From an uncultured Solirubrobacteraceae bacterium (GTDB lineage: Bacteria; Actinomycetota; Thermoleophilia; Solirubrobacterales; Solirubrobacteraceae): a DNA stretch of 64,000 bases. The stretch spans positions 76,160 through 140,159 of the forward strand of contig CAWETE010000001.1 of NCBI GenBank assembly GCA_963811895.1, in the 5' to 3' direction. Position numbers and translations under genes: made by a program. The notes under the pieces are model-generated. The model had not been told where the DNA came from. It made no database searches and saw only the letters and a program-made list of their open reading frames with translations. How positions within the stretch are numbered: position 1 is the stretch's first letter; each line of letters begins with the position of its first letter. Shown one piece after another: positions 1 to 64,000 of the stretch.

Positions 1-591
1 GGCGGCGCGTCGATCATGAGCCCGGGCGTCGGCACCTGCTCGAACGGCTTCGCGGTCCAGCGCGGAGGCCAGCGCTTCATGACGACGGCGAGCCACTGCT
101 TCGGCGTCGGCCAGCCGGTCTTCACGCCGACCAGCAAGTTCGTGGGTACGGTCGTCCAGCGCGGGCAGCTGGGCTCGCCCTTCCCGTGGGACAACCGCGA
201 CACGGAGCTGATCGGCGGCTCGTCGTACGCCGGGCGCGTCTACGACGGCGGGATCTTCAGCACCACCTCGAAGGGCGTCGTCAGCGCCGCCGACCCGGTC
301 CCCGGCTTCACCGGGTACTGCACCAGCGGTCAGACGTCCGGCGAGCAGTGCGGCATCACGGTCCAGAGCACCGAGGCGATCGCGTGCACGGCGACCGGGT
401 GCAAGTGGCCGGTGATCTCATACACGGGCGGCCCTTCGCGGCCCGGCGACTCGGGCGCGCCGATGTACCTGCCGAGCGGCGCGTCGGCGTTCGCCCGCGG
501 CACGGTGATCGCGGGTGACGGCGTGACGAGCTACGCCGAGAAGTGGAGCCGCATGTCGGCCGGCTTCGGCATCGCGATCGTCACCGGCTGA
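1..591 (+). CDS. S1-family trypsin-like serine protease (streptogrisin / alpha-lytic-protease-like), C-terminal part; 5' end lies outside the window
   Basis: ORF 16..591 is open to the window edge. Motifs: TASHC (catalytic His), GDSGAP (catalytic Ser), paired Cys typical of S1E proteases. Stop TGA 589-591. Confidence 0.8.
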   Translation, partial: GGASIMSPGVGTCSNGFAVQRGGQRFMTTASHCFGVGQPVFTPTSKFVGTVVQRGQLGSPFPWDNRDTELIGGSSYAGRVYDGGIFSTTSKGVVSAADPVPGFTGYCTSGQTSGEQCGITVQSTEAIACTATGCKWPVISYTGGPSRPGDSGAPMYLPSGASAFARGTVIAGDGVTSYAEKWSRMSAGFGIAIVTG

Positions 592-598
592 GCGGTCT

Positions 599-632
599 GC
601 GCGGAGGGGGCGGCTCAGCGCCCCCTCCGCGC
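599..632. terminator. GC-rich hairpin, bidirectional terminator between the convergent protease and MFS genes
   Basis: gcggagggggcg (601-612) pairs with cgccccctccgc (619-630) around a 6-nt loop. Lies directly after the protease stop and before the 3' end of the minus-strand MFS gene. Confidence 0.5.
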
Positions 633-704
633 GTCCGAGGTCGAGGATGTAGTTGGCGATGACTGCGTCAGAGACGAGCCGGAGCCTGCGGGAATCGGCA
701 TGGG

Positions 705-2168
705 TCATGCGGCTTGCTCCTCCAAGGTGAGTCGGGCGGGGGCGCGCTGCGGATCGCGCGGCCGCAGCAGGGCCACGGCGAGGACGATGCCGGCGAGGAT
801 CGCGACGGCACCGGCGACGAAGGCGACGTGGTAGCCGCCGAGCAAGGAGCTCGTGAGCCCGTTGCCGTCGGACAGCAGTCCCTGCGTGTGGTTGGCGGCG
901 ACGGTGCTGAGGACGGCGAGTCCCAGCGCGCCGCTGATCTGCTGGGAGACGTTCGTGATCCCCGAGCCGAGCCCGGCGTCGGCGGCCGGGACGTCGGCCA
1001 TGGCCAGCGTCAGCAGCGGCATGAACGCGTTCCCGATGCCGAGGCCGATCGCGAAGTTGGCGACGAAGATCGTGGGGAAGTAGGCGGTGTCCGGCCCGAC
1101 CGTGGCGAACAGCAGCAGGCCGGCGGCGGCGATCGCCATGCCGGTCGTCAGCACGGGGAGCGGCCCGAAGCGGGTGACGAGCCGCGCCGTGACGCCCTGG
1201 GAGAGCACCGCGACGGTGAGCGTCCACGGCAGGAACGCCGCGCCCGTCTCGAGGGCGCTGAAGTGGCGGACCTGCTCGAGGTAGAGCGTGGCGAGGAAGA
1301 ACGTCGAGTACATCCCCGTCACGAGGAACCCGCGGATGAGGCTCGCGTTGATCAGCCCGCGCACGCGCAGGATGCGCAGCGGCATGATCGGGTTCTCGAT
1401 GCGCGCCTCGAGCGCGATGAACGCGGCCATGAGCACCGCGGCGACCGCGCCCATCCCGAGCACGTGCGCCGACGTCCAGCCGTGGGTGGTGGCCGAGACG
1501 ATCGCGTAGATGGCGCTCATGAGCGACCCGGTGACGAGCAGCGAGCCGAGCCAGTCGACGCCGTGCTGGAGCCCGAGCCCGCGATCGGCGCGGATGAGCG
1601 CGCGGCCGAGCGCGAAGGTGGCGATGCCGATGGGGAGGTTGACGAAGAAGACCCAGTGCCAGCTCAGGGCCTGCGTGAGCAGGCCGCCGGCGAGGAGGCC
1701 CAGCGAGCCGCCCGCGACCGAGACGAACACGTACGCGCCCATGGCGCGGGCGCGCTCGGCCGCGCCGGGGAACTCGGTGACGATGATCGCCAGGATCACG
1801 GACGCCTGGGCGGCGGCGCCGACGCCCTGGAGCAGCCGGGCGCCGATCAGCTCCGCCTGGGTCGAGGCGACGCCGCAGAGCAGCGACGCGACCGTGAAGA
1901 CGACGAGGCCGGAGAGGAAGACGCGCCGCCGGCCGAGCAGGTCACCGAGACGGCCGGCCAGGAGCAGCAGGCTGCCGAAGGTGACCAGGAACCCGTTGAC
2001 GACCCAGGTCAGATTCGCCTGGCTGAAGCCGAGGTCGTGCTGGATGGCGGGGAGCGCGACGTTCACGATCGTGACGTCGAGGACGATCATGAGCTGCGCG
2101 AAGCAGACGATGATCAGCGTTGCCCATCGACGGCGATCGTCAGAGGAGGTAATATAAGCGGAGGCCAC
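705..2168 (-). CDS. MFS transporter, DHA2 (EmrB/QacA-like) drug:H+ antiporter family, 14-TMS type
   Basis: 487 aa, hydrophobic throughout. N-terminal MFS signatures (LIIVCFAQLMIVLDVTIVNVALP, GRLGDLLGRRR). GTG start at 2168 preceded by tggag. Divergent to a TetR gene with a 30-bp spacer. Confidence 0.85.
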   Translation of the reverse strand: MASAYITSSDDRRRWATLIIVCFAQLMIVLDVTIVNVALPAIQHDLGFSQANLTWVVNGFLVTFGSLLLLAGRLGDLLGRRRVFLSGLVVFTVASLLCGVASTQAELIGARLLQGVGAAAQASVILAIIVTEFPGAAERARAMGAYVFVSVAGGSLGLLAGGLLTQALSWHWVFFVNLPIGIATFALGRALIRADRGLGLQHGVDWLGSLLVTGSLMSAIYAIVSATTHGWTSAHVLGMGAVAAVLMAAFIALEARIENPIMPLRILRVRGLINASLIRGFLVTGMYSTFFLATLYLEQVRHFSALETGAAFLPWTLTVAVLSQGVTARLVTRFGPLPVLTTGMAIAAAGLLLFATVGPDTAYFPTIFVANFAIGLGIGNAFMPLLTLAMADVPAADAGLGSGITNVSQQISGALGLAVLSTVAANHTQGLLSDGNGLTSSLLGGYHVAFVAGAVAILAGIVLAVALLRPRDPQRAPARLTLEEQAA

Positions 2169-2180
2169 CTCCAGAACTAT

Positions 2181-2197
2181 ACGGAGGCACCCTCCGT
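2181..2197. promoter_or_regulatory. 17-bp perfect palindrome ACGGAGG-CAC-CCTCCGT in the TetR/MFS intergenic spacer; candidate TetR operator
   Basis: 7-bp inverted arms with a 3-nt centre. The spacer is only 30 bp (2169-2198). The palindrome overlaps the putative RBS (ggagg) of the TetR gene. Confidence 0.45.
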
Positions 2198-2198
2198 T

Positions 2199-2786
2199 TT
2201 GTCAAGCGATCTTTCTACCGAAGCCCTCATCGCGCGCCCCAAGCGCGCGGATGCGCGCCGCAACTACGAGAAGGTGCTGGCCGCCGCGCGCGAGGCGTTC
2301 GCGGAGGGCGGCGAGTCGACCTCGCTCGAGGCGATCGCGCGCCGCGCGGGGGTCGGGATCGGCACGCTGTATCGCCACTTCCCGAATCGCCAGGCGCTGC
2401 TCGAGGCCCTCTACGTCGACGAGGTCGAGGAGCTCTGCCGCTCGGCCGCCGAGCTCGACGACGCCGACCCGTGGGAGGCGCTGAGCGGCTGGTTCGAGCG
2501 CTTCATCGGCTACATCGCCACCAAGCAGGCGCTCGCGGGCGAGCTGATGAACTACCTCGACCGCGATGCGCAGCTCTTCAAGGCCAGCCGCGCTTCGCTG
2601 TTCGAGGCCGGCGAGCCGCTGCTCGAGCGCGCCCAGAAGGCGGGCGTCGTGCGCCCGGACGTCGGCTTCGCCGACGTGCTCCAGATGGTCATGGGGATCG
2701 CCAAGATCCCCGCGGCCGACCCGGCGCAGAACCTGCACATGCTCCGGATCGCGCTCGACGGCCTGCGCTACCGCGCCGGGTCGTAG
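2199..2786 (+). CDS. TetR/AcrR-family transcriptional regulator, likely repressor of the divergent MFS pump
   Basis: TTG start at 2199 with ggagg 12 nt upstream. N-terminal HTH (RNYEKVLAAAREAFAEGGESTSLEAIARRAGVGIGTLYRHFPNRQAL) and a typical TetR C-terminal ligand domain. ~195 aa. Confidence 0.85.
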   Translation: MSSDLSTEALIARPKRADARRNYEKVLAAAREAFAEGGESTSLEAIARRAGVGIGTLYRHFPNRQALLEALYVDEVEELCRSAAELDDADPWEALSGWFERFIGYIATKQALAGELMNYLDRDAQLFKASRASLFEAGEPLLERAQKAGVVRPDVGFADVLQMVMGIAKIPAADPAQNLHMLRIALDGLRYRAGS

Positions 2787-2791
2787 CAGCG

Positions 2792-2819
2792 CGAGGGGCG
2801 GCCTTTCGGCCGCCCCTCG
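2792..2819. terminator. Hairpin terminator (12-bp GC stem, loop tttc) between convergent TetR and M28 genes
   Basis: cgaggggcggcc tttc ggccgcccctcg, 6 nt after the TetR stop. Confidence 0.55.
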
Positions 2820-2845
2820 GAGGTACGTCGGTGGTGTGCTTCGGG

Positions 2846-4495
2846 CTAGCGGACGACCCGGTCGCCGAGGTACGCGCCGAGCGCGGCCTTGCGGGCCTTG
2901 CTCAGCCGCTTGGCCTTACGGGCCTTCTTCGCGGACTTCTTCGCCGTGGTGGCGCCGCCGGCGAGCGTCTCGCGGAGGTTGCGATCCTCGGCCAGCGTCG
3001 CCAGCACGTGCGCGCCGCCGTCGGCCAACTGCTCCCAACCCTTGAGGTCGAGGTTGTCGATGTCGTCACCGGCCTGGTGGTAGTTCGGGTCGAACGCCAT
3101 ACCGGCCGTCCCGCCCCACTTGAGGGCCTGCGCCGGGGACTTCGCGACCTCCGCGCCGGAGAACAGGCCGCCCGCGGCGATCCCGTTGTCCTGGAACGGC
3201 TTGTAGTCGCTACGCCCGTCGAATGCGCTCGGGTCCGGGGAGATGCCCACGGAGCTGAAGTACTTCAGGAACACGGACTCGATGTACGCGGCGCCCGGGT
3301 TCACGGCCGGCGCCGTGGCCGGCGGGGGCGTGTCCGAGAAGTTGCCGTCGTAGACGAACTTCCCGTGGTTGGGCGAGGCCAGCATGTCGAAGTTGAGGTT
3401 GGCCGCGATCTTCGCGAACTCCTCATCCGAGATCGCCGCGACGTAGCGGGTCGCGCCCACCAGGCCGGACTCCTCGGCGCCCCACCACGCGAACCGCACG
3501 CGGTTCTCGGTGCGGATCCGCTCCTTGGCCATCCGGATCGCGAGCTCGAGGTTGAACGCCGAGCCGGAGCCGTTGTCGTTGATGCCCGGGCCCTCGACCA
3601 CGGAGTCGAGGTGCGAGCCGACGATCGTCACGTTGTCCGGGTCGCCCGAGCGGGTGTCGGCCAGGATGTTGGTCGACTTGCGCTGGTCGCTCTTGGCCTC
3701 GACGACGATCTGGCCCGTCGTGGGATCGGCCTCGCCGTTGAGCCGGTCGCCCTCGGCGTAGGAGATGCCGACGGCCGGGATCTCGACGTCGGGCGGCGTG
3801 GGCTGGCCATCCTGCGCCGTCTCGCCCAGCGTTCCGGCGACCACGCCCTCGTTGCCGGGCGTGCCCGAGTTGAAGATGATCGCGCCGACCGCGCCGGCGG
3901 CCTGTGCGTTGGTCACCTTCTGCGCGAACGGGCAACTGCCGCGCTGCATCAGGGCGATGTTGCCGGCCGGGAAGGCGGCGAAGTCGGCGGCCTCGCAGCC
4001 GGACGTCGACACGCGCTGCGCCGGGGTCGGGCTGAGATTGAGGTCGACCGCCGTGATCGTCGCCACGCCGGTGTCGCCGCTGGCCGAGTAGTTCATGGTG
4101 AGGAACTCGGTCTCGTGCGTGTAGTTCTTCGCGGTCGGCGAGACCTCGCGGAGCACGGGATCCGCCGTCTCCTCGAAGGTGACGAAGTCGAAGACCTGCG
4201 TCGTCGGGCGGTAGCCCGCGTCACGCAGCTTGGTGAGGACGTACTGCACGGACGCGCCGTAGCCCTGGAAGCCCGAGGCGCGGTTGCCGCCGTTCTCGTC
4301 GGCGATCATCTGGAACGCCTCGGCGTGCTTGAGCATGCGCCGCGAGGTGATCTCCTTGCGCAGCTCCTTCGAGGTCTTCGCGGCCTCGCTGGAGCCGTGA
4401 TGATGGTGGTGCTTCGACGGGTGCGCGGTCGCGGCGACCGGCGCACCGAGTGCGAAGATCGCGCCGGCCAGCGCGGCGCGCATGCGTACTGACAT
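2846..4495 (-). CDS. Secreted M28-family aminopeptidase with a PA (protease-associated) domain, S. griseus aminopeptidase-like
   Basis: 549 aa. Signal peptide MSVRMRAALAGAIFALGAPVAATA. Zn-ligand context (GSHLDSV, NDNGSGSA, WWGAEESGLVGA) typical of M28. Lys-rich C-terminal tail. ATG at 4495. Confidence 0.85.
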   Translation of the reverse strand: MSVRMRAALAGAIFALGAPVAATAHPSKHHHHHGSSEAAKTSKELRKEITSRRMLKHAEAFQMIADENGGNRASGFQGYGASVQYVLTKLRDAGYRPTTQVFDFVTFEETADPVLREVSPTAKNYTHETEFLTMNYSASGDTGVATITAVDLNLSPTPAQRVSTSGCEAADFAAFPAGNIALMQRGSCPFAQKVTNAQAAGAVGAIIFNSGTPGNEGVVAGTLGETAQDGQPTPPDVEIPAVGISYAEGDRLNGEADPTTGQIVVEAKSDQRKSTNILADTRSGDPDNVTIVGSHLDSVVEGPGINDNGSGSAFNLELAIRMAKERIRTENRVRFAWWGAEESGLVGATRYVAAISDEEFAKIAANLNFDMLASPNHGKFVYDGNFSDTPPPATAPAVNPGAAYIESVFLKYFSSVGISPDPSAFDGRSDYKPFQDNGIAAGGLFSGAEVAKSPAQALKWGGTAGMAFDPNYHQAGDDIDNLDLKGWEQLADGGAHVLATLAEDRNLRETLAGGATTAKKSAKKARKAKRLSKARKAALGAYLGDRVVR

Positions 4496-4517
4496 GTGAG
4501 GTCTTCCCCTCCCCAGG

Positions 4518-6450
4518 GTGGACGTTGTGCACGGCCCCTGCGCCCGGCGCGAACTCGTCAGCGCCGGTCTTGAGCCGATGCGGTTGGCGCGGATCGTAGC
4601 GGGCGCCCGGAGCGTCGCGCCGCAGTCAGAAGCTTGTCAGTGCATCAGGCACGCCCTCGCGACGGCTGAAGCGATGGCGCTGACGCCCGGGTTCTGGGAG
4701 GCTGGACGCGGCATCGCCATGCCGCCATCGCAGCCCATTCGCAGCGTCGCGATCGGCCGCAGCGTCATCACGGTCGGAGTGCCCGGCGGAACGCTGATCA
4801 CGGCCGGCACGCGGCTGTCCGCGGACGCCGAGACCGCGGATCCGCTCGAGCTCGCGGCGGCGCTGGCCGAGGAGGAGCCGCGCGAGACGATCGGCGAGCT
4901 CACGGAGCGCTCCGTAATGACCGCCTCCGAGGCCACGGACCGCGTGGAGCAGGCCGCGGAGCTGCTGCGGGACGCGCTCGCGGGTGAGCTCGTGGACCTC
5001 GCCCGCGCAGGCCAGGTCCTCGACGTCCTGCAGCGACTGGACGAGGACGGGCGCTACGAGGAATGGCTCCACTACGCGCGCTCGGTCCACGGCGTGCTCG
5101 TGCTCCTCAAGCGCTGGATGGAGCTCCTGAGGCTGCTGCGGACGCTCCTGCGCAGCGGCGCCGAGGTCCACGAGGCCGGCCGCGCGTGGGTCCAGCACGA
5201 GCTCGGCACCCTGCAGCTCGCCGCCGGCGACTCCAAGGAGGCGGCGAGGCTGCTGGAGCAGGCGCGGAGCACCAGGCAGCGCCTCCAGGACGGCGACGGG
5301 CTCGCCGCGACCGAGCAGAGCCTCGGCGTCCTCTGCCGCCAGCAGGCGCAGACCGGGTTCCTCGAGCGCAACCGCGGCCGGCTCGCCGTCGTGGCGGCCC
5401 TCGCCTTGCTGCTGCTCGCCGCGGGCGGGGTGGCCGGCGCGGTCTTCAACCCGTTCGGGTCGGATCCCGAGCCGCTCACCGTGGCGGTCCAGGGAGCCGG
5501 CGTGGTCACGGCCGCGGCGGCCGCCATCAGCTGCCCGGACCGCTGCGACGCCGAGCTCGACCACGGCTCCCAGGTGACGCTCACGGCCTCCGCCCGCCGC
5601 GGCTCGACCTTCGAGGGCTGGAGCGGAGACTGCGGCGGCGCGCAGCGCTGCCGCCTGAGCATGGACGGCCCGCGCACCGCCACGGCGCGCTTCGTCCGCA
5701 CGGCCGAGGCGCGGGCGGTCACCGTGCGCAAGGACGGCGACGGCGGCGGCCGCGTGACGAGCCCGTCCGGGATCGACTGCGGCGGCGCCTGCCGCACCAG
5801 CGTCGAGCGCGGGACCCAGGTGCGGCTGGACGCCATCGCCGACGAGGGCTCGACCTTCGAGGGCTGGACCGGCGCCGGCTGCGGGCAGGCCTCGCCGTGC
5901 CGGTTCACCGCGCAGGACGCGGTCACGGTCACGGCGCTGTTCACCGCGGAGCCCATCCCGGCCGGCGAGTTCCCGCTCACGGTGAGACGGAGCGGAGACG
6001 GCACCGTGACCAGCGAGCCGCCCGGCATCGACTGCGGAGACGACTGCGACGATTCGTTCGACGCGGACAGCGTGGTCGAGCTGTTCCAGGTGGCGGGCGA
6101 GGGTTGGGACTTCGCCGGCTGGGCCGGGGCCGGCTGCTCGGGCACGGACACCTGCCGCGTGCCGATGACGAAGGCGCGGGCGGTGAAGGCCGGCTTCGTT
6201 CCCGAGCAGCCCGTCCGGTTCACCCTGACCACGTCGACGACAGGCGCCGGCGAGCTCAGCCCGCCCTGCACCTCGGGCTGCGACTTCGACGCAGGCACCG
6301 CAGGTCCCGCTCACGGCCACGCCGGCCGGCGAGAACAACAGCGTGGCCTGGACGGGCTGCACGCCGGCGGTGCCCGGCGCCACCAGCTGCGAGGTCACGA
6401 TGTCCGAGAACCGCCAGGTCTCGGCGCGCTTCTTCTTCGCCGAGCCCTGA
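4518..6450 (+). CDS. Membrane-anchored protein with about six tandem divergent InlB B-repeat-like (Listeria-Bacteroides type) Cys-containing repeats; last repeat reached only after a +/-1 frame change near 6297
   Basis: Repeats of consensus G(D)G.VTS.P.GIDCG..C........V.L.A.A..GS.F.GW.G.GC.G...C between ~5460 and 6450. One predicted TM helix (AVVAALALLLLAAGGVAGAVF). Frame of ORF 4518..6476 loses the repeat pattern at ~6297. The shifted frame reads ...VPLTATPAGENNSVAWTGCTPAVPGATSCEVTMSENRQVSARFFFAEP* ending at 6450. Start position is uncertain (GTG 4518 or ATG 4674). Confidence 0.6.
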
Positions 6451-6498
6451 AACTCCTCAAATCCACTCAGCTTTGACCGAGTTTGTACGCTCTCTGCC

Positions 6499-6780
6499 AT
6501 GACGTACGTGATCGTGGGGAGCTGCGTGAAGGACGACTCGTGCATCGAGGTCTGTCCCGTCGACTGCATCCACCCCAAGCCCGGCGACCCCGACTTCGAG
6601 ACGGCCGAGCAGCTCTACATCGACCCTGCGCTGTGCATCGACTGCGACGCCTGCGTCGAGGCCTGCCCGGTCGACGCGATCTACGCCGAGGCCGAGACGC
6701 CGGAGCGGTTCGCGTACGCGAAGGACCTCAACGAGGAGTTCTTCGCCGAGCGCAGCACGATCGAGCGGACGGCCGCGTGA
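6499..6780 (+). CDS. Ferredoxin (2x[Fe-S], FdxA-like 7Fe type)
   Basis: 93 aa starting MTYVIVGSCV... with CIDCDACVEACP (CxxCxxCxxxCP) plus a second Cys cluster C9/C15/C19/C23. Its stop overlaps the next gene's GTG start (GTGA). Confidence 0.85.
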   Translation: MTYVIVGSCVKDDSCIEVCPVDCIHPKPGDPDFETAEQLYIDPALCIDCDACVEACPVDAIYAEAETPERFAYAKDLNEEFFAERSTIERTAA

Positions 6781-8111
6781 GGCCGCGGATCGCGATCGTC
6801 GGCGCAGGGCCCGCGGGCGCGTTCGCGGCCGCGGCGGTGCTGCGACAGGTCGGGAACGCGGAGATCGACCTGTTCGAGCGGCTGCCGACGCCGTGGGGGC
6901 TGCTGCGCGGGGGCGTGGCGCCCGACCACCAGGAGATCAAGCGCCTGCAGGACACCTTCGACCGCCAGACGCTCAGGCGCGGCTGCCGCTTCCTCGGCAA
7001 CGTCGAGGTCGGCCGGGACGTCACGCACGAGGAGCTGGCCCGCCACTACACGGCCGTGGTCTACGCGACCGGCGCGCAGACCGACAAGTCGCTCGGGATC
7101 CCGGGCGAGGATCTGCCCGGCAGCTGGGCGGCCACCGAGTTCGTCGCCTGGTACAACGGCCACCCCGACTTCCGCGACCTCGAGTTCGACCTCACGCACG
7201 AGCGCGCGGTGGTCATCGGCAACGGCAACGTGGCCGCCGACGTCACCCGCCTGCTCACGCGAAGCCCGGACGAGCTCGCCCGCACCGACGTCGCCGACCA
7301 CGCGCTCGAAGCGCTGCGACGCAGCGCGATCCGCGAGGTCGTCGTGCTCGGCCGGCGCGGCCCGGCCCAGGCGGCGTTCACCAGCGCCGAGCTGCGCGAG
7401 CTGGGTCACATGGAGGGTGTCGACCTGCGGGTGGATCCGGCGGAGGTCGAGCTCGATCCCCTCTCGGCCGAGTGGCTGGCGGACCAGGGCACCTTCACGG
7501 CCCGCAAGAACGTGCAGCTGCTGCGCGAGTTCGCCGAACGGCCGCCCCGGATCGACGCTCCGAGGCGCATCGCGTTGCGCTTCCTCGTGTCGCCCGTCGA
7601 GATCACGCCCGAGGCGGTCGTGGTGCGCCGCAACGAGATCGTCAAGGACGACCGCGGCCTGCTGCGCGCACGCGTCACCGACGCGCCCGCCGAGACCATC
7701 GAGGCCGGTCTCGTGCTGCGCTCGGTCGGCTACCAGGCCGTGCCGCTGCCCGGCGTCCCGTTCGACGAGCGCGCCTTCGTGCTGCCCAACGAGAGCGGCC
7801 GGGTGCTCGACGCGCCCGGCGTCTACACCGTCGGCTGGATCAAGCGCGGGCCGACCGGCATCCTCGGCACCAACAAGCGAGACGCCGAGGAGACGATCGC
7901 CTGCCTCGCGGAGGACCTGCGCGGCGGCGTCCTGCGCGAGCCGGAGGCGAGCGAGCCGATCGACGGCCTGCTCGCGGAGCGGAAGGTCGGTGTGGTCACC
8001 GTGGAGGGCTGGCGCGCGATCGACGGGCGCGAGCTGGAGGCGGGCCGCGGCGCGAACCGCCCCAGGGTCAAGCTGGCTTCGCGCGACGAGCTGCTGGCCG
8101 CGGCGGGCTAG
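6777..8111 (+). CDS. fprA: NADPH:ferredoxin (adrenodoxin-type) reductase FprA
   Basis: GTG at 6777 overlaps the ferredoxin stop. Begins MRPRIAIVGAGPAGAFAAAAVL (FAD Rossmann fold). A second NADP-binding GxGxxA motif (AVVIGNGNVAADV) follows. ~444 aa, adrenodoxin-reductase-like architecture. Confidence 0.8.
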   Translation: MRPRIAIVGAGPAGAFAAAAVLRQVGNAEIDLFERLPTPWGLLRGGVAPDHQEIKRLQDTFDRQTLRRGCRFLGNVEVGRDVTHEELARHYTAVVYATGAQTDKSLGIPGEDLPGSWAATEFVAWYNGHPDFRDLEFDLTHERAVVIGNGNVAADVTRLLTRSPDELARTDVADHALEALRRSAIREVVVLGRRGPAQAAFTSAELRELGHMEGVDLRVDPAEVELDPLSAEWLADQGTFTARKNVQLLREFAERPPRIDAPRRIALRFLVSPVEITPEAVVVRRNEIVKDDRGLLRARVTDAPAETIEAGLVLRSVGYQAVPLPGVPFDERAFVLPNESGRVLDAPGVYTVGWIKRGPTGILGTNKRDAEETIACLAEDLRGGVLREPEASEPIDGLLAERKVGVVTVEGWRAIDGRELEAGRGANRPRVKLASRDELLAAAG

Positions 8112-8894
8112 CGGCCCCAGCGGCCGCGATGGCGGCCGTCGCCGCGCTCGCCGTCCCAGTCGCCGCGATCGCGGTCGCCGCGGCCGTCGAAGTCGTCCTG
8201 GTCGGCGGCGGCGGGAGCCGGCGTCGGGGCGGGAGTCGCGGCGGGAGTCGGGGTCGGCTGCGGGACAGCGCTGCGCCGACGCTGGCTCACCTGACGCCAC
8301 GAGTGACGGCTGTTGTCCGAGTCGGACCGGCGCCAGCTGCGGCGGTCGTCGTCATCGTCGTCCTGCCACGAGGGCGAGGACGTCTCGGTCGTCACCTCGG
8401 TGGTCTGCCGGCTCGAGGTCGTCTCCGTCTGCGTGGTGGTGACGGTCGTCGCCTCGCCGGCGGTGGTCGAGACGGGCACGGCGGTGGCCACCGGCGCGGG
8501 GGTCGCGGTCGGCGTGACGACGGGGGCGGGGGTGGCCTGGACCGGCGTGGTGGCGGCGTGCCGGCGGCCGCGCGCGGCGCGGCGCGGGCTGAGCGGGGCG
8601 GGACCGGCGTCGGCGCGGCGCTGCGGAGCGGCGACCGGCCGGGCGGGGGGCGGGCACGCGGGCGCGCGCCGGGCGCGCGTCCTCGCTGCGGTCAGAGGGG
8701 GAGGCGAGCGTCACGGCGCCGTGGGTCACGCTCGCGACCTGGTCGCGCGGCGACCAGACGCCGGTGATCAGGCCGCTGGACAGCCAGCCGAGGACGAGGA
8801 TGGCGACGGCGAGCGTCGCGGCGGTGATGATGGCGGCGGAGAGGTCTCGGGGCAGCGTGAAGCGGCCGCGATCGAGAGACGGAGTCGAACGCAT
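8108..8894 (-). CDS. Hypothetical membrane-anchored protein with Pro/Thr/Ala-rich and acidic low-complexity tail; reading frame ambiguous, likely frameshifted
   Basis: ORF 8352..8894 encodes an N-terminal TM helix (AAIITAATLAVAILVLGWLSSGLITGV) but turns Arg-rich downstream. The overlapping ORF 8108..8491 encodes a PT/TT-rich linker and a DDDDDD/RD-rich tail. The two frames overlap at a G-run (8641-8654), a plausible indel site. Confidence 0.3.
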
Positions 8895-8943
8895 CTACCT
8901 AGAGATTCGGCGGCGGCGCCCGAGACTTGAGCTGTGAGGTCCG

Positions 8944-10932
8944 TCACAGTCGGCGCGCGGCCACCACGGCCGCGACCTGGTCCTCCCCGGACCGGGCGAC
9001 CAGCCGCACCGTGTAACGCCCGCGAGGCAGGCCTCGCAGAGCGAACCGGAACGACCTCCGGCTCGCGGCGAACCGCTTGACGACCTCACGCCCGCGCATG
9101 ACGGTGAGCGAGACCCTGGCGGGCGCGGCGAGGCGGTACGAGCCTGCCAGCGTCCGGCCGAACACCGGCCCCCGGAGGCCGAAGCCGCGCACCAGGCCGC
9201 AGCTCGCGCGCCGCCGATGCGGCGGCAGGACGCGGTAGCGCCCGTCCGTGCCGCGGCCGAGCACGACCACCCGGCGGTCGCCGGCCATCGAGAACCGCAC
9301 CACGTAGACGCCCGGGCGCGAGGCCCGCCACGTGAACGGCCCGCTGCGTCGCGCCACACGCCGCCCGTCGGACGCGCGCACGACGTCGACGCGCACCGGC
9401 CGCTCGACACGGCGCTCGAAGGACACCTCGACGCGCCGCCCGCGCGGCCGCGCCGACACCGAGGCGAACCCGTCGCGCTCCACGCACCCGCCGGCCCCGC
9501 GCGAGACCGGGAACGGCCACACGCCAGGATCCATGCGCAGCGCGTAGAAGCCGCTCGTGCCGTCCGAGTACCAGATCTCGCCGCGCTCGGGCGCGAACGC
9601 GGGCTGGGACATCGCGTAGTTCGCGCGCTCGTCGATGATCGGCGTGCCGGTCACCGTGATCGTCGACGGCGGCGCGACGTGGTAGGCGATCTCGCGCGGG
9701 TGCTCCGGATCGCGGATGTCGAACACCCGTAGCCCGGACAGGATCATCGAGCAGGCGAGGATGCCGGGCTCGGCCCGCTGCGGCACGTTGCAGTAGTGGC
9801 CGGCATAGCCCTGGACCGGGCTCTGGGCGCCCGGGTCGCCGGCGATCGCGGCGCGGTTCTCGGGCTGATGGACCGCGAGCCGGATGTTGGAGACCACGAA
9901 CGGGCGGCGCTCGTCGGAGATGTCGATGATCCGCGCCGCTCCCACGCGCGGCCCGTTCCCCGCCACGCCGCCCGACTCGCCCGACGAGTACTCGTCGATC
10001 TCCACCAGGTACGGCTTGCCGCCGATCGTCACCGGGATGGCGATCTGCGGGATCGTCATGTTCGACCACGTCAGCCGGCTGATCTCGCGCACCTGCGGAT
10101 TCGACTTGCGCGCCTGGACCTCCGAGAGGTCGATGATCACCAGCCCGTCGCCCGTCGCCAGGTACCCGCGGTTGCCGTCATCGGAGACCGACATGCCGTG
10201 GGTGTTGAACTGGCCCTGCCAGATCGGGCGCGGCAGGCGCGGGTCGCTCAGGTCGACCGCCGTCGTCTGGTCGGTGCTGATCGAGGTCGGGTAGAAGGTC
10301 TTGCCGTCCAGCGCCATCCCGCTCTCGTGCCCGAACACGCTCGCCGGAGCGCTGGCCATGAGCTCCGGGTGCCGGCAGTCGCGGCTGATGTCGTAGACGT
10401 CGACGACGCCGGGCGCGAAGGCCGGGTTGCCCATCACCGCCGCCAGCAGCCCGCGCTCGACGCTGATGTTCAGCGACTCGTGCGGCGTCTGCATGGCCGG
10501 CGTGATCAGCGTCGTCGTGTGGACCGGCTTCGCCGGATCGGTCATGTCGAGCACCGCGACGCCGGTCGGCTCCCCGCTGAGGCTCAACGCGTTGGTCGGG
10601 AACAGCAGCGTCGTGTCGTAGTACGCGCACTCGCGCCCGTCGCGGTCGACGTAGCGGTGCACGCGGAACCCGCCCGTCTCGCCGGCCTGCCCGATCACGC
10701 TCAGGTTGCAGCGGTAGCCCTCGGCGCCCGCGGGGACCCTGCCCTGCATGGGCCCCTCGGGCACGCTGCCCGGCAGGCAGTCGGCGCGCGGCGTGGCGAC
10801 GATCGGAGGCTCAGCCCGCTGCTGGGCGGCGACCGAGACCGGCTTCCAATCCGGCACGCGCGGTCCGCCGTCGTGCGCGAGCGCGGGCGCCGGCAGCGCG
10901 AGCGCCGCCAGCGCGACGATCAGGGCGCGCAC
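8944..10932 (-). CDS. Secreted hypothetical protein, beta-propeller-like (LVIVD-repeat-like) with C-terminal beta-sandwich domain
   Basis: GTG start at 10932 gives signal peptide VRALIVALAALALPAPALA. Globular, Cys-containing body, ~660 aa. The long ORF 8944..11100 only adds an Arg-rich N-terminus. Confidence 0.6.
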   Translation of the reverse strand: MRALIVALAALALPAPALAHDGGPRVPDWKPVSVAAQQRAEPPIVATPRADCLPGSVPEGPMQGRVPAGAEGYRCNLSVIGQAGETGGFRVHRYVDRDGRECAYYDTTLLFPTNALSLSGEPTGVAVLDMTDPAKPVHTTTLITPAMQTPHESLNISVERGLLAAVMGNPAFAPGVVDVYDISRDCRHPELMASAPASVFGHESGMALDGKTFYPTSISTDQTTAVDLSDPRLPRPIWQGQFNTHGMSVSDDGNRGYLATGDGLVIIDLSEVQARKSNPQVREISRLTWSNMTIPQIAIPVTIGGKPYLVEIDEYSSGESGGVAGNGPRVGAARIIDISDERRPFVVSNIRLAVHQPENRAAIAGDPGAQSPVQGYAGHYCNVPQRAEPGILACSMILSGLRVFDIRDPEHPREIAYHVAPPSTITVTGTPIIDERANYAMSQPAFAPERGEIWYSDGTSGFYALRMDPGVWPFPVSRGAGGCVERDGFASVSARPRGRRVEVSFERRVERPVRVDVVRASDGRRVARRSGPFTWRASRPGVYVVRFSMAGDRRVVVLGRGTDGRYRVLPPHRRRASCGLVRGFGLRGPVFGRTLAGSYRLAAPARVSLTVMRGREVVKRFAASRRSFRFALRGLPRGRYTVRLVARSGEDQVAAVVAARRL

Positions 10933-11405
10933 GCGTCGCCGTAGCCGGTCGGCATGAAGATGATCAGCCCGTCGCAGTCGCCGCGCTCTCCCGGGATCCC
11001 GGTGTCCGAGTAGCGGATCTCGTTCGCGATCACGGCGACCTGCGTGATGTTCCGGAAGCGCTTGGTCTTGAAGTCGACGTCCCGCTTGTTCTCGTGGCAC
11101 AGGCCGCGAGTTCTGCGGCGGATGTCCCGGGTGACGTCGTTGTACGAGACCTCGATCTCGAGCACCGCCGCGAACCCGTCGCCGGGGCAGATGTCGTTGA
11201 TGTACCCCTTCACGCGGAGGCGGCCGTTGTCGAGGAACCTCACCTTCCCCTTGGCCTTCGCCCTTCCCTCGGTCTGCGTCGTGCCCGAGAACAGGTCGAA
11301 GGGGACCGGCTCTCTGAGGTCTGCCTGCGCGGAGGCGACGCCGATCGATCCGGTGAGCAGGAGGGCGAGGCCGATGACGGCTGCACGGGTCCGGCGAGAG
11401 ATCAT
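10920..11405 (-). CDS. Small secreted hypothetical protein (161 aa)
   Basis: ATG at 11405. Signal peptide MISRRTRAAVIGLALLLTGSIGVASA. 4 Cys. Overlaps the downstream gene start by 13 nt, so it is probably co-transcribed. Confidence 0.55.
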   Translation of the reverse strand: MISRRTRAAVIGLALLLTGSIGVASAQADLREPVPFDLFSGTTQTEGRAKAKGKVRFLDNGRLRVKGYINDICPGDGFAAVLEIEVSYNDVTRDIRRRTRGLCHENKRDVDFKTKRFRNITQVAVIANEIRYSDTGIPGERGDCDGLIIFMPTGYGDACAP

Positions 11406-11440
11406 GGGTGCCGATTGCCCTGATTCCGGGCCCTCGACAC

Positions 11441-12370
11441 CTACGCGTGCGCGATGACGATCTTCCCCAGGAACTCGCCCGACGCGTAGCGCTCGAACGC
11501 CGCCCGAGCGTCCGCGAGCGCGTAGGTGCCGTCGATGACCGGCACGACGGTGCCGTCCTCGAGCAGCGGGGTGAGGCGCTCGAGCGCCTCGCGGCCCGGC
11601 CGGTGGATCACGACGCCGATCCGCTTGCGGCGCGGTACGAGCCCGACGAGCGCGGTCCAGCCGATCCGCGGCAGCGTCCCGCCGATGACTCCGTAGACGC
11701 CTCCCGGCCGCAACGCGCGTCTGCACCGGGTCGAGGCGTGCAGGTCGACGATCCGGTCGTAGCGGCCGGCGATCCGCTCCTCGCGGTAGTCGATCACCTC
11801 GTCGGCGCCGAGCGAGCGCAGCATCTCGAACTTCGACGCGCTGTCGACGCCGGTCACGACGCCCCCGGACGCCTTGGCCATCTGCACGCCCAGCGACCCG
11901 AGGCCGCCGCCGGCGCCGTTGATGAGCACCGTGTCGCCGGGCCGCACCTCGCCGCGATAGGTCAGTCCCTGCAGGGCGAGAACGCCGGCCTGCGGCACCG
12001 CGGCCGCCTGCTCGAAGGTCAGCCCGGCGGGCATCGCCGCGAGCGCGCGCTCGGGCACGCAGACGTACTCGCCGAGCCCGCCCCACCCGTGGCCCGACAC
12101 GTCGCCGTACACGTCGTCGCCGGGCCGCAGCCGCGTCACCGCCGCGCCCACCGCCTCCACGCGCCCCGCGACGTCGGCGCCCATCACGGGATGGCGCGGC
12201 CGCCGGCCCACCGTCATCCGGCCCCTGAGCAGGTCCCAGTCCCACGAGTTGATCGACGTCGCGTGCACCTTGACGAGCACGTCATCGTCGCCCTGGAGGC
12301 GCGGTTCCGGCACCTGCTCGAGCCGGAGCTCCGCGGGTGAGCCGTAGCGGTGGTAGACGACAGCCTTCAC
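11441..12370 (-). CDS. Zinc-binding alcohol dehydrogenase / NADPH:quinone reductase family (MDR superfamily) oxidoreductase
   Basis: GTG at 12370 (VKAVVYHRYG...). GroES-like N-domain and Rossmann motif LINGAGGGLGSLGVQMAKASG. 309 aa. Confidence 0.8.
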   Translation of the reverse strand: MKAVVYHRYGSPAELRLEQVPEPRLQGDDDVLVKVHATSINSWDWDLLRGRMTVGRRPRHPVMGADVAGRVEAVGAAVTRLRPGDDVYGDVSGHGWGGLGEYVCVPERALAAMPAGLTFEQAAAVPQAGVLALQGLTYRGEVRPGDTVLINGAGGGLGSLGVQMAKASGGVVTGVDSASKFEMLRSLGADEVIDYREERIAGRYDRIVDLHASTRCRRALRPGGVYGVIGGTLPRIGWTALVGLVPRRKRIGVVIHRPGREALERLTPLLEDGTVVPVIDGTYALADARAAFERYASGEFLGKIVIAHA

Positions 12371-12418
12371 ACCGCGTGTTATCGCAAGTTCGCGGCCCGA
12401 GTGCCGTTTTGGCTCGCC

Positions 12419-14540
12419 ATGAGGACACTGGTCGCAGCGCTCACCGCGCTCCTGATCGCGCCCGCGAGCGCGAGTGCCGCGTTGAAGATCGACGTCGTCT
12501 CGAACCGGGCGGACCTGATCTCCGCGGGCGACGCGCTCGTCGCCATCGACGGGCCCGATCCGGCAGCCATCCGGGTGACCGAGGACGGCCGCGACGTCAC
12601 CGGCGCGTTCGCCGTTCGGCCCGACGGCCGCTTCGAGGGTCTGGTCACCGGCCTCGACGTCGGCGCCAACGAGCTCGTCGCCACCGACGGCGCCGACACC
12701 GCGCGCATCACGATCGCCAACCACCCCAACGGCGGCCCCGTCTTCTCCGGCCCGCAGATCCAGCCGTGGGTCTGCACCAACGGCTCGCCGGACCCCCAGT
12801 GCAACCAGCCCGCGACCTACCGCTACGAGTACAAGTCCTCGCTCGACGGGCAGCTGCACGAGTACGACCCCGACCAGCCGCCGAGCGACGTCGCGGAGAC
12901 CACGACCCAGACCGGCGAGACCGTCCCCTTCGTCATCCGCGTCGAGACGGGCTACCAGGACCGCGACCAGTACCAGATCGCCACGCTCTTCCAGCCCGGC
13001 GAGCCGTGGGAGCCGTGGGCGCCGCAGCCGCAGTTCAACCACAAGCTGCTGATCACCCACGGCGCGAGCTGCGGCATCGACCGCCAGTCCGGCTCCGCGC
13101 CCTCCGTCACCGGCGACACCGTGCTCGGCGACAGCCCGACGACGGCGCTCGGCCTCGGCTTCGCCGTGATGAGCACGGCGCTCAACAACGCCGGCCACAA
13201 CTGCAACCTCGTCACCCAGGCCGAGTCGATGGTGATGGCCAAGGAGCGGCTGATCGAGCAGTACGGCGAGATCCGCTACACGATCGGCACCGGCTGCTCG
13301 GGCGGCTCGCTGACCCAGCAGCAGGTGGCCAACGCCTACCCCGGCCTCTACCAGGGCATCCTGCCGGCCTGCTCGTTCCCCGACGCGTGGTCGACCGGCC
13401 AGCAGCTCGCGGCCTACAACCTGATCCGCCGCTACGTCGAGGACCCGTCGAAGTGGGCGCCCGGCGTGGTCTGGGACCCGCTCTCGATCGCCGCCGTCGA
13501 GGGCCACCCCAACCACGTCAACTCGATCGTCTTCGACAGCGTCTACTGGACCGACCTCGGCGTGCCGGACGACGGCTGCGCCGGCGTGCCCGACGACCAG
13601 GTCTACGACGCCGAGACCAATCCCGGCGGCGTGCGCTGCACCCTCGCCGACCTGATGATCAACGTCTTCGGTCCGCGCCCGCCGCAGGACTTCGCCGGCA
13701 TCCCGCTCGACAACGTGGGCGTCCAGTGGGGATTGTCGGCGCTGCAGACAGGGCCGGATCACGACCGCCCAGTTCGTCGACCTCAACGAGAAGAGCGGCG
13801 GGCTCGACGTCGACGCCCAGTGGCAGCCGCAGCGCACCGAGGCCGACAGCACCACGATGCGGCGCGCGTACCGCTCCGGGGCGATCAACTCGGCCAACCA
13901 CCTCGACCAGGTCGCGATCATCGACCTCCGCGGCCCCGACCCCGGAGCCTTCCACGACGCGTACCGCTCGTGGGCGACGCGCGCCCGGCTCGAGCGCGAG
14001 CACGGCCACTTCGACAACCAGGTCATCTGGGTGGGCCAGGTGCCGCTCATCGGCGACCCGCGCTGGACGACCGAGGCGATGCTCACGATGGACCGCTGGC
14101 TCGCGGCCGTCGAGCAGGACGACAGCGCACGACCGCTGCCCGAGAAGATCGTCGCCAACCGCCCCGCGGACCTCCGCGACCGCTGCTCCCAGATCCCCGC
14201 CGTCGAGCAGATCGGCGCCGTCTGCGAGCACGAGCAGGTGCAGACCCGCTACGGCACGCCCGCGACCGTCGCCGGCGAGAGCATCGCCACCGACACCAAC
14301 AAGTGCGCGCTCAAGCCGCTGCGCCGCGCCGACTACTACCCGATCGTCTTCACGCCCGACCAGTGGGCGCGCCTGCAGCGCGCGTTCCCGATCGGCGTCT
14401 GCGACTGGAGCCGCCCCGGCCCCGAGCAGCAGGGCGCGATCCCGTGGCAGACCTACCAGGAGGCCGACGGCAGCGTGATCCACGGCGGGCGCGCCCTCGA
14501 GCCGGCGCCCCTCGGATCAGGCTGGACGAGCTTCGACTGA
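12419..14540 (+). CDS. Secreted alpha/beta-hydrolase, tannase/feruloyl-esterase-like (GCSGGS nucleophile motif); interrupted by a 1-nt frame change near 13750
   Basis: ATG at 12419 with signal peptide MRTLVAALTALLIAPASASA. Frame 1 is coherent to ...VGVQWGLSALQTG (~13750) and then turns Arg-rich. The continuation GRITTAQFVDLNEKSGGLDVDAQW...MRRAYRSGAINSANHLDQV... sits in the frame of ORF 13857..14540. Confidence 0.55.
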
Positions 14541-15011
14541 CTCGATCGCCTCGAAGGCGCCGAACCCGCCGGCGAAGTACACGAGCGGCTCACCGTCGCG
14601 GCGGATCCGGACGTCGCGGACGCGGCCGACGACGATCGAGTGGTCACCGCCGGGGTGCTCGGCCTCGAGGTCGCACTCGATGACGGCGAGCGCGTCGCGC
14701 AGGGGCTCGGCGAAGCGGTCGGCCCCGGGCTCTGCCGCGCGGCGGGCGAACTCGCCGTGGCCGGCCGCGAGCACGTGCACCTCGAAGCGCTTCGCCGTCC
14801 GCATCCGCCGCCACGTCAGCGAGTCGCGCGCCGCGCAGAACGAGACGAGCGGCGGATCGAGCGACACGGCGGCGAACGAGCTGACGATCAGCCCGAGCGG
14901 CGTGCCGCCGACCTCGGTGGTGACGAACGCGACGCCGGTCGCGAAGCGGCCGAACGCGTCGCGCAGGGCGCGGTCCTCGGAGCAGTGCAGCAGGGCGGGG
15001 GCGGCGGACAT
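14517..15011 (-). CDS. Flavin reductase (NAD(P)H:FMN/FAD oxidoreductase, HpaC/flavin-reductase-like domain)
   Basis: 164 aa. AFGRFATGVAFVTTEVGGTPLGLIVSSFAAVSLDPPLVSFCAAR is the typical flavin_reduct motif. ATG shares 1 nt with the stop of the upstream ACAD gene (TGATG). Confidence 0.8.
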   Translation of the reverse strand: MSAAPALLHCSEDRALRDAFGRFATGVAFVTTEVGGTPLGLIVSSFAAVSLDPPLVSFCAARDSLTWRRMRTAKRFEVHVLAAGHGEFARRAAEPGADRFAEPLRDALAVIECDLEAEHPGGDHSIVVGRVRDVRIRRDGEPLVYFAGGFGAFEAIESVEARPA

Positions 15012-16186
15012 CAGTGCAGCGCGTGCTCGCGGCCCAGCGCGACGTCGCCGAGCAGCTCGTAGGCGCGGTTGGCGCCGAGCGGCTGCATGAAGCTCCCGGC
15101 CCGGACGTCGCGGTACGCGCGCGCCAGCGGGTGGCCGTTGAGGTAGCCGGCGCCGCCCGACAGCGCGAGCGCGCGGTCGACGATCCGCGCGGCGGCCTCG
15201 TTGACGAACGCCTTCGCCGCCTGCGCCTCCGCGAACAGCTCCACCAGCGGCGCGTCCGACTCGTCGACCAGCGCGGCGGCCCGCGCCAGCGTCGCCCGGC
15301 AGGCGCCGAGCTCGATCGCGTTCTCGGCCACCAGCGTGCGCGCCCGGGCATCCGGCTCGCGGACCGCCGCGTTCGAGGTCGCCACCGCGGCCTCGGCGAT
15401 GCCGAGCGAGGCGGACGCGTGGAACAGGCCGGCGACCAGGTTGCGGTCCATGTACGCGCCGGCGTCGCCGGCCAGGAAGCCGCCGCGCAGCGCCGACAGC
15501 GGCACCTCGACGTCGGAGAAGGTCACCGAGTTGCTGCCCGAGGCCCGCATGCCGAGCGCGTCCCAGTCGTCGTGGATCCGCACGCCGTCGGTGGCGGGGT
15601 CGATCGCCGCGTAGCCGTAGCGCTCGACGCCGTCGTCGCCGACGAAGGTGACCGCGGTCTGGAGCACGGTCGCGGCCGGCGACATCGTGCAGAAGATCTT
15701 GCGCCCGTCGATCCGCCAGCCCGACTCCGTGCGCGTCGCCGTGGTCGAGGGCCGCGTCAGGTCCTGGCCCGGCTCGCTGACCGCGGTGGCCATGATCACG
15801 CCGTCGCGGGCGATCGCCTGCATCGAGGAGCCGAAGGCGCGCGCCCGCCGCTCGTCGCCGGCGGCGACCGCGGCCAGCCAGCGCCGGACCATGTTCAGCA
15901 GGACGGCGAAGTGCATGTTGACGCCGATCGCCACCGACGCGTCACCCCGCGCCAGGCGGCTCGACGCGACGACGACGTCGTGCACCGAGGTGACGCCGAG
16001 GCCGCCGAGCTCGGCCGGGATCGGGGCCGTGAAGTAGCCCGCCTCCTTGAGCGCGGCGATGCTCGCGTGCGGGAACGACGCCGCCCGGTCGTGCTCGGGG
16101 GCGCGGCGCGCCAGCTCCTGGGCGAGCCTCTCGGCGAGCTCCACGAGGCGGGCGCCGGCGTCGGTATGGGCGGTCAGATCGAGCAT
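15011..16186 (-). CDS. Acyl-CoA-dehydrogenase-fold protein, probably the oxygenase component of a two-component flavin-dependent monooxygenase
   Basis: ATG at 16186 (MLDLTAHTDAGARL...). ACAD N/M/C domains. Immediately followed by a flavin reductase and preceded by OsmC, with 1-4-nt junctions. Confidence 0.7.
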   Translation of the reverse strand: MLDLTAHTDAGARLVELAERLAQELARRAPEHDRAASFPHASIAALKEAGYFTAPIPAELGGLGVTSVHDVVVASSRLARGDASVAIGVNMHFAVLLNMVRRWLAAVAAGDERRARAFGSSMQAIARDGVIMATAVSEPGQDLTRPSTTATRTESGWRIDGRKIFCTMSPAATVLQTAVTFVGDDGVERYGYAAIDPATDGVRIHDDWDALGMRASGSNSVTFSDVEVPLSALRGGFLAGDAGAYMDRNLVAGLFHASASLGIAEAAVATSNAAVREPDARARTLVAENAIELGACRATLARAAALVDESDAPLVELFAEAQAAKAFVNEAAARIVDRALALSGGAGYLNGHPLARAYRDVRAGSFMQPLGANRAYELLGDVALGREHALH

Positions 16187-16190
16187 GGGC

Positions 16191-16760
16191 CTAGTCCGCG
16201 ATGACCCCCACCTCGACCGGGACACCGTTGGTGACCATGTCGAAGACGACGGAGCGCGCCTGGGCGCGCTCGACAAGCTCGCGCAGCTTCTCCGGCGGCG
16301 CCTCGCCGGAGACCTTGAAGCTCACGCGGATGTTGCTGAAGCCGTTGCGCACCTCGTCGGACAGGCCGAGCGCGCCGCGCACGTCCATGTCGCCCTCGAG
16401 GGTCGACTCGACGGCGGTCAGGCGCACCTTGCGCGCAGCGGCGACGTAGACCAGCGAGGTGGTCAGGCACGCGGCCAGCGCGTGCAGCAGGGCCTCGGCC
16501 GGATTCGGGCCGGTGTCGCTGCCGAGCAGGATCGCCGGCTCGCCGGCGTCGATCGTGAACTCGTGCGTGCGCGTCGAGTCCTCCTGGCCGGCGCCGTAGA
16601 ACGCCTTGATCGTCGAGCGGTTGTGCGCGCCGTCGACCCACCGGTTCTGGGCGCGGAACTGGAACACGCCGAGCGAGGGGTCGGCCTTGATCGCGTCGAG
16701 CGTGCCGTACATCTGCTCGCTGTCGACGCCGTTGCGGATGCGATCGAGGATCTGTGTCAT
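16191..16760 (-). CDS. OsmC/Ohr-family peroxiredoxin-like protein
   Basis: ATG at 16760 (MTQILDRIRNGV...). Conserved Cys in ALAACLTTSLVYVAAARKV. 4-nt gap to the ACAD gene. Confidence 0.75.
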   Translation of the reverse strand: MTQILDRIRNGVDSEQMYGTLDAIKADPSLGVFQFRAQNRWVDGAHNRSTIKAFYGAGQEDSTRTHEFTIDAGEPAILLGSDTGPNPAEALLHALAACLTTSLVYVAAARKVRLTAVESTLEGDMDVRGALGLSDEVRNGFSNIRVSFKVSGEAPPEKLRELVERAQARSVVFDMVTNGVPVEVGVIAD

Positions 16761-16922
16761 GCGATCGAATGTCCCGCAGGGCCGGCGAGCGCGCAACGTG
16801 AGTCTTTTCCTGCCCTTACCCGAGGGCTAGCAATTCCTCGGGTCGGTGGGTGAAAACCCTCGCGTTGCGCTCGCGAGGGAGGCCGGGCAGCATCGCCGCT
16901 CCTCCCCACGAAAGGACCCCCC

Positions 16923-18746
16923 ATGTACGCAACCGGAAGGTCGCGCGCGCTCGCTGCGGGCGTGCTCGCCACGGCCGCGCTCGGCTTCACGGTCGCCCAG
17001 GCGACCGCCGCGACCACGGCCCAGGTGCAGAACGGCACGCTGTTCATCAGCGGCACGAACGGCGCCGACGACATCACGCTCCAGCTCCAGCCCGGCAACC
17101 CGAACGTCCTCGAGGTCGACATCGACGGCGACGGCGCCGGCGACCTCAGCTTCGACCGCGGCACGTTCACGGCGATCGACGTCCAGGCCCGCGGCGGCGA
17201 CGATCGCTTCACCAACCGCGGCCAGTTCTTCGACGAGGTCACGACCGTCGACGGCGGCAGCGGCCACGACACCCTGGCCGGCAACCTCGGCGACCAGACC
17301 CTGATCGGCGGCAGCGGCAACGACTCCGTCTCCGGCGGCGACGGCGACGACACCGTTCGGCTCGGCACCGGCAACGACCGCTTCACCTGGAACCCCGGCG
17401 ACGACAACGACGTCGTCGAGGGCGAGGTGGGCGCGGACGTCCTGGACTTCAACGGCAGCGCCGCCGCCGAGACGATCGACGTGTCCGCCAACGGCCCGCG
17501 CGTGCGTCTCCTCCGCAACATCGCGAACGTGGTCACGGACCTCGGCGGCGTCGAGCGCGTCGAGATCGACGCCCTCGCCGGCAGCGACACGCTGGTGGCG
17601 GGCGACACCGCCGGCACCGAGCTCCAGGCCTTCGCGGTCAACCTGAACGGCTTCAACGGCGCCGGCGACACCGTGCCCGACTCCGTCATCGTCGGCGGCA
17701 CGCCGAAGGACGACAGCGTCGAGCTCGGCAACACGGGCGCAGCCCAGACCGTGTCGGGCGCGACCACCGCGGTGGAGGTGACCGGCGGCGAGGCCCACGA
17801 CGAGATCAACGTCGGGACCGGCGAAGGCGCCGACACCGTCACCATGAACGTCGCGGTGACCGGCACGGCGCTGTTCGACGTCGACGGCGGCGACGGCGTC
17901 GACACCCTGAGCTACACGGGCACCGCGGGCGCGGACCAGATCGGTGTCACCGCCAACGGCACCAAGCTGCGGACCGGCGGCCCGGCCTCGGCGCAGCTCG
18001 ACACGATCGTCGAGAACGTCCGCGTCCAGGCGCTCGGCGGCGACGACACGCTGACCTCCACCGGCAACACGCTCTCGAGCCTGCTGACCTTCGACGGCGG
18101 CGCCGGCGCCGACAACGTCCGCGGCGGGAACGGCCCCGACGTGCTGCTCGGCGGCAGCGGCAACGATCTCGTCGACGGCAACCAGGGCACCGACACGGCA
18201 GAGCTCGGCACCGGCAACGACCGCTTCCAGTGGGACCCGGGCGACGGCAACGACGTCGTCGACGGTCAGAGCGGCACCGACGCGGTCGACTTCAACGGCT
18301 CGGCCATCGGCGAGGTGCTCGAGCTGTCGGCGAACGGCGCGCGCAGCCGCTTCACCCGCAACATCGCCGGCATCGTCATGGACGCCGACGTGGAGGCGTT
18401 CGCCCTCCGCACGTTCGGCGGCGCCGACACGATCACCGTCGGCGACCTCGCCGGCACCGCGGTCCAGACCGTCGACGCCGACCTGAGCGCCACCGTGGGC
18501 GGCGGCGACGCGGCGGCAGACACCGTTATCGCCAACGGCAGCGATGGCGCCGACGCGGCGCGGATCTCGCGCTCGGGCGCTCAGGCCCGGGTCACCGGGC
18601 TGGCCGCGACGACGCGCGTCACGGGGAGCGAGGCGGCGCTCGACACGCTGCGCGTGCACACGCTCGGCGGCGACGACGAGGTCACCATCGCGTCGAACCT
18701 CAACGACCTGATCGGCCTGGCGTTCGACCTAGGAGCCGACGACTAA
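16923..18746 (+). CDS. Secreted calcium-binding RTX/hemolysin-type repeat protein (two homologous halves)
   Basis: Signal peptide MYATGRSRALAAGVLATAALGFTVAQATA. Many GG.G.D and GGSGNDS.SGGDGDDT nonapeptide-like motifs. Residues ~20-300 and ~300-600 are clearly homologous (...GTGNDRFTWNPGDDNDVVEGEVGADVLDFNGSAAAE... vs ...GTGNDRFQWDPGDGNDVVDGQSGTDAVDFNGSAIGE...). RBS gaaagga. Confidence 0.8.
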   Translation: MYATGRSRALAAGVLATAALGFTVAQATAATTAQVQNGTLFISGTNGADDITLQLQPGNPNVLEVDIDGDGAGDLSFDRGTFTAIDVQARGGDDRFTNRGQFFDEVTTVDGGSGHDTLAGNLGDQTLIGGSGNDSVSGGDGDDTVRLGTGNDRFTWNPGDDNDVVEGEVGADVLDFNGSAAAETIDVSANGPRVRLLRNIANVVTDLGGVERVEIDALAGSDTLVAGDTAGTELQAFAVNLNGFNGAGDTVPDSVIVGGTPKDDSVELGNTGAAQTVSGATTAVEVTGGEAHDEINVGTGEGADTVTMNVAVTGTALFDVDGGDGVDTLSYTGTAGADQIGVTANGTKLRTGGPASAQLDTIVENVRVQALGGDDTLTSTGNTLSSLLTFDGGAGADNVRGGNGPDVLLGGSGNDLVDGNQGTDTAELGTGNDRFQWDPGDGNDVVDGQSGTDAVDFNGSAIGEVLELSANGARSRFTRNIAGIVMDADVEAFALRTFGGADTITVGDLAGTAVQTVDADLSATVGGGDAAADTVIANGSDGADAARISRSGAQARVTGLAATTRVTGSEAALDTLRVHTLGGDDEVTIASNLNDLIGLAFDLGADD

Positions 18747-18779
18747 GCCTCGATCCACGGGTCATCGCTGGATCGAGGC
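18747..18779. terminator. Hairpin (11-bp stem gcctcgatcca/tggatcgaggc, 11-nt loop) after the RTX gene stop, overlapping the last codons of the convergent gene
   Basis: Perfect inverted repeat immediately 3' of TAA 18744-18746. The right arm lies inside the CDS 18762..19778. Confidence 0.4.
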
Positions 18780-19778
18780 TTGCCGCGCGCCGGCGACGAG
18801 CGACTCGAGCTTCCCGTACGCCGCGTCGCGTGAGAGGTACTTCATGCCGCAGTCCGGGGCGGCGATCAGCCGCTCCGGACCGGCGTGCGGGAACGCGCGG
18901 CGGATGCGCTCGGCCACCGTCTCGGCGGTCTCGACCTCGTCGGTCGAGAGATCGAGCACGCCGAGGATGATCGTCTTCTCGGGCAGCGAGTCGAGCACCT
19001 CGAGGTCGAGCCCCGACTGGCCGGTCTCGATGCTGATCTGGTCGCACTCGGTGGCGGCCAGCTCGGGCAGGAACGAGTAGCCGCTCGGCCGCTCGTGGAT
19101 GATCGCGGCGTAGCCGAAGCAGATGTGGACCGCGGTCGTGCCCTCGAAGCCGTCGGTGGCGCGCTTGAGGGCGGCGAGCCCGTACTCGCGCGCCGGCTCG
19201 GGCCGGGCCTGCATGTACGGCTCGTCGACCTGGACGACGTCCGCGCCGGCCGCGAACAGGTCGGCGATCTCCTCGCGCACGGCGTCGGCGTAGGCCATGC
19301 CCAGCGCGGCCGGGTCGCCGTAGTGGTCGTCCTGCGCCTGCTGGGACATCGTGAACGGCCCCGGCACGGTCATCTTCACCGGGCGGCTCGTGTGCGCGCG
19401 CAGGAACTCGAGGTCGCGCACCTGCACGGGGTGGCGGCGCGAGACCGGGCCGACCACGCGCGGCACCGGGTTGGGATGCCCGCTGCGGTCGAGCGCCGTG
19501 CCCGGGTTGTCGATGTCGACGCCGTCCAGCGCCGTGGCGAAGCGGTTCGAGTAGCTCTCTCGCCGCATCTCGCCGTCGGTGAGGATGTCGAGCCCGGCGC
19601 GCTCCTGGTCGGCGATCGCCAGCCGCGTCGCGTCGTCGTGCGCCTCTTCGAGATACGCCGGATCGATCCGCCACAGCTCACGCGCGCGCACGCGCGGCGG
19701 GAACCGGTCGCGCAGGCGCTCGCGGTCGATCAGCCAGTTGGGCTGGGCGTAGGAGCCGACGAGGCTTGTGCGGATCAC
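18762..19778 (-). CDS. Cobalamin-independent methionine synthase (MetE) C-terminal-domain family protein, short ~338-aa form
   Basis: GTG at 19778 (VIRTSLVGSYAQPNWLIDRE...). MetE catalytic-domain motifs (HICFGY, DEPYM, C-terminal CGMKYL Zn ligands). Confidence 0.75.
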   Translation of the reverse strand: MIRTSLVGSYAQPNWLIDRERLRDRFPPRVRARELWRIDPAYLEEAHDDATRLAIADQERAGLDILTDGEMRRESYSNRFATALDGVDIDNPGTALDRSGHPNPVPRVVGPVSRRHPVQVRDLEFLRAHTSRPVKMTVPGPFTMSQQAQDDHYGDPAALGMAYADAVREEIADLFAAGADVVQVDEPYMQARPEPAREYGLAALKRATDGFEGTTAVHICFGYAAIIHERPSGYSFLPELAATECDQISIETGQSGLDLEVLDSLPEKTIILGVLDLSTDEVETAETVAERIRRAFPHAGPERLIAAPDCGMKYLSRDAAYGKLESLVAGARQASIQR

Positions 19779-19801
19779 AGCCTCGCCGGCTCCCACGGGA
19801 C

Positions 19802-22800
19802 CTAGCTGAACGGGCCGGCCCGGCGACCCCGCGGCGGCGGCGAGATCGGCGAGTTGGCCTTGATGTGGTCGATCAGCACGTCGAGCAGCAGGTCGCCGGT
19901 CTGCAGCACGTTCGTGCCACCCGAGAGCGCCGTGTAGCCGTCGCCACCGCCGAACATGAAGTCGTTGGTGACGAGGCGGACGGTGCTGCCCGGGCCGAGC
20001 GGCGCGGTCGTCGGCCGCGGGCCCGGCGGCGCGAGCCACACGTTGTCGATCGCCGGCACGGTGCCGTTGCAGTGGAACTCGACCCACAGGCCCGAGTACT
20101 GCGGCGTGCGGCCGGTGCCACCGGAGGAGTCACCGCACGGCGGGCGGAAGCCGTTCGCCAGCGCGGCCACGAGCTGCTCGTAGGTGACCGTCTCGATCAC
20201 GGTCGCGTTGCCGAACGGCAGCACCGCGAACGCCTCGCCCCAGGTGATCTCACCCACGGCCTCGCCGCCCGCGACTCGCGTGCGGATGAAGTCCTCACGC
20301 AGGCCGCCGGAGTTCGTGATCGCGGCCTGCACGCCGTCGTCGGCGTACTTCGCCCGCATCGCGTCGGCCACCACGTTGCCCATGTCCGACTCACGCAGGC
20401 GCGCCGGGTTGTCGCGCAGGATGTCCACGCTCGAGCTGCCGATGACGACGTTGCGCAGCGGCGCGGTGTCGGCGTTGGCCTTGTCGACGATCGCCTTGAC
20501 ATCGGCGCGAGGCGTCACGCCGAGGTTCTTGGCCGTGCGTGTCGCGCCGCCGATCCAGGCCACGTCGTCGCCGCGGACCATCAGCTGCGCCACCGAGTAG
20601 CTGATCCCGGCGTTGAAGCCCTCGACGATCGGGATCCGCCCGACGACCGTGTTCGCCGCCCGGTGGGTGTGGCCGGCGATCACGAGGTCGACCGTGGTGT
20701 TCTGGAGCTTGTCGACGATTCCGATGATCGGGCCGCTCCACGGCGCGGACGCGTTGCCGTCGACGCGGTTGGCGCCGGCGACCGCCCCCTCGTGGATGAC
20801 CACGACCTGGATCTTCACGCCCCAGCGACGGAGCCTGCGCGAGGCGCGCTCGATCCGCTCGGCCTCGTCGAGGAACGCCAGGCCCGCCGTGTTGCCGGGC
20901 TTGACCAGCTCCGGCGTGTTGCGAACGACCGAGCCGATGACCCCGACTCGCATGCCGTTGACGCGGAACACCTTCGTGGTCCGCATCCAGTCGGGCGCGC
21001 GGCCGGTGGCCGTCTCGACGACGTTGGTGGCCAGGAACGGGAAGTTCGCCCGGTCCTGGTGGAGCAGGATCCGCTCGATCCCGAAGTCGAACTCGTGGTT
21101 GCCGAAGCTCGTGGCGTCGAGCCCCCACGCGTTCTCCACGTCGATCGTCGGGATGTCCTGCAGCAGCGCCGAGCTCGGAGGCGAGGCGCCGACGTTGTCG
21201 CCCGCGGCCAGCAGCAGCGTCCTGCCGGGCAGGGCGTCGGCCTCCTCGTCGAACATCGTCGCGAGCTGCCCGGCGCCGCCCATGCTGTTGGCGATGCCGT
21301 TGTCACCGGCCTGCGTCGACGGGTCGAGCTGACCGTGGAAGTCGTTCAGCCCGACGATCGAGATCGGCCGGTACTGGTTGCCGTCCTCGAGCAGGTCGCG
21401 CCGCACGACGCCCTGGCTGCGCTCCGGCACCGGGACGTCGAGCAGGAACGCCGCGGTCGGCGCCAGGTCGATGCTGCGGACGTCGTGGACGACGCCGCGG
21501 TCGATCGCCTTGCCGCCGGCCAGGAACGTGGCCCGCATGTTGGTGTTGGTGTCGAGGTCCTGCACGTCCGGCACGTAGCCGTGCTGGCCGAAGAACGCCG
21601 AGCGCGCGAACAGCGTGCCGGGCGTCGCCGCGTCGTACTGGTACGGCGGGTTGGCGAAGACGACCAGGTCGCCCGTCCGGGTCGGGTGCGACATGTCGGC
21701 GGTGCTGTCGTCGCCGTTCGGGATGTAGCGCGCCTCGGCCTTCGTGTAGATCCGGTCGATCACGTCCCAGCCCTCGGGCTGGCCGTCGCCGGTCCAGTCG
21801 TTGGGGTCCTCGAGCGCCTCGAACGCGGCCTTGATCCGGGCCACCTCCGTGGCCACGTTGGCGGCCGGGATCTGCTGGTAGCCGGCGGCGTTGTCCCGAC
21901 CGACCACGTTGAGGTAGATCTGCAGCGCGCCGCCGGCGTAGCAGGCCTTCGCCTTGCCGATCGTCTCACCGCTCGCCACGCTCTGCGGGCGGCAGTTGGA
22001 GGTCTGCGGCCGCGCGAGCAGGCCGAGGTCGACGAGCACCTTGCTGGCGTCGATGGCCAGGAACTGCGGCGCGAAGCCGTGGTCGGAGGAGACGAACGTC
22101 GTCAGGTCCTTGTCCTTCAGGCGGTCCTGCGCCAGGCGCATCGTCGCGTCGGAGCCCTGGTACGCGCGGCGGATGAACGCCTCGCGCTGCTTGACGCGGC
22201 CGTCCGGCGTGCCGTTGGACTGGACGTCGTCGTAAGCGGGGTTCTTGGCCCCGTTCGGCAGCCGCTTGGTGACGAGCCCGAGGAACTGGTGCTGGACCTC
22301 GTCGGTCACCGGGTAGCCGACCATCGCCAGGTCCGGCTTGTACCTGTCGAGGATGTACCTGATCAGCGGGTGGTGGCCGGTCTCCCAGTACAGGCCCTGC
22401 TCGATGTAGGTCTCCTCGCTCACGATGCCGGCCTCGAGGACGGCGAAGTCGCCGGCCTGCGAGGACGGGAAGCGCTCGGCGACGAAGTCCTCGAAGTCGC
22501 CGGTGAAGCCCGGCTCGCCCGGCCACGTCGGCCAGGTCGCGTTCGAGCGCGTCACCGACGTGTGGAAGAGCCGGACCTGCGAGAGGTCGGAGGCCAGCCG
22601 CTCGACCTTGACCAGGAAGGCGCCGGTCTTGCCATTGAACGCGTTGGTGGTCTGGAGCTTGACCTTGACGTCGGCCCACTCGCCTTCCTTGAGGTCGCCG
22701 ACCTTGTCGTTGCCGTTCTTGGTCGGCGAGAACAGGACGCGGTCGTAGCGGACGCGGCCGTCGCTCTTGCTGTCGTAGATGTAGGCGTTGAGGCCGTACT

Positions 22801-23605
22801 TGTCGACCCAGCTCGGATTCACGCCGTCCAGCACGCGCAGGCGCATCTGCTTGGCGACGCCGTTGCGCGAGGGCGGCACGTTGGTCCAGCCGGTCGCGTC
22901 GGTCGGGGCGGCATCCGCGAACGGGGGCCGGCCGGCAAACCCGGCCGGATGGTCGAACTGGAGGCCGAACGACGCCGTGAACGCCGCGTCGTCGAGCGGG
23001 GAGATGTAGTTCGTCGCCACGCCGCGGCCCGAGAAGAAGTTGCGGAAGTCGACCGTCGGGCCGTCGATGGCCCCGCCGCGGCCGCCGGCCCACTCGATCT
23101 GGGCGACCTTCTTGCCGCCGCGCTCGGCCGACTGCGCGAGCGTCTCGGCCTGCAGCACGCCGGCGTCGAACGCCGCGGTGCGGCCGGGATGGGTCGCGGT
23201 CTGGCCGAACGGGTCGCCGTTCTTGTGGAAGGTGTTGTTGGTCGAGCCGTGGACGCCCGGCCACGCGCCGGTGGCGAGCGTGAACCAGCCGGCGCCCGTA
23301 TTCGGCGGCGCCTGCGTCAACAGGCCGTGGTCGGAGGCCCGCGCGCCGTGCTTGAGCAGCTCGCGGAAGCCGGGTGTCACGCCCTGGTCGGCGTACTTCT
23401 CGACCGACTGCTGCATCAGGCCGTCGGAGGCGAAGAACAGGAACTTGTCCTTGCCTCTGTCGTCTGAATGACCCCAACCGTGCGGCTGGGCGGTCTCCGC
23501 GCTGACCCACGGGACGAGGCCGATGGCCATCACCGCCGCCGCCAGTAGCCCGATCAAGCGCATCCGGCGCCCGCCGATGGTCGCTGCCAACACGTCCTTG
23601 CTCAT
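19802..23605 (-). CDS. Secreted 1267-aa fusion: N-terminal alkaline-phosphatase/phosphodiesterase-superfamily domain plus C-terminal bifunctional metallophosphatase/5'-nucleotidase (UshA-like)
   Basis: ATG at 23605 with ggagggg RBS. Signal peptide ...[26 protein letters not shown]-terminal half has [17 protein letters not shown] and the 5'-nucleotidase C-domain. Confidence 0.75.
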
Positions 23606-23748
23606 TCGCTAGCCCCTCCGTTCGCGGCCGGTGGGACGCCACCCCGTTCGTCTGCCGGCCATGCTCTCTCCGAAACGCATGAGGGCGCTCTCGCGCCCCG
23701 TTATGGCGACGCTACCACGGTTGAATCGGCGAATGTGAACGCCGTGGT

Positions 23749-25146
23749 TTAAGGCGTCGGCGTCGGGGTCGGCTCGGGCGTCGGCTCGGGAGTGGGCTCC
23801 GGAGTCGGCTCCGGGGTGGGCTCGGGCGTCGGGGTGGGCGCGGGCGTCGGCTCGGGCGTGGGCTCCGGCGGTGGCGGCGGGCGACGGCGCCGGCGCCGAA
23901 CGTCGTCGGTGGCGGCCTCCGGCGGCGCGGCCGCCGCGGGTGGCGCCTGCCGGCGGCGGACGACCGCTCGCCGCCGGATGTGACGGCGCACGCGCCGCGG
24001 CGACACGCCATGCCGCCGGGCCACGCGCTGGATGCGGCGCGCCCGGCGCCGGCCCGCCAGCGCGCGCTCGCCGGTGCGCACGGGCGGCAGCTCGGCCGCC
24101 GGCGCCGTGGTGTCCTCGGGCGGCGGGGCGGCGTCGCGGCGCCGTTCATGCCGGCCGGCGGCGCGCTGCTCGACGGGCTCGGGAGTCGGGTCGGCGGCCA
24201 CCAGCCGGACGGGCGCCGCCGCGGGGCGCACCACCGGCGCCGGGGCCGTCTTCGCAGGTTCGCGCTGGGTCACCGCGTCGACGGTCGCCACGCCGCCCGT
24301 CACGCCCGTGCCGGCGACGGCGGCCACGATCGCCGCCTTCGCGGCCAGCCCGGCGGCGCCGCCGCCCGCGACGGCGGCGCCCGCCGCGACGGCGGCGCCG
24401 CCGCCGGAGCCGCCGAGCACGGCGGCCTTCAGCCCCACGCTCGGCGCCACCGGCAGGATGAGCGCCAGCCGCGTGCGCTGACCCGCGACGGCCAGGCGGA
24501 ACTCGGTGCACGGCTCGCAGTGGCGGAGATGGCGCCGCAGCGGCGCGCGCCGCAGCGCGCCCGCGCGGCCGACCGCGAGCTGGCCGCGGATGTCCTCGCA
24601 CGGGGTCTCGCGGGCCTCGCGCTCGGCGATCAGCGCCGAGCGGGCCTGGAAGACGAGCGCCTTGACCTTCTCCGGCGCGCAGCCGATGACCCCCGCGATC
24701 TCGCGGTGGCTGAGGTCGCCCATCTCGAAGAGGACGAGCGCGCCGCGCTGGTCCTCGGGCAGTCCCGCGAGGTCGGCGACCAGCTCGCGCAGGTCGGCGC
24801 GGCGCACGACCTCGTCGGCGAGCCCGTCGAGCGCCGGCTCGAGCTCGTCGACGGGCACGGCGGCGTCGCGGCGCGCGGCCAGCAGCGTGCGGCAGCGGTT
24901 GCGGGCGATGGCGAACAGCCATGGCCGCAGGGTGTCGGGCACGCGGCCGGCGAGGAGGGCGCGGTGGGCGCGCAGGAAGGTCTGCTGGAGGGCGTCCTCA
25001 CCGTCCTCGCGGTTGCCGACCATGTGGCGGCAGAACGCGAGCAGCGGCGCGTGGTGACGGTCGTAGAGCGCCGCGAAGGCGCTCTCATCGCCGCGAGCCA
25101 CGAGTGTCGCCAGACGCTCGTCGTCGAGTTTCCCAAAGAACTTCAA
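23749..25146 (-). CDS. ECF (sigma-70 family) sigma factor fused to a zinc-finger (zf-HC2, HxxxCxxC) anti-sigma-like domain, Gly/Ala-rich TM segment and a Pro-rich tail ending in (PEPT)n repeats
   Basis: Sigma region 2 (LVARGDESAFAALYDRHHAPLLAFCRHMVGNREDGEDALQQTFLRAH) and region 4 (LPEDQRGALVLFEMGDLSHREIAGVIGCAPEKVKALVFQARSAL). Then ETPCEDIRG...LRRHLRHCEPC, then a 40-aa G/A hydrophobic stretch, then PEPTPEPTPAPTPTPEPTPEPTPEPTPEPTPEPTPTPTP*. Start is uncertain: TTG 25146 is used here, TTG 25191 and ATG 25224 are alternatives. Confidence 0.65.
   Translation of the reverse strand: MKFFGKLDDERLATLVARGDESAFAALYDRHHAPLLAFCRHMVGNREDGEDALQQTFLRAHRALLAGRVPDTLRPWLFAIARNRCRTLLAARRDAAVPVDELEPALDGLADEVVRRADLRELVADLAGLPEDQRGALVLFEMGDLSHREIAGVIGCAPEKVKALVFQARSALIAEREARETPCEDIRGQLAVGRAGALRRAPLRRHLRHCEPCTEFRLAVAGQRTRLALILPVAPSVGLKAAVLGGSGGGAAVAAGAAVAGGGAAGLAAKAAIVAAVAGTGVTGGVATVDAVTQREPAKTAPAPVVRPAAAPVRLVAADPTPEPVEQRAAGRHERRRDAAPPPEDTTAPAAELPPVRTGERALAGRRRARRIQRVARRHGVSPRRVRRHIRRRAVVRRRQAPPAAAAPPEAATDDVRRRRRRPPPPPEPTPEPTPAPTPTPEPTPEPTPEPTPEPTPEPTPTPTP
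23752..23880. repeat. Tandem 12-nt DNA repeats (ggctcgggcgtc-like) encoding the (PEPT)n tail of the sigma/anti-sigma fusion
   Basis: About 10 consecutive near-identical 12-mers on the plus strand, which is antisense to the CDS. Confidence 0.7.
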
Positions 25147-25222
25147 CGCACTGGTGACGCCTGCTCGCGGCCGCGTATTCCATGTGACCAACCTCCGCGG
25201 CCGGCGGCGGGTCTCCCATCGC

Positions 25223-26203
25223 ATGACTGCACGCATCGCACGCACCCTCGCCGTCGCCGCGCTCGCGGTGGCCGCGCTCCTCACCATCCCGCGCGCCGCG
25301 CCCGCCCAGGCCTGCGACACGCAGGGCCCGGCCGGGACCGGCTACGCGGCCGGCGTCAACTGCCGGACCGCCGAGCTCGACGGCGTCGACCGCCACTATC
25401 TCGTCTACGTCCCGCGCGACCGGCCCGCGCGCCCGCCCGTGGTGTTCATGTTCCACGGCTCCTCCGGCACCGGCCAGCAGTTCCTGAACATCTCCGGCTG
25501 GCGCGAGCAGGCCGATCGCGAGGGGCTGATCGCCGTCTTCCCGACCGGGCTGCGCTATCGCGTGCTCGATTCCGGCCGGCGCGTCACGAAGTGGAACGAC
25601 TACAGCCTGGCCGGGGAGGTCGACCTGAGCGAGCTGCCGCCCGGCTACCCGGAGGGCTCGCCGATGCCCGCGAACGACGTCGGCTTCGTCGACCTGATGA
25701 TGCAGGACCTCGGGGCCGGGCTGCCGATCGACCGCCGGCGCGTGTACATGAGCGGCTTCTCGAACGGCGCCACCTTCGCCGCCCGCGTGGCCGCCGACCG
25801 CTCGGAGCACGTGGCGGCGGCCGCGTACTCCGGCGGCGGCCTGACCGAGGTGCGACCGAGGTCCGTCCCGACCTACGTGACCGTCGGGACGGAGGACGCG
25901 AAGATCCTCGATGGCACGGGCCTGACGGAGCTGCCGCTCGACCCGGTGGACATCCTGACCTCGCCGGTCGTCCGCCCGTTCATCGACCTCCACCTGCAGA
26001 CGCTCGGGCTCGACCCCGATCTGTTCGGCGCCGTCGCCGAGCCGCGCACGACGAACCTGCGCTGGCCCGCCGTCAATCCCGTGCTGCGCTTCGGGATGCT
26101 CGGCGGGCTGGGCCACAAGTGGCCGGACGAGTTGGTGCCCGAGTTCTGGCAGTTCTTCCGCGATCACTCGGGCGGGACGGGCCCGAGCATGACGCGGAGG
26201 TAG
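25223..26203 (+). CDS. Secreted esterase of the PHB-depolymerase / LpqC-like alpha/beta-hydrolase family
   Basis: ATG at 25223. Signal peptide MTARIARTLAVAALAVAALLTIPRAAPAQA. Motifs HGSSGTG, VYMSGFSNGATFAARVAAD (GxSxG). Divergent to the sigma fusion gene. Confidence 0.7.
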   Translation: MTARIARTLAVAALAVAALLTIPRAAPAQACDTQGPAGTGYAAGVNCRTAELDGVDRHYLVYVPRDRPARPPVVFMFHGSSGTGQQFLNISGWREQADREGLIAVFPTGLRYRVLDSGRRVTKWNDYSLAGEVDLSELPPGYPEGSPMPANDVGFVDLMMQDLGAGLPIDRRRVYMSGFSNGATFAARVAADRSEHVAAAAYSGGGLTEVRPRSVPTYVTVGTEDAKILDGTGLTELPLDPVDILTSPVVRPFIDLHLQTLGLDPDLFGAVAEPRTTNLRWPAVNPVLRFGMLGGLGHKWPDELVPEFWQFFRDHSGGTGPSMTRR

Positions 26204-26649
26204 GGCCGCAGGCCGAGGCGCTCGTAGAAGCGGACCGCGCCGTCGTTGCCCTCGAGCACGTACAGCATCACCTCCGTCGCGCCGAGCTCGCGCATCACGG
26301 CGTAGGCCGCGTCCATCAGGGCGCGGCCTACGCCCTGCCCGCGCTCGCCCTCCGTCACCGAGAGCGTCTCGAGCTCGGCCACCCGTTCGCCGGTGGCGAG
26401 CGTGACCTGGCCGCCGATCAGCGACACCATCGCGTAGCCGATCACGCGCCGGTCCTCCTCGGCGAGCAGCAGGTGGCCGCGGCCGGACGCGAGCAGCGAC
26501 TCGTAGTGCGGGCGGCGGCGCTCCCACGCCTCCTCGTCCGAGCGGAACGGCAGCACCTGAGCGCCGCCGGCGCGGTGGTGCTCGTGCATCGCCTTGAAGA
26601 GCGGGCCGACCTCGTCGAGCCGCGAGGCGTCGCCGCGGACGATCTGCAT
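26164..26649 (-). CDS. GNAT-family N-acetyltransferase
   Basis: 161 aa. Acetyl-CoA binding motif RGQGVGRALMDAA. Confidence 0.75.
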   Translation of the reverse strand: MQIVRGDASRLDEVGPLFKAMHEHHRAGGAQVLPFRSDEEAWERRRPHYESLLASGRGHLLLAEEDRRVIGYAMVSLIGGQVTLATGERVAELETLSVTEGERGQGVGRALMDAAYAVMRELGATEVMLYVLEGNDGAVRFYERLGLRPYLRVMLGPVPPE

Positions 26650-26675
26650 GGCGCGCGCGATTGTAAGTTCGTGCC

Positions 26676-27101
26676 ATGGCCTACCGCGTGCTCCCCGCTG
26701 CCGACGCCTTCTGGCGGCCGTCGAACCAGCTGAAGGTCCTCAACACCGACCTCGCCAAGCAGCTCGAGGCGACCGAGCTCGGCGCCCGGCTGTGGCGCCT
26801 GGCGCCGGGCCAGGCCTCCACCCGCCACAAGCACTTCACGCAGACCGAGCTCTACGTCGTGCTCGAGGGGACCGGCCGGATCCGGGTGGACGGCGACCTG
26901 CTCACCCTCGAGCCGCTGTCGGCGCTGCTGGTGGAGCCCGACACCGTGCGCCAGGTCTTCAACGACACCGAAGCCGACGCGCTGTGGCTGGTGGTCGGCA
27001 CGCCGCCAGAGCTGGCCAACACGCTCGAGATGACCGAGGAGCAGCTCGCCCACATGTACCCCGACGGCCCGAAGGCGCTCCCTCCGGAGCTCGGCGGGTA
27101 G
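26676..27101 (+). CDS. Cupin-domain protein
   Basis: 141 aa. TRHKHFTQTELYVVLEGTGRIRVDG... cupin 2 barrel motifs. Confidence 0.65.
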   Translation: MAYRVLPAADAFWRPSNQLKVLNTDLAKQLEATELGARLWRLAPGQASTRHKHFTQTELYVVLEGTGRIRVDGDLLTLEPLSALLVEPDTVRQVFNDTEADALWLVVGTPPELANTLEMTEEQLAHMYPDGPKALPPELGG

Positions 27102-27111
27102 GACCGCGAGC

Positions 27112-28293
27112 ATGCCCCGGACCCGGACGCTGGTCATCGTGCTCGCCGGCGGCGCCGGCGGCCGCCTCGAGCTGCTCACGCGCGAGCGCGCCAAGCCGGC
27201 GGTGCCGTACGCCGGCACGCACCGGCTGATCGACTTCCCGCTCAGCAACTGCCACAACGCCGGGCTGTCGGACGTCTGGATCTCGCAGCAGTTCAACCCG
27301 ATCTCGCTGTCCGACCATCTGGCCAACGGCCGCCCGTGGGACCTCGACCGGACGATCGGCGGCCTGCTGATCCTGCAGCCGCGGCTCGACCACGGCGATC
27401 GCGGCGGCTTTCAGAAGGGCACCGCCGACGCGCTGTGGCGCAACGCGCCGCTGATCCGCGAGCACGGGCCGGAGGCGCTGGTGGTCGTGAGCGCCGACGC
27501 CATCTACGCGCACGACTACGGGTCGCTGGTCGAGGAGCACATGGCCGGCGACGCGGCGGTCACGATCGTCACCACCGAGGTCGACCCCGACGACGCCGAC
27601 CGTTACGGCGTCGTCTCGGTGCGCGACGGCAAGGTGGTCGACTACGCCTACAAGCCGGACGAGCCGGCCGGGAACCTGGTGGCCAACGAGGTCTTCGTGT
27701 TCCGGCCGGAGCCGCTGCTGGACACGCTCGAGCAGCTCGCGGACGAGGCGGGCGAGGACGAGCTCGAGGACCTCGGCCACGGGCTCCTGCCGCGGCTCGT
27801 CTCGGAGGGCGGTGCGCGTGAGGCGCGCTTCGAGGGCTACTGGCGCGACGTGGGGACGGTCGACGCGTACTGGGAGAGCCACATGGACCTCCTGGGCGAG
27901 GAGCCGCCGATCGACCTCGACGACCCGGACTGGCCGATCCTGACCCACGAGGCGCTGCTGCGCGCCTCCGCCCGCGTGTTCGACGGCGCGGCGATCGAGA
28001 ACTCGCTGGTGGGGCCGGCCGCGCGGGTGGCGGGCTCGGTGTCGCGGTCGGTGGTGGGGCGGGGCGCGGTCGTGGAGGAGGGCGCGGTCGTGCGCGAGTC
28101 GGTGCTGCTGCCCGGTGCGGTGGTGCGGTCGGGCGCGCGCGTGGTGCGCGCGGTGATCGACGACGGCGTCGACATCGGGCGCGACGTAGCCGTGGGGGAG
28201 GACGGCGGCGAGATCGCGCTCGTCGGGCTGCGGGCTTCCGTCAGCGCCGCCGTCCCGGCCGGCGGGCGCTTCCCCGAGGTCGAGGACGACTGA
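27112..28293 (+). CDS. Glucose-1-phosphate adenylyltransferase (GlgC) family nucleotidyltransferase with C-terminal left-handed beta-helix
   Basis: VIVLAGGAGGRLELLTRERAKPAVPYAGTHRLIDFPLSNCHNAGL matches the GlgC N-terminus. C-terminal hexapeptide-like repeats. 11-nt gap after the cupin gene. Confidence 0.7.
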   Translation: MPRTRTLVIVLAGGAGGRLELLTRERAKPAVPYAGTHRLIDFPLSNCHNAGLSDVWISQQFNPISLSDHLANGRPWDLDRTIGGLLILQPRLDHGDRGGFQKGTADALWRNAPLIREHGPEALVVVSADAIYAHDYGSLVEEHMAGDAAVTIVTTEVDPDDADRYGVVSVRDGKVVDYAYKPDEPAGNLVANEVFVFRPEPLLDTLEQLADEAGEDELEDLGHGLLPRLVSEGGAREARFEGYWRDVGTVDAYWESHMDLLGEEPPIDLDDPDWPILTHEALLRASARVFDGAAIENSLVGPAARVAGSVSRSVVGRGAVVEEGAVVRESVLLPGAVVRSGARVVRAVIDDGVDIGRDVAVGEDGGEIALVGLRASVSAAVPAGGRFPEVEDD

Positions 28294-28450
28294 CGAACGT
28301 CAACCCCGGCTGGGTAGGGGAGCGGCGGGGTCGGCCGCACCGGCTTTCTTCATCGAATCCTGTCCCGGGGTCACTATCCGACCCCTATCCAGGATTCGAC
28401 GCCGCGGACGGCTCACCAGCTCCCCTACCCAGCCGCAGTTGACGTTCGTC
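28292..28450. repeat. 159-bp MITE-like element / giant hairpin with 32-bp near-perfect terminal inverted repeats and nested internal palindromes, bridging the stop codons of two convergent genes
   Basis: Left arm gacgaacgtcaaccccggctgggtaggggagc (28292-28323). Right arm gctcccctacccagccgcagttgacgttcgtc (28419-28450). 2 mismatches. Internal palindromes tcgaatcctg/caggattcga and ggggtc/gacccc. Arm ends coincide with TGA 28291-28293 and the TGA complement at 28449-28451. Confidence 0.6.
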
Positions 28451-29918
28451 AACGCATGGCTTCAAGCGGCGTGACCGGCTCCGCCGCCGCGCCGTGCTTG
28501 CGCCGCGCCACCCCGCTCGCCACCGCCGCATGGGCCACGGCATCGGCCACCGACTCGGCCACGCGGCGGTTGAAGACGCTCGGGATGACGTAGTCGGCGT
28601 GCAGCTCGTCCGGCGGGATGACCTTGGCGATCGCCTGGGCCGCGGCGAGCTTCATCTCCTCGTTGATCGTCCTCGCGCGCACGTCCAGCGCGCCGCGGAA
28701 GACGCCCGGGAAGGCGAGCACGTTGTTGATCTGGTTCGGGTAGTCCGAGCGGCCGGTGGCCATCACCGCCACCGCCTCGCCGACGTCCTCGGGCTGGACC
28801 TCGGGCACCGGGTTGGCCATCGCGAAGACGATCGCGCCGCCGGCCATGGTGCGCACGGCCTCCACGCTGAACGCTCCCGGGCCGGCCAGCCCCAGGGCCA
28901 CGTCGGCGCCGGCCAGCACGTCGTTCGCCGCCCCGCGGACGCCGTGCTTGTTCGTGCGCTCGGCCAACGACACCAGCTCGCCGTCCAGTCCGGGCTTCCC
29001 CGCGTACAGCGCGCCTTCGCGGTTGCAGACGATCACGTCGCCGAACCCCTGGGCGAGCATGATCTCGGTGCACGCCACGCCGGCGGCGCCCGCGCCCACC
29101 ACCACCGCGGTCACGTCGTCCGGCCGCTTGCCGACGAGCTTCAGCGCGTTGAGCAGCCCGGCCAGCACCACGATCGCCGTCCCGTGCTGGTCGTCGTGGA
29201 AGACCGGGATGTCGAGCTCCTCGCGCAGCCGCCGCTCGATCTCGAAGCAGCGCGGAGCCGAGATGTCCTCGAGGTTGATGCCGCCGAAGGTCGGAGCCAC
29301 GGCCTTGACGAAGGCCACGATCTCGTCGACGTCCTTGGTGTCGAGGCACAGCGGGAAGGCGTCGACGCCCGCGAACTCCTTGAACAGCATCGCCTTGCCC
29401 TCCATCACGGGCATCGCCGCCTCGGGCCCGATGTCGCCGAGCCCGAGCACCGCGGTGCCGTCGGAGACGACGGCGACGGTGTTGCCCTTGATGGTCAGCG
29501 CCCACGCCTTCGCGCGGTCGTCGTGGACCGCCATGCACACGCGGCCGACGCCCGGCGTGTAGGCCATCGAGAGGTCGTCGCGCGTCTTGAGCGGCAGCTT
29601 GCCGACCACCTCGATCTTGCCGCCCTTGTGCATGAGGAAGGTGCGATCGGAGACGCTGTCCACCTGCACGCCCTCGAGATCGCGTACCGCCCGCACGACG
29701 GCCTCGGCGTGGTCGCCGTCGGCGCACGCGACCGTCACGTCCCGCACGACCTGGCTGGACTCGACGCGCACGAGGTCGATCGCGCCCAGCATCGCGTCCG
29801 TGTCGGCGATCGTGTGGGCCACGCCCGCGAACGTGGCGCCGTGCTGCGGCATGCGGAGCCGCATGGTGAAGCTGTAGGACGCCGAAGGCTGGAGGCGACG
29901 CGGAGTCTCGTCGGACAT
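28449..29918 (-). CDS. NAD(P)-dependent malic enzyme (malate dehydrogenase, decarboxylating) with N-terminal ACT-like domain
   Basis: 489 aa. Malic_M NAD-binding domain ([16 protein letters not shown]) and malic N-domain (YTPGVGRVC). Confidence 0.8.
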
Positions 29919-29931
29919 GCGCCCGATTGTC

Positions 29932-31278
29932 TCAGGCAGGCGCGAAACGGACGTGCCGGCGGGCCGGTTCCGCCTCCACCAGCCGCACGATCAGCTCCTT
30001 GCCCGGCTCCAGCTCCCCCTCGCAGCGGGCGCGGACCGCCGGCTCGGCGAGCTGGATCTCGTGGTCGTCGATCACCGTCGCCGGGAACCGCTCGCCGACG
30101 TGCGGCGCGAGCACGAGCGCCTCGACGAGGTCGACGCACGCGCGCTCGAGGGCGCCGGCGGCGCGCCCACCGGCCGCCATCTCGGCCGGCACCGCGTCGA
30201 GCCCGGGGAGCTCCTCGCCGAGGCAGGCGGCGGTCGCGTAGCGGTCGGCCAGCCGCCGCAGCGGCGCGGTGACGTGCGCGTACGGCGCGCCCACTCCCGC
30301 GTGTCCGGCGCCGTCAGGCGGCGTCCCGTCGAAAGCGGCGTAGCCCGCTCCGCGCAGCAGCGTGGCCGCCTCCTCGAGCAGCGCGGCGTGGCGCGGCTGC
30401 AGCGGGTCGAGCGAGCGGATGAGCTCGCCCACCGGCTCGCGCCATTCGACGCCGAGCGCCTCGGCCACCCGCCGCAGCCGGGCGACCTGGTTCGCATCGG
30501 CCGGCGGCAGCGTGCGCAGCAGCCCGACGCCCCTCTCGATCATCAGCCCGGCCGCCGCCATGCCGGTCATCAGCGAGATCTGTGCGTTCGCCTCCTCGAT
30601 CGGCAACGGGCCGCGGTAGGCCAGCGCGTAGGCGCCGTCGCGCATCACGATCTCCTGGTCGGGGATCGGCAGGTTGATCGCGCCGCGCGCCCGCTCGCGC
30701 TGCTGCAGGAGCGCGCCGATCTCGGCGAGCAGGCGGATGCGCTCGTCGGCCGGAGGCGCCGAGGCGTAGGCGAACCGCTCACGGCTGCGGACGAGGGCGC
30801 GCTCGACGCCGAGCAACTGCCACGCGCCGTCCGGCTCGAGCGCGAACGACCAGACGACGGCCGGTCGATCCACGCCGGGCAGCAGGCTGGCCGCGCCCTC
30901 TGACAGCACGCGCGGATGCAGCGGCTCGTTGCCGTCGGGCAGGTAGCGCGTGACGACCCGCCGGTGGGCTTCCGCGTCGAGTGCCCCGCCGGGTTTCACG
31001 AAGGCGGCCACGTCGGCGATCGCATAGTCGACCCGGTAGCCGTCGCCGGAGCGCGACAGGCCCATCGCCTGGTCGAGGTCCATCGAGCCCGGCGGGTCGA
31101 TCGTGAACAGCTCGAGCTCGCGGCGGTCCTCCCGCGCCGGCAGCGGCGCCCGGGCCGCGTCCTCGGCCTCGCGCAGCGCCTCGGGCGGGAAGTCGCCCGG
31201 CACGTCGAGCTCCTCGCGGATGGCGGCGAGCCCGGCAGCGAGATCGGCGGGCACTTCAGGTGCGGTGAGGCGGCGCAT
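29932..31278 (-). CDS. RNB-domain exoribonuclease (RNase II/R family)
   Basis: ATG at 31278 ([13 protein letters not shown]...). RNB catalytic-domain motifs ([15 protein letters not shown], [22 protein letters not shown] equivalents). ~448 aa. Confidence 0.75.
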
Positions 31279-32704
31279 GGCCCTAGCATCGCCGCCGATG
31301 CTCGTCGCCGAACATGAGCTCGAGGTCCCGCTCGACCACGCCGACCCCGCCGGCGCCAAGATCACCGTCTTCGCGCGCGAGGTCGCCGACCCCGACGGCG
31401 CGGACCGGCCGTTCCTCGTCTACTTCGAGGGCGGGCCCGGCTACGAGGCGCCGCGGCCCACCCGCACGCCCGCCGAGCCCGGCTGGCTCGGCCGCGCGCT
31501 GAAGGAGTTCCGCGTCCTGCTGCTCGACCAGCGCGGCACCGGCCGCTCGGCGCCGGTCGCGGTGGCCGACGCCGACCGGCTGCGCCACTTCCGCGCCGAC
31601 TCGATCGTCCGCGACGCGGAGGCCTTCCGCGAGGCGCTCGGGGTCGAGCGCTGGAGCGTCCTCGGCCAGAGCTTCGGCGGCTTCTGCGTGACGACCTACC
31701 TCAGCCTGGCGCCCGAAGGGCTGCGCGAGGCGTTCATCACCGGCGGCCTGCCGCCCGTCGGGCGTCACGTCGACGACGTCTACACGGCCACATACGCGCG
31801 CGTGCGTGAGCGCACCCGCCGGTACTTCGCGCGCTACCCGCAGGATCGGCTCCCGCAGCGGGACGACCTCGTGCTTCCGAGCGGCGACCGCCTCAGCGCC
31901 CGGCGGCTCGCCCAGCTCGGCCTCGGGCTCGGCATGAGCGCCGGCGCCGAGCGTCTCCACCACCTGCTCGAGCTGCCGCCCGACTCCCCCGCCTTCCTGC
32001 ACGACGTCGAGGCCGCCACGCCGCTCGCCCGCAACCCGATCTTCGCCGTCCTCCACGAGGCCTGCTACGCCGACCGGGCACGCCTGCCCGCCTCCCCCTC
32101 GAATTCCCTTGTTCATACCCCCCTGATCACGCGCGACAACGTGCCCGCCAAGGTCAACGCGGTCTGCTACTTCCGCGTGATCGACGCCTCGCGGTCCGTC
32201 GTCGACGTCGAGAAGTACCTGCGCGCCACGTCGCAGATCGCTCAGACGACGCTCCGCTCGGTGCTCGGCAAGGCCGACCTCGACATGCTGCTGGGCGAGC
32301 GCGAGCAGCTCAACGAGGCGCTCCAGCACATCATCGACGAGCACACCGACCCGTGGGGGATCAAGGTCACGACCGTCGAGATCAAGGACGTCGAGATCCC
32401 GGTGGCGATGCAGCACGCGATGGCGCTCGGCGCGCAGGCGGAGCGCGAGCGGCGCGCGAAGATCATCCACGCGGAGGGCGAGTACCAGGCCTCGCAGCGG
32501 CTGCGCGACGCCGCCGACGTGATCTCCGGCAACCCCGCCGCGCTCCAGCTGCGCTACATGCAGACGCTGACGGAGATCGGGGCGACGCAGAACTCGACGG
32601 TCGTCTTCCCGCTGCCGCTCGACATGGTCAAGCCGTTCATCGAAGCGGCGGCCGACAAGTCGGTGGCGCAGAAGGAGAACGGACGTGAGATCGTCGTCCG
32701 ATGA
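31277..32704 (+). CDS. Chimeric ORF: N-terminal ~270 aa of an S33 prolyl aminopeptidase (proline iminopeptidase) fused in frame to the C-terminal ~200 aa of an SPFH/band-7 (stomatin/QmcA-like) protein
   Basis: PIP part: [10 protein letters not shown]...[12 protein letters not shown]...[11 protein letters not shown]...[10 protein letters not shown] (Ser nucleophile), but no C-terminal Asp/His region. From ~32104 the sequence ...[39 protein letters not shown]...[17 protein letters not shown]...[20 protein letters not shown] is the distal half of an SPFH domain with no N-terminal TM or first half. Junction at ccctcGAATTCccttgttcat. Start is ATG 31277 or 31298. Confidence 0.6.
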
Positions 32705-34514
32705 TCCTTCGTAGCGTCGTTCTCACCGTCGTCGCCGGGCTGCTCATCACTGCGCCGGCCGCCGCTTCGCAGAAGGTCCGCAGCTACCGCGTCAGCGAGG
32801 TGCGCGACCTCCTTGACCGCACCAAGGTGACCGTGGCGGGCGCCGCGATCGTGGAGGTCGACCACGCCGAGGTGGTGGCGACCGCCAACCGGCGCGCCGT
32901 GCGCCGCCTGCGCCGCGCGGGCTTCACGGTCGAGCGGATGTCCTCGGTGCGCAAGAAGCTGCGCCGGGCCGGCGGCCGCGCCGCCGCGTTCCCGCCGGCC
33001 GACTCCAGCTACCACGACTACGCCGAGATGGCGGCCGAGGTGAACGCCGTGGCGGCCGCGAACCCGAGCATCGTCTCCCGCGCTTCAGCCTCGGCAAGTC
33101 GTTCCAGGGCCGGGAGATCTTCGCCGTCAAGGTCTCCGACAACGTCGCCACCGACGAGAACGAGCCCGAGGTGCTGTTCACCGCCAACCAGCACGCGCGC
33201 GAGCACCTGACCGTCGAGATGGCGCTGTACATCCTGCAGCCAGCTCACCGCCGAGTACGGACCGACGCGCGGATCACCAACTTCGTCAACAGCCGCGAGA
33301 TCTGGATCGTCTCGATGGTCAACCCGGACGGCGTCGAGTACGACATCGCCACCGGCGGCTACCGGATGTGGCGCAAGAACCGCCAGCCCAACGCCGGGTC
33401 GACGCGGTCGGCACCGACCTCAACCGCAACTGGTCGTTCCAGTGGGGCTGCTGCGGCGGCTCGTCCGGCACGCTTCAGCTCGGAGACGTACCGCGGCCCG
33501 TCGGCCTTCTCGGCGCCCGAGACGCAGCGTGGTGCGCAACTTCGTCAACTCGCGCGTGGTCGGCGGCGTCCAGCAGATCAAGGCGCACATCGACTTGCAC
33601 ACCTACTCCGAGCTGATCCTGTGGCCGTACGGCTACACGACCGCCAACACGACCTCGACGCTCAACGCCAACGACCGCAACGCGCACGCCACGCTCGGCC
33701 AGAACATGGCCGCCACGAACGGCTACACGCCCGAGCAGGCGTCCGACCTCTACATCGCCGACGGCACGATCAACGACTGGATGTGGGGGACGTACAAGAT
33801 CTTCAGCTACACGTTCGAGATGTTCCCGACCGGCTCGAACCCCGGCTTCTATCCGCCCGACGAGCAGATCGGCCCGCAGACCTCGCGCAACCGCGCCGCG
33901 GTCCTGCTGTTCCTCGACGCCTCCGACTGCGTCTACAAGGTGATCGGACTGGGAATGCGGCGGTCCGGCGGCCGAGAGCGTCTACTTCGACAACTTCGAG
34001 GCGGCCAACGGCTGGACGGCGCCCGCGGCCGGTGACACCGCGACCGCCGGCCAGTGGGTGCGCGGCAACCCCGCCGGGACGAACAGCGGTGGCGTCAAGC
34101 AGCTCGACGCCACGGTGAGCGGGAGCAACGACCTCGTGACCGGCGCGTCCGCCGGCGCCGGCGGCGGGTGACTTCGACGTCGACGGCGGCGTGACCACCA
34201 TCACGTCGGGGCCGATCGCGCTCAACCAGTTCGGCAGCTACACGCTGACGTTCTCGCAGTACCTCGCGCACGGCTCGAACTCGAGCAGCGCCGACTACCT
34301 GCGGGTGGGCGTGCAGGTGGGCACCACGACGACGTGGGTCTGGACCCGCACCGGCGCGGCCGCCAACCTGAACGGCGCCTGGAGCACCGCCTCGGCGTCG
34401 CTCAACCAGTTCGCCGGCCAGCCGACCGTCCGGCTCGTCGTGCAGGCCGCCGACGCGTCGACCGCCAGCCTCGTCGAGGCCGGGGTCGACGACGTCAGGA
34501 TCACGGGGAGCTAG
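32701..34514 (+). pseudogene. M14-family zinc carboxypeptidase (carboxypeptidase T-like, secreted) disrupted by at least eight 1-nt indels
   Basis: ATG 32701 (overlaps the previous stop, ATGA). Signal peptide [23 protein letters not shown]. Homologous segments are scattered over all three + frames: ...[20 protein letters not shown]..., ...[24 protein letters not shown]..., ...[27 protein letters not shown]..., ...[20 protein letters not shown]..., ...[19 protein letters not shown]..., ...[22 protein letters not shown]..., and the C-terminal domain ...FDVDGGVTTITSGPIALNQFGS...VDDVRITGS*. Example: gtctcccgcGcttcagcc where removing one g restores VSRFSLGKS. Confidence 0.7.
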
Positions 34515-35342
34515 CTAGCGGTTCGTAACCACCATCGCCGCCATCGCCTGCATCCCGCGCAGGTTGGGATGCAGCGGGGCGGCGGCGTTGCCCGGGATGT
34601 AGGGCTCCACCCAGCGGGTGCCCGACCCGGCGCACGCGTCGCGGCCCGCGCTGGCGCCGTAGACGTCGACGATCGTCGCGGCATTGGCGGCCGCCTGGGT
34701 CGCGAGCATGGCGTTGAGCTGCACCTGCTTCTCCCTCAGCCACCTCACGTCAGCGGGCGTGACGGGCATCCGCGGCCAGCAGCCGTTGCCGCTGTGGGGG
34801 AAGATCGCCGAGTAGTTGAGGACCAGCACCTTCGCGAGCGGCGAGCGGGCGTGGATGCCCTGGAGCACGGCGGCCACCTTCGGCGCGGTGGCGGCGATCC
34901 GCGCGCTGATCTGGTCGCCCCCGCGCGTGTAGCGGTCGCGGCACGGCGAGCCGAACGGCAGCGCGGAGACGCAGTCCAGGGCGAGGTCGGAGAAGCCGAT
35001 GTCGTTGCCGCCGATGCTCAGCGTCACCAGTCGCGTGTCGGCCGACAGCGAGTTGAACTGCGGCGGATTCGGGCCGGGCGAGACGTTCTGCGGCGCCGTC
35101 ATGTGGTCGGTCCGCGCGCCGCTGCAGGTCGCGTCGCCGTACTCGGCGAAGGCCAGCGTGCGCTGGGCGATGCGGCCGTAGTTGTTGCTCGACTTCAGGC
35201 AGCCGAGCGGCGCGAGCGGGTTCGGGATCAGCGGTCCCGCCGCGTACGAGTCACCGAGCGCCGTGTACCGAGGCGCCGCCTCCGCCGTTCCCGCGAAGAC
35301 CGCGGCCACCGCCATCACTGCCAGCACGACACGCACGCGCAT
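34515..35342 (-). CDS. Secreted SGNH/GDSL-family hydrolase (lipase/esterase)
   Basis: ATG at 35342 with ggggaggga RBS. Signal peptide MRVRVVLAVMAVAAVFAGTAEA. GDSY block (YTALGDSYAAG). ~275 aa. Confidence 0.8.
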   Translation of the reverse strand: MRVRVVLAVMAVAAVFAGTAEAAPRYTALGDSYAAGPLIPNPLAPLGCLKSSNNYGRIAQRTLAFAEYGDATCSGARTDHMTAPQNVSPGPNPPQFNSLSADTRLVTLSIGGNDIGFSDLALDCVSALPFGSPCRDRYTRGGDQISARIAATAPKVAAVLQGIHARSPLAKVLVLNYSAIFPHSGNGCWPRMPVTPADVRWLREKQVQLNAMLATQAAANAATIVDVYGASAGRDACAGSGTRWVEPYIPGNAAAPLHPNLRGMQAMAAMVVTNR

Positions 35343-35414
35343 GCTCCCTCCCCCTACGAAGTGACGTTTGGCGCGAGCGTATAGCGCGCAGGGCGCGACG
35401 GGAAGGACCGTGAC

Positions 35415-35720
35415 ATGGCCAAGACGATCGACAAGAAGCTGTTCAAGCACCTGAGGTCCGCCGGCGTCCGTAAGCGCGTGGCACGCGACCTGTCCAGCGC
35501 GCTCTCCAAGGCCGACGGCACGCGCGCGTCGAAGGCGGCCACCGGGGCGATCGGCGATCTGCGCAAGCTCGTCGACGAGCTCGAGGACCGCGCCCGCGGG
35601 GGCCCGCAGAAGCGCCGGGCGGCGGCGAAGAAAGCCGCGGCCACGCGCAAGCGCAGGGCGACGGCCCGCAGCACGGCCGCCAAGAGGGCCGCGCGAACGC
35701 GCTCCCGCACGAAGCGCTGA
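35415..35720 (+). CDS. Small (101-aa) Lys/Arg/Ala-rich basic protein, histone-H1-tail-like; possible nucleoid-associated protein
   Basis: RBS gggaaggac 6 nt before ATG. C-terminal half is KRRAAAKKAAATRKRRATARSTAAKRAARTRSRTKR. Confidence 0.55.
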   Translation: MAKTIDKKLFKHLRSAGVRKRVARDLSSALSKADGTRASKAATGAIGDLRKLVDELEDRARGGPQKRRAAAKKAAATRKRRATARSTAAKRAARTRSRTKR

Positions 35721-35739
35721 CAACTAAGATCGGTCGGCC

Positions 35740-36486
35740 TTGGCCGACACCGTCATCTTCATCCCGGCGTGGAACGAGGCGGCGTCGCTCCCGGCACTGC
35801 TCGAGGAGGCGCGGCGCGACCTGCCCGACGCCGACCTGCTGGTGATCGACGACGGATCGACCGACGACACCGCGGCGGTCTCGCGCGCCGGAGGCGCCCA
35901 GGTCGTCAGCTTCCCCGAGAACCACGGCCTGCGGCACGGCATCGCCGAGGGCTACCGGCAGGCGGCCACGCGCGGCTACGCGTACTGCGGCCGGCTCGAT
36001 GCCGACGGCCAGCACCCGCCGGCCGAGCTGCGGCGGATGCTCGCGATGGTCCGCAACGACGAGTGCGACGTGGCCGTCGGGTCGCGCTTCCTGCCGGGGT
36101 CCGGCGACTACGCGCCGACGCCCGAGCGCGTCTTCGGCACGTCGCTGCTGCGGCTGCTGATGCGGCTGCGGCTGGGCCAGCCGATCTCCGACGGCACGAG
36201 CGGCATGTACGCGGTCAACGAGCGCGCGCTCGGCCTGCTCAGCGATCCCTACGTGTGCGAGGCGCCGGAGGTCGAGGCGCTGATGCGGATCACCGACGCC
36301 AAGCTGCGCCTGGTCGAGGTGCCCGTGCACATGCGCCAGCGCGAGCACGGCGAGTCGTCGTTCCGCGGCCGCCGCGCGGTCGAGCTGGTGGTGACGATCG
36401 GGCTCACCCTGTTCGCGGGTGAGCTCATGCGCCGCCGTCACCAGCGGCGCCAGCAGAAGTCGGGCCTCCGGCGCCTGCGGCCCTGA
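35740..36486 (+). CDS. Family-2 glycosyltransferase (Dpm1/polyprenol-phosphate mannosyl/glucosyltransferase-like)
   Basis: TTG start at 35740. VIFIPAWNEAASLPALLEE...LLVIDDGSTDDTAAV...GRLDADGQHPP, the GT2 DxD context. 248 aa. Confidence 0.7.
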   Translation: MADTVIFIPAWNEAASLPALLEEARRDLPDADLLVIDDGSTDDTAAVSRAGGAQVVSFPENHGLRHGIAEGYRQAATRGYAYCGRLDADGQHPPAELRRMLAMVRNDECDVAVGSRFLPGSGDYAPTPERVFGTSLLRLLMRLRLGQPISDGTSGMYAVNERALGLLSDPYVCEAPEVEALMRITDAKLRLVEVPVHMRQREHGESSFRGRRAVELVVTIGLTLFAGELMRRRHQRRQQKSGLRRLRP

Positions 36487-36907
36487 TCGCCCACGAGCCG
36501 ATCGCCAGCGCCGCGATGCCCGCCGCCGCCCGCGCGCGGCCGATCTGGCGCGGCGGCCGCAGCGGCCACAGCAGCGGCGTCGGCGCCGCGTCGTCGCTCG
36601 CGTCGCGCAGCAGGTGCGACGTGAGGCCCGCGAACCCCGCCCAGCCGTGCACCGGCCCGCCGGCCGCCGTCCCCAGTGCGGCGGCCGCGAGCGTCGCGAG
36701 CAGCGTGTGGCTGCGCGGCCGCGTGCGCAGGCCGAGCATCGCGCTCGGCCGCGCCGAGCGCGCGGCGACCGCGTGGTCGACGTCGATCAGCGTGCCTGCC
36801 ACGACCGCGGTCACCATCGGCCGGCGCCCGAGCGGCGCCACGACCGCGGCGGCCAGCAGCGCGTGGGCGAACGGGTCGGCGCCCGCGACGAGGTGGCGCC
36901 GGTTCAC
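36425..36907 (-). CDS. Membrane-bound metal-dependent hydrolase, YdjM/DUF457 family
   Basis: GTG at 36907 overlaps the ROK gene stop (GTGA). Motifs GTLIDVDH, RSHTLLATLA and GLTSHLLRDASDDAAPTPLLWPL mirror E. coli YdjM PDIDH / FTHSLL / SHILADMLTPAGVPLLWP. Confidence 0.6.
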   Translation of the reverse strand: MNRRHLVAGADPFAHALLAAAVVAPLGRRPMVTAVVAGTLIDVDHAVAARSARPSAMLGLRTRPRSHTLLATLAAAALGTAAGGPVHGWAGFAGLTSHLLRDASDDAAPTPLLWPLRPPRQIGRARAAAGIAALAIGSWAIRAAGAGGPTSAGAAGDGGA

Positions 36908-37876
36908 GCGGGCGCGGGCGCGCCGCTGACCAGGAGCGAGGCGCCGATCGCCCCGCCGAGGTCGCCGAGCGCCGCCAGCTCGACGGCCGGCGGGTGGTCG
37001 TCGGCGAACAGGTGCGGCATCATCGCCTCGCGGATCCGCTCCACATAGGGCTCGCCGAGCCGCAGGCCGAGGCCGCCGCCGATGATGATCGCCTCGACGT
37101 CGAGCACGTTCTGGCACGAGGCCACGCCGGCGCCGAGCGCGCGCACGGCGCGTTCGAGCAGGCTGCGGGCCAGCGGGTCGCCCTTGTCGAGCGCGCGCGC
37201 CCACACGCCGCTGGACAGCCGCGTGCGCCCGCGCTCCTCCATGATCTTGAAGAGGAGGGTCTTCTCGCCGCGGTTGGCGCGCCGGCGCGCGCGGGCCTCC
37301 ATCGAGGCGCGCCCGGCGTAGGCCTCCATGCAGCCGCGGCGGCCGCAGCCGCACAGGGCGCCGCCGATGCGGACCACCACGTGGCCGATCTCGCCGGCCA
37401 CGTCGCGGCCGATCCACGGCTTGCCGTCGAGCACGATCCCGCCGCCCACGCCGGTGCCCCAGAACACGCCGAGCAGCGAGCTGTAGGGGCGGCCGGAGCC
37501 GAGTGCGAACTCCGCGTCGGTCGCCACCTGGACGTCATTGCCGAGCCGCACCGCAGCGCCGCAGGACTTCTCGAGCGACTTGCGCATGTTGAACGAGCCG
37601 CCCCAGCCGGGCAGGTTCATGGCCGCCGACACCGTGCCGGCCGTCGTCGTCCACGTTGCCCGGCGAGCCGATGCCGATGCCCTCGAGCGACGAGGTCTCG
37701 AGGCCCGCCTCGGCGGCGGCCTCCTGCAGCGCGCCGGCGATCTCGGCCGCTACGCCGGCCGGACTGCCGGTCGTCGGCGTGGGCCGACGTGACTGGCCGG
37801 CGACTTCGCCGCGCTCGTCGACGACGACCGTCTGGATCTTGGTGCCTCCGAGATCGACTCCCCCGGTGTATCCCAT
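36904..37876 (-). CDS. ROK-family sugar kinase (glucokinase-like); one frame change near 37635
   Basis: ATG 37876 (MGYTGGVDLGGTKIQTVVVDERGEV...GIGIGSPGNVDDDG). Then the frame of ORF 36904..37632 continues ...TVSAAMNLPGWGG...GHVVVRIGGALCGCGRRGCMEAYAG (ROK Zn motif). Confidence 0.65.
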
Positions 37877-37997
37877 GCCGTAGGTGTACCCGACAGGAAC
37901 GTGTCCTGCGTGACAGGTTCCATTCGAAGGGGAATCTCGGTGACGGTCATGGCGAGCATCCTGTTCCCAAGGACGCCCGCCATGACCGCCGTATTCC

Positions 37998-39329
37998 CTA
38001 GCGCTTGAGCTTGAGCGACAGGGTCGTGCTCTTCGAGCCCAGCGAGACCTTGACGCGGAGCTTGACGCTGCGGGCGTTGTCGAGCGCGTTGCGGGCGCCG
38101 CGCGTGAAGCGCAGCTTGACCGTCGCCTTGCCGGCCTTGACACGCTTGCTGCCCGAGGCGACCTTGAGGCCGCGGTCGGTGGCCGTGGCCTTCACGCGGC
38201 CGGCGGACGGCGCCGTGACCTTGACCGCGAAGCCCTTGCGCAGCGCCGTCGCCAGCTTGGTCTTGACGGCCTTCGCCTTCAGGCCGCCGCCGGAGGGGCC
38301 GCGGCCGGCGGGCACGGCGGCGGGGCCCCAGTCGGGCTGCGAGCCGCCGGGGATGACGAGCGGAGCGTTCGGCGTCGCGCCGTCGAGCGTGCAGCCGCCG
38401 GCGAAGCTCGGCACGGTGACGACCTTGATGCCGTCGTCCTCGGCCCACGCGAGCCGCCCGCCGTCGGGGGCGAAGGTGGGGGTCGAGTAGTGCCCGTTGG
38501 GGCCGCTGTAGCGGTAGCAGATGCTCGGGCGGGTGGAGACCGGCGCCTCGCTGTCCTTGAAGGTGGTCGGGAACTGGGGGACCGAGTACACGGTGAGCGT
38601 GCTGTCGTTCTCACCCGTGGCGAACGCCATCTTCGCGCGGTCGCGCGTGATGTCGCCGCCGCTCGTGTGCGGGTTGCCCTCGACCATGTCGCTGAACCAG
38701 TTGTGGACGAGGTTGCCGGAGTCGCCGTCGCTCAGCGTGTCGAGGATCACGTCGGCATTCGGCATGTGCGTGGGGTCGCTGAGCATCGTCGTGTCCTCGT
38801 CGACCCACACCGGGTTGCGCCAGCCGGTGTGCTTGCCGAGAGCGGGGTCGTCCCAGCCGGTCTGGCGGTCGGCCCACGAGTAGCCGGTGCCGCCCTCGTT
38901 GATCCCGACGAAGCAGGTCGGCGGGAAGCAGGTCGGGCTCTGGCTCTGGGTCATGTAGTGGAACGTGTAGGCGACCTTCGTGCCGTCCGGCGAGATGGCC
39001 GGGTCGAAGGGGCCGTAGAAGGTCTTGGCGGGAGCCGGCCGCGTGTCGCTGACCGGGGTGTCGAAGTCGGCCAGCACGTTGCCCTGGCGGTCGAGCCGGT
39101 GCAGGCGCACGCCGGTGAGGGCGATCATCGTGCCGTCGTCGGCCTGCGAGACGTCGGCGTAGCGGCCGCTGGTGGTCACGCGGTACTGGCGCGAGCCGTC
39201 GCCGGTCGACAGCCAGACGTCGCCGCCCTTGATGTAGGCGATCGAGTCGGCCATGGCGGCCGGCGCGGCGATCACCAGCACGAGCAGCGCGCCGCACACC
39301 GCGAGGAGTCGGGAGAGGGGGGAGGACAT
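37998..39329 (-). CDS. Secreted hypothetical protein, probable beta-propeller (PD40/TolB-like) with Lys-rich C-terminal tail
   Basis: ATG 39329 with gggggagg RBS. Signal peptide MSSPLSRLLAVCGALLVLVIAAPAAMA. 443 aa. C-terminus KAKAVKTKLATALRKGFAVKV...LKLKR. Confidence 0.65.
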   Translation of the reverse strand: MSSPLSRLLAVCGALLVLVIAAPAAMADSIAYIKGGDVWLSTGDGSRQYRVTTSGRYADVSQADDGTMIALTGVRLHRLDRQGNVLADFDTPVSDTRPAPAKTFYGPFDPAISPDGTKVAYTFHYMTQSQSPTCFPPTCFVGINEGGTGYSWADRQTGWDDPALGKHTGWRNPVWVDEDTTMLSDPTHMPNADVILDTLSDGDSGNLVHNWFSDMVEGNPHTSGGDITRDRAKMAFATGENDSTLTVYSVPQFPTTFKDSEAPVSTRPSICYRYSGPNGHYSTPTFAPDGGRLAWAEDDGIKVVTVPSFAGGCTLDGATPNAPLVIPGGSQPDWGPAAVPAGRGPSGGGLKAKAVKTKLATALRKGFAVKVTAPSAGRVKATATDRGLKVASGSKRVKAGKATVKLRFTRGARNALDNARSVKLRVKVSLGSKSTTLSLKLKR

Positions 39330-39882
39330 GGCGACGATCGTGGACCGCGCAACCAGCGCCGGCATCGGGGGAACCCCTAATGATCCGGGTATAGGCGCGA
39401 GATGTCGCGCTTCACGGAACGCATCACGCGTCACCTCGGGCGGCCGGTCGAGGCCGCGTGCGCCGTCCGGCCGCCCTTCACCACGCTGGCGATCGCGCTC
39501 AGGGCCGGGGCGGGCGCGGAATCGGCTCGCTCCTTGGGCGGTCCGCTGCTGGCCGCCTGCCGGTGGCCGATCGCCGCCTACGTGATCCTCTGGTTCGAGA
39601 CGCGGGGCAGCGGCACGAGCCTGAACATGGCGCTCGTGCTCTTCGACGAAGAGGTCGAGCTGGTGCAGCTTCGCGTGATCGGAAACCCGCTGGTGAGGAC
39701 GCTGAGCTCGATCCCCTACGCCGACATCGCGGGCGTCGAACGTGGATGAAGGGTTCCTCGAGCTCAAGGTCACGATCCGCACGTCGCGCGACACGCTCAA
39801 GGTGGCGGGCGGCAAGCGCGGCATCGGCGCGGCGCCTCCGGTGATCGATGAGCTGCGGCGTAGGATCGCGATATGAAGGTCG
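39033..39882. repeat. Copy 1 of an ~850-bp tandem direct duplication (5' end of the beta-propeller gene, the divergent promoter region, a small plus-strand gene and the first 11 nt of the glyoxalase gene)
   Basis: 39033-39470 is ~99% identical to 39889-40345 (about 5 differences). The small-gene bodies are only ~75% identical. Both copies end ...ctgcggcgtaggatcgcgatATGAAGGTCGT. Confidence 0.8.
39402..39876 (+). pseudogene. Small hypothetical membrane protein, paralogue copy 1 (frameshifted near 39730)
   Basis: MSRFTERITRHLGRPVEAACAVRPPFTT... is homologous to 40261..40734. After ...PYADIAGVE the frame must shift +1 to continue ...VDEGFLELKVTIRTSRDTLKVAGGKRGIGAAPPVIDELRRRIAI*. In-frame stop at 39749. 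Confidence 0.55.
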
Positions 39883-39888
39883 TTGGTG

Positions 39889-40188
39889 GGAGCGCGGCCG
39901 GGTGTCGCTGACCGGGGTGTCGAAGTCGGCCAGCACGTTGCCCTGGCGGTCGAGCCGGTGCAGGCGCACGCCGGTGAGGGCGATCATCGTGCCGTCGTCG
40001 GCCTGCGAGACGTCGGCGTAGCGGCCGCTGGTGGTCACGCGGTACTGGCGCGAGCCGTCGCCGGTCGACAGCCAGACGTCGCCGCCCTTGATGTAGGCGA
40101 TCGAGTCGGCCATGGCGGCCGGCGCGGCGATCACCAGCACCAGCAGCGCGCCGCACACCGCGAGGAGTCGGGAGAGGGGGGAGGACAT
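39889..40188 (-). pseudogene. Duplicated 5' fragment (start codon, signal peptide, first ~100 codons and promoter) of the beta-propeller gene 37998..39329
   Basis: ATG 40188 with the same gggggagg RBS. Encodes MSSPLSRLLAVCGALLVLVIAAPAAMADSIAYIKGG...DTPVSDTRP, identical to the parent. Then it runs into unrelated sequence. Confidence 0.7.
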
Positions 40189-40260
40189 GCCGACGATCGT
40201 GGACCCCGCAACCAACGCCGGCATCGGGGGAACCCCTAATGATCCGGGTATAGGCGCGAG

Positions 40261-40734
40261 ATGTCGCGCTTCACGGAACGCATCACGCGTCACCTCGGGC
40301 GGCCGGTCGTGGCCGCGTGCGCCGTTCGGCCGCCCTTCACCACGCCCGCGATCGCGATCGGGGCCGGTGCGGGCGCCGCGATCGGGTCGATCGTGTGGGG
40401 CGGGCCGTTCATGGCCGCCGCCGGTGTCGTCGTCGCCTACCTGATCCTCGGGCTGGCCACGCGGGGCAGCGGCAGGACGCTGGGCATGGCGCTCGTGGTC
40501 GAGGACGACCACGTCGACCTGCTCCAGATGAGCGCGTTCGGCAACCGGCCGGTGGGGACGCTGCGGTCGATCCCGTATGCCGACATCGCCGGCGTCGATA
40601 CGCGCGACTGGCTGCTCGAGGTCCGGATCGCCATCCGGACGAACCAGGACGTGCTCGAGCTGGCGGGCGGCAAGTTCGGCGTCGGCGCGGCGCCACCGGT
40701 GATCGAGGTGCTGCGGCGTAGGATCGCGATATGA
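40261..40734 (+). CDS. Small hypothetical membrane protein (157 aa), paralogue copy 2; possibly a bacterial PH-like (bPH/DUF304-type) fold
   Basis: MSRFTERITRHLGRPVVAACAVRPPFTTPAIAIGAGAGAAIGSIVWGGPFMAAAGVVVAYLILGLATRG...IEVLRRRIAI*. Two hydrophobic segments, then a soluble C-domain. The fold guess is unverified. Its stop overlaps the glyoxalase ATG (ATGA). Confidence 0.5.
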   Translation: MSRFTERITRHLGRPVVAACAVRPPFTTPAIAIGAGAGAAIGSIVWGGPFMAAAGVVVAYLILGLATRGSGRTLGMALVVEDDHVDLLQMSAFGNRPVGTLRSIPYADIAGVDTRDWLLEVRIAIRTNQDVLELAGGKFGVGAAPPVIEVLRRRIAI

Positions 40735-41132
40735 AGGTCGTCCACACCTGCGTACGCGTCCGCGACATCGACGCGTCGGTCCGCTTCTACGAGGCGCTGG
40801 GCTTCGAGCGCCGGGGCAAGCTCCAGTTCGAGACCGCCTACAACGTCTACATGGGCCTGCCGGGCGACGGCGACACGCTCGAGCTGACCGTCAACCACGG
40901 CCGCGAGGAGCCGTACGACATCGGCGAGGGCTACAACCACATGGCCATGACGGTCGGCGACATCCACGCGGTCGTCTCCAGGCTCGCCGACCACGGCATC
41001 GAGCCCGAGAAGGCGCCCTACCACCCGGGCGGCCGCAACGAGCTCGGCCCGATCTGCTTCGTCACCGACCCGGACGGCTACCGGATCGAGCTGATCGCCG
41101 GCGAGGAGTTCCCCACCCCGCAGGACGACTAG
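40731..41132 (+). CDS. VOC-family protein / glyoxalase I-like (lactoylglutathione lyase family)
   Basis: 133 aa. MKVVHTCVRVRDIDASVRFYEALGFE...GYNHMAMTVGDIHAVV...GYRIELI. Confidence 0.75.
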   Translation: MKVVHTCVRVRDIDASVRFYEALGFERRGKLQFETAYNVYMGLPGDGDTLELTVNHGREEPYDIGEGYNHMAMTVGDIHAVVSRLADHGIEPEKAPYHPGGRNELGPICFVTDPDGYRIELIAGEEFPTPQDD

Positions 41133-42469
41133 CCGGCCGCGAGGTGGCGCAGCCCGTTGATGCCGGGCGCGAAGTAGTACTCGCCGCCGCGCATCGTGAC
41201 CACGCGCGACAGCGGGCCGCAGAAGAACGGCGGGCGGCCGGGGACGGTCATCTTGTTGATGCTCTCGTTGTCCATCGGGCCGATGATCGGGTCCTGGTCG
41301 TCGCCGAGCCGGAACGGGTTGCCGGTGTTCGCCCACTGGGCCTGGACGAACTCGAACTGGCGGGCGAGGCTGACCTGGACGGTCATGAAGATCACGCCGC
41401 GGTCGGCGCCGTCGTCCTCGGCTCCCTCGGGCAGCATCTCGCCGTAGGTGATGCCGCGGCGGATCAGGCGGTGGCGGTTCACCAGCTTGCCCTCGAACGG
41501 CATGCTCAGCCGCGGGTTCATGCGGCGGATGTGCGACCCGACCGGGCATCGCAGGCCCTCCGGGTCGCGCCCGTAGTCGAACGCGTTGTTGCGCGTCTTG
41601 TCGGCCACCACCGCCGGGTCCTCGGCGTGCGGTGAGGAGTCCAGCGGCGTGCCGTCGCGCCAGCGGCCGACGAGCTTGGCGGCCAGCAGCTCCTCGCCCC
41701 CCGGATAGAGCGCCGCGGCCTGCTCGAGCTGGCGGCGGAAGGCGGCGACGTCCTGGCGCAGCTTGCGGTAGACGACGTAGGAGCCGTTGCGGCTGAGCTC
41801 GTCGGGCCGCGGGGCGGCGGGCAGCGTGCCCTGCTCGTCGGGGTAGCCGAGGATGAACTCGCCGGCCGCGATCGGCCGCCACTCGCCGTTCTTGGCGGGG
41901 GCGCCGGCGCCGGGATGGTCGTCGAAGCGGCTGCCCTCGATCGCCGGCTGGGAGAACCCGTCGGCGTAGCCGAAGTGCTCGCGGCCGGTGGGCAGCACGC
42001 CGCCGACCTGCGTCACGACCACGCTGGCGCCGCCGCGGCGCTCCACCAGCTCGCGGATCGCCCGGTCACGCTCGGCCAGCGCCGCCGCGTCCTTGGCGCT
42101 GATCATCACCAGCACGTGCGCGTCGCGCCTGCGAAAGCAGGCCTCCCAGTGCTCGGGTGCGCTCTCGCCGACGTCGCCGAGCAGCTCCGCGCGCGAGGCC
42201 ATGCCGTCGCGGAACTCGGCCGGGAAGCCGGCCAGCGAGTCGTCGCCGACCCCGAGCGCCCGCAGCCCTTCGCAGCTGAACGCGAGGTTGATGCCCGAGT
42301 CGGGCTTGACGTCCCAGCGCTCGGCGGTGATGACATCCGCGATCGAGTCGCTCAGGAAGGCGCGCGCCTTCACCGCGTCCTCGACGCGCAGGAACAGGTA
42401 GCCGGCGGCCGGCAGGCGGTAGCCGCGGACCAGGAAGCCCTGGATGTTGGGGAAGTCGAGCGCGGTCAG
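41129..42469 (-). CDS. Dye-decolorizing (DyP-type) peroxidase, long C/D-class-like form; no canonical start codon, putative CTG start overlapping the upstream stop
   Basis: DyP motifs: N-terminal (L)TALDFPNIQGFLVRGY, GYADGFSQP (GxxDG), proximal-His region GSHIRRMNPR. No ATG/GTG/TTG in frame between 42470 and 42679. CTG 42469-42467 forms CTGA with the TGA of the upstream gene. Confidence 0.6.
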   Translation of the reverse strand: MTALDFPNIQGFLVRGYRLPAAGYLFLRVEDAVKARAFLSDSIADVITAERWDVKPDSGINLAFSCEGLRALGVGDDSLAGFPAEFRDGMASRAELLGDVGESAPEHWEACFRRRDAHVLVMISAKDAAALAERDRAIRELVERRGGASVVVTQVGGVLPTGREHFGYADGFSQPAIEGSRFDDHPGAGAPAKNGEWRPIAAGEFILGYPDEQGTLPAAPRPDELSRNGSYVVYRKLRQDVAAFRRQLEQAAALYPGGEELLAAKLVGRWRDGTPLDSSPHAEDPAVVADKTRNNAFDYGRDPEGLRCPVGSHIRRMNPRLSMPFEGKLVNRHRLIRRGITYGEMLPEGAEDDGADRGVIFMTVQVSLARQFEFVQAQWANTGNPFRLGDDQDPIIGPMDNESINKMTVPGRPPFFCGPLSRVVTMRGGEYYFAPGINGLRHLAAG

Positions 42470-42999
42470 AACGCCTCCAGGAAGCGCGCCTTCAGCGCCT
42501 CCGGCTCGAGCCCCTGCGCCTCGAGGGCGAAGGCGATCGCGCGCGCCCGCATGTCGAGGTTCGCGCGCACCTGCTCCAGCGTCTGGCCGCCGTAGGCGGC
42601 GAAGAACAGCGCCGCCTCGAGCTGGTGCGCCTTGAGCCAGGGCGCGAAGCCGGGGCCGCGGCCGGGATAGCCGCGGCAATGGCCCCAGACGGCGTCGGCG
42701 TCCTCGCCGAGCCCCGTCTGCAGCTGCTCGAGGTAGGCGTCGAGCTCGCCGTCGAAGTTGCTGGTGAACAGCAGGCGGGCCGCGGCGAGCGAGTCGCGGC
42801 GGCGCTGCCCGTGGCCCTGGTACTTGACCTGGTCGATCACCACCCAGCGGCCGAGGTGCGTCCCGGGCACGCGCGCGAGCGGGCTGGCCTCGCCCTCGGG
42901 CAGCGCGTCGAGGTGAGCCGTCAGCTCGGCCGCGTGACCGTCGAGGATCGGCGTGATCACGGTCAGCGCGTACGCCTGGCCTGAGACGTTGCGGCTCAT
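42466..42999 (-). CDS. Uncharacterised conserved protein (177 aa), paralogue B of a tandem pair upstream of the DyP peroxidase
   Basis: ATG 42999 overlaps the paralogue-A stop (ATGA). Shares with A: TV(L/I)(S/T)P, H(F/Y)ARWVV(V/I), L(M/L)F(E/T)SNF(N/D)G, D(Q/A)Y(I/L), W(G)...GYPG. No family recognised by eye. Confidence 0.55.
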   Translation of the reverse strand: MSRNVSGQAYALTVITPILDGHAAELTAHLDALPEGEASPLARVPGTHLGRWVVIDQVKYQGHGQRRRDSLAAARLLFTSNFDGELDAYLEQLQTGLGEDADAVWGHCRGYPGRGPGFAPWLKAHQLEAALFFAAYGGQTLEQVRANLDMRARAIAFALEAQGLEPEALKARFLEAF

Positions 43000-43547
43000 A
43001 GGTCGTGCTGGATCGACGTCAGCATGTCCTCGTAGGCGGCCTTGAACGCGGCCGGATCGAGCGACGGCGCGCGGGCGCGCAGGTCGTCGAAGGCCTCGAC
43101 CACCTTGGCGGCCGAGATGATCTCGGTCGTCGTCGAGCCGGGATAGGCGTTGTAGTAGTGGTTGGCGACGTACTCGTTGGCGCGGATGTAGTCCTTGAAC
43201 GGCTCGACCGGGATCGGGCCGGGGAAGCCGTAGGACGTGCCCCAGATGCCCTTCATGCGCGAGGGCACGACCTCCGAGAAGGCGTCGATGTACTGGTCCC
43301 AGCTCCCGTTGAAGTTGCTCTCGAACATCAGGTACGGGTGGTGCAGCTTCTCGCCGCCCTCGCCGTCCGGGAACCGCTTGACCACCACCCAGCGGGCGTA
43401 GTGGATGAACGAGAGCATGTGCAGCTTCTTGAGCGTGGCCGTCACGTTCCGGCCGACCCAGAACACGATCGGAAGCAGCAGCCGGCCGGCCGGCTTGTAT
43501 GGGGAGAGGACGGTGATCGCCGTCGCCCTGCCCTCGACGTTGGCCAT
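42996..43547 (-). CDS. Uncharacterised conserved protein (183 aa), paralogue A of the tandem pair upstream of the DyP peroxidase
   Basis: MANVEGRATAITVLSPYKPAGRLLLPIVFWVGRNVTATLKKLHMLSFIHYARWVVVKRFPDG...YLMFESNFNGSWDQYIDAF...IWGTSYGFPG... Confidence 0.55.
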   Translation of the reverse strand: MANVEGRATAITVLSPYKPAGRLLLPIVFWVGRNVTATLKKLHMLSFIHYARWVVVKRFPDGEGGEKLHHPYLMFESNFNGSWDQYIDAFSEVVPSRMKGIWGTSYGFPGPIPVEPFKDYIRANEYVANHYYNAYPGSTTTEIISAAKVVEAFDDLRARAPSLDPAAFKAAYEDMLTSIQHDL

Positions 43548-43625
43548 CGAACCGACCCTATCCCGGTGTCCGACTTTCGTCCAGGTGCCTTGTCCAGCGC
43601 TCTACTTTTCCTACGTTTGGGAGCC

Positions 43626-45122
43626 ATGCGATTCATTCAGGCGGGACTTCTCACGCTGCTCGCTGCCGCGATCTCCGCGGCGCCGGCGAGCGCGGCGACT
43701 CCAGGCTCGGCCGGTCTCGGCGACCGGCTCTTCCCCACGCTCGGAAACGGCGGCTACGACGCCAAGCACTACGACCTCGGCCTCTACTACGGCAGCACCG
43801 CCCCCGAGCAGTCGGTGCGCGGCGCGGTCCAGATGCGCGCGACCGCGACGCAGTCGCTCTCTCGCTTCAACCTCGACTACGCCGGCGACGACGTGCAGGG
43901 CGTCTGGGTCGACGGCCGCAAGGCCGCCTTCCGGCATGACGAGCGCGAGCTGATCATCACGCCCGCGCGTTCGATCCGCTCCGGCAGCAGCTTCACGACC
44001 CAGGTGTCGTTCACCGGCCACACCTACACGCCCGAGGAGGGCGACCCGGGCCCGATCGGCTGGTTCGCGACGCGCGACGGCTCGGCGACCTCGGGCCAGA
44101 TCAACCGCGCGCAGGACATCTACCCGGTCAACGACCATCCGTCGGACAAGGCGACCTACTCGTACACGATCGCCGCCCCGAAGGCGACGACCGTCGCGGT
44201 CAGCGGCCGCCGCACCGGCAAGCGCGCCGTCGGCGACACCTACGTGTGGTCGTTCGAGATGGACGAGCCGATGGCCTCGCAGGTCATCCAGGTCGCGACC
44301 GGCGACCTCGTCGAGGTCGAGCGCGGCCGCGTGGGCAGCACCCGCCTGCGCGACGTCGTCGCTCGCAGTTACGTGGGCATCACGAACCCGACGCTGTCCA
44401 AGGGCCCGGCCCAGTTCCGCTGGATGCTCGGCCACGCCGGCGCGTACCCGTTCGACGAGTACGGCGTGCTCGCCGTCGACCAGTTCATGCAGTACGCGCT
44501 GGAGACGCAGACGCTGACGCTGCACCCGGCCGAGCTGTTCGACCCCGCGGTCTACCCGCAGGAGTTCGCGGAGTCGATCGCCGTCCACGAGCTCGCCCAC
44601 CAGTGGTTCGGCGACTCGGTGGCGATCGAGGAGTACAGCGACCTGTGGCTCGCCGAGGGCCCGGCCACCTGGTACGAGCACGAGTTCAACGCCGACTTCT
44701 ACGGCGAGGACTTCGAGGCGTTCATGCGCGAGCAGTACTCGTTCTCGCAGGAGTACCGCGACACGTACGGCCCGGTCGCCCGTCCCAAGAACGGCAGCGA
44801 CGAGGTGATCTTCTCCGACCAGATCTACGGTGGCGGCGCGCTCGCGTTGTTCGCGCTGCACGAGAAGATCGGCGACCGCACCTGGCGTGCCCTCATGAAG
44901 GAGTGGGTGCAGCGCTACGAGGGCCAGTCGGTCTCCACCGACGACTTCATCGCCTTCGTGGACCGCAACGTCCGCGGTGACCTGACGCGCTTCCTGCGCG
45001 ACTGGCTGTACGGCACGAAGACCCCGCCGATGCCCGGTCACCCGGAGTGGGAGGCCGAGGCTCCGGTCGCGACGGCGTCGGCCGCGCGCATGTCGTCGGC
45101 CGTGCGCAACTTCGAGCGTTAG
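43626..45122 (+). CDS. Secreted M1-family zinc metallopeptidase (aminopeptidase N-like catalytic domain)
   Basis: ATG 43626. Signal peptide MRFIQAGLLTLLAAAISAAPASAA. HEXXH-(18)-E: VHELAHQWFGDSV...LWLAEGPATW. GAMEN-like region. 498 aa. Confidence 0.8.
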   Translation: MRFIQAGLLTLLAAAISAAPASAATPGSAGLGDRLFPTLGNGGYDAKHYDLGLYYGSTAPEQSVRGAVQMRATATQSLSRFNLDYAGDDVQGVWVDGRKAAFRHDERELIITPARSIRSGSSFTTQVSFTGHTYTPEEGDPGPIGWFATRDGSATSGQINRAQDIYPVNDHPSDKATYSYTIAAPKATTVAVSGRRTGKRAVGDTYVWSFEMDEPMASQVIQVATGDLVEVERGRVGSTRLRDVVARSYVGITNPTLSKGPAQFRWMLGHAGAYPFDEYGVLAVDQFMQYALETQTLTLHPAELFDPAVYPQEFAESIAVHELAHQWFGDSVAIEEYSDLWLAEGPATWYEHEFNADFYGEDFEAFMREQYSFSQEYRDTYGPVARPKNGSDEVIFSDQIYGGGALALFALHEKIGDRTWRALMKEWVQRYEGQSVSTDDFIAFVDRNVRGDLTRFLRDWLYGTKTPPMPGHPEWEAEAPVATASAARMSSAVRNFER

Positions 45123-45130
45123 AAGTGATT

Positions 45131-45158
45131 GGAGGGCCGCCCTCGCGGGCGGCCCTCC
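45131..45158. terminator. Bidirectional hairpin terminator between convergent M1 peptidase and Dabb genes
   Basis: ggagggccgccc tcgc gggcggccctcc, a perfect 12-bp stem. Confidence 0.6.
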
Positions 45159-45163
45159 GTGCT

Positions 45164-45472
45164 TCACAGCGTCTCGTAGTCGATCTCGAGGAAGTCCTTC
45201 ACCTCGGCCTGCCACCGGTCGTTCACGAACGCCACGTGGTCGGGATGCTCGTTGTACGTCTGGTAGGCGTCCGGCCCCGCGAACTCCATCGAGCAGCCGA
45301 AGCGGAAGTCGTTCTTGGGGCTGACTTCGCGCAGCAGCTCGTACGTCTCGACGCCGGGGATGGCTCCCAGCGCGGCCTGCGCCGCCAGGAAGTCGCGCTC
45401 CTGCTCGGAGCCCGGCTCGTGGACGAGGGTGAAGGACACGGTGTGCCGGATTCGGCCGGGGGTCAGGGTCAT
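45164..45472 (-). CDS. Dabb-family (stress-responsive dimeric alpha+beta barrel) protein
   Basis: ATG 45472. 102 aa: MTLTPGRIRHTVSFTLVHEPGSEQERDFLAAQAALGAIPGVETYELLREV... Confidence 0.7.
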   Translation of the reverse strand: MTLTPGRIRHTVSFTLVHEPGSEQERDFLAAQAALGAIPGVETYELLREVSPKNDFRFGCSMEFAGPDAYQTYNEHPDHVAFVNDRWQAEVKDFLEIDYETL

Positions 45473-45482
45473 CGGCGGGAGG

Positions 45483-47283
45483 CTAGACCGTCCCCGTGAT
45501 CGACCACTGGCCGATGCGGCCGCCGACCGGGATGTCCGGACCGGTCGGGCCCTGGCCCCAGAAGAAGTCACCGATGTTGGTGACGCCGCCGGGGGCGATG
45601 TTGCCCATCGACCGGTACACGACGCCGCTCGGCTCCTTGTCGATCGCCATCTGCGCCCAGGCGTTGCGGACCGTGAGGGCCGGCAGCGTCCACCAGAGGA
45701 TCTGGCGCGGGAACAGGTAGCTCGCGAACGTGCCGCCCGTGCCGCCGCCGACGCAGTAGGCGTTGGTGTGGAAGCCGTTCAGCATGTGCAGGCCGTCCAT
45801 CGTGCCGCCCCAGCGGCCGAAGTAGTTGTGCGTGCCGTTGGTGTCGCGCAGCACCTGGCAGGACTCGAGCTGCATCCACTCCAGGTCGCGGTCGCCCCAG
45901 CGGGCGTCGCCGGGCGTGATCTCGGTGTCGTCGATCGAGCTCTTGAACGTGAAGCCGCCGGACCAGCCGTGGCCGGTGTACCACTGGGCGTCGACGTTGT
46001 CGACGTAGAGGTGGTCCCAGCCGCCGAGGGCCTGGCTCTTGAAGTCCTTCTCGAGTGCGGCGAAGCCACGCCAGTCGAAGGCGGTCGGGACGCGAGTGCG
46101 CGGCCATCACGTTCTTGAAGCCGATGGCGGAGTCCTGCGCGCACTGCCACTCGTCGACGGTCTGCTCGATGCCGACGTCGGTCGGGCCCACGGCCAGCTT
46201 GCCGAAGCCGCCGCCGCCCGGAGTGGTCTCGGCGCTCGCCGTGCCGTCGCCGTCGAGGGTGACGGAGGCGGTTGCGCTCAGGCCGTTGCGGTCGGTGACC
46301 TCGAGCGTCACGGTCTCAGCATCGGTCGTCTTGCCGCGCGGGCGCCGCTCGAAGGCGATCTGCTCGCCCTCGTTGTCGGTCAGCGCGGTGCTCGACGAGG
46401 ACCACTTGTAGACGGAGCCGTCGCCGGCGGCCTCGCCGAGGATCTTCTCGCCGCTGCGGCTGACCTCGATCTTGGCCTTCGGGCCGATGCCCTCGATCGC
46501 CGGGACCTGCAGGTGCGCCTGCTGGCCGCGCTCGCTCGACGGGTTGCAGGTGTAGCTGGGGTAGATCGTCTCGACGGCGCCGAGCGCGGGCAGCAGGTAG
46601 CCGAGCGTCGGCTCGCCCTGCTGGACGCCCTTGTCGTAGAGCTGCTCACAGGCCTTGCGGGCCTCGTCGGAGGGGATGATCGGCTCCTCGCCGGCCTTCT
46701 CGAGCTTGCGCAGCGTGCTGGAGAGCTGGGTGACGGTGCCGTCAGGAGCGAAGGTGATGCGCAGCTTCGCGCCCTGGCCGGTGGCCGGCAGCCCGCCGAG
46801 CGTGAGGTCGTGCGACACCGTGGTGTCGAGCGCGTACTCGTTCGTCGGCTTGCCCGCGCGGTCGGAGAGCGTGAGCTTGGCGTGCGAGACCTTCGGGTTG
46901 AGCTCGAGATCCAGCTTGCCGAGCAGCTCGGTGAGCCAGGACGCCCGCTCGAGCGCATCCTCAGCACCGATCGGCTTCAGCCTGGCGAGCGCCCGGGTGT
47001 CGAGCGACTCCGAGTCGGTCCGCCGGCCGGCCTCGTCCTTGCCGGTGGCGACCTGCCGCGTCGGGACCTTGGCGAACTCCTCGCTGACGTAGCCGAAGGC
47101 GCCGTTCTCCTGCAGGGCGTTGGGGATGCGGTACGCCTCGGCGAGCTTCGCGCCCTCGTCGGCGGTCATGCCCTCCTGCGTGACTTTGTAGACCGGGGCG
47201 GTCTCGGCGGCCGATGCCGGCTGCGCCAGGACGAGTGCGACGCCTGTGCCCGCGAGGGCGGCGGCGACGGTGGTGCGCTTCAT
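45483..47283 (-). CDS. Secreted hypothetical protein (~600 aa) with a conserved Cys/Trp/Gly-rich C-terminal domain; one frame change near 46090
   Basis: ATG 47283. Signal peptide MKRTTVAAALAGTGVALVLAQPASAA. ORF 45568..47283 is coherent to ...DEWQCAQDSAIGFKNVMAAHS, then the sequence continues in the frame of ORF 45483..45875: ...RVPTAFDWRGFAALEKDFKSQALGGWDHLYVDNVDAQWYTGHGW...YCVGGGTGGTF...GQWSITGTV*. Confidence 0.55.
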
Positions 47284-47376
47284 CCTGTCTCCTGGATGTA
47301 GGGGGGTGGGGGCGCACCACCCTGGACAGGGGCCCTTGGCCGAAGCTTGGGCCGACTTTGGACGAACTTTGGCGGG

Positions 47377-47922
47377 TCAGGCGGCGAGCGCCTGGCGCGC
47401 GCGGAACAGCCGGCTCATGATCGTCCCGGTCGGCACGTCCATCGTCGCGGCGGCCTCCTTGTAGGAGAGCCCGAGCAGGTCGACGGCGACCAGCGCGTCG
47501 CGCTGATGCTCCGGCAGCTCGGCGATCTTGGCGTACAGCTGGCGGGCCTCGAACGCGCGCTCGGGGTCGGCGGCGCGGCTGGACTCGTAGCGCTCCATGT
47601 CCTCCGGCGCGGTGGCCGTGGCGGGGCGGCGGGCCAGCGTGCGGCGGTTCGAGATGAAGGTGTTGCGCAGCACGCGCAGCAGGTAGCCGAGGTCGTCGCC
47701 GTTGGTGACGAGGCGCGGCTTGGAGAGCACGCGGACGCAGACGTCCTGGACGAGATCCTCGGCGTCGGCGGGCGAGCCGGTCATGCCGAGGGCGGCGCGG
47801 TACAGGCGATCCAGATGGTCGCCGAGGCGGTTGGCGTCGAGGACGTGGGGAGCTGCGGCGGGGGCCGGCTTCAGTCGGGCGGAGACGCCGTAACGGGGGG
47901 CGGCAAGTGCGAGCGTCGTCAT
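47377..47922 (-). CDS. ECF-subfamily RNA polymerase sigma factor
   Basis: Region 2 (DAEDLVQDVCVRVLSKPRLVTNGDDLGYLLRVLRNTFISNRR) and region 4 (LPEHQRDALVAVDLLGLSYKEAAATMDVPTGTIMSRLFRARQAL). ATG 47922, or an internal start slightly downstream. Confidence 0.8.
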   Translation of the reverse strand: MTTLALAAPRYGVSARLKPAPAAAPHVLDANRLGDHLDRLYRAALGMTGSPADAEDLVQDVCVRVLSKPRLVTNGDDLGYLLRVLRNTFISNRRTLARRPATATAPEDMERYESSRAADPERAFEARQLYAKIAELPEHQRDALVAVDLLGLSYKEAAATMDVPTGTIMSRLFRARQALAA

Positions 47923-47992
47923 GCCGAGCAAGCTCCCAGCGGCCTCCCCCCGCAACCACGGGGGGACCCCCTGAACCAACCCCCTCAACCCC

Positions 47993-48089
47993 AAGGGGGG
48001 TCTGACCCCCCTTGCTCTGTCGCGCGGCACGCGAACGGCTCTACAGCGCGGTTTCGGCCTCGGCGATTAAGGGGGGTCTGACCCCCCTT
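47993..48089. repeat. Two identical 21-nt G6/C6 perfect hairpins (aaggggggtctgaccccccctt-type; 47993-48013 and 48069-48089) 76 nt apart, plus G/C-run-rich spacer, between the LAL regulator 3' end and the ECF sigma start
   Basis: Each is a 9-10-bp perfect stem with a 1-3-nt loop. A third, imperfect G6-a-C5 motif sits at ~47960-47975. The region contains no ORF. Confidence 0.6.
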
Positions 48090-48095
48090 GGGGTG

Positions 48096-51007
48096 CTAGT
48101 GGGCCGCTCGGGTGCGGCCGACGGCCTGGGCGACCTCGGCGCGGGAGGTGACGCCGAGCTTGGCGAAGATGCGCGTGAGGTGGCCCTCGACGGTCTTCTC
48201 GGAGAGGAAGAGCTCGGCGCCGATCTCGCGGTTGGTGCGGCCCTCGGCGACCAGCTCGGCGATCTCGCGCTCGCGGCCGGAGAGGGCGTCGAGGCCTTCG
48301 CCGCTGGCGCGGCGCTGGCGGGCGGAGACGCGCTCGCCGAGCCGGCGCAGCTCGCGCGCGGCCTCGTCGCGGTAGCGGGCGGCGCCGAGCTGGGACAGCT
48401 CGGACTCGGCGCGGGTGAGCTCGGCCACGCCCTCGTCGCGCCGCCCGGCCGCGGCCAGCGCCATGCCGGCGAGCGTCCGGCAGCGCGCGGCGGCCAGCGG
48501 GACGTCGACCGACTCGGCGCGCTCGGCGCCTTCGAGCGCCAGCGTCGCGGCGGCCTCCGCGTCACCGGCCTCGAGCACGACCGCGGCGCGCGCGTGCAGC
48601 ACCCACGCCTCGGCCAGCGGCAGCCCGAGCCCGCCGACGATCTGCTCGCCGCGCTCCGCCCACCGCACGGCCGCGTCGCGGTCGCCGCGAGCGAGCTCGG
48701 CACGCGCCAGCGCCGCGTACATCCACGCGCGCCGGCCCGGCTCGATCGAGGGGAGGTCCGGCAGGCCGACGGCGCGCACGGCGGCCAGGCAGCGGTCGAC
48801 CTCGCCGAGGTCGGCCCACAGCACGCCCAGGTGCGCGTGCGTGCCGCGCGTGAGCACGCTGTCGTCGAGCCCTTCGAGCAGGGCCACCGCCTCGTCGCCC
48901 GCGGCGCGCGCCCGGTCGACGTCGCCGAGATCGGCCACCGTCCACGCGTTGGCGACCAGCGCGAACACGACCAGCTGCCGGTTGCCGGCCAGCCGCGCGG
49001 CCTCGACCGCGCCGTCGGCGGTCTCCGCCGCCTCGGCGAGGAACCCGCGCGTCTGCAGCGCATGCGCGAGCCCGATCATCATCGGGACCACGAACTGGCC
49101 CTGGCCGATCGCGCGCGAGACGTTGATACCGCGCCGCAGGTGGCGGATCGCGTCGTCGTAGTGCTCGCAGAAGAACTCCGCGAAGCCGAAGTAGTACGGC
49201 GCGTCGAGCCGCAGCATGAGCTGGTCGTCGGGCAGCGCGTCGAGGAGCGCCGCGCACTGCACGCGGGCGGCCTCCGCGGCCTCAGGGTCGCCCCGGTTGT
49301 ACTCGGCGAAGCACAGCAGCGCCGTGGCCAGCGCCTCGAGCCCGCGGTCGCCGAGCCGCCGCGCCGTCTCGGCCGCGCGCGTCGCCCACTGACGCATCGC
49401 CTCGAAGTCGCTGTCGTAGAGCGCGTCGGCGGCCAGCTCGGCGTGCAGGGCGGCGGCCGCCGCGCCGTCCTGGTCGTCGAGCGCCTGCAGCGCGTCGAGC
49501 AGCCGCGCATGAGCCGCGTCGTGGCGGCCGAGCAGGTTCTCGCACGCCGCGCACGCGGCGATCAGGCGCACGCGCAGGTCGGGCAGCTCCACCAGCGCCA
49601 GCGCCTCGACGAGCGCCTCCAGCGCGCGCTCGAGCCGCCCGGTGGCGGCCAGCGCGCCCGCCAGCGGGACGAGCAGCCCGAGCCGGCGCACCGGGTCGAC
49701 CGCCGCCGGCTCGGGCGGAGGCGGCACAGGGCCGGCCGAGTCGCCGCCCAGCAGGCGCAGCGCCGCCTCGAACCAGCGGGCGGCTATCGCCGGCGCGCGG
49801 GCGGCGGCCTGGTGGCCGGCCTGCTCGAGCACCGCGGCGGCCGCCTCGTCGCCGATCTTCGCCGAGCGCTCGACGTGGTGCGCGCGCGCCGCCAGCGCAC
49901 CCGGCCGGTCGGTCAGCGCGGCCGCGGCGCGGGCGTGCGCCTCCAGCCTCCACGCCTCGCCGGCGCCGTCGTACACCGCGCGGCGCACGAGCGGGTGGCG
50001 GAAGCGATAGCGGCGCGCAACGTCGGTCGGCCCGGCGATGTGTGCGGCCAGCAGCTGGTCGAGCGCGGCCAGCGTCTCGCGCTCGTCCATGCCGGCGGCG
50101 GCGCCCGCGAGGTCGAGGTCGAACGGCTCGCCCGCCACCGCGGCGCCCCAGCCGAGCCGCCGGGCCGGCTCCGGCAGGCCGGCGATCTCCTGGCCGAGCG
50201 CGGCCGCCACGGCCGGCGGCACGCCCACGTGCTCGCCTCCGTGCCGGGCTCGGCGGCGGCCGGCGCGGGCGCCCGCGCCAGCTCCTCGAGGTAGAACGGG
50301 TTGCCGCCGCTCTGGCGGTAGATCGCCGGCAGCGCCGGGGCGCCGAGCAGCACGCCGGCCTCGGCCTCGGTGAGCGGTCCGAGCCCGATCTCGCTCACGA
50401 GCCCGTCGCGGGCGGCCTGGTCGAGCGCGGCCAGCAGGCTGTTGGGCACCTGCCCGGCGCGGAAGGCGAGCGCGATCAGCACGGGCGCCGGCGGCGGGCG
50501 CCGCAGGAGGTGGGCGATCAGCTCGAGCGAAGCATCGTCGGCCCAGTGCACGTCATCGAGCATCAGCACGACGGGATGGCCCATCGCCAGCCGCTGCAGC
50601 AGCGCGCGGACCGCGCGGTAGGCGTGGAAGCGCTCGTCCTGCAGGCCGCCCGCGCTCGCCCCCGAGCCGGCCGACGGCAGCACGCGCGCGAGCTCGGCCA
50701 CGCGCTCGCCGATCAGCGCCTCCAGCTTGCGCTCGCCGAGCGTGCCCACGTGGTCGTCGAGCGCGTCGATCCAGATCCCGAACGGCACTTCGAGCTCCAG
50801 CTCCGCGCCACGGCCCACGAACACGGCGTGCCGGCGCTCGGCGGCGCGCTCGGCGAGCTGGCCGAGCAGCCGCGTCTTGCCGATCCCGGGCTCGCCGCTG
50901 ATCACCAGGAAGCGGGCGCGCGCACCGCGCAGGCCGTCCAACGTGGCATCGATCGCCGCCAGCTCCTGGCGGCGCCCGACGAACTGCTTCTGCTGCGCCA
51001 GCGTCAC
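48096..51007 (-). CDS. LuxR-family large ATP-binding (LAL / STAND-type) transcriptional regulator: N-terminal AAA/P-loop NTPase, central TPR-like helical repeats, C-terminal LuxR HTH; one frame change near 50240
   Basis: GTG 51007. Walker [12 protein letters not shown] and Walker [13 protein letters not shown] in ORF 49913..51007. After ...[12 protein letters not shown] the frame switches to ORF 48096..50228 (...[23 protein letters not shown]...). C-terminal [42 protein letters not shown]. Confidence 0.7.
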
Positions 51008-51039
51008 CTGACCACCGACCCTAATCGACCCTCGCCGCC

Positions 51040-51717
51040 GTGAACAGGCGTGCCAGCCGCACCATCCGTAGGCTGCGCGGCGTGCATGATCTGAGCCCGG
51101 AAGAGGTGCGCGTCCTGGGCTGCCTGCTCGAGAAGCAGCGCACGACGCCGGACACCTATCCCCTGACGCTGAACGCCCTGCGTGCGGCGTGCAACCAGAG
51201 CACGAACCGCGAGCCGGTCCTCGCCTACGACGAGGAGACGATCCGCGACGCGCTCGACCGCCTCGGCCGCCGCCGCTTCACGCGGCTGACGAGCTACCAC
51301 GGCAGCCGCGCCGCCAAGTTCCGCCACCTGCTCGACGAGGCGCTGCAGATCGGCCCGGAGGAGCAGGCGGTGCTGGCCGTGATGATGCTGCGCGGCCCGC
51401 AGACCCCGGGCGAGCTGCTGCAGCGCACCGAGCGCCTGCACCGCTTCCCCGACATGGAGGCCCTGCACGCGGTGATCGACCGCCTGACGGAGCGCGAGCT
51501 GGTCGCGCGCTACGACCGCCGCCCCGGCCAGCGCGAGGACCGCTACGGCCACCTGCTCGGCGACGAGGCCGAGGAGGAGCCCTCGACCGCCCCGCCGCCG
51601 CCACGCCCCGTGCCGGTCGCCGCCCCCCGCGAGGACGACCGGCTGGACCGGCTCGAGCGCGAGCTGGCGGAGCTGCGCGCCGAGGTCGCCGCCCTGCGCG
51701 AGGAGCTCGGCGCGTGA
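51040..51717 (+). CDS. DUF480 / YceH-family protein (winged-helix, UPF0502)
   Basis: LSPEEVRVLGCLLEKQRTTPDTYPLTLNALRAACNQSTNREPV is the hallmark YceH N-terminus. Acidic/Pro-rich linker and coiled-coil C-terminus. Its stop overlaps the next ATG (TGATG). Confidence 0.75.
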   Translation: MNRRASRTIRRLRGVHDLSPEEVRVLGCLLEKQRTTPDTYPLTLNALRAACNQSTNREPVLAYDEETIRDALDRLGRRRFTRLTSYHGSRAAKFRHLLDEALQIGPEEQAVLAVMMLRGPQTPGELLQRTERLHRFPDMEALHAVIDRLTERELVARYDRRPGQREDRYGHLLGDEAEEEPSTAPPPPRPVPVAAPREDDRLDRLERELAELRAEVAALREELGA

Positions 51718-52730
51718 TGCGCTCGCGCACGGTCGAGACCGATCGCCTGCGCACGCATCTGGTCGAGACCGGGCCCGAGGACGGCATCCCCGTCGTGCTG
51801 CTGCACGGCAACCTCTCGACCGGCCGCTTCTTCGCGCACCTGGAGCCGCCCGCCGGCTACCGCCTGATCGCGCCCGACATGCGCGGCTTCGGCGACAGCG
51901 AGCGCAAGCCGATCGACGCCACGCGCGGCCTGCGCGACTGGGCCGACGACACCCGCGCGCTGGTCCGCGCGCTCGGCATCGAGCGGCCGATCCACATCGC
52001 CGGCTGGTCGACGGGCGGCGCCGCGGCCGCGCACTACGCGATGGAGCACCCGGTGACCTCGCTCACGCTGATCGACCCCGTCTCGCCGTACGGCTTCGGC
52101 GGCACGCGCCTCGACGGCACGCCCTGCCACGCCGACTACGCGGGCTCGGGCGGCGGCGTCGCCAGCCCCGACTTCGTCCAGCGCCTGGCCGCGGGCGACC
52201 GCAGCTCGGAGGCGACCACCTCGCCGCGCAGCGTCATGACCAGCTCGTACTGGTCGCCCACCCATCAGGAGCCGCGCGAGGAGGAGCTGCTGGACGAGCT
52301 GCTCAAGTCGGCGATCGGCGACGACTTCTACCCCGGCGACCTGACCGAGTCCGGGAACTGGCCCGGCGTCGCCCCGGGCACGCGCGGGATCATCAACGCG
52401 ATCTCGCCGAAGTACTGCGACTGGTCAGGGCTCGCTGACCTGGACTCGAAGCCTCCGATCCTGTGGACTTACGGGAGCGAGGACGTGGTGATCTCCGACA
52501 GCTCCGCATGGGACGTCGGCATGCTCGGCCAGGCCGGCCACGTTCCCGGCTGGCCGGGAGAGGACGCCCACCCGCCGCAGCCGATGGTGTCGCAGACGGC
52601 GGCGCTGCTCGAGCGCTGCGGCGACGTCCGCGTCGAGCGCTTCGAGGGCTCGGGCCACTTCCCGCCGATCGACGCGGCCGAGCGCTGGAGCCAGGTCTTC
52701 TTCGGCTTCCTCGAGGACGCCGAGCGGTGA
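51717..52730 (+). CDS. Alpha/beta-hydrolase-fold protein
   Basis: VVLLHGNLSTGRFF...HIAGWSTGGAAAAHYAMEHP (GxSxG)...GSGHFPPIDAAERW. 337 aa. Its stop overlaps the next GTG (GTGA). Confidence 0.7.
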   Translation: MRSRTVETDRLRTHLVETGPEDGIPVVLLHGNLSTGRFFAHLEPPAGYRLIAPDMRGFGDSERKPIDATRGLRDWADDTRALVRALGIERPIHIAGWSTGGAAAAHYAMEHPVTSLTLIDPVSPYGFGGTRLDGTPCHADYAGSGGGVASPDFVQRLAAGDRSSEATTSPRSVMTSSYWSPTHQEPREEELLDELLKSAIGDDFYPGDLTESGNWPGVAPGTRGIINAISPKYCDWSGLADLDSKPPILWTYGSEDVVISDSSAWDVGMLGQAGHVPGWPGEDAHPPQPMVSQTAALLERCGDVRVERFEGSGHFPPIDAAERWSQVFFGFLEDAER

Positions 52731-54066
52731 CCGTCGCGTTCCAACAGCGCAAGCGCTGGCGGAACCACACGGGCAACCAGTCGATCGAGCCGCTGCGGAT
52801 CTACCGGCCCGCGACGCTCGAGGACGTGCAGGAGATCGTGCGCAGCGCCGAGCGCGACGGCGCCACCGTGCGCGCCGTCGGCTCCGGGCACTCGTGGTCG
52901 GACGTCGCGCTCACCACCGGCTACCTGGTGCGGCCCGAGCGGCTGAACCGGCCGCTCGAGATCGACGGCAACCTCGTGCGCGTGGAGGCCGGCATGCGCA
53001 TCCGCGAGCTCAACCGGCATCTCGACGACAACGGGCTCGCGTTGTCGAACATGGGCGGCTACGACGCCCAGACCGTGGCGGGCGTCATGTCCACCGCCAC
53101 CCACGGCTCCGGGATCTCCTTCGGCCCGATCGCCGACGCCGTCCGCTCGCTCGAGCTCGTGGCGAGCGGCGGGCGGGTCATCCGCATCGAGCGGGGCGAC
53201 GCCATGTTCGACGCGGCGGTCGTCTCCATGGGCTGCATGGGGGTGATCTACGCGGCCACCCTCGAGGTCGAGCCCGCGTACTGGCTGACCGAGGTGCGCG
53301 AGCTGTCGACCTGGGCGCAGCAGCGCGAGCGGATCCCCGAGGCGCTCCGGGTCAACCGCCACTACGAGGTGTACCTGAACCTCTACGGCGAGCACCGCTG
53401 CATCGCCTGCCGGCGCAACCGCACCACCGATCACCGCCGCAAGCGCGCGACCGACCGCCTGCGCCGCCACTGGTGGCTCGAGCTCGCCAGCCGCTCGAAG
53501 GTCATCCCCTTCCTCGGCAACCTGGTGCTCGACGCGCTGCCGGACACGGCGCCCGCCCGCACCGACCAGCTGCTCGGCTTCCTCGCCGACAACGAGTACA
53601 CGGGCCCTCGTACAAGGTGCTGAACATCGGCGCCGCCAACCTGCTGCCCGCCTACTCGTCGGAGCTGGCCGTGCCGCTCGACAACTTCGCCGAGGCGATC
53701 GACCGCCTGTTCGAGGTCGCCGCCCGCCACCGCGAGCTCGGCCGCGTCTACCACACCGGCCTCGTCGCCCTGCGCTTCGTGAAGGCCTCGCCCGCCTACC
53801 TGTCGATGATGCACGGGCGCGACACGATGATGATCGAGCTCATCCAGGCGACCGACACCGAGGGCGGCTTCGAGCTGCTCGGCGCCTACGAGGAGGCGCT
53901 GTACGACCTCGGCGGCCGCCCGCACTGGGGCCAGGTGAACACGCTCGCCGGCCCGCTGGACCGCATGTACCCGGAGTTCGACCGCTGGCTCGCCGTCCAC
54001 GACGAGCTCAACGCGACCGGCGTGTTCGACAGCCCGTTCTCGAAGCGCGTGGGCATCAGCAGGTAA
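52727..54066 (+). CDS. FAD-linked oxidase of the D-arabinono-1,4-lactone / L-gulonolactone oxidase (ALO) family; one frame change near 53605
   Basis: N-terminal FAD_binding_4 (RAVGSGHSWSDVA, STATHGSG). ORF 52463..53623 ends ...YTGPRTRC*. The shifted frame continues ...GPSYKVLNIGAANLLPAYSSELAVPLDNFAEAIDRLFE...GRPHWGQVNTLAG... (ALO C-domain) to 54066. A missing c in ggcccc is the likely cause. Confidence 0.65.
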
Positions 54067-54103
54067 GCGCCGGCCAAGCTTTCGCCAACCGGCGCGCGGG
54101 ACA

Positions 54104-55426
54104 GTGCCACTCATGCTCCCGCGGATGCTCGGAGCGGACACCGAGGTTGCGTGCGTCGACGGCCGGATGCTGCGATACGCGAACCTCGACTATGCCGCCA
54201 GCACACCTGTCATGGCCGATGTCTGGGCCGCCGTCGAGGCCTTCGTGCCCTGGTACAGCAGCGTGCACCGCGGCAGCGGCGTCAAGTCGCAGGTCGCGAC
54301 CGCCGAGTTCGAGGGCTCGCGCGACGTGGTCGCCGCCTTCGTGGGGGCCCGCGCGGACGACACCGTCGTCTTCGTGCGCAACACCACCGAGGCGATCAAC
54401 GTGCTCGCCGCCTCGCTGCCGGACGGCACGCGCGTGCTCTCCAGCACCGCCGAGCACCACGCCAACATGCTCCCCTGGCGGCGCCACGACGTCCGCCTGC
54501 TCCCCTTCACGCGCTCGCCCGACGAGCTGCTCGAGGCGACCGAGCGCGCGCTGCGCGCCGAGCGGATCGACCTCGTCGCCGTCACCGGCGCCTCCAACGT
54601 CACCGGCGAGGTGTGGCCGGTCGCCGAGCTCGCCCGGCTCGCGCACGAGCACGGCGCCGAGCTGTTCGTCGACGCCGCCCAGCTCGCCCCGCACCGCGCG
54701 ATCGACATGGCGCGCGCCGGGATCGACCACCTGGCGCTCTCCGGCCACAAGCTCTACGCCCCGTTCGGCTCGGGCGCGCTGGTCGGCCGCCTGCGCGAGG
54801 GGACGCCGCTGCTCTCCGGCGGCGGCGCCATCAAGCTCGTCACCGTCGACGACGTCACCTGGGCGCCCGCCCCGGACCGCTTCGAGGCCGGCTCGCCCAA
54901 CGTGGTCGGCGTGATCGCGCTGGCCGCCGCCTGCCGCAGCCTGATGGCGCTCGGCATGGACACGGTCGCCGCCCACGAGCGCTCGCTCGCCGTGCGGATG
55001 TGGACGGCGCTGGAGCGCGTCCCCGGCCTCGAGATGCTGACCCAGTGGGCGCCGGGCAGCGTCGACCGCGTCGGCGTCGCCACCTTCAACCTGGCCCGCT
55101 ACCGCGATCCGCTGCTGGCCGCCATCCTCAGCGCCGAGCACGCGATCGGCGTCCGCCACGGCTGCTTCTGCGCCCACCCGCTGATGACGCACCTGCTCGG
55201 CGTGCCGGACGGCGAGGCGGAGCGGTTCCACGCCGAGCTGCGCGCCGGCCGCTCGCCGCAGCTGCCGGGCGCGGTGCGCGCCAGCATCGGGATCGGGACC
55301 ACCGCGGAGGACATCGACCGGCTCGTCGGCGCCCTGCGCGAGATCGCCCGCTACGGCCCGCGCTCGCGCTACGTCCACGTGCCCGAGCACGACGAATACC
55401 GCGCCGAGCTGGCCGCGGCCGCTTGA
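54104..55426 (+). CDS. Class-V aminotransferase-fold PLP enzyme (cysteine desulfurase / SufS-CsdA-like)
   Basis: 440 aa. ...VTGASNVTGEVWPVAELARLAHEHGAELFVDAAQLAPHRAIDMARAGIDHLALSGHKLYAPFGSGAL (PLP-Lys in SGHK). Confidence 0.75.
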   Translation: MPLMLPRMLGADTEVACVDGRMLRYANLDYAASTPVMADVWAAVEAFVPWYSSVHRGSGVKSQVATAEFEGSRDVVAAFVGARADDTVVFVRNTTEAINVLAASLPDGTRVLSSTAEHHANMLPWRRHDVRLLPFTRSPDELLEATERALRAERIDLVAVTGASNVTGEVWPVAELARLAHEHGAELFVDAAQLAPHRAIDMARAGIDHLALSGHKLYAPFGSGALVGRLREGTPLLSGGGAIKLVTVDDVTWAPAPDRFEAGSPNVVGVIALAAACRSLMALGMDTVAAHERSLAVRMWTALERVPGLEMLTQWAPGSVDRVGVATFNLARYRDPLLAAILSAEHAIGVRHGCFCAHPLMTHLLGVPDGEAERFHAELRAGRSPQLPGAVRASIGIGTTAEDIDRLVGALREIARYGPRSRYVHVPEHDEYRAELAAAA

Positions 55427-55439
55427 GAATTCCTGCACG

Positions 55440-64000: not shown

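Follow-up and report, generated by a model that had tools for sequence, protein, structure and literature searches.

Does the long minus-strand reading frame that ends at position 23749 of the window (the whole 64,000-nucleotide stretch of DNA analysed here) encode an ECF sigma factor fused in a single polypeptide to its own anti-sigma domain and membrane anchor, and which promoters would such a factor serve? The sigma/zinc-finger fusion gene is a real gene, of an architecture already known from other Actinobacteria, and what is new at this locus are two conserved ECF-type promoters, predicted from sequence, in the 76-bp region between it and a divergent esterase gene. We consider it reasonably probable that the product is a membrane-tethered, self-inhibited ECF sigma factor of the ECF48/52/53 architectural kind, with the esterase gene as its direct target. 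In the mechanism that we propose, the ZAS-like domain would turn back on the sigma part and insert between its regions 2 and 4, and would keep the membrane-bound factor inactive, N-terminus inside and tail outside. A signal sensed by the tail or by the zinc-thiolate site could then free the sigma part; by analogy with ECF48/52/53 and IutY, this may happen through regulated proteolysis in the membrane helix or close to it. The freed sigma part would transcribe from CCAACC-N15/16-GGGTC promoters, its local target being the divergent, leaderless secreted-esterase gene, and the sigma gene would itself be read from a different, leaderless ECF-type promoter, GGAATA-N16-CGTC.

The reading frame is uninterrupted, and its GC3 is 0.87-1.00 across the coding region, tail included. 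An earlier note on this DNA, made from the letters alone, had placed the gene at 23749-25320; its 3' end stands, whereas its start must be moved. As judged from sequence comparison, the gene almost certainly starts at the TTG codon at 25146 rather than at the GTG at 25320, and thus spans 23749..25146 on the minus strand (465 codons, giving a protein of 465 aa; stop codon at 23749-23751), because a frame opened at the GTG would run into the esterase gene, because the N-termini of close homologues read MKFFGKLDD, and because a conserved promoter lies exactly 9 nt 5' of the TTG codon in 9 ortholog loci. For annotation, the lesson is that the longest-ORF start is incorrect for this gene. The sigma core comprises only region 2 (24868..25068, minus strand; residues about 27-93) and region 4 (24631..24771, minus strand; residues about 126-172), both of which match curated HMMs, as in ECF (group 4) sigma-70 factors. 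Scores above the respective cut-offs were obtained with Pfam Sigma70_r2 (PF04542, 41 bits) and Sigma70_r4_2 (PF08281, 46.3 bits), and with NCBIfam TIGR02937 (sigma70-ECF, 65.4 bits vs a cut-off of 42.9), which bears out the earlier assignment of both regions, and the fold matches of this part are to SigE, AlgU and SigW. The helices of regions 4.2 and 2.4 are nearly invariant in the family comparison, including the region 4 recognition helix EKVKALVFQAR.

The divergent gene (25223..26203, plus strand) is the predicted target and encodes a secreted alpha/beta hydrolase of the PHB-depolymerase/feruloyl-esterase kind, with a signal peptide ending in PAQA before a C. Its scores remain under the cut-offs of NCBIfam e_dPHAscl_type1 (NF050058, 84.5 bits vs 150), Pfam Esterase_PHB (PF10503, 22.2 vs 23) and TIGR01840 (36.9 vs 107.85), and its nearest solved structure is the feruloyl esterase 9j07 in the PDB (E 2.4e-8); by sequence, it appears to be an alpha/beta hydrolase related to the PHB-depolymerase family but below the family thresholds. 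The two start codons, described earlier as less than 80 bp apart, are separated by 76 bp. Within this interval, motif A (CCAACCTCCGCGGCCGGCGGCGGGTC; 25188..25213, plus strand; CCAACC-N15-GGGTC) lies 9 nt 5' of the esterase ATG, and motif B (GGAATACGCGGCCGCGAGCAGGCGTC; 25156..25181, minus strand; GGAATA-N16-CGTC) lies 9 nt 5' of the sigma start, so that the proposed search for ECF-type promoters upstream of both genes yielded a conserved predicted motif for each. Motif A is found ahead of the esterase gene in 12 of 14 sequences, irrespective of gene arrangement. In 17 of 81 loci an A-like motif also stands ahead of a sigma paralogue, where about 0.65 would be expected; together with the near-invariant helices of regions 4.2 and 2.4, this favours motif A as the promoter that the family itself uses. 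Among the best 80 of 333 relatives, 13 loci have the esterase and sigma genes as neighbours, whether divergent, in tandem or arranged in some other way. The esterase gene is most likely, on this comparative evidence, switched on by the neighbouring fused sigma, and its earlier designation as a plausible target is strengthened, since the genes stay linked through rearrangements in these loci and a conserved ECF-type promoter lies ahead of the esterase.

The usual argument from autoregulation gives no direct link between this sigma factor and motif A, because the sigma gene of this ortholog group is preceded by motif B and not by motif A. A doubtful alternative, though one that deserves weight, is that this sigma factor recognises motif B in classical ECF autoregulation and that a paralogous fused sigma serves motif A at the esterase. 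It draws on the distribution of strict motif B, which occurs 14 times in about 2.0 Mb, in 10 cases upstream of sigma orthologs, and is thus almost confined to such positions in this ortholog group, on the constant 9 nt between B and the in-frame TTG or ATG in 9 loci, and on the several paralogues in each genome. Set against these points are the 4.2 and 2.4 recognition helices, which are nearly identical to those of paralogues bearing an upstream motif A, and the linkage of the esterase to this ortholog group rather than to the paralogues, with motif A present in every arrangement. Elsewhere in the window, a second motif-A match at 47976-48002 sits in a duplicated palindrome with no plus-strand gene after it, and was rejected as a promoter. 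A scan of 23500-25500 for sigma-70-type promoters found none, an Rfam search of the entire window gave no matches, and RNA folding of the sigma/phosphodiesterase intergenic region gave a structure no better than shuffles (z = -1.1).

How the factor would be held at the membrane depends on what follows the Cys/His segment. The earlier description of a Gly/Ala hydrophobic stretch after the zinc-finger motif, followed by a Pro/Arg-rich region, agrees with the composition. A Gly/Ala linker (24349..24408, minus strand; residues 247-266; 45% A, 40% G, net charge 0), which varies from 0 to 75 residues among relatives and is without charge in them whatever its length, leads into a single predicted transmembrane helix (24277..24348, minus strand; residues 267-290; core AAIVAAVAGTGVTGGVATV), assigned by hydropathy, where the Kyte-Doolittle 19-mer maximum is 1.72 (family median 1.85). 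In most family members the hydrophobic core is flanked by a Lys on its N-terminal side and by an acidic or polar residue on its C-terminal side. The remaining 175 aa form a low-complexity, Pro/Arg-rich tail (25% Pro), made up of a Pro/Ala-rich spacer defined by composition and matching no Pfam domain (24112..24276, minus strand; residues 291-345), an Arg-rich segment (23887..24111, minus strand; residues 346-420; 32% Arg, net charge +19) that includes ARRHGVSPRRVRRHIRRR, and a poly-Pro run with about ten PEPT-like tetrapeptides (23752..23886, minus strand; 53% Pro, 24% Thr). Motifs related to ARRHGVSPRRVRRHIRRR recur as repeats in orthologs, PT-rich C-terminal ends are common to most of them, and a relative with 74% identity (P0003) keeps both the frame and the motif of the Arg segment. 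No Pfam or NCBIfam domain was found after residue about 180, the matches at E<=10 being chance-level ones to HTH and PARP families; those of HTH_Tnp_1 and HTH_23 in the Arg block (E about 0.1) were likewise taken as chance. The net charge of the tail is +15, against a family median of +19. A positive charge is unusual for an exported segment and counts against a model with the tail outside.

A second hydropathy peak, LALILPVAPSVGLKAAVLG (1.82), leaves room for a two-segment topology with a cytoplasmic tail. It is rather unlikely, in our estimate, that LALILPVAPSxGLKAAVLGG and the later helix both lie in the membrane as a hairpin; in that case the Gly/Ala linker would be an outside loop and the polycationic tail would be cytoplasmic, an arrangement that we find equally hard to favour, and it is with the same reserve that such a tail can be imagined, e.g., to bind nucleic acid or other polyanions or to act as a degron. 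This topology would account for the two hydropathy peaks of 1.82 and 1.72, for a linker that is chargeless at any length and for the strong positive charge of the tail in 68 of 76 relatives, as the positive-inside rule would have it, and one or two TM helices are reported for ECF48/52/53 proteins (PMC8999054). In the first segment, however, two Pro residues are invariant and the hydrophobic run is only 13 residues long before a near-invariant Lys, and in the AlphaFold model the segment is broken between the last part of helix 3 and a short helix 4 of its own, which is the layout of an anti-sigma domain. Moreover, the Lys usual before the second core and the acidic residue usual after it fit an N-in/C-out orientation, and TonB, with a charged, Pro-rich spacer that is exported, provides a precedent for such tails outside.

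The PEPT tail itself consists of 7 exact and about 4 degenerate units, and the earlier estimate of about ten units holds, whereas the description of its DNA as perfect 12-nt repeats does not: TRF reports a period of 12 with 9.7 copies, 75% matches and 13% indels, and identity between copies is 63-86%. Nor does the suggestion of a slippage-prone tract of variable length survive, as the repeats are codon-scrambled at the DNA level and the unit count is equal in four strains that are 96-99% identical (the window, L001, L081 and L082), so that the proposed comparison of copy number revealed no difference and length variation of the PEPT tract between these strains is ruled out. The sole clean difference between their tails is a 6-bp Pro-Pro indel in L001. 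In two relatives with frameshifts (P0001 and P0002), the indels are scattered and 1-2 nt long, as is typical of long-read assembly noise, and frameshifted "variants" of this kind in MAGs built from long reads should not be taken for phase variation.

The candidate ZAS-like anti-sigma domain (24409..24606, minus strand; residues 181-246) begins about 10 residues after sigma region 4, with no intervening stop. The HxxxCxxC motif and the ETPCE upstream of it, pointed out in the earlier note, can be read directly in the translation in the same frame as the sigma regions, as HLRHCEPC with the Cys of ETPCE 22 residues ahead of the His. The zinc-ligand candidates are Cys183 (24598-24600, minus strand) and His206-x3-Cys210-x2-Cys213 (24508-24531, minus strand), and their spacing, C183-x22-H206-x3-C210-x2-C213, is that of ZAS domains, in which a Cys/His ligand lies about 22-27 residues before HxxxCxxC. 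All four are invariant in the family alignment (A1) and occur in 79 of 80 genomic loci; the first Cys is replaced by His in one relative, and a conserved LPVxPxxGLK motif comes after HxxxCxxC. AlphaFold places four helices here (183-192, 201-209, 211-230 and 237-246; pLDDT 81-95 up to residue 230). The isolated segment scores 14.1 bits (E 0.054) with Pfam zf-HC2 (PF13490), below the gathering threshold of 22.2, which is reached in none of the 36 family members examined; zf-HC2 is nonetheless the commonest weak Pfam match in the family (E<1 for 29 of 36 members, with 0.0021 the lowest value), and it and RskA_N are the only recurring ones. The earlier identification as zf-HC2 thus stands as a weak but family-wide HMM similarity and falls short as a Pfam assignment, and it follows for annotation that Pfam misses the zinc-finger domain of the entire family. 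A profile of the segment searched against the PDB aligned with RsiW on the motif (E 0.76) as its sole relevant match, and an AlphaFold model of the isolated segment (pLDDT 64.9) gave no Foldseek matches in the PDB. With zf-HC2 below threshold, it is the motif spacing, the invariance and the four-helix layout that lead us to see in this segment a putative, divergent class-I zinc-binding anti-sigma domain.

It would alter the mechanism if the Cys/His segment were instead an activating, metal- or redox-sensing C-terminal extension required for activity, as in CorE-type (ECF238) factors. We judge this very unlikely: fused Cys-rich activators are on record (PMC8999054) and neither HMM nor fold searches match the segment significantly to solved anti-sigma domains, but its ligand spacing and helix positions fit a ZAS domain and not the short (about 20-aa) CorE extension (PMC7826278), a linker and a membrane helix come next, as in membrane anti-sigma factors, and no Pfam families other than zf-HC2 and RskA_N recur among its weak matches.

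The inhibitory reading also presupposes that the two parts belong to one protein, and the earlier claim of a single polypeptide joining sigma factor, zinc-finger motif, anchor and Pro-rich tail is upheld by the relatives, in which HxxxCxxC follows the sigma part in 119 of 120 homologues and the fusion is present in 79 of 80 genomic loci (the best 80 of 333 relatives in GTDB species genomes). These homologues and loci all fall in Solirubrobacterales, the 80 being labelled as that order, Thermoleophilaceae, Conexibacter, or unclassified Actinomycetota/Actinomycetes, several fused-sigma paralogues occur per genome, and the fusion is found also in isolate genomes (Solirubrobacter soli DSM 22325 and Conexibacter sp. 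DBS9H8). Searching with the ZAS segment returned 543 cluster representatives at E<=1e-10. Nine short matches among the best 150 are, by their sequences, truncated gene calls and not stand-alone anti-sigma proteins, because each begins inside region 4.2; stand-alone homologues are excluded among these nine. The comparison supports the fusion as a conserved family trait rather than a frameshift artefact. That separate sigma and anti-sigma genes were merged by an indel in a long-read assembly is hardly credible, for although 1-2-nt indels do occur in related assemblies, those observed sit in the tail, away from the junction, which is in frame in these proteins and loci from many projects, isolates included. 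Region 4 and the first Cys are only about 10 residues apart, and this interval has neither a start codon nor an RBS.

With at least 543 sequence clusters, the family invites a broader and, in our view, unlikely reading, namely an expansion in Solirubrobacterales of single-chain sensors with many inputs and one promoter class, in which a disordered, wall-embedded tail would serve as sensor or protease bait. If so, the same recognition helices and the CCAACC-N15/16-GGGTC promoter class would be kept by all, while the extracytoplasmic tails, devoid of folded domains, would be free to diverge (Arg-repeat plus PEPT, Lys/Pro-rich, or Gly/Ser/Pro/Gln-rich). Wall polyanions could be ligands of the polycationic block, the PT-rich rod could carry O-linked glycans, like the yeast wall-stress sensors Wsc1/Mid2, and the network would govern secreted hydrolases such as this esterase. 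The locus is a compact case, i.e. a 465-aa protein without a sensor domain, a predicted cognate promoter and a conserved single-gene target 76 bp away, accompanied by a large natural series of relatives with differing tails, and the promoter pair and leaderless geometry lend themselves directly to reporter assays and to transcription in vitro.

To our knowledge, the fused sigma/anti-sigma class has hardly been studied, with only IutY and, in part, SCO4117 examined experimentally, and we know of no experimentally characterised member of ECF48 or ECF53. The earlier label "ECF52-type" appears too specific, by comparison with published groups, because ECF48 and ECF53 have been described with the same zinc-finger and TM layout, i.e. 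a C-terminal zinc-finger (probably ZAS) fusion with one or two TM helices and an extension that can reach 400 residues (PMC8999054); the present protein matches their architecture as given in that published description. Like ECF52, represented by SCO4117 of Streptomyces coelicolor, it has a sigma core, HxxxCxxC, membrane helix(es) and a long Pro-rich extension, the zinc finger being recognised here at motif level only, and it shares the actinobacterial restriction (among the best 80 of 333 relatives) and the proposed inhibition by the fused domain with release by proteolysis (PMC5826349, PMC8999054). Such release has been proposed for ECF48/52/53 (PMC8999054), and a truncated form of SCO4117 keeps activity (PMC5826349). 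A carbohydrate-binding module in the extension is a feature of ECF52 (PMC5826349), whereas here no such module or other globular domain follows the membrane helix and the tail is purely low-complexity (Arg block and PEPT). Unlike SCO4117, which is reported to match pfam13490 and has a proposed promoter of CSGYN-N17-SRHA, the present protein has a zinc finger below the Pfam threshold, a predicted promoter of CCAACC-N15/16-GGGTC and a host from Thermoleophilia (Solirubrobacterales) rather than Streptomyces.

With the two-gene systems RsiW/SigW, RslA/SigL and RsdA/SigD it shares a Cys/His-x(22-27)-His-x3-Cys-x2-Cys pattern carried by a bundle of helices, with a linker and one TM helix after it, and its sigma model resembles the conformer of SigW that is bound to RsiW. 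Whereas RsiW, RslA and RsdA are encoded by separate +1 genes, the domain here is covalently joined to sigma region 4, and its sequence similarity to RsiW is marginal, at the E of 0.76 given above. IutY of Pseudomonas putida (ECF243) likewise combines sigma, anti-sigma and TM parts in one polypeptide, but its anti-sigma part is FecR-type, has no zinc motif and responds to a TonB-dependent receptor of the Gram-negative cell envelope; it is related to the present protein only in the sigma core. A truncated form of IutY is constitutively active and activation proceeds by regulated intramembrane proteolysis (PMC8999054), and IutY is the best-studied example of how a sigma/anti-sigma fusion works.

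The minus-strand open frame ending at 23749 keeps a third-position GC of 0.87-1.00 from ~25100 to 23752, low-complexity tail included, and encodes an ECF sigma factor followed by a Cys/His segment, a predicted membrane helix and a Pro/Arg-rich tail. We place its start at TTG 25146 (465 aa), replacing the most upstream GTG (25320) that the earlier note had chosen, from which the ORF would overlap the divergent esterase gene by ~100 nt. MKFFGKLDD is the N-terminus of two homologues at 98% identity (P0001 and P0002), the locus L001 (~97% DNA identity) carries an in-frame 30-nt insertion directly 3' of the TTG codon, and a conserved promoter-like motif ends exactly 9 nt before an in-frame TTG or ATG in 9 ortholog loci. 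Pfam recognized Sigma70_r2 (41 bits) and Sigma70_r4_2 (46.3 bits), and NCBIfam TIGR02937 (sigma70-ECF) gave 65.4 (cut-off 42.9). Equivalog models all stayed below their cut-offs, with SigM best at 90 vs 190, and the closest solved sequences are E. coli sigma-E and AlgU. About 10 residues past region 4 begins TPCEDIRGQLAVGRAGALRRAPLRRHLRHCEPC, which reads Cys183-x22-His206-x3-Cys210-x2-Cys213, followed by the motif LPVAPSVGLKAAVLGG, an uncharged 20-residue Gly/Ala linker, the hydrophobic stretch AAIVAAVAGTGVTGGVATV (Kyte-Doolittle 1.72) and a 175-residue C-terminal tail (25% Pro, 19% Arg, net charge +15), which opens with a Pro/Ala spacer, continues with an Arg-rich block (32% Arg, +19) and closes with PPPPP and ~11 PEPT-like units.

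On the sequence comparisons, the single-chain fusion of sigma and Cys/His segment is real, as first proposed. Among the 120 top-scoring database homologues, 119 have HxxxCxxC at equal distance behind sigma, and the motif is in frame with sigma at 79 of the best 80 loci, drawn from 333 relatives found by scanning one genome per GTDB species and including the isolate genomes of Solirubrobacter soli DSM 22325 and Conexibacter sp. DBS9H8. As a lone query, the Cys/His segment matched 1115 cluster representatives at E<=1e-3 (543 at E<=1e-10); the nine apparently short matches that were read all begin within region 4.2 (MFQAR..., VKVKALVFQAR...); they are truncated gene calls, and none of them is a stand-alone anti-sigma protein. 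In P0003 (74% identity), both the Arg motif (ARRLGVSPRRLRR) and the PEPT end are read in the frame used by the window. The contigs of P0001 and P0002 (L081 and L082) differ from the window and L001 by scattered indels of 1-2 nt that frameshift the encoded tails, a hallmark of long-read assembly noise. In these near-identical ENA assemblies, insertions of 1-2 nt in GC-rich runs shift the sigma-tail frame, and in L082 such insertions break neighbouring genes too; the resulting protein "variants" are not to be taken as biological.

The PEPT tract had been described as perfect 12-nt repeats, potentially variable in length, and neither description was supported. TRF reported 9.7 copies of a 12-nt period at 75% matches with 13% indels, and copies in register are 63-86% identical; the tract is thus imperfect, a repeat maintained at the protein level by scrambled codons. 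The number of units is equal in four strains (the window, L001, L081 and L082), the sole clean length difference being two extra Pro codons in L001. The architecture given in the earlier note was largely right, the exceptions being the repeats, the start codon and how strongly zf-HC2 matches.

Evidence that the Cys/His segment is an anti-sigma domain is indirect but consistent. The four candidate ligands (Cys183, His206, Cys210 and Cys213) are invariant in the alignment, with His replacing the first Cys in one relative, a variation known among zinc-binding anti-sigma (ZAS) proteins. AlphaFold, with 68 sequences, predicted four helices (183-192, 201-209, 211-230 and 237-246), in which Cys183 and Cys213 open helices 1 and 3, His206 belongs to helix 2 and Cys210 sits where helices 2 and 3 meet, the ligand and helix layout of solved ZAS domains (RsiW, RslA and ChrR). 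Confidence for residues 181-230 was 81-95 when modelled together with sigma and averaged 65 for the segment modelled alone, a drop which suggests that the model's signal comes from packing against sigma. The commonest weak Pfam match was zf-HC2 (29 of 36 members, best E 0.0021), with RskA_N second. Against the anti-sigma reading, zf-HC2 was absent from the whole-protein Pfam scan, the excised segment scored 14.1 bits vs a cut-off of 22.2, and no curated threshold was reached by the segment, family members tested included. A PDB profile search with the segment found RsiW at no better than E 0.76, and a structural neighbour search with the isolated model returned nothing.

Median hydropathy of the best hydrophobic 19-mer past the motif is 1.85 across 76 relatives, usually with Lys before the 19-mer and Asp/Glu/Gln/His after it, and the preceding Gly/Ala linker (0-75 residues) is uncharged, a pattern that fits one predicted N-in/C-out membrane helix. 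As a caveat, the tails are net positive in 68 of the 76 relatives (median +19), and a second hydrophobic peak over LALILPVAPSVGLKAAVLG (hydropathy 1.82) would also permit a hairpin of two membrane segments with a cytoplasmic tail. We favour the single helix because that stretch contains two invariant Pro and a near-invariant Lys, and because AlphaFold divides it between the end of helix 3 and a separate helix 4, the arrangement of an anti-sigma domain. At the S. soli DSM 22325 locus (L026, 6700 to contig end) the Gly/Ala linker continues for over 200 residues (GAAAGGG...) until the contig stops, an extreme of length variation in this segment.

The divergent plus-strand gene (25223-26203) encodes an alpha/beta hydrolase bearing a signal peptide, which scores near but under the PHB-depolymerase and esterase model thresholds and has a feruloyl esterase as its closest solved relative. 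At 13 of the 80 best loci, the closest relatives, an ortholog of it adjoins sigma, placed divergently upstream, in tandem downstream, or otherwise. Each of the two genes is preceded by a promoter-like motif of ECF type. Motif A, CCAACC-N15/16-GGGTC(T) (25188-25213, plus strand), ends 9 nt before the esterase ATG and precedes the esterase start in 12 of 14 sequences, window included. The L055 esterase has no motif A of its own, but one lies upstream of the secreted-protein ORF preceding it, so operon-type transcription from there may drive the gene. Where the esterase is downstream of sigma (L005 7634-7660, L006 7625-7651), motif A falls within the final codons of sigma, and promoter sequence dictates the residues at that C-terminus (...QPGRRPAGLIRRQAINP). 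Strict motif A is rare (41 occurrences in 1.9 Mb), with most sites upstream of esterase genes, sigma paralogues and adjacent signal-peptide or membrane-protein genes; 17 of 81 loci, vs ~0.65 expected, have an A-like form ahead of their own sigma gene, and the -35/-10 recognition helices (EKVKALVFQAR; RPWLFAIARNRC) are nearly invariant family-wide. From this rarity, location, excess and invariance, we take motif A as the family's predicted cognate promoter and the esterase as a predicted direct target of this sigma, which strengthens, at the level of sequence, the earlier suggestion of the esterase as target; this concrete promoter and target prediction is new here. In other clades, motif A stands ahead of other sigma-adjoining genes (L018 7429, L021 7340, L025 7429; L011, L013, L015), one set encoding small secreted proteins with Gly/Asp-rich repeats (...GTPTADTIFGKSGDD...) and another a conserved membrane protein (...FFLVDAVQLL...); these differing genes suggest clade-specific single-gene regulons.

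Motif B, GGAATA-N16-CGTC (25156-25181, minus strand), lies upstream of the sigma gene in this ortholog group; 10 of the 14 strict occurrences in ~2.0 Mb precede these sigma orthologs, and the distance from motif end to start codon is always 9 nt. Motifs A and B have in common AA(C/T)-N18-GTC, an ECF promoter geometry, and both genes look leaderless. Either the fused sigma or another sigma may read motif B. A second exact match (GGAATACGGCGGTCATGGCGGGCGTC; 37972-37997, minus strand) is found ~95 nt ahead of a gene for a ROK-family kinase (36904-38143), and a 1-nt indel has probably split this gene into its two overlapping ORFs, 37535..38143 and 36904..37632; a looser pattern is expected by chance 1.6 times per window, and the match may be coincidence.

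On the same strand, 143 nt downstream of the sigma gene, lies a gene (19802-23605, minus) for a 1267-aa phosphodiesterase-type protein with Phosphodiest, Metallophos and 5_nucleotid_C domains and an N-terminal hydrophobic signal-like segment, kept at this position in the closest relatives only (L001, L081 and L082); the intervening region had no Rfam match and no unusual fold. Elsewhere there are two copies of a 17-nt palindrome, GGGGGGTCTGACCCCCC, spaced by 76 nt (47995-48011 and 48071-48087; 0 expected) and flanked by an unfused conventional ECF sigma gene (47377-~47900, minus) and a MalT/LuxR-type regulator gene (48096-50228, minus). A motif-A match at its first copy was rejected as spurious, being produced by the palindrome.

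The protein is an ordinary, though poorly studied, regulator type in a Solirubrobacteraceae genome. In Actinobacteria, ECF48, ECF52 and ECF53 combine an ECF sigma with a zinc-finger domain and 1-2 TM helices, with proteolysis as their expected mode of activation (PMC8999054). A further defining mark of ECF52 is a Pro-rich extension bearing a carbohydrate-binding module; in SCO4117, its one studied member, the sigma domain stays functional if expressed without the zinc finger, the membrane region and that module (PMC5826349). A Pro-rich extension is present in our protein too, but Pfam scans found no carbohydrate-binding or other folded module in it. The earlier interpretation is right in kind, but the label ECF52 is not established, and one defining feature is absent. 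Among functional analogues, the best understood is IutY, a FecI/FecR-type fusion that Prc and RseP release (PMC8999054).

Follow-up and report, generated by a model that had tools for sequence, protein, structure and literature searches.

A 161-nt inverted repeat at the stop codons of two convergent genes as a probable miniature transposable element of Solirubrobacteraceae

In the window (the whole 64,000-nt stretch of DNA that was analysed), the genes for a GlgC-like nucleotidyltransferase and a malic enzyme converge on a long inverted repeat whose tips coincide with the stop codons of both genes. The question is whether this repeat is a mobile element that landed at two gene ends, a terminator belonging to the host, or a transposon that the host has taken over as one. 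[quoted passage not shown]

Structure of the inverted repeat and its stop codons

The inverted repeat is 161 nt long and exactly fills the gap between the two genes. A preliminary description, made from the letters alone, had found the right position but set the limits at 28292–28450; since the repeat includes both entire stop codons, they become 28291–28451. The repeat search gave two arms of 48 nt (28291–28338 and 28404–28451), 83% complementary and spaced by 65 nt. The outer 33 nt of both arms read TGACGAACGTCAAC-NN-CGGCTGGGTAGGGGAGC and differ solely at NN (CC versus TG), so that the previously described 32-bp arms with two mismatches are corrected to 33-nt ends with two mismatches. The 95-nt core reported between them is confirmed, and both of its nested palindromes, tcgaatcctg/caggattcga and ggggtc/gacccc, are there (28353–28372 and 28380–28399). 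The features of the locus are as follows.

27112–28293, plus strand: GlgC-like sugar-phosphate nucleotidyltransferase gene (Pfam NTP_transferase and Hexapep_GlmU; homologues labelled glucose-1-phosphate adenylyltransferase)
28449–29918, minus strand: malic enzyme gene (Pfam malic and Malic_M)
28291–28451, no strand: whole non-coding element, subfamily A of the Solirubrobacteraceae repeat family (inverted repeat, fold, full-length homology to copies in other genomes, 86% identical orthologous copy at L139)
28291–28323, plus strand: left terminal inverted repeat, TGACGAACGTCAAC-CC-CGGCTGGGTAGGGGAGC, with TG tip (conserved family end)
28419–28451, minus strand: right terminal inverted repeat, TGACGAACGTCAAC-TG-CGGCTGGGTAGGGGAGC on the minus strand, with CA tip on the plus strand (almost the same sequence as the short, functional tip of L129)
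28291–28293, plus strand: stop codon TGA of the GlgC-like gene, formed by the three outermost bases of the left tip (TAG or TAA of CTAG/CTAA at empty orthologous sites)
28449–28451, minus strand: stop codon TGA of the malic-enzyme gene, formed by the three outermost bases of the right tip (tca on the plus strand; TAG of the shared CTAG at empty sites)
28324–28338, plus strand: inner imperfect extension of the left arm (counterpart of the GGGGAGGCCGGCGGGGCCGG segment in subfamily A alignments)
28404–28418, plus strand: inner imperfect extension of the right arm (repeat search and subfamily A alignments)
28353–28399, no strand: central palindrome, including the 39-nt hairpin module of the family
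28357–28395, within the central palindrome: the 39-nt hairpin module, ATCCTG..GGGGTC-loop-GACCCC..CAGGAT
28333–28355, plus strand only: putative terminator-like small G+C hairpin GGCCGCACCGGCT followed by the T-rich tail TTCTTCATCG (consensus scan, one site versus 0.2 expected)

Folded as RNA, the element reaches −113.4 kcal/mol on the plus strand (z = −11.7) and −123.9 kcal/mol on the minus strand (z = −12.8). Both strands thus fold far better than shuffled sequences (z about −12), and none of 200 shuffles reached the folding energy of the element. The window contains the 22-nt arm core two times, where 0.02 occurrences would be expected, and it holds one copy of the element. Its termini are of the TG...CA form (TGACG...CGTCA); the tip class TGA(G)CGAACG accounts for 9 of the 65 ends found by pattern scan, the two in the window among them. 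A TG just outside the conserved arm (CGAACG) is not enriched as a general feature of the family (29% versus 27% background).

The terminal trinucleotides of the inverted repeat, TGA...TCA, are the two stop codons; a relative with an intact target duplication terminates in this tip as well (..CGTTCGCTCA). This agrees with the earlier suggestion that the element donates the stops. The suggestion that it donates the C-termini as well does not hold, because ..PEVEDD* and ..LEAMR* are identical in genomes without the element. As judged from these sequences, only the stop codons come from the element, and the protein C-termini are unchanged.

Filled and empty junctions and the repeat family

Twelve orthologous junctions of the GlgC-like and malic-enzyme genes were compared. 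Four are empty, namely L111, L113 and L117 (..GACGA-CTAG-CGCAT..) and L138 (CTAA); here the genes overlap on the tetranucleotide CTAG or CTAA, which lies at the exact insertion point. Five carry a full element (the window, L139, L114, L118 and L112, the last with an interior of a different subfamily), two carry truncated elements (L115 and L137), and one retains an 8-nt remnant (L116). The copies in the window and at L139 are 86% identical, a divergence about that of the flanking gene, and the closest orthologous junction, L111, lacks the element at 7% gene divergence. In the tree of the flanking gene, empty and filled alleles are interleaved. Further pairs of empty and filled sites were found at L003 (TTAG overlap) versus L087 and at L032 versus L012; sites in the window matching the L026 and L100 flanks, putatively empty, had diverged too far to be usable.

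If the repeat were only apparent and the sequence an ordinary terminator or attenuator conserved in the host, or a gene for a structured RNA, this would account for the very stable hairpin that immediately follows two stop codons and for the terminator-like site on the plus strand. This reading is, however, contradicted by the empty sites at L111 and three other junctions and by copies dispersed at unrelated loci, and a conserved bidirectional terminator, which the preliminary description had kept as its alternative, is rejected as the origin, given that the element is missing from 4 of the 12 orthologous junctions. A search of Rfam at permissive thresholds returned no family (best hits to generic miRNA hairpins, 27–30 bits versus gathering thresholds of 137–168; top hit 29.7 versus 168), and a scan of the element for tRNA and tmRNA found none. 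We consider this explanation extremely improbable.

A search of the genome collection with the arm 17-mer gave at least 110 stretches, 71 of the 110 among the matches listed carrying a Solirubrobacteraceae or Solirubrobacterales label. The same inverted ends of about 30 nt are present at no fewer than 68 loci of Solirubrobacteraceae genomes, on family members of 80–450 nt with several unrelated interiors, and three single MAGs contain at least 17, at least 12 and at least 12 blocks with copies. None of the family members carries a transposase gene, and the sampled 8-kb blocks yielded no autonomous copy in searches for arm pairs 0.7–3 kb apart and for repeated or transposase-like proteins and ORFs; blastn of the element against the plasmid collection gave no match. 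A literature search on repeats of Solirubrobacter or Conexibacter and on the arm sequence found nothing specific. The family is a previously unnamed one from soil Solirubrobacteraceae and is miniature, non-coding and mobile. It should be noted that its arm core reads AACNNCGGCTGGGTAGGGGAGC.

The copies beyond the single one in the window, which the preliminary description had proposed to look for, are numerous in other genomes, and its MITE reading is supported by the dispersed multi-copy family, by presence and absence at orthologous junctions, and by relatives with transposon-type duplications and an IS481-family partner. Bacterial MITEs, such as Nezha and Correia/CREE, are small (<~400 bp) and lack a transposase gene (Delihas 2011 review, PMC3184786). 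The element resembles them in being small and non-coding, in its terminal inverted repeats, dispersed copies, filled and empty orthologous sites and long stem-loop, and in that the ends of some family members match an autonomous insertion sequence (IS). It differs in that the window copy has no target duplication, one pair of ends encloses several interiors, and the partner is apparently of the IS481 type; limited literature searches found no published IS481-derived MITEs. The element is of an ordinary kind in a tidy, instructive position and opens no new category of biology.

Target duplications and the link to IS481

Perfect 6-bp NCTAGN duplications (GCTAGA, CCTAGA, GCTAGC and ACTAGG) flank four relatives with subfamily A interiors (L030, L067, L121 and L129), whose outer tips are TGTAAGTACCGAGCA.. 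/ TGTAGTTCCTGAGCA..; L067 shares 92% identity with L010, a short-ended copy. The same tips bound insertion sequences of ~1050 bp, which have NCTAGN duplications and encode a 323-aa transposase assigned to the IS481 family by NCBIfam NF033577 (285.6 bits, cutoff 224). About 30 nt at each end of the long-tipped relatives are common to these IS, whose ends are TGTAAG.../...CTACA. The hybrid L129 combines one IS481 tip with one short tip of the window type (..GTTGACGTTCGCTCA) and has ACTAGG on both sides; it is the one relative with a short tip beside an intact duplication, most short-ended copies being without clean duplications.

In the window, the flanks GACGAC| and |ACGCAT have no direct repeat in common, i.e., a target duplication is absent, and the orthologous copy at L139 retains CTA at its right junction. 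The short tips are unlike the IS ends, and the tie to the IS runs only through the hybrid L129 and the shared interiors. Searches of the window and of the MAG blocks surrounding copies turned up no IS481 transposase, and the window contains no similarity to the transposases used as tblastn queries.

IS481 members of Actinobacteria, such as ISLxc2/ISLxx4 of Leifsonia and ISRe46/TnRErm46 of Rhodococcus equi, target CTAG and produce a 6-bp NCTAGN duplication, the TAG of which is lent as a stop codon to the transposase and to neighbouring genes (PMC2516522, PMC6794481). The ~1050-bp IS described here share this target and duplication, whereas the window element has no transposase, carries tips TGACGAACG instead of TGT plus ~20 nt (~24-nt TGT/ACA tips), has lost CTAG from its flanks, and supplies the stop by the TGA of a transposon tip rather than by a duplicated TAG. 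The window copy corresponds to the expected IS481-type product minus CTAG in both duplicated copies, so that extra events or a different integration chemistry are needed. Two other modes of insertion, a TA duplication of the IS630/Tc1 type and duplication-free insertion between T and A, were rejected: the TA-containing triplets near the ends are mostly stop codons of converging genes, and the only clean duplications seen are the 6-bp NCTAGN ones. From these sequence relationships, we infer that the family is mobilised by a CTAG-targeting IS481 transposase, which would by extension have moved the window copy.

A different mode of mobilisation would apply if the element were of the REPIN type, i.e., two inverted REP-like units moved by a RAYT (Y1/HUH) transposase and not by a DDE transposase (REPIN as defined in PMC3337134 and PMC3116915). 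As in the REP/REPIN and RAYT system (Bertels and Rainey 2011), a conserved core of ~25–30 nt with GTAG (CGGCTGGGTAGGGGAGC) occurs at high copy number in inverted doublets with a variable spacer and long hairpins, most copies lack target duplications, and copies lie outside genes, in many cases in the gap between two convergent ones, which has also been described for REPs (PMC3184786). However, four relatives with the same interior have IS481 tips and perfect 6-bp NCTAGN duplications of the DDE type, one of them at a short tip; the 17-mer core itself is not a palindrome, and no RAYT was seen in the 8-kb blocks or in the window. A REPIN origin therefore appears very unlikely.

On the preferred reading of an IS481-mobilised MITE, the ancestral GlgC-like and malic-enzyme genes would have converged with a four-base overlap, a single CTAG (or CTAA) stopping both. 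The element would have inserted into that tetranucleotide, mobilised in trans by an IS481-family DDE transposase that targets CTAG and duplicates NCTAGN, and its TG..CA tips (TGA... ...TCA) would now supply both genes with a stop codon, with no amino acid changed. For the host, the insertion would have separated the overlapping genes and given each transcript a highly stable hairpin at its 3′ end, and the plus-strand gene may have gained a weak module resembling an intrinsic terminator.

Gene-end position and possible role of the hairpin

The tetranucleotide CTAG is depleted ten-fold in the window (15 sites versus 156 expected), and 10 of the 15 sites are TAG stops of putative genes. Among 97 family ends, 67 have the stop of a converging ORF at −70 to +40 nt from the arm start, about 50 of the 97 having it within roughly 20 nt, and TAG makes up 61% of those converging stops versus 39% in the background. 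That family members abut gene ends would follow from CTAG being rare and located mostly at TAG stops. The locus may thus serve as a sequence-level example of how target choice and genome composition funnel a transposon into stop codons, and of how overlapping convergent genes can be moved apart without altering either protein.

A scan with the terminator consensus gave one weak site on the plus strand and none on the minus strand. The main stem is followed on either strand by coding sequence and not by T-runs or a U-tract, and the terminator-like hairpin of the element is weak, putative and limited to the plus strand.

If the element were a host-co-opted MITE, it would be a domesticated gene-end module that provides stops, keeps convergent genes from overlapping, and acts on both transcripts as a terminator or stabiliser. 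Consistent with this, 10 of the 25 subfamily A copies are placed between convergent genes whose stop codons adjoin the two ends of the copy, those in the window and at L139 retain their length and hairpin although the flanks have diverged by about 11%, and the G+C hairpin with its T-tract (homologous GGCCGGCGGGGCCGGTTTTCTTCG) is conserved in subfamily A. The central 39-nt hairpin pairs above shuffles (0.841 versus 0.812 over 27 distinct modules of relatives, 3/1000) with some compensatory pairs, and in 15 of 19 copies the model strand forms the more stable fold of the two. On the other hand, of the 12 orthologous junctions, 4 are without the element and another 3 have fragments only, other subfamilies have no T-tract, and the main hairpin has no U-tract after it on either strand; the NN dinucleotides match from arm to arm in 12 of 27 cases, about the chance level, and subfamily A shows no orientation bias relative to the flanking genes. 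We regard such domestication as unlikely.

We also considered a bolder version, in which Solirubrobacteraceae keep an IS481-derived MITE superfamily as gene-end modules that home to shared CTAG stops, give new stops, erase CTAG and leave a 39-nt-unit hairpin insulating convergent transcription. This is a rather doubtful proposition; if true, the family would be a mobile source of bidirectional terminators. Most simply, the element is a tolerated selfish insertion.

The TRIT motif of Mycobacterium tuberculosis, reportedly described by Czyz et al. in 2014, is said to comprise repeated terminator-like hairpins between convergent genes, and the element is likewise an actinobacterial repeated hairpin in that position. 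TRIT is reportedly a short canonical terminator with a U-tract, whereas the window element has 161 nt, is transposon-like and has a main stem without a U-tract. SPRITE of Streptococcus pneumoniae and the REPs of Pseudomonas syringae are unrelated in sequence and host; the gene-end bias seen here is explainable by a CTAG target coinciding with TAG stops, and the terminator-like module occurs in one subfamily and on one strand only.

A hitherto unnamed repeat family is defined here for a soil lineage that has received little study, and it is linked to an IS481-type partner. Annotation benefits, since hairpins of this kind would otherwise pass for terminators or small RNAs. The natural filled and empty alleles can be used for asking whether such hairpins terminate transcription in high-G+C Actinomycetota. 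The host genome has a G+C content of 73%.

The inverted repeat and its orthologous junctions

A repeat search confirmed the inverted repeat and nested palindromes of the preliminary description, which had placed the element at 28292–28450; this position holds, but the exact ends are 28291–28451, with the whole stop codons included.

Features of the GlgC-like/malic-enzyme junction in the window
28291–28338 and 28404–28451: inverted arms of 48 nt, 83% complementary, 65 nt apart (repeat search)
28353–28372 and 28380–28399: nested palindrome (repeat search)
27112–28293, + strand: GlgC-like gene (Pfam NTP_transferase and hexapeptide domain)
28449–29918, − strand: malic enzyme gene

The element entirely occupies the gap between the two convergent ORFs. 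At each end, the repeat closes with three bases that form the TGA stop of the flanking gene, and because both stops belong to the repeat, its true extent is 28291–28451. Over its outermost 33 nt, each arm reads TGACGAACGTCAAC-NN-CGGCTGGGTAGGGGAGC, and the variable dinucleotide NN is the sole difference between the two. RNA folding of both strands gave −113.4 kcal/mol (z = −11.7) for the plus strand and −123.9 kcal/mol (z = −12.8) for the minus strand, and none of 200 shuffles folded as well as the element. Searches of the element for Rfam families, tRNA and tmRNA gave no match.

Eleven other junctions were retrieved via close homologues of the GlgC-like protein, which makes 12 with the window. 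Four are empty, reading ..GACGA-CTAG-CGCAT.. in L111, L113 and L117 and ..GACGA-CTAA-CGCAT.. in L138; in these alleles the genes overlap by four bases, and each takes its stop from the tetranucleotide. The filled junctions number five (the window, L139, L114, L118 and L112), with an element of 237 nt and extra internal repeats in L118 and an interior of a different subfamily in L112. Nothing more than the left arm with some of the interior remains in L115 and L137, and 8 nt remain in L116 (TAG-AACGTCAG-CGC, 2686–2696). The L116 remnant resembles the outcome of a deletion, stimulated by the hairpin, between short repeats at the element base.

Filled and empty alleles encode the same protein ends (..EVEDD or ..EVDDD, and ..EAMR, before the stop); therefore, the element supplies stop codons and no residues, and the earlier suggestion that it donates both C-termini is not borne out. 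The window and L139 copies align co-linearly at 86% identity, close to the 89% of the adjacent gene, and descend from one insertion because the left junction GACGAC/TGACGAAC is common to both. Yet the L111 junction has no element and an undisturbed CTAG, although its gene is just 7% diverged from that of the window, and empty and filled alleles are interleaved in neighbour-joining trees of the flanks. We conclude from these comparisons that the element was gained and/or lost repeatedly at this junction, or that alleles were exchanged by recombination. Two other empty/filled pairs elsewhere, L003 (a TTAG overlap of two stops) versus L087 and L032 versus L012, present the same picture.

A dispersed family with common ends

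The further copies that the preliminary description proposed to look for exist as a dispersed family, with none other within the 64-kb window. An exact scan with the 17-mer CGGCTGGGTAGGGGAGC, over contigs from one genome per species, matched at least 110 stretches. Among the matches listed, 71 come from Solirubrobacteraceae or Solirubrobacterales MAGs, and three single MAGs have at least 17, at least 12 and at least 12 separate matching 8-kb blocks; the other listed matches are scattered single chance matches around which homology is absent. The arm profile is present in at least 68 loci, where arm pairs typically face each other at a spacing of 80–450 nt, and seemingly unpaired arms have a more diverged partner.

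The conserved family end is (C)CGG-CGAACGTCAAC-NN-CGGCTGGGTAGGGGAGC; its conservation declines about 4 nt outside CGAACG, and in pairwise comparisons paralogue similarity ends 0–11 nt outside the conserved end. Several subfamilies have these ends in common and unrelated interiors, each itself palindromic. The window copy is a member of subfamily A, whose interior consists of a G+C hairpin followed by TTTTCTT and of a nearly perfect 39-nt hairpin module that is present once, twice or three times. Each arm of this module has CCTAGG, an NCTAGN site (for example, L030 1406–1444 and L114 4231–4269), and both CTAGs are lost from the window copy. Two or three modules occur in L010, L030, L067, L103 and L129; either nested insertions or duplication of the module could account for this. 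Tandem units of about 60 nt containing GCATTTCGTCGCAC / TGCACGAAA form the interior of L026 6949–7392 and L118 2688–2925, and these tandem-array members reach 237–444 nt.

By the criteria of Delihas 2011 (PMC3184786), the element is a MITE in its size, inverted ends, copy number, fold and filled/empty sites; the target duplication is lacking in the window copy and found in relatives. Its architecture is like that of REPINs, but the duplications of its relatives argue against a RAYT mechanism, and like SPRITE and REPs it is positioned between convergent genes (Delihas 2011). A limited literature search found no published description of this repeat family.

Gene ends, CTAG and a probable IS481-family partner

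Sufficient flanking sequence was available for 97 arm ends. Opposite 67 of these, a converging high-GC3 ORF has its stop at −70 to +40 of the arm start, and for about 50 the stop is within roughly 20 nt. Converging genes lie on both sides of 10 of the 25 subfamily-A copies, and these 25 have no orientation preference relative to genes. TAG makes up 41 of the 67 arm-adjacent stops versus 39% of the other stops in these loci. The window has 15 CTAG sites versus 156 expected from base composition, an approximately ten-fold under-representation, and in 10 of them the TAG is the stop of a putative gene. Two sites in the window are of the kind seen at the empty GlgC/malic junctions, and both are unoccupied: a further 4-nt CTAG overlap of convergent stops at 41129–41132, which is one of these 10, and CTAGCTAG at 34511–34518, where one convergent stop abuts another. 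TAG ends about 39–47% of putative genes in the window and in loci L001–L110, which is unusually high at 73% G+C.

The subfamily-A copies L030, L067, L103 and L043 carry extra outer inverted repeats, TGTAAGTACCGAGCACGTTGTTC.. and TGTAGTTCCTGAGCAGGTTGTTC.., and perfect 6-bp repeats flank the outer tips of L030 (GCTAGA) and L067 (CCTAGA); the interior of L067 is 92% identical to that of the short-ended L010. A metagenome scan with the outer 22-mer returned 18 stretches, nine of which have the TGTAAG.. tip beside a transposase gene. In L119, L122, L123, L130 and L136, the 22-mer matches a conserved coding region on low-G+C contigs, by chance or unrelated to the element. Of the nine stretches with a transposase gene, four (L124, L125, L126 and L134) contain a complete IS of 1049–1053 bp with both tips, with exact NCTAGN duplications in L124 (CCTAGC) and L125 (CCTAGG), a match at five of six positions in L134, and GCTGAT as the second copy in L126. 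Its 323-aa product scores 285.6 bits to NCBIfam NF033577, "IS481 family transposase" (cutoff 224), and the transposase stop is the TAG of the IS duplication. Actinobacterial IS481 members are reported to have a CTAG target, an NCTAGN duplication and such use of TAG as a stop (PMC2516522, PMC6794481). Around the complete IS481 copy of L126 (left-end flank at about 1319–1330), one side reads GCTAGC and the other GCTGAT(AGC), a further case of CTGA in place of CTAG beside a transposon tip.

In the metagenomic MITE L121, the tips at both ends are those of the IS, and the duplication is GCTAGC. The hybrid MITE L129 has the IS481 tip at one end and ..CCCTACCCAGCCGCAGTTGACGTTCGCTCA, one base off the right end of the window copy, at the other, with ACTAGG flanking both; L129 is the sole direct sign that a tip of the window type (TGA(G)CGAACG.., TG...CA) can serve as a transposon end in an IS481-style event. 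The apparent target choice of the element and its lending of stop codons resemble those of IS481-type elements, and support for its membership of an IS481-mobilised group is indirect only. Given the known IS481 target and the CTAG counts of the window, a CTAG-seeking transposon in a CTAG-poor genome would land mostly on stop codons, and a CTAG-containing duplication would give TAG back to both converging genes. The window and the sampled MAG blocks contain no IS481 gene, and a limited search found no description of IS481-derived MITEs in the literature.

No duplication flanks the window copy, whose junctions are GACGAC/TGACG...CGTCA/ACGCAT. Its sequence is the expected GACG-ACTAGC-[TG..CA]-ACTAGC-GCAT minus CTAG in both copies; alternatively, read against the CTAA allele of L138, the element stands in place of TA. 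The right junction of L139 keeps CTA (as a TAG stop) and lacks the TCA tip, an arrangement that speaks for a former target copy outside the tip and for later trimming of the junctions, with one in-frame stop always kept. Most other TGA(G)-tipped ends are without CTAG, the tip being the stop, and ends retaining (C/G/T)TAG are without the TG tip. The absence of CTAG at tips may be due either to erosion of a disfavoured tetranucleotide or to a different integration outcome. The sampled loci include no copies with two short tips and clean duplications.

Constraint and possible function

Some RNA- or DNA-level constraint is suggested by three observations: pairing in the 39-nt module is slightly but consistently above that of column shuffles (0.841 versus 0.812 ± 0.010; 3 of 1000), with a few compensatory pair types; in 15 of 19 copies of subfamily A, the model strand has the better fold of the two strands; and the hairpin with its T-tract is conserved within subfamily A. 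Other observations argue against a required host function: one third of the orthologous junctions manage without the element and a further quarter have fragments of it, the T-tract is absent from other subfamilies, no U-runs follow the main stem, NN matches between the arms in 12 of 27 pairs, so that the arms vary independently there, and orientation is unbiased. The most defensible reading of the sequences is that of a tolerated selfish insertion, which would incidentally un-overlap two genes and add a strong predicted 3' stem-loop starting at each stop.

A 21-nt palindrome, AAGGGGGGTCTGACCCCCCTT, has two exact copies in the window (47993–48013 and 48069–48089), 76 nt apart and just ahead of 48096, where a minus-strand ORF has its CTAG/TAG stop. 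A core like GGGGTCTGACCCC also lies within some subfamily-A modules (for example, L030 1345–1383). This palindrome may be a second small repeat family.

Follow-up and report, generated by a model that had tools for sequence, protein, structure and literature searches.

The open reading frame at positions 31277-32704 (+ strand) of the window, the 64,000-nucleotide stretch of an uncultured Solirubrobacteraceae contig analyzed here, joins the 5' part of an S33 α/β-hydrolase gene to the 3' part of a stomatin (SPFH/Band 7) gene. It runs from an ATG at 31277 to a TGA at 32702-32704 and encodes 475 residues, of which aa 1-266 correspond to hydrolase codons 1-266, aa 267-282 form a 16-residue linker and aa 283-475 correspond to codons 75-267 of a bacterial stomatin. 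Pfam matches cover only part of each domain, Abhydrolase_1 (PF00561) aligning at aa 67-195 over profile positions 18-142 of 245 and Band_7 (PF01145) at aa 281-402 over positions 49-175 of 176 (77.2 bits against a gathering cut-off of 23.6), so that both domains are cut internally, inside their folded cores. The ORF coordinates and the two truncated matches confirm the original prediction that this is an in-frame hydrolase/SPFH chimera. The native start codon and the region upstream of it are retained. A divergent RNB (RNase II-like) ORF (29932-31278, - strand) lies immediately upstream, preceded by a malic enzyme gene (28449-29918, - strand), and an M14 carboxypeptidase gene (32701-34514, + strand) follows, its ATG overlapping the stop codon of the chimeric ORF (ATGA).

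The hydrolase remnant (31277-32074, + strand; codons 1-266 of about 389) is 93.2% identical in amino acid and 94.7% in nucleotide sequence to its closest intact counterpart (L088/P0002). The GGPG and GQSFGG motifs recognized in the original prediction are present at aa 52-55 and aa 130-135, are invariant in the homologue alignment, and include the nucleophile Ser132. The alignment of the full-length P0002 with Arabidopsis DM3 (PDB 8JGN; E=7e-93) spans the protein from one end to the other and matches the DM3 triad residues D462 and H490 to P0002 D339 (YADDMYV) and H367 (NEYDHDG). Both residues fall past position 266, where the homology of the window ends; their equivalents are in the deleted part and the Ser-Asp-His triad of the chimeric ORF is thus incomplete, in agreement with the earlier remark that the C-terminal Asp and His are absent. 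The assignment to proline iminopeptidases stands at the level of the S33 hydrolases but not at that of the classical enzyme: the chimeric ORF scores 44.3 bits on the classical model TIGR01249 against a cut-off of 259.75. Since the intact P0002 also falls below this cut-off, the label prolyl aminopeptidase rests on homology to DM3, and by sequence the protein is assigned as a DM3/PAP2-like long S33 enzyme, far under classical proline iminopeptidase cut-offs.

The stomatin remnant (32122-32704, + strand; codons 75-267 and the stop) aligns with residues 75-267 of the L137 stomatin without indels (98.3% nucleotide and 98.4% amino acid identity). Orthologue residues 1-74 (MTAVLVFVFVLVLVAATLAAMS...DVPPQN) are unmatched in the window. 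As had been proposed, the remnant lacks the N-terminal membrane anchor and the opening part of the SPFH domain, with its first strands; it amounts, however, to 193 of 267 residues (72%) rather than the distal half. It keeps the coiled coil and C-terminal oligomerization region. The full-length relative P0122 matches a stomatin cryo-EM chain (9oh9; E=5e-76), and where it corresponds to the remnant it can be aligned with stomatin cages as far as residue 250; the crystal structure of the PH1511 core (3BK6) begins at P0122 residue 56. In MAFFT alignments the C-terminal parts of hydrolases and stomatins, although unrelated, are superposed, which would mislead a structure prediction of the chimera.

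The organization from which these remnants derive is preserved in relatives. The order hydrolase-nfeD-stomatin-M14 peptidase is intact in 8 related soil-metagenome contigs with the same flanking genes, and separate intact genes in the same order and with the same flanks are seen in L001, L083-L086, L088, L114, L137 and L153. Gene calls in L001, L083-L086 and L088 give a hydrolase of 380-389 aa, an NfeD of 150-155 aa and a Band_7 protein of 263-267 aa; the start and stop codons of nfeD and stomatin overlap in all six, and the M14 gene (599 aa) comes next in L083 and L084, where the contig extends that far, again with a stomatin/M14 overlap. On the left the synteny is anchored by the RNB gene, which precedes the hydrolase in L001 as well (Pfam RNB), and by the malic enzyme gene, common to L001, L082 and L083-L086. 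By blastn, window positions 28453-32074 and 32126-33157 match L001 3149-6771 and 7840-8860 collinearly, and L083 and L084 show the same collinear flanks around an intact intervening segment. Landmarks on either side of the junction are 1078-1120 nt apart in 8 relatives versus 68 nt in the window.

Full-length versions in relatives, which the original prediction had proposed as a ruler for the deletion, put the missing segment at 1075 bp (positions 869-1943) relative to L088, the closest relative. Lost are hydrolase codons 267-389, an 18-bp spacer, the whole of nfeD and stomatin codons 1-74. The proposal that a deletion took away the end of one gene and the start of the next is borne out, the collinear flanks having lost about 1.07 kb between them, but the two genes were not neighbors: a complete nfeD gene, overlooked in the first reading, lay between them and went with the deleted segment. 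A tblastn search of the 64-kb window with the L088 NfeD found no nfeD (best E=0.52). The drop in GC after 32100 reflects the composition of the stomatin and M14 genes as such, and a compositional break marking a horizontally acquired right half was rejected, the flanks being collinear with relatives on both sides.

The two remnants do not abut. Between the end of hydrolase homology (32074) and the restart of stomatin homology (32122) lie 47 bp (32075-32121, + strand; CGGGCACGCCTGCCCGCCTCCCCCTCGAATTCCCTTGTTCATACCCC) that match neither gene, occupy the place of the 1075 bp of the ancestral locus and are read in frame as the linker. The clean join placed at about 32104 is not upheld, that point and the join sequence given for it lying within the filler, and the simple deletion becomes a deletion-insertion: synteny demonstrates the loss, but new sequence was put in its place. 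Compared with L001, L083 and L088, the filler is homologous to neither flank. Nothing significantly similar to it was found in the deleted segment of three relatives, searched on both strands, elsewhere in the window or in any of the 174 loci collected. A 23-mer taken from it is absent from GTDB genome contigs and JGI metagenome contigs; viral contigs gave one 19-mer match, in a low-GC phage contig, that does not extend and is attributed to chance, and plasmids gave only GC-rich matches with E >= 0.9, none significant. No promoter-like or terminator-like site was found in the filler and no Rfam family anywhere in the window. The 21-mer that adjoins the junction on its left was followed in 86 metagenome contigs, and none of the other 85 contains the filler; 84 continue as an intact hydrolase gene and the exception (L104), a 65%-identical outlier, continues differently.

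Comparison with L088 revealed no direct repeat or microhomology at the deletion end points, which led us to reject a homology-mediated deletion and points to illegitimate rather than homologous recombination. An engineered in-frame deletion leaving an EcoRI scar was also rejected: GAATTC occurs twice in the window against about 3 occurrences expected from base composition by our own estimate, and is no more frequent than composition predicts. Engineering is further contradicted by the span of three genes, by end points inside domains and by relatives that are uncultured soil MAGs.

Entry of the stomatin remnant in the correct frame is a 1-in-3 event, as the original prediction had it. Two of the three frames into the remnant are open for about 190 codons, so that a long ORF across the junction is unremarkable. 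The prediction had also pointed to the same fused architecture in other organisms as the sign of a genuine domain fusion; it was sought and no recurrence was found in other genomes or metagenomes. Among the top matches listed from about 5.8 billion protein clusters, the chimeric ORF is the sole protein combining PF00561 and PF01145, with no second protein carrying both hydrolase and SPFH domains, and it forms a singleton cluster that comes from the same 336,510-bp contig. An ancient two-domain architecture, a Rosetta-stone fusion of an α/β-hydrolase and an SPFH domain to which the open reading frame would lend itself, is refuted for practical purposes by this singleton status and by the intact relatives, in which separate genes 93% and 98% identical to the two halves still possess the missing parts and nfeD. 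The full-length homologues speak the same way, all 80 of those from GTDB genomes being hydrolases of about 380-400 aa.

We favor the explanation, to which we assign a probability of about 0.6, that the ORF is a chimeric pseudogene produced by a recent illegitimate deletion-insertion in a single lineage. A co-directional cluster of four genes (S33 hydrolase, nfeD, stomatin and M14 peptidase) would have suffered a break repaired without homology, the repair removing about 1075 bp and leaving the 47-bp filler instead, with the stomatin remnant landing by a one-in-three chance in the hydrolase frame. The chance in-frame landing would lead gene callers to report a 475-aa 'protein'. End joining or another form of illegitimate recombination is the probable repair mechanism, error-prone end joining with deletions and occasional insertions having been documented in Actinobacteria (PMC6989103). 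The product is probably non-functional, because the hydrolase half is without its catalytic Asp and His and the last strands of its core, and the stomatin half without its membrane anchor, first SPFH strands and NfeD partner. The event is also likely to be recent. The remnants contain no indel in 1381 nt, and synonymous/non-synonymous changes on the window branch number 10/8 in the hydrolase part (dN/dS about 0.29) and 3/0 in the stomatin part (0 of 3 changes non-synonymous) versus 10/13 in an intact sister. The remnants thus show no decay, with counts no worse than those of that sister, which fits a recent event but fits an artefact equally well.

Counting further against a deletion-insertion are that the allele has been seen once, in one assembly, that the filler is long for bacterial end joining and found no donor in our searches, and that the same contig carries frameshifted genes. 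At least 6 small indels shift the frame of the M14 gene, to which the intact 599-aa orthologue from L083 matches by tblastn in frames 3, 2, 3, 1 and 2 in turn, yet with the indels removed the gene translates without an internal stop; a patatin/DUF3376 gene elsewhere in the window is multiply frameshifted. The contig has local clusters of frameshifts, and its other gene models should be treated with caution. In long-read assemblies polishing corrects small errors but not kilobase-scale structural differences. The small frameshifts filling the M14 and patatin genes lend weight to the main rival explanation, an assembly artefact as already raised in the original prediction: the organism would have the intact cluster, and the gap with its junk filler would have been introduced by a single backbone read, aberrant or rare, or by a gap closed wrongly, beyond the reach of consensus polishing. 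The singleton status of the allele, a filler that matches nothing in the searches and pristine flanks 98% identical to intact alleles are consistent with this origin. The small-indel clusters resemble consensus noise: they leave no stops once corrected, and in one place a +1 and a -1 indel compensate each other inside about 25 nt. In L082, an ENA contig of independent origin named in the 'contig_N' style, about 45 small indels fall in the corresponding M14 region and none in stomatin, and among ENA assemblies the DUF3376 homologues nearest to this one are fragmentary as well. However, mis-joins normally link unrelated loci or fall at repeats, whereas the two flanks here come from one locus, share their orientation and lie 1 kb apart, and the end points are free of repeats. 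The 798 nt to the left and 583 nt to the right of the junction are free of any indel, so the junction is not in a noisy zone, and the filler has no significant resemblance to sequencing adapters. We consider an artefact possible, though rather unlikely.

The frameshifted M14 gene also bears on whether the fusion might be functional. Its 475 codons are intact beside a gene with at least 6 frameshifts, a contrast with a probability of about 0.03 by our own arithmetic if all indels were neutral and uniformly distributed, and together with the dN/dS of the window branch and the retained start codon and upstream region this could suggest a selected neo-fusion, in which a soluble, catalytically dead hydrolase scaffold carries a stomatin coiled-coil and oligomerization tail. 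We regard such a protein as very improbable: both domains are cut within folded cores, the Asp and His of the triad have been lost together with the membrane anchor and NfeD, and the combination recurs in no other genome or metagenome searched. A recent event would by itself leave dN/dS low, since most of the divergence is older, and the M14 frameshifts may be technical. That selection maintains an expressed chimera as an oligomerizing dead-hydrolase scaffold, a new gene born by deletion, carries if anything even less conviction; were it true, the intact frame beside a frameshifted neighbor would reflect purifying selection and not recent origin.

The chimeric ORF is a one-off, either an almost certainly dead hybrid gene or an assembly error, and not a new kind of protein. 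A deletion-insertion here has little biological weight, adding one more case in which the remains of two genes are joined by a deletion and a stomatin-NfeD operon is lost, here in a single soil Solirubrobacterales-like lineage. Its value is for annotation: the 475-aa product sits in public databases as an ordinary protein, and the entry should be flagged as a pseudogene or possible mis-assembly. The 47-bp filler, provided that the junction is real, holds modest interest as a trace left by illegitimate repair of a break in a deep actinobacterial lineage.

Set against known systems, the hydrolase part resembles the DM3/PAP2-type S33 enzymes (Arabidopsis At3g61540, PDB 8JGN/8JGM) in its GGPG motif, GQSFGG nucleophile and most of the lid region, but ends at the residue aligned with DM3 position 373, the segment aligned with D462, H490 and the residues of the C-terminal trimer interface (bioRxiv 10.1101/2024.10.28.620575) being deleted. 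The relatives of the window conform to the stomatin-NfeD (STOPP) operon, exemplified by Pyrococcus horikoshii PH1511/PH1510 and E. coli QmcA/YbbJ: their short NfeD (150-155 aa) has a membrane part and a C-terminal domain matching the 'stomatin operon partner protein' (PDB 3WWV), its stop overlaps the stomatin start, and their stomatin matches stomatin cages (9oh9), the P. horikoshii stomatin core (3BK6) and QmcA (8Z5G). The window, in contrast, is without nfeD and without stomatin residues 1-74, and what is left of the stomatin reaches translation only at the end of a different gene, making the locus the wreck of such an operon rather than a member of it. With the chimeric ORFs and pseudogenes that arise by intergenic deletion in bacteria, a general phenomenon for which error-prone end-joining deletions in Actinobacteria (PMC6989103) are an example, the window shares collinear flanks, internal loss, a fused frame, end points without homology and restriction to a single lineage, while its filler is longer than the few-nucleotide additions usual in bacterial end joining.

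The plus-strand ORF at 31277-32704 is uninterrupted from ATG to TGA (475 aa), yet both of its Pfam domains are partial, Abhydrolase_1 (residues 67-195) being matched only over profile positions 18-142 of 245 and Band_7 (residues 281-402) over positions 49-175 of 176. The NCBIfam prolyl-aminopeptidase and HflK/C models were matched below threshold only. Because both domains are incomplete, the ORF is indeed the front of an α/β hydrolase joined to the back of an SPFH protein, and the original prediction of an in-frame chimera is borne out. If the orthologue-inferred starts are right, the Met codon of the minus-strand RNB gene (31278-31276) and the hydrolase ATG (31277-31279) overlap in a CATG palindrome (31276-31279); some orthologues have an alternative hydrolase start at a downstream Met (MLVAEHE, 31298).

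When the whole ORF was searched against ~5.8 billion protein clusters, the sole match with both domains among the matches listed was the window's own product (P0001), whose cluster has one member, from one 336,510-bp contig. The next matches were hydrolases of 380-420 aa (at most 93% identity, 54-59% query coverage), and the C-terminal part searched alone returned stomatin-like proteins of 260-300 aa at 95-97% identity. All 80 GTDB genomes that have a homologue (≤69% identity) carry the hydrolase at full length, and none of the 80 has an SPFH gene beside it. Recurrence of the fused architecture, named beforehand as evidence against the chimera interpretation, was not found, P0001 being a singleton. 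An ancient two-domain architecture is refuted by the evidence and can be given almost no weight.

Close relatives carry a conserved co-directional cluster in which a hydrolase of 380-389 aa is separated by an 18-22 bp spacer from an NfeD of 150-155 aa, followed by a stomatin of 263-267 aa and an M14 peptidase of 599 aa. The nfeD and stomatin genes share a start-stop overlap in every locus holding both, and stomatin overlaps M14 in L083 and L084, the sole loci reaching M14. The malic-enzyme and RNB genes upstream are shared (L001, L083-L086 and L088 examined); the RNB gene, which separates malic enzyme from hydrolase, is found in the window, L001 and L088 and is absent from L083-L086. By blastn the window is collinear with L001 over 28453-32074 and 32126-33157, with L083 over 31297-32074 and 32122-35385, and with L088, the closest intact hydrolase relative, over 31207-32074 (94.7%) and 32122-32344 (98.2%). 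The L088 segment 869-1943 (1075 bp), comprising hydrolase codons 267-389, the spacer, all of nfeD and stomatin codons 1-74, is replaced in the window by a 47-bp filler at 32075-32121, so that intact versions in relatives, proposed earlier as a means of sizing the deletion, put the missing sequence at 1075 bp. The closest stomatin relative (L137) is 98.3% identical over 583 nt with no indels.

With the 21-mer that abuts the break on its left, 80 readable metagenome contigs were retrieved, and six loci were added. Leaving aside the window's own allele type, 85 contigs remain: in 84 of them the intact hydrolase continues past the 21-mer, L104 (an outlier at 65% identity) takes a different course, and the filler is in none of the 85. 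A stomatin landmark lies 1078-1120 nt downstream in the eight contigs reaching that far and 68 nt downstream in the window. The hydrolase adjoins nfeD-stomatin-M14 only in the closest clade (hydrolase nucleotide identity of at least ~79%, L153 being most distant); more distant Solirubrobacterales, Chloroflexia and other genomes (L002-L081) have the same hydrolase without these genes, and in L082 (ENA ERZ25039555 contig_10263, 4004-10964) nfeD and stomatin come straight after the malic enzyme, and there is neither a hydrolase nor an RNB gene.

The filler has no detectable relatives in the deleted segment, the window, the fetched loci, or genome, metagenome, viral and plasmid collections; it does not resemble sequencing adapters and contains no promoter-like or terminator-like site, and the deletion is flanked by neither repeats nor microhomology. 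Read into the stomatin remnant, two of three frames are open for ~190 codons, so that a long ORF spanning the scar is to be expected; the chance of hitting the correct frame is 1 in 3. The most likely reading (probability about 0.6) is a recent illegitimate deletion-insertion, which would have destroyed both the hydrolase and the stomatin-NfeD pair, leaving behind a chimeric pseudogene.

With substitutions polarised against L083 as outgroup, the window branch shows 10 synonymous and 8 non-synonymous changes in the hydrolase remnant (dN/dS ~0.29), compared with 10 and 13 on the branch of the intact sister L088, and 3 synonymous and no non-synonymous changes in the stomatin remnant; the remnants contain no indels in 1381 nt. 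This lack of decay means that the event is very recent, or is not real, or, least likely, that the product is under selection. A selected functional fusion seems improbable.

That the junction reflects an error of assembly or reads, or a rare variant that the assembler fixed, is possible but clearly the lesser candidate, and the quality of the contig bears on it. Directly downstream of the fusion ORF, the plus-strand M14 carboxypeptidase gene (32701-34514) passes through frames 3, 2, 3, 1 and 2, with at least six small frameshifting indels relative to the intact 599-aa L083 orthologue (~33070 +2, 33236 +1, 33402 -1, 33473 +1, 33528 +1, 33952 -2, 34160 +1). Once these are taken out the gene has no internal stops and keeps its conserved motifs, including the Zn-binding HAREH; its divergence from L137 is patchy. 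Either noise in the consensus or decay that began very recently could account for the indels; on our reading, 33236-33262 resembles a compensated +1/-1 pair within a canonical motif, [19 protein letters not shown]. GC3-phase segmentation places the densest frame switching of the window in the M14 region and reveals another dense zone at 55.4-58.5 kb, where the phase flips ~6 times (55440-58530). Here a plus-strand patatin/DUF3376 gene is spread across at least three reading frames, with Patatin profile positions 1-69 in ORF 55440-55958, positions 144-191 in ORF 55469-56560 and the DUF3376 domain in ORF 57176-57880; its closest DUF3376 homologues, most of them drawn from ENA assemblies, are fragments too (138-407 aa). 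The independent L082 contig has ~45 small indels relative to L083 in the M14/GDSL region and none in stomatin; a few indel positions (33236, 33473 and 33952 in window coordinates) are common to it and the window. Noise in strain-variable genes beside clean conserved genes suggests consensus errors of long-read metagenome assembly. Such frameshift-laden genes lower trust in the structural details of the contig, but errors of the small-indel kind do not produce a 1-kb deletion. A deletion-insertion yielding a chimeric ORF is an ordinary kind of event, and the main use of the finding is as a flag for annotation and sequence quality.

The original prediction of a deletion or mis-join was essentially right, with the amendments that nfeD was also lost, that a 47-bp filler occupies the junction and that the enzyme is DM3-like. 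Given the parts lost from each, both halves are cut within folded domains. Structures matched by an intact stomatin (P0122) are those of stomatin cages (9oh9, E=5e-76), the PH1511 core (3BK6, starting at residue 56) and QmcA, and the relatives' NfeD matches the 3WWV 'stomatin operon partner protein' domain. A stomatin homologue of 306 aa (P0124) has an internal tandem duplication of ~48 residues, the segment [23 protein letters not shown] being present twice (columns 401-460 of alignment A3). In contrast to the stomatin-NfeD systems of PH1511 and QmcA, the window stomatin lacks the hydrophobic anchor and first SPFH strands, and nfeD is absent within the 64-kb window. Arabidopsis DM3/PAP2, a prolyl aminopeptidase that forms hexamers, has the triad S214/D462/H490 (bioRxiv 10.1101/2024.10.28.620575), to which S132, D339 and H367 of the bacterial enzyme correspond by alignment. 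Whereas the window copy retains the Ser of this triad and has lost the Asp and His, the intact hydrolase of L088 (P0002) aligns end to end with DM3/PAP2 (PDB 8JGN, E=7e-93).

Follow-up and report, generated by a model that had tools for sequence, protein, structure and literature searches.

The protein considered here was compared with a described enzyme of MEROPS family M14, subfamily A, the Thermoactinomyces vulgaris carboxypeptidase T (PDB 1OBR). The roles of the zinc ligands, the catalytic Glu and the substrate-binding Arg, Asn-Arg and Tyr are well established in the CPA/CPT enzymes. Two described situations leave a bacterial gene recognisable while interrupting its reading frame. Pseudogenes built by frameshifting, as in Mycobacterium leprae and recent host-restricted pathogens, show multiple frameshifts in a recognisable gene, and true pseudogenes damaged to such a degree also carry substitutions, stop codons, deletions, a loss of codon bias and lesions common to close relatives. 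In indel-fragmented Nanopore-only assemblies (the problem behind the IDEEL test), indels of one or two bases cut ORFs into pieces whose homology is perfectly kept and whose codon bias persists; they affect many genes of a contig, and these genes differ from one assembly of a population to the next. According to the literature, consensus indels in Nanopore data shift reading frames and break up gene calls when coverage is less than about 40-fold (PMC9262707).

A carboxypeptidase-T-like M14 gene is located in the 64,000-nucleotide stretch of Solirubrobacteraceae DNA which was analysed (the whole stretch is referred to as the window); its coordinates and those of the associated features are listed in Table 1. 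The domain order of the gene is signal peptide, pro-region, catalytic domain and C-terminal beta-rich domain. An ORF scan and three-frame translation revealed no ORF spanning 32701-34514, the longest there being no more than 315 aa, while a single M14-like protein could be followed through the frames 0>2>0>2>1>2>0>1>2. The earlier note on this sequence had described the gene as broken by at least eight indels and its product as untranslatable as given. Re-examination found exactly eight frame-shifting indels on the forward strand (+1 at five sites, -1 at two and +2 at one), no continuous frame for the whole enzyme, and continuity only after eight edits. The breaks are almost certainly an artefact of assembly and not biological gene decay. 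Judged from the sequence comparisons below, the organism probably carries an ordinary, functional, secreted zinc carboxypeptidase of the carboxypeptidase T type, the eight frameshifts being absent from its DNA and having arisen as long-read consensus errors (probability about 0.85).

Table 1. Positions of the carboxypeptidase gene, its frame breaks and neighbouring features in the window
Feature	Position	Strand	Description
Carboxypeptidase-T-like M14 gene	32701..34514	+	9 frame segments as sequenced; 602 codons after 8 edits
Predicted Sec signal peptide	32701..32769	+	23 residues; hydrophobic core and AxA motif; 100% identical to sister L014
Divergent 'long-loop allele' patch	32900..33560	+	~8% different from sisters that are otherwise ~99.7% identical; holds 6 of 8 frameshifts
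Frameshift 1 (+2)	33082..33083	+	Surplus GC in cgc[gc]ttc; absent from every relative
Frameshift 2 (+1)	33237..33237	+	Surplus base in ctg[c]agc; first of compensating pair
Frameshift 3 (-1)	33260..33261	+	Base lost between these positions; window tacg-gacc versus L001 tacgCgacc; second of pair
Frameshift 4 (-1)	33404..33405	+	Base lost in NAGSTxVGTD loop, before 33405
Frameshift 5 (+1)	33476..33476	+	Position free within 33472-33476; lies in a micro-patch with 3 substitutions
Frameshift 6 (+1)	33528..33528	+	Surplus C in cag[c]gtg
Frameshift 7 (+1)	33952..33952	+	Surplus base in gga ctg[g]gaa; inside second divergent micro-patch (33949-33974)
Frameshift 8 (+1)	34159..34160 (about 34159)	+	Surplus base in gcgc[c]ggcgg; the only break without a nearby substitution relative to sisters
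Chimeric ORF	31103..32704	+	Alpha/beta-hydrolase N-terminal part fused in frame to Band_7 C-terminal part
47-nt filler at deletion junction	32075..32121	+	Matches no relative

Six of the shifts were placed consistently by frameshift-aware protein-to-DNA alignment against six intact homologues, and the remaining two, which form the compensating pair, were confirmed by homologues with the sequence xQLTxxYGTDxRITNxVNS. Such a pair had been pointed out before, although its spacing is 23 nt and not 30. Deleting a single g from cgcGcttc, the repair previously offered as an example, leaves the frame wrong, as both bases of the surplus GC must be removed. Insertions account for six of the eight events. 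Homopolymer context was not the pattern at these sites, all eight of which sit in runs of no more than 3 nt or in no run.

Eight minimal edits gave an ORF of 602 codons with zero stops. The stitched protein aligned to positions 3-284 (of 286) of the Pfam family Peptidase_M14 (PF00246) with 247 bits, a signal far beyond chance. Against carboxypeptidase T (1OBR), residues 2-324 aligned gaplessly (323 residues of catalytic domain, 478 bits), in agreement with the identity first proposed for the gene. HxxE, the second zinc His, Arg, Asn-Arg, Tyr and the catalytic Glu are all kept, and the motifs HAREH, HTYSE, WRKNRQP, DLNRN, DLYIxDG and TFEM are common to both proteins. Both surface loops of the enzyme (16-letter and 14-letter) are also present, as are an N-terminal signal peptide and, behind it, a pro-region (as read in the window sequence). 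The window protein differs from carboxypeptidase T in an extra C-terminal domain of ~185 aa without a Pfam match, which is common to the ~600-aa homologues of Solirubrobacteraceae and other actinomycetes, and in being encoded by a gene which is untranslatable as deposited. GC3 was 0.95-1.00 in each gene fragment. At 291 columns conserved in at least 95% of sequences the repaired protein has one private change, which is conservative, compared with one in the intact L009 and a median of 2-3 in 62 homologues; under neutral decay alongside eight indels, so few private changes would be expected with P =2e-3 to 2e-11. In addition, the patch peptide matched short-read JGI contigs as single segments of 561 nt (187 codons), which is the repaired length.

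The same gene was then compared in sister assemblies. The near-identical L014 and L015 (96-98% nucleotide identity overall) contain intact 593-aa copies and differ from the window by 0-1 mismatch per 60 nt over most of the locus; the gene is also intact in L009 and L001, while L017 and L016 carry different lesions. The breaks were found to lie close to substitutions relative to L014: a distance of 10 nt or less takes in six of the eight (P =0.013), and one of 15 nt or less takes in seven (P =0.007). Six fall in the single divergent patch of 660 nt. The 0.6 kb upstream and 0.9 kb downstream are clean and near-identical to the sisters. The last 950 nt of the gene differ from L014 by only nine substitutions (six of them in one micro-patch), yet contain two frameshifts. 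Set against six other sequences, among them L001 with its intact long-loop allele, the window alone is off in length at all eight sites; at six of these the others all have one length, so that those six sites are not simple intermediates between two allele lengths. L017 (99.1% identical to L014) was assembled independently from another sample; at three of the window's micro-sites it has indels not divisible by three, with lengths between those of the short and long alleles. The genes adjoining its carboxypeptidase are intact. L016 is fragmented nearly everywhere. Insertions of 11 nt and 17 nt, considered as single events relative to L009, were resolved into in-frame loop-length differences and 1-nt errors by means of L001 and 1OBR.

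Besides the carboxypeptidase, at least six genes of the window are frame-broken, encoding a ROK protein, a DUF6351 protein, a LuxR/MalT regulator, a gulonolactone dehydrogenase, a patatin-DUF3376 protein and a TPP-enzyme. The surroundings had been thought intact, a view which does not extend to the window as a whole. Isolated 1-nt indels break the ROK, LuxR/MalT, gulonolactone dehydrogenase and TPP-enzyme genes, and two of these, both deletions, sit exactly on positions which are C/G-polymorphic among the sisters; the patatin-DUF3376 gene (region 55.4-58.5 kb) contains ~80 indels of lengths not divisible by three. Each of these five genes is intact in a near-identical sister, while the split in the DUF6351 gene was judged by Pfam continuity only, in a region covered by no sister. 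Of the roughly sixty genes in the contig (gene count estimated), eight or more are frame-broken or fused, and the subset of genes broken differs between sister assemblies (cluster fragment sizes; gene tables L014-L021). The window also holds a partial tandem duplication at 39.4-40.2 kb.

Of the flanking genes named as continuous, the one for the lipase, whose 275 aa show 99.6% identity to L014, and the 1267-aa phosphatase-like gene are indeed so, while the PIP/SPFH ORF proved to be a deletion fusion. Sister L014 has a further 1075 nt here, comprising the hydrolase C-terminus, nfeD and the Band_7 N-terminus, the loss of which gives this chimeric ORF. An ONT adapter remnant was rejected as the source of the filler at the junction, since 60% of shuffles and 77% of random 47-mers from the window reached at least the same local alignment score.

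An assembly artefact is favoured because unrelated genes of the contig are broken in the same way, the sisters break different genes and the breaks track strain-variable sites, as one of two suggestions in the earlier note, that of a locally error-prone stretch of a draft assembly, had anticipated. The relatives L001, L002, L009, L010 and L011 are MAGs of the Microflora Danica (MFD) project, which is described as Nanopore-only (metaFlye with one round of Medaka), and the sister contigs are named contig_N; the present assembly is probably also Nanopore-only, made with Flye and one Medaka round. We infer both the platform of this contig and a mixture of strains, as opposed to simple low coverage. 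Reads of co-occurring strains with different alleles of the gene, a short-loop form (as in L014, L015 and L009) and a long-loop form (as in the window), may have been piled onto one contig, and at allele differences such as SNP clusters and loop lengths the polisher would write out a mixed sequence, longer or shorter by one or two bases. Such polishing could also have broken the other genes of the contig and, at other positions, those of the sister assemblies. Compared with the classical Nanopore-only case, in which homopolymers are affected, the events in the window are mostly outside homopolymers and at strain-variable positions, which points to polishing of mixed haplotypes; homopolymer miscalling was rejected as the mechanism, as most of the eight contexts are not homopolymers. 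The second haplotype remains hypothetical because no intact, near-identical long-loop gene was found, the patch being matched at best at 86% in a set of 210 collected proteins and at 82% in contigs of JGI metagenomes. The biological import of the locus is little, the protein being a conventional carboxypeptidase T homologue which is intact in sister genomes, and its value is as a flag for data quality. As breaks are densest at sites of strain difference, the variable genes would be where the use of such long-read-only soil MAGs most distorts protein catalogues, pseudogene counts and pangenome presence/absence calls.

A simpler form of error, in which few or poor reads left random residual indels unrelated to strain mixtures, is a sub-variant of the artefact explanation and not a biological alternative, and is the less likely account of this gene, though one with some weight. 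The 1.1 kb concerned contain ~0.7% indels, close in magnitude to raw-read error, further isolated indels are scattered along the contig, and both the pervasive fragmentation of L016 and frameshift 8, which has no polymorphism nearby, would fit. Random errors would not, however, be expected to spread so unevenly, leaving the flanks clean, to cluster at variable sites (P =0.007-0.013), to recur in L017 at three of the same micro-sites or to fall exactly on two C/G-polymorphic positions elsewhere. Programmed ribosomal frameshifting or other recoding, for which nothing speaks beyond the frame changes themselves, would have to account for eight shifts without a common motif, some forwards and some backwards and two of them compensating each other; it is effectively refuted by the intact orthologues, which are single ORFs, and its probability is negligible.

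The deletion beside the gene could be a sign of a genuinely damaged locus, and the remaining explanations take the lesions as real. If true, they would represent an unusual natural mutational burst consisting of indels only, and the evidence is strongly against this. A genuine, very recent pseudogene, in a strain which carries all eight indels, perhaps after the nfeD-SPFH deletion had ended the function or expression of the locus, was the other suggestion in the earlier note and is now very unlikely. Eight disruptions within one gene beside an intact lipase, and a 1075-nt deletion with 47-nt filler striking the same gene cluster, are what such a history might leave. Unlike in pseudogenes of the M. 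leprae type, though, the conserved sites of the gene are not enriched in substitutions, stop codons are lacking, codon bias is kept (GC3 ~1.0) and no lesions are common to its closest relatives, the breaks in sisters being different, and near-identical sisters are intact. The ratio of indels to substitutions in its last 950 nt is not a natural one, at least six genes of unrelated function are broken in the same 64 kb, five of them intact in near-identical sisters, and bacterial mutation is generally biased towards deletion, against which the excess of insertions stands out. It is very improbable that, in one Solirubrobacteraceae strain, a double-strand break in the nfeD-SPFH-carboxypeptidase cluster was end-joined to leave the 1-kb deletion and filler, while recombination with a divergent allele or accompanying error-prone synthesis introduced eight indels, but hardly any substitutions, into the following 2 kb. 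Equally, it is scarcely credible that repair synthesis of an error-prone kind, for example in Ku/LigD end-joining or by translesion polymerases, produced a real burst of indels tied to the break that made the deletion. A deletion with non-templated filler does resemble an end-joining scar, and the cluster of frameshifts starts about 1 kb from the junction; the 950 nt from the junction to the first frameshift are clean, however, similar breaks occur tens of kb away, and L017 is broken at three of the same loops while retaining the 1 kb that the window has lost upstream.

An ORF search of the window (72.9% G+C, zero Ns) found no open reading frame spanning 32701-34514 (+), the interval of the carboxypeptidase-T-like M14 gene, and the three forward translations of this interval contained a single recognisable protein which switches frame eight times. 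The frame jumps were mirrored in the GC3 frame plot (GC3 of 0.95-1.00 per fragment) and six of the shifts were placed consistently by frameshift-aware protein-to-DNA alignment against six intact homologues. The eight frame-shifting indels catalogued (see the table) bear out the earlier note, which had described a gene broken by at least eight small indels and not translatable as deposited; the deposited DNA does contain this feature. The note's sample repair took one base out where two must go, and the compensating pair it reported does exist, with a spacing of 23 nt and not 30. This pair was confirmed by the homologue motif xQLTxxYGTDxRITNxVNS, which corresponds to a frame-0 stretch of the window followed by a frame-2 continuation. 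At all eight break sites only the window departs in length from six other sequences, among them the related locus L001.

Frame-breaking lesions and associated features, in window positions
Feature	Position	Strand	Lesion or state
DUF6351 (tannase-like) gene	12341-14537	+	break near 13749, two frames
PIP/SPFH chimera	31103-32704		in-frame fusion
Filler in chimera	32075-32121		47 nt
Carboxypeptidase frameshift 1	33082-83	+	+2 (GC)
Carboxypeptidase frameshift 2	33237	+	+1, compensating pair
Carboxypeptidase frameshift 3	after 33260	+	-1, compensating pair
Carboxypeptidase frameshift 4	before 33405	+	-1
Carboxypeptidase frameshift 5	33476	+	+1
Carboxypeptidase frameshift 6	33528	+	+1
Carboxypeptidase frameshift 7	33952	+	+1
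Carboxypeptidase frameshift 8	about 34159	+	+1
ROK-family gene (323 aa in L014)	36907-37876	-	split by window-only +1, about 37642
Partial tandem duplication	39366-40240		absent from L014, L009 and L001
Extra copy of 157-aa gene	39402-39873		divergent (54-64% aa), frameshifted
Second copy, codons 1-110 of 455-aa Tricorn_N-like gene	39895-40224		99% identical
LuxR/MalT-type regulator (AAA_16, TPR_MalT, GerE)	48099-51277	-	1-nt deletion near 50236
FAD-dependent gulonolactone dehydrogenase	52727-54063	+	1-nt deletion near 53602
Patatin-DUF3376 gene	55400-58520	+	single 1040-aa ORF in L021
TPP-dependent enzyme (541 aa in L021)	59512-61354	-	split near 60147, window-only +1

The eight edits yielded a 602-codon CDS without an internal stop. 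The stitched protein matched Pfam Peptidase_M14 (profile positions 3-284 of 286, 247 bits), while no Pfam match was found in its C-terminal ~185 residues, a region common to hundreds of ~600-aa homologues. Repaired residues 97-419 aligned with residues 2-324 of carboxypeptidase T of Thermoactinomyces vulgaris (PDB 1OBR) with zero gaps (478 bits), and the HxxE motif, distal zinc His, catalytic Glu and substrate-binding Arg, Asn-Arg and Tyr were all kept. The N-terminus looks like a Sec signal peptide, with a pro-region after it. Homologues numbered more than 7,000, the closest being intact soil-metagenome proteins of 589-601 aa (82-87% identical), and several of the matches, as well as the related loci, carried a Solirubrobacteraceae label. 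The gene is a conventional homologue of carboxypeptidase T.

The same gene is intact in three sister genomes. Exact-protein look-ups identified L014 and L015, the closer sisters (96-98% identical), which carry 593-aa carboxypeptidase genes, and an intact orthologue is also present in L009 (Solirubrobacteraceae MAG MFD03602.bin.1.61), which is collinear with the window over 23 kb (93-96% nucleotide identity). The gene order in L014 (RNB, alpha/beta-hydrolase of 389 aa, NfeD, Band_7 of 267 aa, M14, GDSL lipase) is the ancestral one, and compared with it 1075 nt are gone from the window, namely the hydrolase C-terminus, the entire nfeD gene and the Band_7 N-terminus. The upstream fusion of an alpha/beta-hydrolase (PIP) N-part to a Band_7/SPFH C-part is therefore a lesion; its junction may mark either a true filler-bearing deletion or a misassembly. 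The relatively AT-rich filler that takes the place of the lost DNA had no match in any relative compared; an ONT adapter was tested as its source and rejected. The neighbours had been described as intact, and this holds for the immediate lipase, the glycosyltransferase and the 1267-aa gene, but not for the chimera or for further genes of the window which are frame-broken.

Two readings had been offered for the locus, a pseudogene or an error-prone stretch of a draft assembly, and the first of these was contradicted by a lack of substitutional decay. At 291 alignment columns in which ≥95% of 61 other sequences agree, a single private change (T to S) was counted in the repaired protein; the intact L009 protein likewise has one, and the homologue median is 2-3. 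Eight indels accrued neutrally with 3-10 substitutions per indel would be expected to bring 8-28 conserved-column changes, and the probability of one or no such change under neutral decay is 2e-3 to 2e-11. Decay is unlikely because the repaired protein lacks a substitution excess, stop codons are absent from the repaired carboxypeptidase frame and codon bias is undiminished. Outside a patch (32.9-33.56 kb) and a micro-patch (33.95 kb), the locus shows 0-1 mismatch per 60 nt to L014 and L015. Over its final 950 nt the gene differs from L014 by 9 substitutions (6 in the micro-patch) and yet carries 2 frameshifts, an indel-to-substitution ratio which is not natural. All three lines, namely the substitutions, the near-identity to L014/L015 and the window-only lengths, speak against a decaying pseudogene.

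Within the divergent patch at 32.9-33.56 kb, which is not noise, 30 of the 36 protein columns that differ from the L014 allele carry residues known in other family members; in length, the repaired patch agrees with the single 561-nt matches obtained in dozens of JGI short-read contigs. Two loops of the window exceed those of L014, L015 and L009 in length and match the 1OBR loop length exactly, and L001 has an intact gene with the same long-loop architecture. The gene is accordingly mosaic: its two ends resemble L014, and the stretch between them is a long-loop allele of more canonical form. Six of the eight breaks fall inside the patch, and a substitution relative to L014 was found within 10 nt of six breaks (P = 0.013) and within 15 nt of seven (P = 0.007). 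In L017, an assembly from a different sample (99.1% identical to L014), three micro-sites that are also broken in the window carry non-3n indels peculiar to that assembly: +5 in the first loop, two of +1 in the second, and one of +1 in the 33.95-kb patch. Its loop lengths lie between the short and long alleles, and the genes flanking its carboxypeptidase gene are intact. Intermediate out-of-frame lengths, at length-polymorphic loops and in independent assemblies, are as expected of a mixed-allele consensus.

Further phase changes without stop codons were flagged by a GC3-phase HMM and each was then tested. ROK residues 1-78 and 79-323 lie in two frames (96% and 100% identical to L014), as do DUF6351 profile positions 1-423 and 421-654, where Pfam continuity was the basis. 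The LuxR/MalT-type regulator, split in the window, has 979 aa in L021 and 970 aa in L019, and the gulonolactone dehydrogenase, of 446 aa in L018, L019, L021 and many JGI contigs, is reduced to 298 + 149 aa. The isolated deletions in these two genes sit exactly at positions with C versus G among sisters (in the dehydrogenase, GGG[C/G]CCC). The N and M domains of the TPP enzyme share one frame and its C domain is in another. The patatin-DUF3376 gene, with ~80 non-3n indels, 20-30% nucleotide divergence from its sister and weakened GC3 periodicity, is damaged far more than the carboxypeptidase gene; it is broken differently in L018 and L019. Hypervariability of the gene, very poor polishing of the stretch or a combination of the two may account for this. 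The partial tandem duplication looks like two haplotypes placed in series by the assembler.

Sister assemblies (L014, L016-L019, L021) break genes which are intact in the window, and the subset differs by assembly. The malic enzyme of L014 has 429 aa as against 489 aa and its RNB gene is also broken; a hydrolase is split into 49 + 283 aa in L021 and a regulator into 472 + 498 aa in L018, where the patatin gene is broken too; many genes are broken in L019, and nearly every part of L016 is fragmented. The pattern suggests that residual indel errors are widespread across these long-read metagenome assemblies. As unrelated genes of the window are broken and the sisters break others, frame-breaking is a property of the family of assemblies and not of the carboxypeptidase gene.

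Several of the related loci are Microflora Danica MAGs, and the sisters nearest to the window are metagenome assemblies in ENA with contigs named contig_N; we infer that the window shares the provenance of these Microflora Danica/Nanopore relatives. High microdiversity is described in soils (PMC12313526), and a companion benchmark found that Nanopore consensus indels lead to frameshift errors and fragmented gene calls, near-finished quality requiring ~40-fold coverage (PMC9262707). With the breaks falling at variable sites, the assembly-error reading gained support, and we put the probability that they are a consensus error of long-read metagenome assembly, an artefact of some kind, at about 0.85. 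We favour mixed-haplotype polishing as the form of this artefact, though it is not proven: faced with conflicting alleles, the polisher would emit a hybrid sequence off by one or two bases. In favour of this version are the co-location statistics, the recurrence of breaks in L017 and the deletions at two polymorphic sites. Plain low coverage could add to the breaks, while classical homopolymer error did not fit the eight events. A genuine recent pseudogene is improbable, given that substitutional decay is absent and similar breaks occur tens of kb away, and the same two observations leave only a very slight chance for a repair-associated indel burst tied to the neighbouring deletion. In all likelihood the organism itself does not have the frameshifts; what the analysis usefully yields is a quality flag for the contig, in which breaks concentrate in strain-variable genes.

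Natural length polymorphism was also observed in two surface loops of the carboxypeptidase (L014 10001-11782, L015 3805-5586, L009 10001-11776). The loops are shortened in the L014/L015/L009 clade (NRLVNDAEFAQY, and QPSPTD in L009), and the long forms are kept by the window, L001 and carboxypeptidase T (1OBR). Mosaicism by recombination may underlie this polymorphism, or else the loops of this secreted enzyme may be diversifying.

Follow-up and report, generated by a model that had tools for sequence, protein, structure and literature searches.

The region lies in a window of 64,000 nucleotides, i.e. the whole stretch of DNA that was analysed, from an uncultured Solirubrobacteraceae bacterium (assembly GCA_963811895.1, contig CAWETE010000001.1). 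It encodes a secreted beta-propeller protein, a small protein and a glyoxalase-like protein, and a tandem direct repeat covers parts of their genes. In the list below A-type denotes the allele class of the window's own strain, which is like that of the related locus L007, and B-type the class of the related loci L003, L004, L005 and L008.

37998..39365, minus strand: full-length gene of a secreted PD40/TolB-like beta-propeller protein (ORF list; Pfam PD40, 23.4 bits)
39018..39024: left parental microhomology GAAGGTC, within the propeller gene (alignments and microhomology test)
39026..39486: arm 1, which runs from propeller codon ~112 back to codon 1, through the 36-bp intergenic region and 85 nt into the small gene
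39402..39875, plus strand: small-gene copy 1, B-type in its core and A-type at its 5' end and in its last codon
39487..39855: B-type allele tract (site classification; identity by segment)
39499..40224, minus strand: chimeric ORF of 241 aa, or 229 aa from ATG 40188 (ORF list)
39875..39883: novel junction, the glyoxalase start (ATGAAGGTCGT) fused to propeller codon ~112, with GAAGGTC at 39875-39881
39882..39905: junction patch, which departs from the native sequence by two inserted G (39882 and 39894), a T at 39887 and a G at 39901
39906..40345: arm 2, whose sole difference from L007 is at 40033
40261..40734, plus strand: small-gene copy 2, intact, A-type (native), 157 aa; its exact protein is P0044
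40731..41132, plus strand: VOC/glyoxalase-I-like gene (Pfam Glyoxalase, E = 1.6e-17; NCBIfam)
40733..40739: right parental microhomology GAAGGTC, within the glyoxalase start (alignment)

The beta-propeller product has 455 aa from ATG 39365 or 443 aa from ATG 39329, the former being the one called in the relatives, and its first ~112 codons are contained in the first repeat copy. The protein of small-gene copy 2 is 97-99% identical to those of L001, L002, L006 and L007, and its stop codon overlaps the glyoxalase start (ATGA). On its right the repeat unit ends with the first 11 nt of the glyoxalase gene. Copy 1 of the small gene is called as a 115-aa ORF (39402-39749), which corresponds exactly to P0031, the only member of its cluster. 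An extra A at 39739/39740 leads to a stop at 39747-39749, and deleting this A gives back the 157-aa frame. Two truncated cluster members, P0043 and P0045, were considered as possible rearrangements and rejected, as they are trimmed or frameshifted gene calls.

The preliminary description of this DNA proposed that the repeat had created a promoter-bearing, 100-aa truncated fragment of the propeller gene. The ORF is in fact 229-241 aa long: it covers the propeller signal peptide and ~110 residues, crosses the junction out of frame and runs antisense to small-gene copy 1 to its stop at 39499-39501, with no Pfam match. Our scan found no consensus promoter or terminator, a result that is uninformative at ~72% GC, and the promoter label has only the duplicated 36-bp intergenic region behind it.

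The small gene is predicted to encode a membrane protein that combines a transmembrane hairpin with a PH/PTB-like fold. The AlphaFold2 model of this protein (pLDDT 76) has helices at residues 27-45 and 48-67, six strands and a C-terminal helix, and Foldseek matched it to PTB and PH domains with E values of 1.6e-4 to 1e-2, including the DUF1696 PH-like protein 3dcx. The predicted structure thus shares the PH-like beta-sandwich, the C-terminal helix and the transmembrane hairpin with the bacterial PH-like (bPH) membrane proteins. No match to curated bPH family models in Pfam, NCBIfam or PADLOC was found for it at E <= 0.01, and none of the small protein, the propeller protein and the two downstream ORFs matched a defence or immunity function in PADLOC, NCBIfam or Pfam.

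Two allele classes in a tandem repeat

The direct repeat of ~850 bp reported earlier exists in the window sequence, and its limits can now be given as 39018-39883 for copy 1 and 39875-40741 for copy 2. The copies lie head to tail with no spacer and overlap in the 7-nt GAAGGTC, with a period of 857-858 bp, the corresponding unit in a single-copy relative being 856 bp. Our alignment reproduced the reported identity mosaic of ~99%, then ~73%, then 100%. The segments 39047-39486 and 39906-40345 are ~98.6-99% identical with six mismatches (39282, 39331, 39347, 39356, 39451 and 39467), followed by 39487-39850 at ~72-75% identity to copy 2 with small indels, while the terminal 32 bp of copy 1 (39852-39883) are 100% identical to copy 2.

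The comparison of copy number with related genomes that had been suggested earlier was carried out, and the duplication was found in 0 of 11 related loci, all of which are single copy. The single-copy loci are L001, L002, L006, L007, L025 and L026 (A-type, from six ENA samples) and also L003-L005 and L008-L010. The relatives are long-read MAGs of the Microflora Danica project. The closest of them, L007, is a strain-level relative whose identity to the window flanks is 99.3% on the left and 99.7% on the right.

By its site states, copy 2 shows itself to be the strain's own A-type cassette. It equals L007 except for two substitutions and is A-type at all informative sites of the site classification, with B states at 0 of 49 sites in arm 2; at 40033 this arm has the state of L001 and L002. 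Copy 1 is A-type up to 39462, B-type at 39487-39818 and A-type again at 39871-2. The B-type tract is ~71-75% identical to copy 2 and 92% identical overall to L008, rising to ~98% in a clean stretch (39575-39682), and between 39487 and 39855 it has the L008 state at 82 of the 105 informative sites. The site comparison assigns the core of copy 1 to a different, pre-existing class of allele, and its nearest counterpart is the allele of L008, which is single copy at this locus. In L003, L004, L005 and L008 the B-type small gene is simply the usual single-copy ortholog. The ~75% identical middle had been described as two diverged copies of the small gene, a view that has to be replaced by that of two allele classes; on the site evidence the two repeat copies did not diverge after duplication. 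The earlier statement that the mosaic does not reflect neutral divergence after duplication is borne out.

The transition between the classes is less simple at its edges. In a three-way comparison arm 1 has the A state at 46 sites and the B state at six (39174, 39282, 39331, 39347, 39451 and 39467), the B state at 39174 being present also in L001 and L002, so that isolated B states extend to the left as far as 39282. A gives way to B between 39462 and 39487, where an identity block of 16 nt lies within a region of 80-85% identity. States found only in B-type alleles are limited to 39282-39901 plus 40584, and in the window flanks 2 of 212 informative sites are B-type, a number that neither favours nor rules out a B-type backbone read. 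A search of the frame-corrected copy 1 against a set of 5.8 billion proteins gave nothing above 77% identity; the best donor match, L008, came from the scan of genome contigs.

The two classes belong to a hypervariable island. The MAG L008 belongs to the same species and is 95-99% identical in its flanks. Between it and L007, the small gene and the propeller signal-peptide region make up a ~690-bp island of 65-88% identity, with ~95-100% in the flanks. The right end of the repeat unit lies no more than 11 bp from the island edge, and the left end ~215 bp outside the island. The propeller arm is conserved as DNA across lineages, with 86-93% identity even in other species. Since this near-identical arm is conserved anyway and copy 2 is simply native, no gene conversion between the copies has to be invoked; of the mechanisms offered earlier, recombination between diverged alleles and an assembly problem survive. 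The dN/dS ratio in the small-gene family is 0.4-1.0 in every allele pair and synonymous divergence is squeezed by GC bias, so dN/dS does not separate a functional allele from a pseudogene.

The junction and the consensus around it

The copies meet without a gap and the sequence of the joint is novel. We placed 200,000 random junctions in L007 and found that a microhomology of at least 7 nt arises by chance with P = 0.002, or 0.006 with slack. The ~25 bp next to the joint had been thought near-identical to their counterpart; instead, 39882-39901 carries two one-nt insertions and two substitutions relative to the native sequence, and the G at 39901, just past the joint, is the L008 (B-type) state. 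A strict junction pattern had 0 matches in JGI metagenome contigs. The 14 matches to a relaxed pattern were rejected, as all are in unrelated contigs of lower GC without homology to the locus.

Relative to L007 there are no indels in 9.4 kb of flanks, and the repeat arms are also free of them. The duplication-specific stretch has ~12 private indels of 1-2 nt, i.e. ~10 in 39516-39740 and two in 39882-39894, with none in 39741-39881, which puts them at the two edges that reads of single-copy strains would run past. We counted ~13 private substitutions beside the ~12 private indels within 400 bp, and found no indels between the intact B alleles, which are 80-85% identical among themselves. The cluster looks like the signature of a low-support or mixed-strain Nanopore consensus, judging from its pattern. 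The frameshift reported near 39730 in copy 1 is present in the letters as the extra A, accompanied by several more frame-disturbing indels; as one of the ~10-12 private indels confined to the duplication-specific stretch, it is probably a consensus error and not a real step of pseudogenisation. The case for a mixed consensus leans mainly on this indel excess, because ~13 of the 21 A-type sites within the B core also occur in other B alleles, which makes the evidence from substitutions weak. The Microflora Danica assemblies were made from Nanopore reads using Flye (--meta --nano-hq) and one round of Medaka, and the soils have a high microdiversity (PMC12313526). The assembly method of the window itself is taken from these relatives.

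Possible origins of the tandem arrangement

The reading we prefer, and to which we give about an even chance, is that the structural variant is real, though recent and probably confined to a minority, and that it arose from a microhomology-mediated join and was overlaid by polishing. A single illegitimate join of this kind in a real DNA molecule would have produced the tandem arrangement: either B-type DNA would have been added beside the resident A-type cassette, by integration between chromatids or of the kind known from homology-facilitated illegitimate recombination (HFIR), or the cassette would simply have been duplicated in tandem in a co-occurring B-type strain. Additive integration by HFIR (PMC5361080) and tandem duplications made by transformation (PMC3784515) are precedents for such a mechanism. 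The variant may have been present on a minority of the molecules in a mixed Solirubrobacteraceae population and been retained by the long-read metagenome assembler. Polishing with reads from single-copy strains would then have overwritten all that those reads could align to, and the stretch beyond them (~39487-39905) would have remained a mixture of states with 1-nt indel errors. Consensus artefacts over a real junction would then account for the sharp boundaries between A and B, the B states dispersed through arm 1, the 'frameshifts' of copy 1 and the junction patch. The minority status, the depth and the haplotype of the junction-bearing molecules are what we infer from the letters of the contig. 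The native genes are all intact, and hence the phenotype is expected to be neutral. The A-type 'AT' at 39871-2, amid B-type sequence, has no clean explanation under the preferred reading.

Two facts that speak against it are that the copies are exactly the two allele classes alternating at this locus in backgrounds of 95-99% identity, and that the right end of the repeat meets the island edge. A false duplication driven by haplotypes would also give this pattern. It is possible, if rather unlikely, that the repeat is purely an assembly artefact of the 'heterotype' kind, in which the assembler or a chimeric read set the A and B haplotypes of co-occurring strains in tandem and the junction exists in no real molecule. 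The absence of the duplication from the other 11 loci and from public metagenome contigs, its indel-rich, low-quality consensus and the origin of the relatives in Nanopore/Flye assemblies of soils with high microdiversity agree with such an artefact, and haplotype divergence is the chief source of false duplications in assemblies (PMC9516828). Like those duplications, the present one puts two diverged haplotypes into one assembly at the most divergent region. They show reduced support for each copy, for which the excess of private indels is our proxy here. They are described from diploid eukaryotes and are usually gapped or on separate scaffolds (PMC9516828). Here the copies join without a gap, within a microhomology. 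A 7-nt microhomology is unlikely for an arbitrary join, there is neither a gap nor an N run between the copies, and the unit extends at its left end well beyond the island. In addition, a ligation chimera from one 1-kb locus in a soil metagenome would be very improbable. In the graph of a repeat-graph assembler, a bubble of two haplotypes would have no back-edge to yield a tandem path, which also counts against the artefact.

We consider it improbable that the arrangement is real, fixed and accurately assembled, with HFIR having added B-type DNA beside the resident cassette and the redundant foreign copy having since decayed to a pseudogene. In this scheme the homologous crossover would lie near 39470-39487 and the illegitimate join at GAAGGTC, and the foreign-allele origin of the tract, the pairing of one homologous-looking boundary (the 16-nt identity block) with one microhomology boundary and the intactness of every native gene all fit it. 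However, natural decay would be expected to leave ~1-3 indels beside so many substitutions, far from the ratio observed here with arms and flanks free of indels, and the lack of the duplication in so close a relative as L007 leaves little time to decay. It is also atypical for a crossover to fall in a region of 80-85% identity when single B sites occur as much as 200 bp to its left. A linear donor in HFIR predicts recipient sequence past the joint, where 39901 has the B state.

HFIR is a documented path to additive insertion, and among the closest known systems are the orphan immunity-gene arrays of Vibrio cholerae T6SS clusters, where variant cassettes are integrated additively (PMC5361080; the HFIR sources cited there include de Vries & Wackernagel 2002, Prudhomme et al. 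2002 and Meier & Wackernagel 2003). As in those arrays, a diverged allele from another strain adjoins the resident one, with conserved sequence on one side and a microhomology joint on the other, and the resident gene is retained and moved downstream. Unlike them, the window has one extra cassette only, in a single contig, with no effector/immunity or defence function detected in Pfam, NCBIfam or PADLOC, and unlike in HFIR the base just past the joint is donor-type. A more far-reaching scheme, which we regard as very improbable, would have its analogue in the orphan immunity arrays known from T6SS, CDI and Rhs loci: the small PH-like gene and the propeller signal-peptide region would form a population-level cassette under diversifying or balancing selection, and the tandem would be a first step of allele stacking by additive integration, the extra B-type gene being intact in the real molecule. 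An old tandem duplication, with the left arm recently homogenised by gene conversion and the small-gene paralogs diverged in place, accounts for the identity mosaic taken alone and is hardly credible, given that 11 of 11 related loci are single copy (one of them at 99.3-99.7% identity), that the single-copy genes of A and B strains are the orthologs of copy 2 and of the core of copy 1, respectively, and that the arm is conserved across lineages regardless.

Two further known systems are close to the present arrangement. Transformation-induced tandem duplications (merodiploids) in Streptococcus pneumoniae arise when exogenous DNA pairs at two places and bridges sister chromatids (PMC3784515); they too are tandem duplications with donor sequence at the novel junction, but they use long repeats (IS elements) and span 100-900 kb, compared with a unit of 856 bp and a microhomology of 7 nt here. 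Spontaneous microhomology-mediated tandem duplications, by replication slippage or illegitimate recombination, share the head-to-tail repeat, the 7-nt microhomology at both parental sites and the single-copy ancestor. They give identical copies, whereas the present ones are of different allele classes, so that DNA from another strain or an overlay by mixed-strain polishing is required. The duplication would be at most a recent, probably minority, recombination scar of a known kind.

Without read support, neither the second small-gene copy with its 'frameshift' nor the chimeric ORF should be annotated as an established gene or pseudogene. A cluster of private 1-nt indels where single-copy reads cannot reach may flag low-support structural variants in long-read metagenome assemblies, and it is visible in the sequence alone. 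The useful biological residue is the hypervariable island itself, whose two allele classes are ~28% apart in genomes of 95-99% identity and which marks the small PH-like membrane protein (predicted fold) as a fast-evolving, recombining locus.

A tandem repeat at the start of a propeller gene

Self-comparison bears out the ~850-bp tandem direct repeat of the preliminary description, with two units standing head to tail at a period of 857-858 bp.

39018-39883: repeat copy 1, from self-comparison
39875-40741: repeat copy 2, from self-comparison
37998-39365, minus strand: secreted PD40-type beta-propeller gene, its first ~112 codons inside the repeat

The repeat unit also includes a 36-bp intergenic region and a plus-strand small gene of 157 codons, whose stop overlaps the start of the VOC/glyoxalase gene. 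The mosaic of identity first noticed from the sequence alone is likewise present: the arms 39047-39486 and 39906-40345 differ at six sites only, the next ~360 bp are ~72-75% identical between the copies with small indels, and the final 32 bp are 100% identical. In copy 1 an extra A at 39739/40 shortens the small gene to an ORF of 115 aa, and deleting this base gives the full 157-aa frame. Both small-gene ORFs have exact protein matches, P0031 and P0044, found together on one contig in NCBI and ENA. Two details need correction. The propeller fragment in copy 2, thought to be 100 aa long, continues out of frame over the junction as an ORF of 229-241 aa, and it had been called promoter-bearing, while a consensus promoter scan detects none.

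Two allele classes in a hypervariable island

The propeller, small, glyoxalase and DyP genes occur in one copy each in the relatives L001, L002, L006, L007, L025 and L026, which carry the native (A-type) allele class on long contigs from six ENA samples; L003, L004, L005, L008, L009 and L010 are likewise single copy. By its sequence L007 is a strain-level, single-copy relative of the window at 99.3-99.7% identity, with 24 substitutions over 3.5 kb on the left, 16 over 5 kb on the right and no indels on either side. The nearest species-representative genomes are MAGs named "uncultured Solirubrobacteraceae bacterium isolate MFD…bin" with contig_N names, and they belong to the Microflora Danica long-read catalogue. 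This catalogue was built from Nanopore reads using Flye (--meta --nano-hq) and one Medaka round, and its soils have high microdiversity (PMC12313526). We infer that the window was made by the same route.

The small-gene family has two allele classes with ~60% protein identity between them. Class A covers copy 2, L001, L002, L006 and L007 among others, and class B covers L003, L004, L005, the same-species MAG L008 and P0052 among others. When sites are classified individually, all of copy 2 is A-type, and copy 1 is A-type as far as 39462, turns B-type for 39487-39818 and is back to A-type at 39871-2. The closest B allele to the copy-1 tract is that of L008 (92% over the tract, ~98% in clean stretches), compared with 71% identity between the tract and copy 2. 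The flanking genes of L008 are 95-99% identical to the window and L007. Between L007 and L008 the identity falls to 65-88% in a ~690-bp island holding the propeller signal-peptide codons, the intergenic region and the small gene, with flanks at 95-100%.

~40054-40740 (and 39195-39883) in the window, 4794-5480 in L007, ~5790-6490 in L008: hypervariable island

In all comparisons the small-gene core evolves faster than the rest of the neighbourhood, and the near-identical arm shows DNA-level conservation that extends even across species. The A and B site classes, the match to L008 and the island in its 95-99% background indicate that the mosaic is an allelic difference at a hypervariable locus and, on these alignments, is not divergence after duplication. 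Gene conversion between the copies, which had been proposed, is not needed, since the copies carry two alleles and the arm is conserved anyway. We consider the hypervariable island at the small PH-like membrane-protein gene a more durable biological observation than the duplication.

The divergent intergenic region also holds the palindrome GGGGGAACCCC, at 39367-39377 and 40226-40236. It is invariant in all lineages examined, the B clade included, and the neighbouring bases vary.

Origin of the duplication

The joint reads …GATATGAAGGTC(G)TTGG…, and a clean junction in the 39875-39905 stretch would read ATGAAGGTC joined to TTGGCGGG. GAAGGTC is present at both parental sites, at 39018 in the propeller gene and at 40733 in the glyoxalase gene. 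Based on 200,000 random junctions drawn in the single-copy relative, a microhomology of at least 7 nt has P = 0.002, or P = 0.006 with one base of slack, and this rarity favours a microhomology-mediated event that took place in a real DNA molecule over a join made arbitrarily by the assembler. A search of public metagenome contigs did not turn up the junction sequence, and the 14 matches there to a relaxed pattern are all unrelated sequences.

Against the intact L008 allele, small indels in the copy-1 tract are about as numerous as substitutions. When the core is set against L007 (A) and L008 (B) in one three-way comparison, 82 of its sites are B-type and 21 are A-type, and it carries 3-5 substitutions and ~10 indels of 1-2 nt that are private to it, all of the latter in 39516-39740 and none in 39741-39881; the junction patch adds two one-base insertions (39882, 39894) and a B-type base at 39901. 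For this many substitutions, neutral decay in bacterial pseudogenes is expected to leave ~1-3 indels. There are no indels between the window and L007 in 9.4 kb, and none among natural B alleles that are 15-20% apart. The indels lie at the two edges where reads from a single-copy strain would overrun into duplication-specific sequence, and B-only states are limited to 39282-39901 and 40584, the flanks showing such states at 2 of 212 informative sites. Taken together, the indel excess, its placement, the indel-free flanks and B alleles and the confined B states point to a duplication-specific stretch with few supporting reads, polished in a mixed pile-up, and hence the copy-1 "pseudogene" is probably not real. 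About 13 of the 21 A-type core sites are also found in other B alleles, so this argument rests on the indels and not on the substitutions.

Our analysis suggests, at about even confidence, that the duplication is a structural variant which is real, of recent date and probably carried by a minority of a mixed population. A single illegitimate joining event at GAAGGTC would have put a B-type cassette and the next one in head-to-tail order. B-type DNA could have been additively integrated into an A-type chromosome, for which homology-facilitated illegitimate recombination (HFIR, PMC5361080) and the interchromatid pairing of pneumococcal merodiploids (PMC3784515) serve as models. Alternatively, a plain tandem duplication may have arisen in a co-occurring L008-like strain, with majority A-type reads overwriting the arms, the second core and the flanks during polishing. 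The B-type base at 39901, past the joint, fits better with the latter or with a donor already bearing the junction. The expected effect of the duplication is neutral, since every native gene is still present in one intact copy.

A pure artefact, i.e. a heterotype false duplication in which two haplotypes are both placed in one assembly (PMC9516828), is possible though doubtful: the copies match the two alleles that alternate at the locus, the repeat edge coincides with the island edge, the duplication is found only in this contig and the consensus is poor, but the microhomology and the gapless join speak against it. An HFIR product that became fixed, was assembled accurately and has one decayed copy is improbable given the indel excess and the existence of a single-copy relative at 99.3-99.7% identity. 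An old duplication with gene conversion is hardly credible: the copy-number data contradict it, as does the orthology of the two cores. The preliminary description is thus upheld in what it observed and in part of its interpretation, namely that the mosaic is not simple divergence. The duplication belongs to a type of event, or else a type of assembly problem, that is already known; it was seen in a single contig, and its own sequence bears signs that few reads support it.

The small protein and the neighbouring genes

In the model of the small protein (40261-40734; pLDDT 76), a helix and a strand at the N-terminus are followed by a transmembrane hairpin spanning residues 27-67 and then by a six-stranded sheet and a C-terminal helix; the best structural matches are PTB and PH domains. 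The protein is thus predicted to have a PH/PTB-like fold with the hairpin inserted after the first strand, and its gene appears translationally coupled (ATGA) to the VOC/glyoxalase-I-like gene. It has no family in Pfam, NCBIfam or PADLOC, and nothing was found that ties the locus to toxin-immunity or defence systems already known. P0054, on a JGI contig of 2410 bp, shows rearrangement at this gene for a second time. This B-type small gene of another lineage is without the N-terminus and the transmembrane hairpin and is fused to a reading frame that crosses the intergenic region upstream.

A pair of conserved ORFs (177 and 183 aa; 42466-43547, minus strand) lies downstream of the DyP peroxidase gene, syntenic in all relatives and with no match in Pfam, NCBIfam or PADLOC. 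A second variable region spans 34060-35745. Its part 35381-35745, with a 101-aa basic ORF at 35415-35720, is absent from L002 and L007, and its GDSL-lipase part (34060-35381) is just 91% identical to L007, with 10 gaps. In L002 and L008 the 3' end of the propeller gene is set apart from the ROK gene by ~1.1 kb of additional sequence, which is not in the window, L001, L006 or L007.

37977-37998 in the window, 4358-5522 in L002, gap between the ROK gene and the propeller 3' end in L008: site of the ~1.1-kb extra sequence

The more distant Solirubrobacteraceae MAG L009 carries, near the end of its locus (11978-12359), a tandem array of ~61-bp repeats that are 93% identical.
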